A DNA stretch of 64,000 bases from Octopus sinensis. Lineage: Eukaryota. Location of the stretch: assembly GCF_006345805.1 (NCBI RefSeq), contig NC_043025.1, positions 6,572,001 through 6,636,000 on the forward strand, given 5' to 3'. Under the pieces are notes generated by a model. That model saw only the letters and a list, made by a program, of their open reading frames with translations, made no database searches and was not told where the DNA came from. Made by a program: the position numbers and the translations under genes. This document shows, piece after piece, positions 1-64,000 of the stretch (its first letter is position 1; each line of letters starts with the position of its first letter).

Positions 1-224
1 AATTGTCAAGTGATAGTGTAGAAGACAAACACAGAGACAAAGATACGCAAACACACTCATACACACACATATGGGCTTCTTTTAGTTTCCATTTATCAAA
101 TCCAATCACAAGCTTTTGTTGGCCCAAGGCTATAGTAAAACACAATTGCCCAAGGTACAGCACTTGACTGGCCCTCGTGCTGGTGGCATGTAAAAGCACC
201 CACTACACTTAAAGGAAGGAAAAA

Positions 225-981
225 TCAATAAATATTTGCCATTACATTTTTAATCAACCGAATATGAACCATTTTGTTGCACAATGCGTCTCCATCTTTC
301 CTTTAACTTGAAAAATACCCTCTTCCCAGAACGGAGGGGGTTTCATGGCAAAGAATTCATCAAGGTATCTCTTTATGTCATCCAAGGAATTGAAATTTTT
401 ACCATTAAGACTATTCTGCAGAGACCTGAATAAGTGGAAATCCGAAGGAGCAATATCTGGTGAATATGGAGGGTGGGGTAACACATCCCAGCCGAACTGC
501 AGCAATTTTTGTCTGGTTCCCAAAGCATCAAGTACCGAAAAGGAACTTTCTTATCTTCCATTTAAAAGGGTTACAGAATTAACACAGGTTATAGGAACAT
601 AAACCTTCTTCCATGAAAATATAGCTTAAACTGTGCTCTAAATGGAGGTGTAGTAAAATCCTATTTTATGGACTCAAACATGTAAAATAAGTCGAGAGGT
701 AAGCTACAATAAATCGGCACAAACTTTCCGGACATCCCAGCCGAGCAGCAGCAATTTTTGTCTGGTTCCCAAAGCGAAAATGAACTTTCTTATCTTCCAT
801 TTTAAAGGGTTACAGAATTAACACAGGTTATAGGAACATAAACCTTCTTCCACGAAAAGATAGCTTAAACTGTGCTCTAAATGGAGGTGTAGTAAAATCC
901 TATTTTATGGACTCAAACATGTAAAATAAGTCGAAAGGTAAACTACGATAAATCGGCACGATCTTTCCGGACAACCCAATA
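225..981 (-). mobile_element. Internally deleted mariner (DD34D-type) element with duplicated 5' end
   Basis: Minus-strand ORF 254-523 has the mariner C-terminal motifs QKLLQFGWDVLPHPPYSPDIAPSDFHLFRSLQNSL. The start MEDKKVP/HFR is fused directly to this C-terminal part. A TIR-like end CTTTCCGGACAACCCAATA at ~963-981 is followed by TA. Segment ~483-731 is repeated at ~732-975. Confidence 0.85.
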
Positions 982-1224
982 TAACAGGCAAACGAACAAG
1001 AAGATTATTACGTAAATACAAAAAAACATTCATAAATGTATATACGTCTATATATATTATATATATATATATATATATAGCAATAAGAAAATGGAGGGGA
1101 TCAATAGGTGGTTTATCAACTTTTAGTCATTATATTATGTTAACTTATTTATTTTCTAAACTGATAATTACAATAATATACATACATATAACATAGGCTT
1201 TACATATAAAATATAAAATATAGT

Positions 1225-1651
1225 AGGAGTGGCTGTGTGGTAAGTAGCTTGCTTACCAACCACATGGTTCCGGGTTCAGTCCCACTGCGTGACCAACCTT
1301 GGGCAAGTGTCTTCTACTATAGCCTCGGGCCGACCAAAGCCTTGTGAGTGGATTTGGTAGACGGAAACTGAAAGGGCCCGTCGTATATATATATATATAT
1401 ATAATATATATATATATTATATATATATATATATATATAAATGTGTGCGTGTATGTTTGTGTGTCTGTGTTTGTCCCCCTACATTGCTTGACAACTGATG
1501 CTGGTGTGGTTTATGTCCCTGTTTACCTTAGCGGTTCGGCAAAAGAGACCGATAGAAAAAGTACTGGGCTTACAAGAATAGTCCCGGTCGAGTTGCTCGA
1601 CTAAAGGCAGTGCTCCAGCATGGCCGCAGTCAATAACTGAAACAGTGAAAA
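1225..1651 (+). mobile_element. SINE family A (tRNA-like head, internal (TA)n, LINE-like 3' tail)
   Basis: Head GGAGTGGCTGTGTGGTAAG (A-box-like) and GGGTTCAGTCCC (B-box-like); tail CCAGCATGGCCGCAGTCAA..ACTGAAAC. About 10 near-complete copies are in the window. Confidence 0.85.
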
Positions 1652-1653
1652 AT

Positions 1654-1690
<37 letters not shown>

Positions 1691-1938
1691 AGGATACCAA
1701 TTAATTATTATAAGATAACAAACATGAATATAAACTGAGAAAAAACTTACAGCTGTTTCGGCCAAGAGGTAAAAATACCTCATTCTATCTTTATTACTCA
1801 AAGTGGAGTGAAGTAATGGTTAGATGAAAATGAGTATTGGGTGTATCTCTAGGCTTCGTCAGAGATTATAAGTACATAATGTTAATTTATAAATAAATGT
1901 AAATATAAAATAAATAAAATACACACACATTGCATACT

Positions 1939-1970
<32 letters not shown>

Positions 1971-1980
1971 AATACCTATA

Positions 1981-2404
1981 TACTCTTTACTCTTTTACTT
2001 GTTTCAGTCATTTGACTGCGGCCATGCTAGAGCACTGCCTTTAATCGAGCAAATCGACCCCGGAACTTATTCTATTGTAAGCCCAGTACTTATTCAATCG
2101 GTCTCTTTTGCCGAACCGCTAAGTAACGGGGACATAAACACACCAGCATCGGTTGTCAAGCAATGCTAGGGGGACAAACACAGACACACAAACATACACG
2201 CACACACACACATATATATAATATATATATATACATATATACGACGGGCTTCTTTCTGTTTCCGCCTACCAAATCCACTCACAAGGCATTGGTCGGCCCG
2301 GGGCTATAGCAGAAGACACTTGCCCAAGGTGCCACGCAGTGGGACTGAACCCAGAACCATGTGGTTGGTTAGCAAGCTACTTACCACACAGCCACTTCTG
2401 CGCC
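1981..2404 (-). mobile_element. SINE family A copy
   Basis: Full reverse-complement match to family A head, body and (AAAAGAGT) tail. Confidence 0.85.
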
Positions 2405-2729
2405 TTATATATATACTGAAATATACATAACTATTTGCATTTATAAGCATATATATATATATATATATATGATTTTGATTTTGATTTTTCCAGTTTCAGC
2501 TCATGAGCTGTGGCCATGCTGGGGCACCGCCATTAAAAATTAATTAAATAGTTTGTACGTCAAAGTCGACCTAGGTGAAATTTGAACTCAAAACGTAAAG
2601 ACAGGCATAATACCATTAAGAATTTTGCTCGGCGTGCTAACGCTTCCGCCAACTTATATATTATATATATATATATCATATACATATATATATATACATA
2701 TACATATATATATATACATATACATATAT

Positions 2730-2829
2730 NNNNNNNNNNNNNNNNNNNNNNNNNNNNNNNNNNNNNNNNNNNNNNNNNNNNNNNNNNNNNNNNNNNNNNN
2801 NNNNNNNNNNNNNNNNNNNNNNNNNNNNN
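2730..2829. other. Assembly gap (100 N)
   Basis: Run of exactly 100 N. Confidence 1.
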
Positions 2830-3443
2830 ATTGTTGCCAGAGCAGCCAACTGGCTTTCCATACCCGTGGCACATAAAAGGTCACCATTCGAGCGTGATCG
2901 TTACCAACGTCGCTTCACTGGCACCTGTGCCGGTGGCACGTTGTAAAAAGATTCGAGCGAGGTCATTGCCAGTACCGCCTGAGTGGCCCCCGTGCAGGTG
3001 GCACGTAAAAAGCAGCACCACTCCGCTCTCAGAAGTGTTGGCGTTAGAAGGGCATCCAGCTGTAGAAACTCTGCCAGATCAAGATTGGAGCCTGGTGCAG
3101 CCATCTGGCTCGCCAGCCCTCAGTCAAAATCGTCCAGTACCGCCTGACTGGCCCCCATGCCGGTGGCACGTAAAAGCACCCACTACGCTCTCAGAGTGGT
3201 TGGCGTTAGGAAGGGCATCCAGTTGTAGAAACTCTGCCAGATCATACTGGAGCTTGGTGCAGCCATCTGGTTTGCCAGACATCAGTCAAACCGGAGTGGT
3301 TGGCGTTAGGAAGGGCATCCAGCTGTAGAAACTCTGCCAGATCAGGACTGGAGCTTGGTGCAGCCATCTGGTTTGCCAGACATCAGTCAAACCGTCCAAC
3401 CCATGCTAGCATGGAAAGCGGACGTTGAATGATGATGATGATT
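2830..3443 (+). mobile_element. Retroelement family B (modular GTGGCACGTAAAAAGCAC repeats, RTE-like tail ending (GAT)n)
   Basis: Repeated modules GCCAGTACCGCCTGACTGGC..GTGCCGGTGGCACGTAAAAGCAC; thrice-repeated GGCGTTAGGAAGGGCATCCAGCTGTAGAAAC block; tail CCCATGCTAGCATGGAAAGCGGACGTTGAATGATGATGAT. The same tail is at 18340-18390. Confidence 0.75.
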
Positions 3444-3589
3444 GTTGCTTTTATGCAAAACTACCGTCTACATTTCTGTATAAACTGTCAGCTAAATCAA
3501 TGCTAAATATTTGCTAAAAAGGCATGACTGTGTGGTAATGACTGTTTACTTACCAACCCCATGGTTCCAGGTTCAGTCCCACTGCATGA

Positions 3590-3905
3590 ACTGGCACTCT
3601 TTTAATTATGACAAGAGTTCCTGTTAATCCAATCAACCAAACAGCCTGTTCATGAGATTAACATGCATGTGGCTGAGTACTCCACAGACATGCATACTCT
3701 TAACTTAGTTCTCAGGGAGATTCAGCGTGACACAGGGTATGACAAGGCTGGCCCCTTTGAAATACTGGTACAATTCATTTTTGCCAGCTGAGTGGATTGG
3801 AGAAACGTGAGTTAAAGTGTCTTGCTCAAGGACACAATACGATGCTAGGAATTGAACTCATAACCTTACAACTGTGAGCTGAATACCTTAACCACTAAGC
3901 CATGT
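3590..3905 (-). mobile_element. Diverged SINE (tRNA-like head, GAGCAAGACACTT core, family C tail)
   Basis: Reverse complement shares its tail with 34690-34838 and its core with 54420-54470. Confidence 0.65.
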
Positions 3906-4210
3906 GTCTTCTACTATAACCCTGGGCTGACCAATGCTTTGTGAGTGGACTCATTTGATGAAAACTGAAAAAAAGCCCATCGAGTGTGTGCGTGAGTGCA
4001 TCTTTGTATTTCTCCCCATCATTGCTTGACAACTGTTGTTGGTTTGTTTACGTCCCTGTAACTTTAGAGATCTTGGAAAAGGGACTGGTAGGATAAGAAC
4101 CAGGCTTTAGAAAATAACGACTGGGGTTGATTTGCTCTAGCAAAACCCTTCAAGGTGATGCTGCAGCATGGCCACAGTCCAATGGCTGATACAAGTAAAT
4201 GATAAAAGAC
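3900..4210 (+). mobile_element. Diverged 5'-truncated SINE family A copy
   Basis: GTGTCTTCTACTATAACCCTGGGC... through tail CAGCATGGCCACAGTCCAATGGCTGATAC. Confidence 0.65.
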
Positions 4211-4619
4211 GAGAATGTGTTCAGATCTGTTCCAATTTGCAAAGCCAACGGGTCGAGTAGGTTGGAGGAGAATGATTGTTGGCGAGAGGTTATGTTTGTA
4301 AAGATTTAGTGGGATGGTCATGGGAATGTGGAAGCAGCTCTGACAAAAGAAACTATAAAGAAAGAATTTATATATAAAACACTTGTGAAGAGAGCAATAA
4401 AAATACATGAGTGAGTCATAAGATATGAGTTCTATACAATTGGTCAGTGAACAGGTAATAAAGAACAAGTTGCGCAGGTGAAAATGAATAAATAACTAGA
4501 CACTACCTGACAGTTTCAAGTCACTAATAAATCCATCAAGTAATTAACCTCAGGAGATGTATTTAGCATAATTAAAATGTTGAGTAGGAATGACGTAATG
4601 ATTGACTAGGTTCATCATC

Positions 4620-4960
4620 ATCATCATCATTATCGTCGTCGTCATCATCGTCATCATTTAATGTCCATGTACCATGCTGGCATCAGTTGGACAGCTTGAC
4701 AGGAAGTGGCAAGATCAGGGGTTGCACCAGGTGCCATTGTCTGTTTTGGTTTGATTTCTGTGGCTGGCTGCCCTTCCCAACGCCAACCAATTTACAAATG
4801 GCCTGGGTACTTTTTGCATGGCACCATCACCACTGCTTTTTACGGGGCACCATCATCAGTGCTTTTTATGTGACACCATCTCTAATGCTTTTTACATGGC
4901 ACCAGCTGCAACACCAGTACTTTTACAATGTCAATTCTGTTGTGGCGGGCAGGTTTTCTT
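4620..4960 (-). mobile_element. Diverged family B copy
   Basis: (CAT)n tail followed by degenerate reverse-complement family B modules (GCCCTTCCCAACGCCAACC, GCTTTTTATGTGACACC). Confidence 0.55.
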
Positions 4961-5334
4961 GAGTTAAGCAACGCACCACATATATCGGTCCTCTCTCATC
5001 CCTCTCATATGGTTCAGAGTTTTGAGTTCGGCCTTCAATACTCCGTTCCATGGCCTCCAACTTCCCTCCACTTCATTGTATGGGCTCATTCAATATAGAA
5101 CAAAATGCAGATGGAATATGCATATCGCAACCACTTTTCCATGTCTTGCATGGGTGAGACATGGAAATTGTTGAGGCAGATTTTCTACAGCCAGATGCCC
5201 TTCCTGTCAGCAAACCTCATCTGTTAAGCAAAGTAACATTTCCCCAGGGCCAGACATGTTTTTCATGGAAGACTGGAAATGAACCACACCACTTGGATGT
5301 TGGTGATGCTTGTTTACAACCATAACATTGATGT

Positions 5335-5550
5335 CTAAGGCAAGGCTGTACACACACATATACATGCATACATACATTATGTATACAATGGACTTCTTTC
5401 AGTTTACATTTACCAAATCCACTCACAAGGCTTTGGTCAGCCCTGAGTTATAGCAGAAGACACTTGCCCAAGGTGCCATGCAGTGGGACTGAACCCAGAA
5501 CCATGTGACTGGGAAGCAAGCTTCTTACTCCACAGCTACACCTGCATCTA
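5335..5550 (-). mobile_element. SINE family A 5' half
   Basis: Reverse complement of family A head and body (CCAAATCCACTCACAAGGC..GACACTTGCCCAAGGTGCCA..GGGACTGAACCC). Confidence 0.7.
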
Positions 5551-5714
5551 TTGTGTTCACTTTAGTTTTTTTTTATTTAGGGCCACTGGACTGACTCCTG
5601 TGCAGGTGGCAAGTGAAGAAACACCATTTCGACCCTGTGCTTGAGGAGATCCATTGAGTCAAGTACACCAACATAAAAAATCAATGGAAACTGCAGCTGT
5701 GATCCCTGTGCCGG

Positions 5715-8700
5715 TGGCACGTAAAAAGCACCATCCGAACATGGCCGATGCCAGCACTGCCTAGACTGGCTTCTGTGGCAGTGGCACATAAAAAGCACCA
5801 TCCAAACGTGGCCGATGCCAGCACTGCCTAGACTGGCTTCCGTGGCAGTGGCACATAAAAAGCACCATCCAAACGTGGCCGATGCCAGCACTGCCTAGAC
5901 TGGCTTCCGTGGCAGTGGCACATAAAAAGCACCATCCAAACGTGGCCGATGCCAGCACTGCCTAGACTGGCTTCTGTGGCAGTGGCACATAAAAAGCACC
6001 ATCCAAACGTGGCCGATGCCAGCACTGCCTAGACTGGCTTCTGGGCAGTGGCACATAAAAAAGCACCATCCGAACGTGGCCGATGCCAGCACTGCCTAGA
6101 CTGGCTTCTTGTGGCAGTGGCACCTAAAAGCACCATCCAAACGTGGCCGATGCCAGCACTGCCTAGACTGGCTTCTGTGGCAGTGGCACATAAAAAGCAC
6201 CATCCAAACGTGGCCGATGCCAGCACTGCCTAGACTGGCTTCCGTGGCAGTGGCACATAAAAAGCACCATCCAAACGTGGCCGATGCCAGCACTGCCTAG
6301 ACTGGCTTCTGTGGCAGTGGCACATAAAAAGCACCATCCAAACGTGCCGATGCCAGCACTGCCTAGACTGGCTTCTGTGGCAGTGGCACATAAAAGCACC
6401 ATCCGACGTGGCCGATGCCAGCACTGCCTAGACTGGCTTCCGTGGCAGTGGCACATAAAAGCACCATCCGAACGTGCCGATGCCAGCACTGCCTAGACTG
6501 GCTTCTGTGGAGTGGCACATAAAAAGCACCATCCAAACGTGGCCGATGCCAGCACTGCCTAACTGGCTTCTGTGGCAGTGGCACATAAAAAGCACCATCC
6601 AAACGTGGCCGATGCCAGCACTGCCTAGACTGGCTTCTGTTGCATTGGCACATAAAAAGCACCATCCAAACGTGGCCGATGCCAGCACTGCCTAGACTGG
6701 CTTCTGTGGCAGTGGCACATAAAAAGCACCATCCAAACGTGGCCGATGCCAGCACTGCCTAGACTGGCTTCCGTGGCAGTGGCACATAAAAAGCACCATC
6801 CGAACGTGGCCGATGCCAGCACTGCCTAGACTGGCTTCTGTGGCAGTGGCACATAAAAAGCACCATCCAAACGTGGCCGATGCCAGCACTGCCTAGACTG
6901 GCTTCTGTGGCAGTGGCACATAAAAAGCACCATCCAAACGTGGCCGATGCCAGCACTGCCTAGACTGGCTTCTGTGGCTGTGGCACATAAAAAGCACCAT
7001 CCAAACTTGCCGATGCCAGCACTGCCTAGACTGGCTTCTGTGGCAGTGGCACATAAAAAGCACCATCCAAACGTGGCCGATGCCAGCACTGCCTAGACTG
7101 GCTTCCGTGGCAGTGGCACATAAAAAGCACCATCCGAACGTGGCCGATGCCAGCACTGCCTAGACTGGCTTCTCTGTGCAGTGGCACATAAAAAGCACCA
7201 TCCAACGTGGCCGATGCCAGCACTGCCTAGACTGGCTTCTGTGGCAGTGGCACATAAAAGCACCATCCAAACGTGGCCGATGCCAGCACTGCCTAGACTG
7301 GCTTCTGTGGCAGTGGCACATAAAGCACCATCCAAACTTGGCCGATGCCAGCACTGCCTAGACTGGCTTCCGTGGCAGTGGCACATAAAAAGCACCATCC
7401 AAACGTTGCCGATGCCAGCACTGCCTAGACTGGCTTCTGTGGCAGTGGCACATAAAAAGCACCATCCAAACGTGGCCGATGCCAGCACTGCCTAGACTGG
7501 CTTCCGTGGCAGTGGCACATAAAAAGCACCATCCAAACGTGGCCGATGCCAGCACTGCCTAGACTGGCTTCTGTGGCAGTGGCACATAAAAGCACCATCC
7601 AAACGTGGCCGATGCCAGCACTGCCTAGACTGGCTTCTGTGGCAGTGGCACATAAAAAGCACCATCCAAACGTGGCCGATGCCAGCACTGCCTAGACTGG
7701 CTTCTGTGGCAGTGGCACATAAAAGCACCATCCAAACGTGGCCGATGCCAGCACTGCCTAGACTGGCTTCCGTGGCAGTGGCACATAAAAAGCACCATCC
7801 AAACGTGGCCGATGCCAGCACTGCCTAGACTGGCTTCTGTGGCAGTGGCACATAAAAAACACCATCAAACGTGGCCGATGCCAGCACTGCCTAGACTGGC
7901 TTCTGTGGCAGTGGCACATAAAAAGCACCATCCAAACGTGGCCGATGCCAGCACTGCCTAGACTGGCTTCCCGTGGGCAGTGGCACATAAAAAGCACCAT
8001 CCAAGTGGCCGATGCCAGCACTGCCTAGACTGGCTTCCGTGGCAGTGGCACATAAAAAGCACCATCCAAACGTGGCCGATGCCAGCACTGCCTAGACTGG
8101 CTTCCGTGGCAGTGGCACATAAAAAGCACCATCCAAACGTGGCCGATGCCAGCACTGCCTAGACTGGCTTCTGTGGCAGTGGCACATAAAAAGCACCATC
8201 CAAACGTGGCCGATGCCAGCACTGCCTAGACTGGCTTCCGTGGCAGTGGCACATAAAAAGCACCATCCAAACGTGGCCGATGCCAGCACTGCCTAGACTG
8301 GCTTCCGTGGCAGTGGCACATAAAAAGCACCATCCAAACGTGGCCGATGCCAGCACTGCCTAGACTGGCTTCCGTGGCAGTGGCACATAAAAAGCACCAT
8401 CCAAACGTGGCCGATGCCAGCACTGCCTAGACTGGCTTCTGTGGCAGTGGCACATAAAAAGCACCATCCAAACGTGGCCGATGCCAGCACTGCCTAGACT
8501 GGCTTCCGTGGCAGTGGCACATAAAAAGCACCATCCAAACGTGGCCGATGCCAGCACTGCCTAGACTGGCTTCTGTGGCAGTGGCACATAAAAAGCACCA
8601 TCCAAACGTGGCCGATGCCACACTGCCTAGACTGGCTTCTGTGGCAGTGGCACATAAAAAGCACCATCCAAACGTGGCCGATGCCAGCACTGCCTAGACT

Positions 8701-11700
8701 GGCTTCTGTGGCAGTGGCACATAAAAAGCACCATCCAAACGTGGCCGATGCCAGCACTGCCTAGACTGGCTTCTGTGGCAGTGGCACATAAAAAGCACCA
8801 TCCAACGTGGCCGATGCCAGCACTGCCTAGACTGGCTTCTTCTGTGGCAGTGGCACATAAAAGCACCATCCAACGTGGCCGATGCCAGCACTGCCTAGAC
8901 TGGCTTCTTGGGCAGTGGCACATAAAAAGCACCATCCAAACGTGGCCGAGCCAGCACTGCCTAGACTGGCTTCTGTGGCAGTGGCACATAAAAAGCACCA
9001 TCCAAACGTGGCCGATGCCAGCACTGCCTAACTGGCTTTCTGTGGCAGTGGCACATAAAAAGCACCATCCAACGTGGCCGATGCCAGCACTGCCTAGACT
9101 GGCTTCTTGTGGCAGTGGCACATAAAAAGCACCATCCAAACGTGGCCGATGCCAGCACTGCCTAGACTGGCTTCTGTGGCAGTGGCACATAAAAAGCACC
9201 ATCCAAACGTGCCGATGCCAGCACTGCCTAGACTGGCTTCTGTGGCAGTGGCACATAAAAAGCACCATCCAACGTGGCCGATGCCAGCACTGCCTAGACT
9301 GGCTTCTGTGGCAGTGGCACATAAAAAGCAACCATCCAAACGTGGCCGATGCCAGCACTGCCTAGACTGGCTTCTGTGGCAGTGGCACATAAAAAGCACC
9401 ATCCAAACGTGGCCGATGCCAGCACTGCCTAGACTGGCTTCTGTGGCAGTGGCACATAAAAGCACCATCCAAACGTGGCCGATGCCAGCACTGCCTAGAC
9501 TGGCTTCCGTGGCAGTGGCACATAAAAAGCACCATCCAAACGTGGCCGATGCCAGCACTGCCTAGACTGGCTTCCGTGGCAGTGGCACATAAAAAGCACC
9601 ATCCAAACGTGGCCGATGCCAGCACTGCCTAGACTGGCTTCCGTGGCAGTGGCACATAAAAAGCACCATCCAAACGTGGCCGATGCCAGCACTGCCTAGA
9701 CTGGCTTCCGTGGCAGTGGCACATAAAAAGCACCATCCAAACGTGGCCGATGCCAGCACTGCCTAGACTGGCTTCCGTGGCAGTGGCACATAAAAAGCAC
9801 CATCCAAACGTGGCCGATGCCAGCACTGCCTAGACTGGCTTCCGTGGCAGTGGCACATAAAAAGCACCATCCAAACGTGGCCGATGCCAGCACTGCCTAG
9901 ACTGGCTTCCGTGGCAGTGGCACATAAAAGCACCATCCAAACGTGGCCGATGCCAGCACTGCCTAGACTGGCTTCCGTGGCAGTGGCACATAAAAGCACC
10001 ATCCAAACGTGGCCGATGCCAGCACTGCAGACTGGCTTCCGTGGCAGTGGCACATAAAAAGCACCATCCAAACGTGGCCGATGCCAGCACTGCCTAGACT
10101 GGCTTCTGTGGCAGTGGGCACATAAAAAGCACCATCCAAACGTGGCCGATGCCAGCACTGCCTAGACTGGCTTCCGTGGCAGTGGCACATAAAAAGCACC
10201 ATCCAAACGTGGCCGATGCCAGCACTGCCTAGACTGGCTTCCGTGGCAGTGGCACATAAAAAGCACCATCCAAACGTGGCCGATGCCAGCACTGCCTAGA
10301 CTGGCTTCCGTGGCAGTGGCACATAAAAAGCACCATCCAAACGTGGCCGATGCCAGCACGCCTAGACTGGCTTTGTGGCAGTGGCACATAAAAAGCACCA
10401 TCCAAACGTGGCCGATGCCAGCACTGCCTAGACTGGCTTCTGTGGCAGTGGCACATAAAAAGCACCATCCAAACGTGGCCGATGCCAGCACTGCCTAGAC
10501 TGGCTTCCGTGGCAGTGGCACATAAAAAGCACCATCCAAACGTGGCCGATGCCAGCACTGCCTAGACTGGCTTCCGTGGCAGTGGCACATAAAAGCACCA
10601 TCCAACGTGGCCGATGCCAGCACTGCCTAGACTGGCTTCCGTGGCAGTGGCACATAAAAAGCACCATCCAAACGTGGCCGATGCCAGCACTGCCTAGACT
10701 GGCTTCCGTGGCATGGCACATAAAAAGCACCATCCAAACGTGGCCGATGCCAGCACTGCCTAGACTGGCTTCTGTGGCAGTGGCACATAAAAAGCACATC
10801 CAACGTGGCCGATGCCAGCACTGCCTAGACTGGCTTCCGTGGCAGTGGCACATAAAAAGCACCATCCAAACGTGGCCGATGCCAGCACTGCCTAGACTGG
10901 CTTCCGTGGCAGTGGCACATAAAAAGCACCATCCAAACGTGGCCGATGCCAGCACTGCCTAGACTGGCTTCCGTGGCAGTGGCACATAAAAAGCACCATC
11001 CAAACGTGGCCGATGCCAGCACTGCCTAGACTGGCTCCGTGGCAGTGGCACATAAAAAGCACCATCCAAACGTGGCCGATGCCAGCACTGCCTAGACTGG
11101 CTTCCGTGGCAGTGGCACATAAAAAGCACCATCCAAACGTGGCCGATGCCAGCACTGCCTAGACTGGCTTCTGTGGCAGTGGCACATAAAAAGCACCATC
11201 CAAACGTGGCCGATGCCAGCACTGCCTAGACTGGCTTCTGTGGCAGTGGCACATAAAAAGCACCATCCAAACGTGGCCGATGCCAGCACTGCCTAGACTG
11301 GCTTCCGTGGCAGTGGCACATAAAAAGCACCATCCAAACGTGGCCGATGCCAGCACTGCCTAGACTGGCTTCCGTGGCAGTGGCACATAAAAGCACCATC
11401 CAAACGTGGCCGATGCCAGCACTGCCTAGACTGGCTTCCGTGGCAGTGGCACATAAAAAGCACCATCCAAACGTGGCCGATGCCAGCACTGCCTAGACTG
11501 GCTTTGTGGCAGTGGCACATAAAAAGCACCATCCAAACGTGGCCGATGCCAGCACTGCCTAGACTGGCTTCCGTGGCAGTGGCACATAAAAACCATCCAA
11601 ACGTGGCCGATGCCAGCACTGCCTAGACTGGCTTCCGTGGCAGTGGCACATAAAAAGCACCATCCAAACGTGGCCGATGCCAGCACTGCCTAGACTGGCT

Positions 11701-14700
11701 TCCGTGGCAGTGGCACATAAAAAGCACCATCCAAACGTGGCCGATGCCAGCACTGCCTAGACTGGCTTCCGTGGCAGTGGCACATAAAAAGCACCATCCA
11801 AACGTGGCCGATGCCAGCACTGCCTAGACTGGCTTCTGTGGCAGTGGCACATAAAAAGCACCATCCAAACGTGGCCGATGCAGCACTGCCTAGACTGGCT
11901 TCCGTGGCAGTGGCACATAAAAGCACCATCCAAACGTGGCCGATGCCAGCACTGCCTAGACTGGCTTCTGTGGCAGTGGCACATAAAAAGCACCATCCAA
12001 ACGTGGCCGATGCCAGCACTGCCTAGACTGGCTTCCGTGGCAGTGGCACATAAAAGCACCATCCAAACGTGGCCGATGCCAGCACTGCCTAGACTGGCTT
12101 CCGTGGCAGTGGCACATAAAAAGCACCATCCAAACGTGGCCGATGCCAGCACTGCCTAGACTGGCTTCCGTGGCAGTGGCACATAAAAAGCACCATCCAA
12201 ACGTGGCCGATGCCAGCACTGCCTAGACTGGCTTCCGTGGCAGTGGCACATAAAAAGCACCATCCAAACGTGGCCGATGCCAGCACTGCCTAGACTGGCT
12301 TCCGTGGCAGTGGCACATAAAAAGCACCATCCAAACGTGGCCGATGCCAGCACTGCCTAGACTGGCTTCCGTGGCAGTGGCACATAAAAAGCACCATCCA
12401 AACGTGGCCGATGCCAGCACTGCCTAGACTGGCTTCCGTGGCAGTGGCACATAAAAAGCACCATCCAAACGTGGCCGATGCCAGCACTGCCTAGACTGGC
12501 TTCTGTGGCAGTGGCACATAAAAAGCACCATCCAAACGTGGCCGAGCCAGCACTGCCTAGACTGGCTTCCGTGGCAGTGGCACATAAAAAGCACCATCCA
12601 AACGTGGCCGATGCCAGCACTGCCTAGACTGGCTTCCTGTGGCAGTGGCACATAAAAAGCACCATCCAAACGTGGCCGATGCCAGCACTGCCTAGACTGG
12701 CTTCCGTGGCAGTGGCACATAAAAAGCACCATCCAAACGTGGCCGATGCCAGCACTGCCTAGACTGGCTTCCGTGGCAGTGGCACAAAAAGCACCATCCA
12801 AACGTGGCCGATGCCAGCACTGCCTAGACTGGCTTCCGTGGCAGTGGCACATAAAAAGCACCATCCAACGTGGCCGATGCCAGCACTGCCTAGACTGGCT
12901 TCCGTGGCAGTGGCACATAAAGCACCATCCAAACGTGGCCGATGCCAGCACTGCCTAGACTGGCTTCCGTGGCAGTGGCACATAAAAAGCACCATCCAAA
13001 CGTGGCCGATGCCAGCACTGCCTAGACTGGCTTCTGTGGCAGTGGCACATAAAAGCACCATCAAACGTGGCCGATGCCAGCACTGCCTAGACTGGCTTCT
13101 GTGGCATGGCACATAAAAAGCACCATCCAAACGTGGCCGATGCCAGCACTGCCTAGACTGGCTTCCGTGGCAGTGGCACATAAAAAGCACCATCCAACGT
13201 GGCCGATGCCAGCACTGCCTAGACTGGCTTCCGTGGCAGTGGCACATAAAAGCACCATCCAAACGTGGCCGATGCCAGCACTGCCTAGACTGGCTTCTGT
13301 GGCAGTGGCACATAAAAAGCACCATCCAAACGTGGCCGATGCCAGCACTGCCTAGACTGGCTTCCGTGGCAGTGGCACATAAAAAGCACCATCCAAACGT
13401 GGCCGATGCCAGCACTGCCTAGACTGGCTTCCGTGGCAGTGGCACATAAAAAGCACCATCCAAACGTGGCCGATGCCAGCACTGCCTAGACTGGCTTCCG
13501 TGGCAGTGGCACATAAAAAGCACCATCCAAACGTGGCCAATGCCAGCACTGCCTAGACTGGCTTCCGTGGCAGTGGCACATAAAAAGCACCATCCAAACG
13601 TGGCCGATGCCAGCACTGCCTAGACTGGCTTCTGTGGCAGTGGCACATAAAAAGCACCATCCAAACGTGGCCGATGCCAGCACTGCCTAGACTGGCTTCT
13701 GTGGCAGTGGCACATAAAAAGCACCATCCAACGTGGCCGATGCCAGCACTGCCTAGACTGGCTTCGTGGCAGTGGCACATAAAAAGCACCATCCAAACGT
13801 GGCCGATGCCAGCACTGCCTAGACTGGCTTCCGTGGCAGTGGCACATAAAAAGCACCATCCAAACGTGGCCGATGCCAGCACTGCCTAGACTGGCTTCTG
13901 TGGCAGTGGCACATAAAAAGCACCATCCAAACGTGGCCGATGCCAGCACTGCCTAGACTGGCTTCCGTGGCAGTGGCACATAAAAAGCACCATCCAAACG
14001 TGGCCGATGCCAGCACTGCCTAGACTGGCTTCCGTGGCAGGGCACAAAAAGCACCATCCAAACTTGGCCGATGCCAGCACTGCCTAGACTGGCTTCGTGG
14101 CAGTGGCACATAAAAGCACCATCCAAACGTGGCCGATGCCAGCACTGCCTAGACTGGCTTCCGTGGCAGTGGCACATAAAAAGCACCATCCAAACGTGGC
14201 CGATGCCAGCACTGCCTAGACTGGCTTCGTGGCAGTGCACATAAAAAGCACCATCCAACGTGGCCGATGCCAGCACTGCCTAGACTGGCTTCTGTGCAGT
14301 GGCACATAAAAAAGCACCATCCAAACGTGGCCGATGCCAGCACTGCCTAGACTGGCTTCTGTGGCAGTGGCACATAAAACACCATCCAAACGTGGCCGAT
14401 GCCAGCACTGCCTAGACTGGCTTCCGTGGCAGGGCACATAAAAAGCACCATCCAAACGTGGCCGATGCCAGCACTGCCTAGACTGGCTTCTGTGCAGTGG
14501 CACATAAAAAGCACCAATCCAAACGTGGCCGATGCCAGCACTGCCTAGACTGGCTTCTGTGGCAGTGGCACATAAAAAGCACCATCCAAACGTGGCCGAT
14601 GCCATCACTGCCTAGACTGGCTTCCGTGGCAGTGGCACATAAAAGCACCATCCAAACGTGGCCGATGCCAGCACTGCCTAGACTGGCTTTGTGGCAGTGG

Positions 14701-17700
14701 CACATAAAAGCACCATCCAAACGTGGCCGATGCCAGCACTGCCTAGACTGGCTTCTGTGGCAGTGGCACATAAAAAGCACCATCCAACGTGCCGATGCCA
14801 GCACTGCCTAGACTGCTTCTGTGGCAGTGGCACATAAAAAGCACCATCCAAACGTGGCCGATGCCAGCACCGCCTAGACTGCTTCCGTGGCAGTGGCACA
14901 TAAAAGCACCATCCAACGTGCCGATGCCAGCACTGCCTAGACTGGCTTCCGTGGCAGTGGCACATAAAAGCACCATCCAAACGTGGCCGATGCCAGCACT
15001 GCCTAGACTGGCTTCCTGGCAGTGGCACATAAAAGCACCATCCAAACGTGGCCGATGCCAGCACTGCCTAGACTGGCTTCTGTGGCAGTGGCACATAAAA
15101 AGCACCATCCAACGTGGCCGATGCCAGCACTGCCTAGACTGGCTTCTGTGGCAGTGGCACATAAAAAGCACCATCCAAACGTGGCCGATGCCACCACTGC
15201 CTAGACTGGCTTCTGTGGCAGTGGCACATAAAAAGCCCATCCAAACGTGGCCGATGCCAGCACTGCCTAGACTGGCTTCTGTGGCAGTGGCACATAAAAA
15301 GCACCATCGAAACGTGGCCGATGCCAGCACTGCCTAGACTGGCTTCCGTGACAGTGGCACATAAAAAGCACCATCCAAACGTGGCCGATGCCAGCACTGC
15401 CTAGACTGTCTTCTGTGGCAGTGGCACATAAAAGCACCATCCAAACGTGGCCGATGCCAGCACTGCCTAGACTGGCTTCCGTGGCAGTGGCACATAAAAA
15501 GCACCATCCAAACGTGGCCGATGCCAGCACTGCCTAGACTGGCTTCTGTGGCAGTGGCACATAAAGCACCATCCAAACGTGGCCGATGCCAGCACTGCCT
15601 AGACTGGCTTCCGTGACAGTGGCACATAAAAAGCACCATCCAAACGTGGCCGATGCCAGCACTGCCTAGACTGGCTTCCGTGGCAGTGGCACATAAAAAG
15701 CACCATCCAAACGTGGCCGATGCCACACCGCCTAGACTGGCTTCTGTGGCAGTGGCACATAAAAAGCACCATCCAAACGTGGCCGATGCCAGCACTGCCT
15801 AGACTGGCTTCGTGGCAGTGGCACATAAAAACACCATCCAAACGTGGCCGATGCCAGCACTGCCTAGACTGGCTTCCGTGGCAGTGGCACATAAAAAGCA
15901 CCATCCAAACGTGGCCGATGCCAGCACTGCCTAGACTGGCTTCCGTGGCAGTGGCACATAAAAAGCACCATCCAACGTGGCCGATGCCAGCACCGCCTAG
16001 ACTGGCTTCCGTGGCAGTGGCACATAAAAAGCACCATCCAAACGTTGCCAATGGCCAGCACTGCCTAGACTGGCTTCCGTGGCAGTGGCACATAAAAAGC
16101 ACCATCCAACGTGGCCGATGCCAGCACTGCCTAGACTGGCTTCTGTGGCAGTGGCACATAAAAAGCACCATCCAAACGTGGCCGATGCCAGCACTGCCTA
16201 GACTGGCTTCCGTGGACAGTGGGACATAAAAAAGCACCATCCAAACGTGCCGATGCAGCACTGCCTAGACTGGCTTCCGTGGCAGTGGCACATAAAAAGC
16301 ACCATCCAAACGTGGCCGATGCCAGCACGCCTAGACTGGCTTCTGTCGCAGTGGCACATAAAAAGCACCATCCAAACGTGGCCGATGCCAGCACTGCCTA
16401 GACTGGCTTCTGTGGCAGTGGCACATAAAAAGCACCATCCAAACGTGGCCGATGCCAGCACTGCCTAGACTGGCTTCCGTGGCAGTGGCACATAAAAAAG
16501 CACCATCCAAACGTGGCCGATGCCAGCACTGCCTAGACTGGCTTCCGTGGCAGTGGCACATAAAAGCAGCACCATCCAAACGTGGCCGATGCCAGCACTG
16601 CCTAGACTGGCTTCTGTGGCAGTGGCACATAAAAAGCACCATCCAAACGTGGCCGATGCCAGCACTGCCTAGACTGGCTTCTGTGGCAGTGGCACATAAA
16701 AAGCACCATCCAAACGTGGCCGATGCCAGCACTGCCTAGACTGGCTTCTGTGGCAGTGGCACATAAAAAGCACCATCCAAACGTGGCCGATGCCAGCACT
16801 GCCTAGACTGGCTTCTGTGGCAGTGGCACATAAAAAGCACCATCCAAACGTGCCGATGCCAGCACTGCCTAGACTGGCTTCCGTGGCAGTGGCACATAAA
16901 AAAGCACCATCCAAACGTGGCCGATGCCAGCACTGCCTAGACTGGCTTCCGTGGAAGTGGCACATAAAAAGCACCATCCGAACGTGGCCGATGCCAGCAC
17001 TGCCTAGACTGGCTTCCGTGGCAGTGGCACATAAAAAGCACCTTCCAAACGTGGCCGATGCCAGCACTGCCTAGACTGGCTTCTGTGGCAGTGGGCCATA
17101 AAAAGCACCATCCAAACGTGGCGATGCCAGCACTGCCTAGACTGGCTTCCGTGGCAGTGGCACATAAAAAGCACCATCCAAACGTGGCCGATGCCAGCAC
17201 CGCCTAGACTGGCTTCCGTGGCAGTGGCACAAAAAGCACCATCCAAACGTGGCCGATGCCAGCACTGCCTAGACTGGCTTCTGTGGCAGTGGCACATAAA
17301 AGCACCATCCAACGTGGCCGATGCCAGCCCGCCTAGACTGGCTTCCGTGGCAGTGGCACATAAAAAGCACCATCCAAACGTGGCCGATGCCAGCACTGCC
17401 TAGACTGGCTTCTGTGGCAGTGCACATAAAAAGCACCATCCAAACGTGGCCGATGCCAGCACTGCCTAGACTGGCTTCTGTGGCAGTGGCACATAAAAAG
17501 CACCATCCAAACGTGGCCGATGCCAGCACTGCCTAGACTGGCTTCTGTGGCAGTGGCACATAAAAAGCACCATCCAAACGTGCCGAGCCAGGACTGCCTA
17601 GACTGGCTTCTGTGTGCAGTGCACATAAAAGCACCATCCAAACGTGGCCGATGCCAGCACTGCCTAGACTGGCTTCTGTGGCAGTGGCACATAAAAAGCA

Positions 17701-18150
17701 CCATCCAAACGTGGCCGATGCCAGCACTGCCTAGACTGGCTTCTGTGGCAGTGGCACATAAAAAGCACCATCCAAACGTGGCCGATGCCAGCACTGCCTA
17801 GAACTGGCTTCTGTGGCAGTGGCACCTAAAAAGCACCATCCAAACGTGGCCGATGCAGCACTGCCTAGACTGGCTTCTGTGGCAGTGGCACATAAAACGC
17901 ACCATCCAAACGTGCCGATGCCAGCACTGCCTACTGGCTTCTGTGGCAGTGGCACATAAAAGCACCATCCAAACGTGGCCGATCCAGCACTGCCATAGAC
18001 TGGCTTCCGTGGCAGGGCACATAAAAAGCACCATCCAACGTGGCCGATGCCAGCACTGCCTAGACTGGCTTCCGTGGCAGTGGCACATAAAAAGCACCAT
18101 CCAAACGTGGCCGATGCCAGCACCGCCTAGACTGGCTTCCGTGCCGGTGG
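5715..18150. repeat. 67-bp satellite array, ~185 copies
   Basis: Monomer GGCAGTGGCACATAAAAAGCACCATCCAAACGTGGCCGATGCCAGCACTGCCTAGACTGGCTTC(C/T)GT; 67-nt period confirmed by ORF-track offsets; copy number estimated as span/67. Confidence 0.98.
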
Positions 18151-18390
18151 AACGTAAAAAGCACAAGTCCGATCGTGGCCGTTGCCAGCCTCGCCTGGCA
18201 CCCGTGCCGGTGGCACGTAAAAAGCACCCACTACACTCACGGAGTGGTTGTCGTTAGGACGGGCATCTGGCTGTAGAAACACTGCCAGATCAGACTGGAG
18301 CCTGGTGCAGCCTTCTGGCTTCCCAGATCCCCGGTCGAACCGTCCAACCCATGTTAGCATGGAAAGCGGACGCTAAACGATGATGATGAT
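18130..18390 (+). mobile_element. 3' end of the family B element that hosts the satellite
   Basis: Ancestral-type modules GTGCCGGTGGCACGTAAAAAGCAC continue into CCCACTACACTCACGGAGTGGTTG.. and the AGCATGGAAAGCGGACGCTAAACGATGATGAT tail, matching 2830-3443. Confidence 0.85.
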
Positions 18391-18604
18391 TTCCTTTATA
18401 AATGACCCCCCTTTAATTTTCTTTGTTGTTTGTACTCTGTATAAGTTTGATCTGTTAATATAAATATTCATCATCTGAATGGTTTTCAATCTTCCCTTTC
18501 TGTTTGCATAAAAAAATGAAGAACAAACACACAAAAATAACAACAATGCAAGGACGTGATACATGTAAAGTATTAGCAGATGGTCAGGGAAGTAAAGAAA
18601 GGTG

Positions 18605-18639
18605 GTTTTACATTTCAAACAAAGCTCTTCTTCAGAAAC
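18605..18639 (-). ncRNA. Decayed minimal type I hammerhead ribozyme motif
   Basis: GTTT-CTGAAGA-A-GAGC-TTT-GTTT-GAAAT-GTA-AAAC; stem I GTTT/AAAC; C>T changes relative to the canonical GCTC-GAAAC-GTA. Confidence 0.55.
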
Positions 18640-18716
18640 AGAGGAAAGTACAATAGAAAAGGAAGATGGAGGGAAAAAAAATCGCCAACGATTCACATGT
18701 GGTTACATTTTGAAAT

Positions 18717-18752
18717 TCTTCTGAAGAAGAGCTTTTGCTCAAAACATAAAAC
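18717..18752 (+). ncRNA. Decayed minimal type I hammerhead ribozyme motif
   Basis: CTGAAGA-A-GAGC-TTTT-GCTC-AAAAC-ATA-AAAC; G>A changes at both CpGs relative to GCTC-GAAAC-GTA. Confidence 0.55.
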
Positions 18753-18883
18753 CACCTTTCTTTCCTTCCCTGACCATCTGCTAATACTTTACATGTACTA
18801 TGTCCTCACATTGTAGTTTTTTTTTTTGTGTTAGTTCTTTGTTTTTTGAGACTTTAAATTTGTGTGCGTGTGTGTGTGTGTGG

Positions 18884-19110
18884 AGATGCATTGGCACAGT
18901 GGTTAGGGCAGCGGACTCGTGAGTGTTTATTGAGCTAAAACACCTAAAAGATCCACGAGGCTCTGGCAGGGGGTGGTGGCGATCCCTGGTGTACTCTTTT
19001 GCCACAACTTTCTCTCACTCTTTCTTCTGTTGGCCTGCTCGCTTAGCCAGCAGGGTGGCGTCATTTGAAGGCTAAAACAATGCGAAGCACATTGTGACCA
19101 TCTGATAGTC
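18884..19110 (+). mobile_element. SINE family C partial copy
   Basis: Matches 34474-34680 (CAGTGGTTAGGGCAGCGGACTCG..GTGAGTGTTTATTGAG..AAAACACCTAAAAG..) with part of the head deleted. Confidence 0.75.
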
Positions 19111-19363
19111 TGGTCCGTCACATTATCATGTGATATATATATGAAATATATATATTGTATATCAAACCCAAGCTATCATATTTAATTTGTTTATCCACAT
19201 AATTGCCTCCATATCTGCTCACCCAGATTCCTCCTACAGCTACACTTTTCCCTGTAGAACTGGTCCCTTGCTGGTCCCTTGTAAAGACATTGGAACCTAA
19301 GTGTGAATCATTTGAGTGCTACTTTTTTCTTATACTAAGAATCTCTTCCTCACATCTGTTGAC

Positions 19364-19399
<36 letters not shown>

Positions 19400-19402
<3 letters not shown>

Positions 19403-19530
19403 AAAAAATACAAACTGGGACAAGAACGCAAAACATTTAGAAGACGATTCAAAAAACACGGATGGGACATTCAAAGCCTTCAATCTTCAGTCAAGAACCG
19501 GATCATCCTTGCAATTTCGGCTGATTAATC
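19400..19530 (-). mobile_element. Dispersed repeat fragment (probably Penelope-like), also at 25060-25151
   Basis: AAAAATACAAACTGGGACAAGAACG..AAACATTTAGAAGACGAT..GGGACATTC.AAGCCTTCAATCTTCAGTCAAG occurs twice, each next to TA/TG repeats. The family assignment is inference. Confidence 0.5.
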
Positions 19531-19924
19531 TTTAAATTATAACAAAAACAGGACGTCACAGACAGGCGTCTTTTTGACAGGACGAGTAAACTTTGAGCTG
19601 GCGTGTTAGAAAAATGCCTTAGGGCAGAGAGAGAAAAAATGCGTCTTGTCGCGACGACTGCTAAGCACGAAAGGCCAGCAGCAATCGGTCAGTCAGTCAT
19701 GTGTGAGGAGAAGAGAGAGGAAAAGAGGGACAGATGAATTAAGGAGGGGGAGAAGAGAGAAAAAAGGGGAACAAGGAACAAAGGAGGAGGAGAAGAGAGA
19801 GAGAGAGAGAGCGAGAAAGAGACAGATCAAAGTGGAGTGCAAAGTGTGAAAGGCAGAGAAATGTAGGAGAGGGGGGGGAGAGAGACGAGTTATCGAGTTG
19901 TAACAAGTTTTAAAGAATATGTAC

Positions 19925-19937
19925 TTACATATATATA

Positions 19938-19994
<57 letters not shown>

Positions 19995-20207
19995 TATACA
20001 TATATATATGTGTATATATATGTGTATATATATGTATATATATTGTTATATATGTATATATATATGTGTATATATGTGTATATATATGTTGTATATATGT
20101 GTATATATGTGTATATATATGTGTATATATATGTGTATATATATGTATATATATGTGTATATAATATTTGTATATATATATGTATAATATATGTGTATAT
20201 ATATATG

Positions 20208-20240
<33 letters not shown>

Positions 20241-20517
20241 GTGTATATATATGTATATATATGTATATATGTATATATATGTGTAATATATGTATATATT
20301 ATGTATATGTATATATATATGTATAATATATGTATATATGTATATATATATATGTATATATATGTGTATATATATGTGTATATATATGTATATGTATATA
20401 TATATATGTATATATATATATTTATATATATGTATATATATATATGTATATATATATATGTATATATATATATATGTATATATATGTATACATATATATG
20501 TATATATATATATATGT

Positions 20518-20553
<36 letters not shown>

Positions 20554-20590
20554 TGTATATATATGATGTATATCTATATATGTATATATT
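19925..20590. repeat. (TA)n/(TATG)n compound microsatellite
   Basis: ~650 bp of TA with interspersed TG. Confidence 0.95.
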
Positions 20591-20705
20591 AACAATAGGA
20601 ACGGCCATAATAGGCCATTCACCACTAGAAATACCAGCCAAACTTCACCGCAAATAAAGATCAATTCCGTAAACAGGAGAAAATTAAAAAAACATTTACC
20701 CTGTA

Positions 20706-20812
20706 ATTTCTTGTACGGTATACCGTTTCATCCTCTGTTTAATGGTAAACTAACCTGATTAAATTAAATCAAGCCAATCCTCCATAAGCCCTCGGATTCT
20801 TCAGCAAGAAAT
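20706..20812 (-). ncRNA. Complete type I hammerhead ribozyme with long stem II
   Basis: Stem I ATTTCTTG/CAAGAAAT (8 bp); core CTGAAGA; stem II base ATCC/GGAT; GAAA; stem III ACGG-TATA-CCGT; cleavage triplet GUA (predicted cut between 20714 and 20713). Confidence 0.85.
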
Positions 20813-21452
20813 AGCTCAAGTCGGGACAGATATATACACGAGGCATACCCAATCTTGCCAAGTCAATATCTGACCTAAAATTTTCAAATCGTCGCACTCG
20901 CGCCAAATTTATCGGCAGCAAATAGATATCAGCCGTCGATTCCATTACGGAATTAACCAAAAAATTCATAATTAATCAATATAGGGTGGCAAGGAAAATT
21001 TTGTAGAATTTTATTGCCATCAGCGGCCCAGCGGGAAAAATTAAATAGTCATAGACCATTTTTAAGTTCAACATTAACAATTAAGGAACGGCCATAATAG
21101 GCCATTCACCCACTAGAAATAACAGCCAAAGCTTGTAGAAGCTTTGGCTGTTATTTCTAGTGGGTGAATGGCCTATTATGGCCGTTCCTTAATTGTTAAT
21201 GTTGAACTTAAAAATGGTCTATGACTATTTAATTTTTTCCCGCTGGGCCGCTGGTGGCAATACAATTCTACAAAATTTTCCTTGCCACCTATATTGATTA
21301 TTATGAATTTTTTGGTTAATTCCGTAATGGATCGACGCTGATATCTATTTGCTGCCGATAATTTGGCGCGAGTGCGACGATTTGAAAATTTTAGGTCAGT
21401 ATTGACTTGGCAGATTGGGTATGCCCTCGTGTATATCTGTCCGCCTTGAGCT

Positions 21453-21556
21453 ATTCTTCTGAAGAATCCGAGGGCTTATGGAGGATTGTTTGATTTAATT
21501 TAATCAGGTTAGTTTACCATTAAACAGAGGATGAAACGGTATACCGTACAAGAAAT
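21453..21556 (+). ncRNA. Type I hammerhead ribozyme, inverted second copy
   Basis: ATTCTT-CTGAAGA-ATCC...GGAT-GAAA-CGG-TATA-CCG-TA-CAAGAAAT. The 5' stem I strand lacks 2 nt relative to the left copy; predicted cut after 21548. Confidence 0.8.
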
Positions 21557-21769
21557 TACAGGGTAAATGTTTTTTTAATTTCTCCTGTTTACGGAATTGA
21601 TCTTTATTTGCGGTAGAAGCTTGGCTGTTATTTCTATGGGTGAATGGCCTATATGGCCGTCCTTAATTGTTAATGTGAACTTAAAATGGTCTATACTATT
21701 TAATGTTTTTCCCGCTGGGCGCTGGTGGCATAAAATTCTACAAAATTTTCCTTGCACCCTATATTTATA

Positions 21770-21806
21770 ATTATATATGTATATATAATATATTATATAA
21801 TATATG

Positions 21807-21837
<31 letters not shown>

Positions 21838-21908
21838 GTATAATATATATGTATAGATATATATGTATTATATATATATATGTTATATATATATGTATAT
21901 ATATATAT

Positions 21909-21939
<31 letters not shown>

Positions 21940-22330
21940 TGTGTATATATATATGTATATATATATATGTATATATATATGTATATATATATATGTATAT
22001 ATATATATGTATATATTATATGTATATATATATGTATAATATATATATGTATATATATATATATGTATATATATATATGTGTATATATATATTGTATATA
22101 TATATGTATATATATATATGTGAATATATATGTGTCTATATATATGTGTATATATATATGTATATATATATATGTATGTATATATATATATGTATATATA
22201 TATGTATGTATATATATATGTAATATATATAGATGTATATATATATGTATATATATATATATATATGTATGTATATATATGTATATATATATATATGTAT
22301 GTATATATATATATGTATGTGTGTGTGTAA
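21770..22330. repeat. (TA)n/(TATG)n compound microsatellite
   Basis: ~550 bp TA-rich repeat. Confidence 0.95.
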
Positions 22331-59457: not shown

Positions 59458-60886
59458 GCAGGTCATCCCATAAGTTCTGTCTGAATTTTGAATAAAGAAA
59501 ACAAGTGATCAAATGTTATATTTAATTGAAATTTAATCATCAATGTACCTTCCCTGATTATCTATGACTTCCTTCCATCTATTTACAAGCTTTTTAATCC
59601 CATCAATGTTAAAACTCTTTTGGTTTCAAAGCGAAGAACTCTGAAATGTCAGTTTCAACCTCCTTCTGGCCTGCGAAAGTTATGTCCCCCAAATGATTCT
59701 GTAAACTTCAAAACAAATGGTAGCCTGAAGGAGCAAGGTTGGGAGAATAAGGTGAATGAGGAATTTTTTCCCAACCAAGCTCTTCGATCTTCTGTGATGT
59801 GATGTTTGCAGTGTGGGGTTACACATTATCTAATGAAACATCACTCCTTTTTGATTCACTAAAGCGGGTTTCTTTTCTTCAAAGCTTGGTTCAAATGCTC
59901 TAATTGTTGACAGTAAACTTGAGCATTGATTGTTACATTAGGTGGTAACAATTCAGAGTGAATTTGCAATCCCACCAGATAGAGAGAAGAACCTTTTTCC
60001 CATGAAGTTCCCTTCTTGATTGTGGTTGAGCTTTTTCCCTTTTACCAAGCCACTGTTTACGACGTTTAACATTTTGATAGAAGATCCATTTTTCATCACC
60101 AGTCACAAGTCTATCCAAAAAGGGTGAAATGAGTTCATGAGAATGGAGAGAAGTGTAGCTGTCAACTCGGGATTTGCGGTTGCTTTCGGACAATTCATGA
60201 GGCACCCATTTTCCAAGTTTAGGAACCTTTCCAAGTTGTTGAAGATGACAATGAACAGTTGTATGGTTTGAACTAAGCTTTATTGCCAATTCTTCAACTG
60301 ATAATGCAGGATTTTCTTCAAGTAATGGCCTCAAGGAGATTATCATCAAACTCAACTGGATGTCCTGTTTGATCTTCATCTTCAATGCTGAAATCTCCAC
60401 TTCTGGATTTTGCAAACCATCTTCTGCAAGTTCTTTCATTCAAGCATTCTTTACCATAAACTTAGTGTATGTTTCAAGTCGCTTCGGCTGCAGAGTTTCC
60501 TTTTTTGTACTCATAAAGCATTATGTGCCTTAAATGCTCTTTGGATACTTTCATGTTAGAAAGGGTTTTAATCAAAGAAATTTTAATTTTAATTTAATCA
60601 ACTTACTAGGGTCGATGAAATAAGTACCACTTATGCACTGGGGTCGATATAATCGACTTAATTTGTTTGTCAGTCCTTGTTTGTCCCCCCTGTGTGTAGC
60701 CCCTTGTGGGCAGTAAAGAAATAAGAAATTTTAATTCTATTATTCAGTAAAATAATATTTAATTAGTTTAAATGTACACAAATGCATAAAAATAATTTTT
60801 AATTCCATTAGACTTTCTAAAATACTATTAAATTTCATTCAATTTTAAAAAAGGTAAAATCAGACAGAACTTATGGGATGATCTGA
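59458..60886 (-). mobile_element. Full-length degenerate mariner transposon
   Basis: ~30-bp TIRs CAG(G/A)TCATCCCATAAGTTCTGTCTGA with TA on both sides. Transposase pseudogene ~60554-59533 (MKVSKEHLRHIMLYE..WVPHELS..VTGDEKW..PHSPYS). SINE D fragment inserted at 60606-60725. Confidence 0.9.
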
Positions 60887-60887
60887 T

Positions 60888-60892
60888 AGATG

Positions 60893-60961
<69 letters not shown>

Positions 60962-61622
60962 GTAGGTAGGTATGTAGATAGGTAGATAGATTGATAGATA
61001 TGTTTCTTTATTAGCCACACAGGGCTGCACACAGATAGAACAAATTACAAGGTAGAGCTTTTCTTTTGAAGGTTTAAAAAAAAAAAAAAAGGGAAGGGGG
61101 AGTTTCGATCAAAAGGGATCGTAAAAGGAGAGAAAGAGGACAAAAAAAGGGGGGGTAAAAAAAAAAAAAAAAGGGGGAGAGGAAAAAAAATTGATCAATA
61201 GGGATCGTTATCACAGAAATGTCAATATGAAGTGTAAAGGGGAGGACAGGTGAGGTTTACCCGTGGAAAGAAAAGCCTACGGAAAAGACCACGGTAACCT
61301 CGGTCAATGAAGTCACATTTTATATTTCTTTTTTTTTTTTTTTTTTTTTGCAAATAAGCAACTCTCTGTTTTCGATTTCTGGGTTCATAGGACTATGCTC
61401 AAGGTGGCTTCGTCATTCATACGTGCCATTCTTGCTACATTCACCCATCTTTTTTTAAAACATTCGCTAGACAAAACTTGCCTCTCTACTCTCACTTTCC
61501 TTTTCAAGTGGTACTTGAAGAAGTTGATGAGAGATTGACCAGAGAGGAAAGTGTTTGTCTCCAATCCTTTCAGACGCGTCCACCAGATACATTCTTTCGC
61601 CATAGCCACAAGGATGATGAAA

Positions 61623-61656
<34 letters not shown>

Positions 61657-61657
61657 G

Positions 61658-61723
<66 letters not shown>

Positions 61724-61771
61724 AGATAGGTAGGTAGGTAGGTATGTAGATAGGTAGATAGATTGATAGAC

Positions 61772-61803
<32 letters not shown>

Positions 61804-61804
61804 G

Positions 61805-61845
<41 letters not shown>

Positions 61846-61944
61846 GTAGGTAGGTAGGTAGGTAGATAGATAGATTGATAGATAGGTAGGTAGGTAGGTA
61901 GGTAGGTAGGTAGGTAGATAGATAGATAGATAGATAGATAGATG

Positions 61945-61978
<34 letters not shown>

Positions 61979-62030
61979 GTAGGTAGGTTAGATAGGTAGA
62001 TAGATTGATAGATAGATAGATAGATAGATG

Positions 62031-62084
<54 letters not shown>

Positions 62085-62127
62085 GGTAGGTAGGTAGGTA
62101 TGTAGATAGGTAGATAGATTGATAGAC

Positions 62128-62179
<52 letters not shown>

Positions 62180-62204
62180 GGATAGATAGATAGATAGATA
62201 GATA
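60888..62204. repeat. (GATA)n/(GGTA)n compound microsatellite interrupted by a LINE 3' end
   Basis: Tracts at 60888-61000 and 61624-62204. Confidence 0.95.
61000..61626 (-). mobile_element. 5'-truncated copy of the Tx1/L1-type LINE 3' end
   Basis: Near identical to 62204-62839; AATAAA then (TATC)n tail; 5' junction at ATAG microhomology. Confidence 0.9.
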
Positions 62205-64000
62205 TGTTTCTTTATTAGCCACACAGGGCTGCACACAGATAGAACAAATTACAAGGTAGAGCTTTTCTTTTGAAGGTATTAAAAAAAAAAAAAAAAAAAA
62301 AGGAAGGGGAGGTTCGATCAAAAGGGATCGTAAAAGGAGAGAAGAGGACAAAAATAAGGGGGGTTAAAAAAAAAAAAAAAAAGGGGGGGGGGAGAGGAAA
62401 AAAAATGATCAATAGGGATCGTTATCACAGAAATGTCAATATGAAGTGTAAAGGGGAGGACAGGTGAGGTTTACCCGTGGAAAGAAAAGCCTGCGGAAAA
62501 GACCACGGTAACCTCGGTCAATGAAGTCACATTTTATATTTCTTTTTTTTTTTTTTTTTTTTTGCAATAAGCAACTCTCTGTTTTCGATTTCTGGGTTCA
62601 TAGGACTATGCTCAAGGTGGCTTCGTCATTCATACGTGCCATTCTTGCTACATTCACCCATCTTTTTTTAAAACATTCGCTAGACAAAACTTGCCTCTCT
62701 ACTCTCACTTTCCTTTTCAAGTGGTACTTGAAGAAGTTGATGAGAGATTGACCAGAGAGGAAAGTGTTTGTCTCCAATCCTTTCAGACGCGTCCACCAGA
62801 TACATTCTTTCGCCATAGCCACAAGGATGATGAAAATAGCTCTTCCTTCCCGTTTGAAGGAAGGAGGCGTGACAATATTGACGATAGACTCAGCTGATAA
62901 ACCGACTCGTCCCACACGTGACAGCAGTTGTTCGACATAAGCCACAGGTCGGAAATTGTTGGACACTGAACGAGTGCGTGCAGAACGGTTTCGTCGCTCT
63001 GACCGCATCTCGGGCAGGTCGGCCCCGTGTTTCTCGAGCCGTGTCTGTAGAGCTTATCCGAACGGGTAGCGCTTCTCGGTAGCACTGCCAGGCCAGGGAT
63101 CTCTGGAAGTTGTCCATGGGCCCTGGCCCGAAAGTCGTCCCGAACAGGCGGGTCAGGTACTCCTCGTCGACGTCCAGGTTCGCCCCGAGCTCGTCGTCGT
63201 ACCTCCCCTCCACTAAACCCCTATAGAATGCTTTGGTTGTGTTGAAGTCACTTAAGGTCGACCCAGGACGGCAGAGTTGCTTGAGAGCAACGCGACACTC
63301 GCGATGCCATTCGCCCTTCCTCGGCCTCTTTTTGATCTACAATTGCATTTCGGTCAAGGAGACGAGCTGCGGGAACGCGTGCCTCACAAACGGTGACCAC
63401 ACCTGTTCACCGTCGTCTACAAGAGCCTGAGATGTCGCAGTCTCAGCGCATGTCTGCGCATCATCAACCACGGCATGCCCAGCCCTCCTTTTAACGGGTG
63501 TTGACAGCAAATGGATCGCCTGACCATCGGGACGCATCCTTTCCACAAGAAGCGAAAGAGGATGCGTTGTAGTTTGGTGATGGTAGGGTCGGGACAAGGT
63601 ACGACGGTCAGGCGGTAGTAGATGACGGACGCGATGTACGTGTTCGCCACCTCCGCTCGACCTTTTAGGGACAGTTTCCTCTCGGCCCATTGCCGGGCGA
63701 GAGTGACCACCCTACTCGTTATCTCGTTCCAGTTCTTCTCCACTTGGAGGTCCGGACCAAACCAGACCCCGAGCAACTCAACCGGGCCGTCGGTCCAGCG
63801 TCCCACGACGGAGGCGCTGGTGGACGGCATGGGCTTGCTTCTCCAGGTGCCTAGTCGCAAGCCCACTGACTTTTCCCGGTTGATTTTCGCTCCTGTCACC
63901 GCTTCGTAGTTTTTCAGTGTCTCGCCGACCAGTTCGATGTGCTCGTGGCTAGACACTATGACGGTGACGTCGTCCGCGTATGCAGACACGCTCGTCCCGC
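62204..64000 (-). mobile_element. Tx1/L1-clade non-LTR retrotransposon (ORF2 RT and CCHC finger, 3'UTR), runs off the window
   Basis: AYADDVTV..GAKINREKS..LLGVWFG..LSLKGR..KGGLGMP; CPRCGQSDETVLHALVQC; ORF2 stop at 62598; GC- and CpG-rich; three 1-nt frameshifts and one TAG. Confidence 0.9.

What the first reader, a model, noticed from the sequence alone, without database searches (positions are those of the whole stretch)
20590..21770. Hammerhead-bearing ~480-490-nt tandem unit: candidate octopus retrozyme / circular RNA family
Seen in sequence: each arm holds a complete type I hammerhead (left copy: 8-bp stem I, CUGAAGA, stem II closed by AUCC/GGAU, GAAA, 4-bp stem III with UAUA loop, GUA site). 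The unit repeats head-to-tail (period 478-487), has no convincing ORF, and is rich in internal stems (GAATGGCC/GGCCGTTC, GGTGGCAA/TTGCCACC, AATTCCGTAA/TTACGGAATT). Established knowledge: metazoan non-LTR retrozymes and hammerhead satellites (newt sat2, Schistosoma Sm-alpha, cricket pDo500) are tandem monomers whose transcripts self-cleave to unit length and can circularise. Inference: this is such an element, with a monomer at the large end of the range and a non-minimal ribozyme. I do not recognise it as a described cephalopod family.
Basis: partly seen in the sequence, partly recalled or inferred. Interest (0 to 1): 0.92.

Follow-up and report, generated by a model that had tools for sequence, protein, structure and literature searches.

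The report
Hammerhead-bearing retroelement insertion in octopus
A 1.2-kb mirror-image insert in an octopus (TA)n microsatellite carries a genuine-looking hammerhead self-cleaving RNA motif and looks like one insertion of a small non-coding retroelement copied in by Penelope-like machinery, a known kind of element not yet described for cephalopods.

Summary
The hammerhead is real as a motif. The left copy (20706-20812, minus strand) has the full conserved core, an 8-bp helix I, a 4-bp helix III and a GUA cut site. It folds as a hammerhead on its own (z -4.05). My descriptor found it once in the window and never in 300 shuffles. It scores 22.3 bits against Rfam type I, below the 34-bit threshold.

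The right copy, as assembled, has lost helix I and does not fold.

The locus is not a tandem array. It is a head-to-head palindrome of 1.12 and about 1.33 units of a 478-489-nt non-coding unit. It splits a (TA/TG)n microsatellite whose two halves keep the same orientation. Each arm holds one hammerhead, so this locus cannot release unit-length RNA.

Partial tandem, adjacent inverted copy, (TA)n target and a type I hammerhead together match the published signature of Penelope-like element (PLE) insertions. Non-LTR retrozymes are proposed to be their non-autonomous derivatives.

The window is Octopus, and PLEs are known there. I found no second copy in any searchable data, so family, copy number and circular RNA remain untested.

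Verdict: probably a new member of a known kind. Moderate to low interest.

The parts
19929..20587 (.). Left half of the target (TA/TG)n microsatellite
   Evidence: Tandem Repeats Finder, period 2. The + strand has 63 G against 4 C, the same polarity as the right flank.
20588..20645 (-). Left arm, outer partial second unit (unit positions 1 to about 58). It ends in ...TTGTTAAT next to (TA)n.
   Evidence: Direct repeats D4 and D5, spacing 487-488; four-copy alignment.
20646..21134 (-). Left arm, one full unit of 489 nt (hammerhead sense is the minus strand)
   Evidence: Self-BLAST and arm alignment. The monomer fold gives -139 kcal/mol, z -4.2, 37% GC.
20706..20812 (-). Complete type I hammerhead: 8-bp helix I, CUGAAGA, about 66-nt helix II closed by AUCC/GGAU, GAAA, 4-bp helix III with UAUA loop, GUA site
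   Evidence: Rfam RF00163 at 22.3 bits, E 0.0018 in a 141-nt search, below the gathering score of 34. The minimum-energy fold is the three-way junction, z -4.05. Only descriptor hit in the window, 0 in 300 shuffles.
20713..20714 (-). Predicted self-cleavage site (after A17 = 20714, before C1.1 = 20713)
   Evidence: Read from the sequence and from the alignment to the Rfam model. Not tested experimentally.
21135..21138 (+). Palindrome centre, GTAG. These are the first 4 nt of the right arm, matching the unit junction ...GCGGTAG|AAGC. The arms abut with no spacer.
   Evidence: Inverted repeat I1: 102-nt arms, 99% complementary, 4 nt between them; four-copy alignment.
21139..21616 (+). Right arm, full unit, 478 nt as assembled (14 single-base deletions relative to the left arm)
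   Evidence: Pairwise alignment: 4 substitutions and 19 gap positions.
21453..21556 (+). Right hammerhead copy. Core, helix II and helix III are intact. Helix I is disrupted by loss of a T and of G2.1.
   Evidence: No Rfam hit at E<=10. The fold is not a hammerhead, z -0.52. Differences listed.
21617..21774 (+). Right arm, outer partial second unit (unit positions 1 to about 158). It ends in ...AATTAT next to (TA)n.
   Evidence: Direct repeats D2 and D3, spacing 470-472; alignment.
21775..22318 (.). Right half of the target (TA/TG)n microsatellite
   Evidence: Tandem Repeats Finder. The + strand has 47 G against 1 C, so this flank is direct, not inverted, relative to the left flank.

Best explanation
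This is one retro-insertion of a small, non-coding, hammerhead-bearing unit of about 489 nt. It is a non-LTR retrozyme, that is, a non-autonomous derivative of a Penelope-like element (PLE), placed in a (TA/TG)n microsatellite of an Octopus genome.

Inferred mechanism:
- A PLE reverse transcriptase / GIY-YIG endonuclease supplied in trans cut the AT-rich target on both strands.
- It primed reverse transcription from both 3' ends on an RNA longer than one unit. That RNA was a multimeric transcript or a circle.
- Priming began at two A/U-rich internal sites, unit positions about 58 and about 158.
- The two cDNAs ran to the same 5' point and were joined head to head. This gave a palindrome whose arms each hold slightly more than one unit.

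Shown here: the anatomy, the hammerhead motif, the direct orientation of the flanks, and the absence of coding capacity. Inferred: the enzyme, the RNA template and the order of events.

The hammerhead would cut transcripts of a true tandem source locus to unit length. At this locus there is only one ribozyme per arm, so it can only cut a transcript once. The locus is most likely a dead-end copy.
For: - Hammerhead motif.
- Each arm exceeds one unit and runs straight through the cleavage site, so the template was uncleaved or circular.
- The arms are head to head and abut directly.
- Both flanks are the same G-containing (TA)n array in the same orientation, so this is an insert and not a folded-back read.
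- (TA)n-type sequence makes up only about 3% of the window, so landing in it by chance is unlikely.
- There is no ORF and no protein relative. GC is 37%.
- Literature on PLE insertions: they are partial tandems, often with an adjacent inverted 5'-truncated copy. They favour (TA)n or AT-rich targets and carry hammerheads in their pseudo-LTRs (PMC8557442).
- A purified PLE protein cleaves and extends both DNA strands, prefers AT-rich DNA, starts reverse transcription at internal RNA sites and uses uncleaved RNA (PMC11167929).
- Paired hammerheads 100-700 bp apart on opposite strands have been reported around PLEs (PMC4209133).
- Non-LTR retrozymes are related to PLE pseudo-LTRs, and their units span 51-972 bp.
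- PLEs, including young families, are annotated in Octopus vulgaris (PMC13282606). The window is Octopus.
Against: - No second copy of the unit was found, so a 'family' is not shown. Searches covered the window, 42 kb of other octopus sequence and three contig collections.
- No PLE gene lies in the window. The reverse-transcriptase fragments there look LINE-like.
- No similarity to any PLE pseudo-LTR could be tested.
- The hammerhead is below Rfam's threshold. It has an A10.1-U11.1 pair where G-C is usual, and a very long helix II with no recognisable loop-loop contact, so activity is unproven.
- The arms differ mainly by 1-nt deletions: 19 gap positions against 4 substitutions. That could mean a poorly assembled region.
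- The two outer ends are about 100 nt apart, not the 30-40-nt 'tail' described for PLEs.
Confidence: 0.65

Rival explanations
1. Assembly artefact. The real locus is an ordinary tandem array, or a single copy, of the 489-nt unit. The palindrome and the many 1-nt deletions come from chimeric or fold-back long reads and poor polishing between two microsatellites.
For: - Arm differences are dominated by indels: 19 gap positions against 4 substitutions, mostly in short homopolymers. Each partial unit carries its own private deletions.
- Elsewhere in the window substitutions outnumber indels.
- The window matches neither public assembly exactly and contains an N gap.
- PLE-type structures are known to confuse assemblers (PMC8557442).
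Against: - The two flanks are in direct orientation (63 G/4 C and 47 G/1 C on the + strand). A simple fold-back read would have inverted one flank.
- The arms abut without adapter sequence.
- The architecture is exactly what PLE biology predicts.
Confidence: 0.15
2. A DNA-level origin: a foldback or MITE-type DNA transposon with about 545-bp inverted arms inserted at TA, or a palindrome made by fold-back replication of a satellite fragment that happens to carry a hammerhead.
For: The palindrome is long and nearly perfect with a 4-nt centre. It sits in TA-rich DNA, the target of Tc1/mariner-type elements. A mariner-type transposase fragment exists in the window.
Against: - The termini are not symmetrical. 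The right arm runs about 100 nt further into the unit than the left, so there are no matching terminal inverted repeats.
- Each arm is a head-to-tail permutation longer than one unit, which points to a multimeric or circular template.
- There are no Helitron-type ends.
Confidence: 0.07
3. One reading: this locus is itself an active retrozyme array whose transcripts self-cleave to about 480-nt monomers that circularise.
For: The left hammerhead is complete and folds correctly. The unit is highly structured. The palindromic 12-nt helix III (ACGGUAUACCGU) would also allow dimeric hammerheads in multimeric RNA.
Against: - There is only one hammerhead per arm, and the arms are in opposite orientation. 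No transcript of this locus holds two sense hammerheads one unit apart.
- The right copy is defective as assembled.
- Under the criteria of bioRxiv 10.64898/2026.07.22.740005, this is a monomer-type derivative, not an active array.
Confidence: 0.05
4. A chance hammerhead-like motif inside an unrelated, unclassified repeat.
For: The score is below the Rfam gathering threshold. The 10.1-11.1 pair is A-U. There are no homologues to show conservation or covariation.
Against: - All 13 core positions are present, with 8-bp, 4-bp and 4-bp Watson-Crick helices.
- There were 0 hits in 300 shuffled windows, and the fold z-score is -4.05.
- Helix III plus its loop is palindromic, as is typical of metazoan type I hammerheads (PMC4209133).
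- The context is of PLE type.
Confidence: 0.05

Closest known systems
Metazoan non-LTR retrozymes (Cervera & de la Pena 2020, PMC7229834; e.g. Mytilus galloprovincialis, coral, axolotl)
   Same: - Type I hammerhead in a non-coding, low-GC (37%), highly structured unit of a few hundred nt that repeats head to tail.
- As in the mussel hammerheads, the classical loop 1 / loop 2 contacts are not recognisable.
- Helix III plus its loop is palindromic.
   Different: - Only 1.12 to about 1.33 units per arm and one hammerhead per arm, arranged as an inverted pair.
- Helix III is longer (4 bp) and helix I is an uninterrupted 8 bp.
- Helix II carries an extension of about 60 nt and closes with A10.1-U11.1.
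- Copy number and circular RNA are unknown.
Penelope-like element insertions and their pseudo-LTR hammerheads (PMC8557442, PMC4209133, PMC11167929)
   Same: Partial tandem, an adjacent inverted copy joined at the 5' ends, a (TA)n / AT-rich target, a type I hammerhead, and outer ends at internal sites of the unit.
   Different: - No RT/GIY-YIG ORF, so it is non-autonomous.
- The hammerhead is not the 'minimal' PLE variant (1-2-bp or absent helix III, 4-5-bp helix I).
- The outer ends differ by about 100 nt rather than by a 30-40-nt tail.
- Sequence similarity to an octopus PLE terminus was not tested.
Hammerhead satellites: newt satellite 2, Schistosoma Sm-alpha, cave-cricket pDo500 (from established knowledge; also cited in PMC7229834 and PMC4209133)
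   Same: Type I hammerhead with the GAAAC...GU helix III context in a repeated non-coding unit. The helix II base UCC/GGA matches the Rfam RF00163 consensus.
   Different: Those are long arrays or SINE-like dispersed copies of 150-450 bp. Here there is a single palindromic insert with a unit of about 489 nt.
L1 'twin priming' inversions (from established knowledge)
   Same: An inverted structure produced when both DNA ends at the target prime reverse transcription.
   Different: Twin priming gives an inversion within one copy. It does not give two arms, each longer than one unit, that end at the same 5' position. The enzyme family also differs.

Membership tests
Hammerhead ribozyme, type I (Rfam RF00163) | Conserved core C3 U4 G5 A6 N7 G8 A9 / G12 A13 A14 / A15.1-U16.1 / H17 | tested here: met
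   Left copy: CUGAAGA, GAAA, A15.1-U16.1, A17. The right copy has the same core.
Hammerhead ribozyme, type I (Rfam RF00163) | Three helices around the core, with helix I open-ended | tested here: met
   The left copy's minimum-energy fold gives an 8-bp helix I, helix II and a 4-bp helix III, z -4.05. This is not met by the right copy as assembled.
Hammerhead ribozyme, type I (Rfam RF00163) | Score at or above the curated gathering threshold (34 bits) | tested here: not met
   22.3 bits. The score is penalised by the roughly 60-nt insertion in helix II and by the A-U pair at 10.1/11.1.
Hammerhead ribozyme, type I (Rfam RF00163) | Self-cleavage at the predicted site | not testable with these tools
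   Needs in vitro transcription of 20818 to 20700 on the minus strand. Expected products are 105 nt and 14 nt.
Hammerhead ribozyme, type I (Rfam RF00163) | Conservation and covariation of the stems among homologues | not testable with these tools
   No homologous copy was found.
Non-LTR retrozyme | Tandem array (two or more units) with a type I hammerhead in every unit | tested here: not met
   At this locus there are 1.12 and about 1.33 units and one hammerhead per arm. The source locus may meet this criterion, but that is unknown.
Non-LTR retrozyme | Non-coding, low-GC unit of about 50-1000 bp | tested here: met
   489 nt and 37% GC. The longest ORF is 66 aa and has no relatives.
Non-LTR retrozyme | Multiple genomic copies | not testable with these tools
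   No octopus genome can be searched by DNA here. There is one locus in 64 kb and none in a further 42 kb.
Non-LTR retrozyme | Expression as linear and circular unit-length RNA | not testable with these tools
   No RNA data are available. As weak negative evidence, no called ORF resembling the unit exists in public assemblies, including transcriptome assemblies.
PLE-type insertion (non-autonomous) | Partial tandem (pseudo-LTR-like) organisation | tested here: met
   Both arms exceed one unit, head to tail.
PLE-type insertion (non-autonomous) | Adjacent inverted copy joined at the 5' ends | tested here: met
   The arms are head to head and abut at 21134/21135.
PLE-type insertion (non-autonomous) | AT-rich / (TA)n target | tested here: met
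   The insert splits a roughly 1.2-kb (TA/TG)n array whose halves are in direct orientation. Such sequence makes up about 3% of the window.
PLE-type insertion (non-autonomous) | 30-40-bp 'tail' between two RT start sites | tested here: inconclusive
   The two outer ends lie at different unit positions, but about 100 nt apart.
PLE-type insertion (non-autonomous) | Sequence relationship to the terminus of an autonomous PLE of the same genome | not testable with these tools
   No octopus PLE sequence was available. PLEs are reported in Octopus.
Autonomous Penelope-like element | ORF with a telomerase-like RT and a GIY-YIG endonuclease | tested here: not met
   There is no ORF longer than 66 aa in the element.
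Foldback / TIR DNA transposon | Identical inverted termini at both ends | tested here: not met
   The right arm ends about 100 nt further into the unit than the left arm.

The most novel reading that the evidence does not exclude
This locus is the footprint of an undescribed cephalopod retrozyme family. Its hammerhead has an unusual architecture: an extension of helix II of about 60 nt, an A10.1-U11.1 pair, a 4-bp palindromic helix III and an uninterrupted 8-bp helix I. The family would still be active and would yield circular RNAs of about 490 nt.

The shared 5' end of the two arms, 64-68 nt downstream of the cut, would mark an internal transcription start. The head-to-head structure would be an in vivo record of PLE priming on both target strands. 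Read-through of the 545-bp hairpin could also feed double-stranded-RNA pathways (ADAR, small RNAs) in an animal known for heavy RNA editing.
Probability: 0.25. Interest if true: 0.55.

Novelty: new member of a known kind. Interest (0 to 1): 0.33.

Why it matters
If confirmed genome-wide, this would add cephalopods to the animals that carry hammerhead retrozymes. It would also supply a hammerhead variant with a very long helix II for ribozyme studies.

The locus is a clean natural example of a structure that recent biochemistry predicts. The predicted features are cleavage and priming on both strands of AT-rich DNA, internal initiation, and use of uncleaved RNA. It could therefore help work out how Penelope-like elements and their non-autonomous passengers integrate.

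It does not open a new class of system.

Tried and rejected
- Rfam at gathering thresholds gave nothing in the window.
- A permissive Rfam scan of the whole window found no other ribozyme on either strand, only low-complexity and palindrome-driven miRNA look-alikes. Examples are MIR821 at 143 bits against a threshold of 249, and mir-192 at 53.3 against 54. I rejected these as artefacts of the hairpin.
- Searches for other copies all failed:
  - Self-BLAST of the window.
  - An exact pattern in viral contigs.
  - A gapped core pattern in metagenome and prokaryotic genome contigs. The 7 matches share only the pattern itself and are chance.
  - BLAST against the two fetched octopus loci.
  - The 66-aa ORF used as a handle on public assemblies.
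- I tried to reach the orthologous locus in the two public octopus assemblies by exact look-up of 20 nearby or transposon ORFs. None is on record, and the one annotated gene lies 27 kb away, beyond the 10-kb flank.
- A tRNA or SINE origin is not supported: no tRNA-like gene was found.
- Helitron and foldback/MITE readings were rejected because the termini are asymmetric and do not match the required end motifs.
- An integrated deltavirus-like or viroid-like agent was rejected. There is no antigen-sized ORF, no ribozyme of opposite polarity, and the element is clearly a genomic insert.
- Joining of the arms by simple annealing at the palindromic AAGCTT hexamer was considered. It does not fit, because two AAGCTT copies flank GTAG at the centre.

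Full report
**What is there**

Positions 20588-21774 form a 1.18-kb palindrome. Self-comparison gives a left arm (20588-21134) and a right arm (21135-21774) that are reverse complements at about 94.6% identity. The central arms of 102 nt are 99% complementary, with 4 nt between them.

Read outward from the centre, each arm is a head-to-tail permutation of one unit:
- The left arm holds 489 nt plus 58 nt of a second unit.
- The right arm holds 478 nt plus about 158 nt of a second unit.

The 4 central bases (GTAG, 21135-21138) are the unit's own sequence just upstream of AAGC (…GCGGTAG|AAGC…). The two arms therefore abut directly, and their inner ends lie within 4 nt of the same unit position.

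No other copy of the unit exists in the 64-kb window.

**Flanks**

The element lies between two blocks of (TA/TG)n microsatellite, 19929-20587 and 21775-22318. Both blocks carry their G on the + strand: 63 G against 4 C, and 47 G against 1 C. The flanks are thus in direct orientation.

The palindrome is therefore an insert that splits one array of about 1.2 kb. It is not a read that folded back on itself. (TA)n-type sequence makes up about 3% of the window, so landing in it by chance is unlikely.

**The hammerhead**

On the minus strand at 20706-20812 the sequence reads ATTTCTTG-CUGAAGA-AUCC…GGAU-GAAA-CGG-UAUA-CCGU-A|CAAGAAAT. All conserved core positions are present: C3-A9, G12-A14, A15.1-U16.1 and H17 = A. 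Helix I has 8 Watson-Crick pairs. Helix III has 4 pairs and a UAUA loop. The cut would fall between 20714 and 20713.

Evidence on whether the motif is real:
- A 119-nt RNA folds by itself into exactly this three-way junction (-32.5 kcal/mol, z -4.05, 0 of 200 shuffles as good).
- A descriptor of my own found this one site in the window on either strand. It required helix I of at least 6 bp, CUGANGA, helix II of at least 4 bp, GAAA, helix III of at least 3 bp, and H. It found none in 300 dinucleotide-preserving shuffles of the whole window.
- Rfam's type I model aligns end to end but scores 22.3 bits, below the curated 34. The loss comes from a helix II of about 66 nt and an A-U pair at 10.1/11.1, where G-C is usual.
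- The 12-mer ACGGUAUACCGU (helix III plus loop) is a perfect palindrome. Metazoan type I hammerheads share this trait, which allows dimeric ribozymes in multimeric RNA (PMC4209133).

The right-arm copy (21453-21556, + strand) keeps the core, helix II and helix III. It lacks a T and the G2.1 of helix I. Rfam does not detect it at E<=10, and it does not fold as a hammerhead (z -0.52).

**The unit**

The 489-nt monomer is 37% GC.

The longest ORF is 66 aa. It has no relative among 5.8 billion clustered proteins or 1.84 billion representatives. No tRNA-like gene is present. No other ribozyme family appears on either strand.

**Host**

A 426-aa ORF at 48384-49664 is 100% identical to a predicted protein of Octopus vulgaris. 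It is encoded in O. sinensis GCA_006345805.1 and in O. vulgaris GCA_951406725.2.

The window is identical to neither assembly. It is 98.6% identical to the O. sinensis piece over 13.5 kb.

**Interpretation**

Each arm is longer than one unit and runs uninterrupted through the cleavage site. The template was therefore a multimer or a circle that was not cut there.

Four features occur together: a partial tandem, an inverted copy joined at the 5' ends, a (TA)n target, and a type I hammerhead. This is the published structural signature of Penelope-like element (PLE) insertions (PMC8557442).

Biochemistry of a purified PLE protein supports the same picture (PMC11167929):
- It cleaves and extends both strands of AT-rich DNA.
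- It begins reverse transcription at internal sites of the RNA.
- It uses uncleaved RNA.

Hammerhead pairs 100-700 bp apart on opposite strands were noted around PLEs. Here the two predicted cuts are 834 bp apart.

Non-LTR retrozymes are tandem, non-coding, low-GC units with type I hammerheads (PMC7229834). A 2026 preprint relates them to PLE pseudo-LTRs and reports consensus lengths of 51-972 bp. PLEs, including recently active families, are annotated in Octopus.

My best reading (confidence 0.65) is a single insertion of a non-autonomous, retrozyme-type unit, mobilised in trans by a PLE. The enzyme, the RNA template and the order of steps are inferred, not shown.

**What this locus cannot do**

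There is one hammerhead per arm and the arms are in opposite orientation. No transcript of this locus contains two sense ribozymes one unit apart. It therefore cannot release a unit-length RNA for circularisation. In the terms of the 2026 preprint it is a monomer-type derivative rather than an active array.

**Unexplained details**

1. The four copies differ almost only by private single-base deletions. The left and right full units differ by 4 substitutions and 19 gap positions. The two outer partial units carry their own deletions, none shared. The inner 100 nt or so on each side of the centre are identical. In a three-way alignment of 4 kb elsewhere in the window, window-private substitutions outnumber indels 23 to 10. 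The pattern is therefore local. Possible causes are assembly noise inside a palindrome between microsatellites, reverse-transcriptase errors, or slippage. I could not decide. The defect in the right hammerhead may thus be an artefact.
2. Both arms end 64-68 nt downstream of the hammerhead cut, not at it. This suggests a defined 5' end of the template, such as an internal start site, or a snap-back copy. It argues against a template whose 5' end was made by the ribozyme.
3. The outer ends lie at unit positions about 58 and about 158. Both end in TTAAT/AATTAT next to (TA)n. The spacing is wider than the 30-40-nt PLE 'tail'.

**Rivals**

- Assembly artefact: 0.15.
- DNA-level foldback element or palindrome: 0.07. 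The asymmetric termini argue against it.
- An active array at this locus: 0.05.
- A chance motif: 0.05.

**Limits**

No octopus genome or RNA data can be searched by DNA with these tools.

Pattern scans of viral, metagenome and prokaryotic contigs gave only chance matches. Attempts to reach the orthologous locus through exact-protein look-ups failed.

Full-text searches found no paper describing a hammerhead or retrozyme in an octopus. That library is incomplete, and Repbase and Dfam were not available.

**Verdict**

The element is most likely a new member of a known kind. Interest is moderate to low until copy number, conservation and cleavage are tested.

Noticed in passing
window 5714-18228: A 12.5-kb array of a 67-bp satellite (188 copies, 96% matches, about 56% GC). 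By eye its unit resembles the 162-bp repeat at 2969-3290 (shared GGTGGCAC.TAAAAAGCA motif), which suggests a SINE-derived satellite.
   Followed up: no
window 36601-38520 and 39160-43879: Two further minisatellite arrays: a 31-bp unit in about 61 copies and a 55-bp unit in about 86 copies. Both produce long spurious ORFs.
   Followed up: no
window 48384-49664 (-): A 426-aa single-exon ORF with no Pfam domain. It is 100% identical to 'Hypothetical predicted protein [Octopus vulgaris]' and is also encoded in O. sinensis. An 85%-identical relative comes from an unnamed public read assembly.
   Followed up: partly
window 38384-59664 compared with L008 and L009: The window is identical to neither public assembly that carries the 426-aa gene. 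Against the O. sinensis contig it is 98.6% identical over 13.5 kb, with 37 mismatches and 150 gap positions. Its source is therefore another assembly, version or haplotype.
   Followed up: partly
window 57780-58745 (+), 63417-63989 (-), 59933-60439 (-): Two reverse-transcriptase fragments (Pfam RVT_1; YADD-type, LINE-like) and a mariner-type transposase fragment (Pfam Transposase_1). No GIY-YIG or PLE gene lies in the window.
   Followed up: partly
window 21000-21274: The palindrome centre produces strong but sub-threshold matches to unrelated miRNA precursor families on both strands (MIR821 143 bits against GA 249; mir-192 53.3 against 54). These are artefacts of a long perfect hairpin. If transcribed, the locus would give a double-stranded RNA hairpin of about 545 bp.
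   Followed up: partly
window 2730-2829: A run of 100 N (scaffold gap) inside a TA-rich stretch.
   Followed up: no
L009 3273-6915 (-): The O. vulgaris locus carries three consecutive ORFs of 433, 315 and 478 aa that look like a near-intact LINE-type retrotransposon. I did not check whether it is absent from the corresponding place in the window.
   Followed up: no
window 45836-46257: Another (TA)n microsatellite of about 420 bp without any insert. It shows that such arrays are common here and could serve as empty-site comparisons.
   Followed up: no
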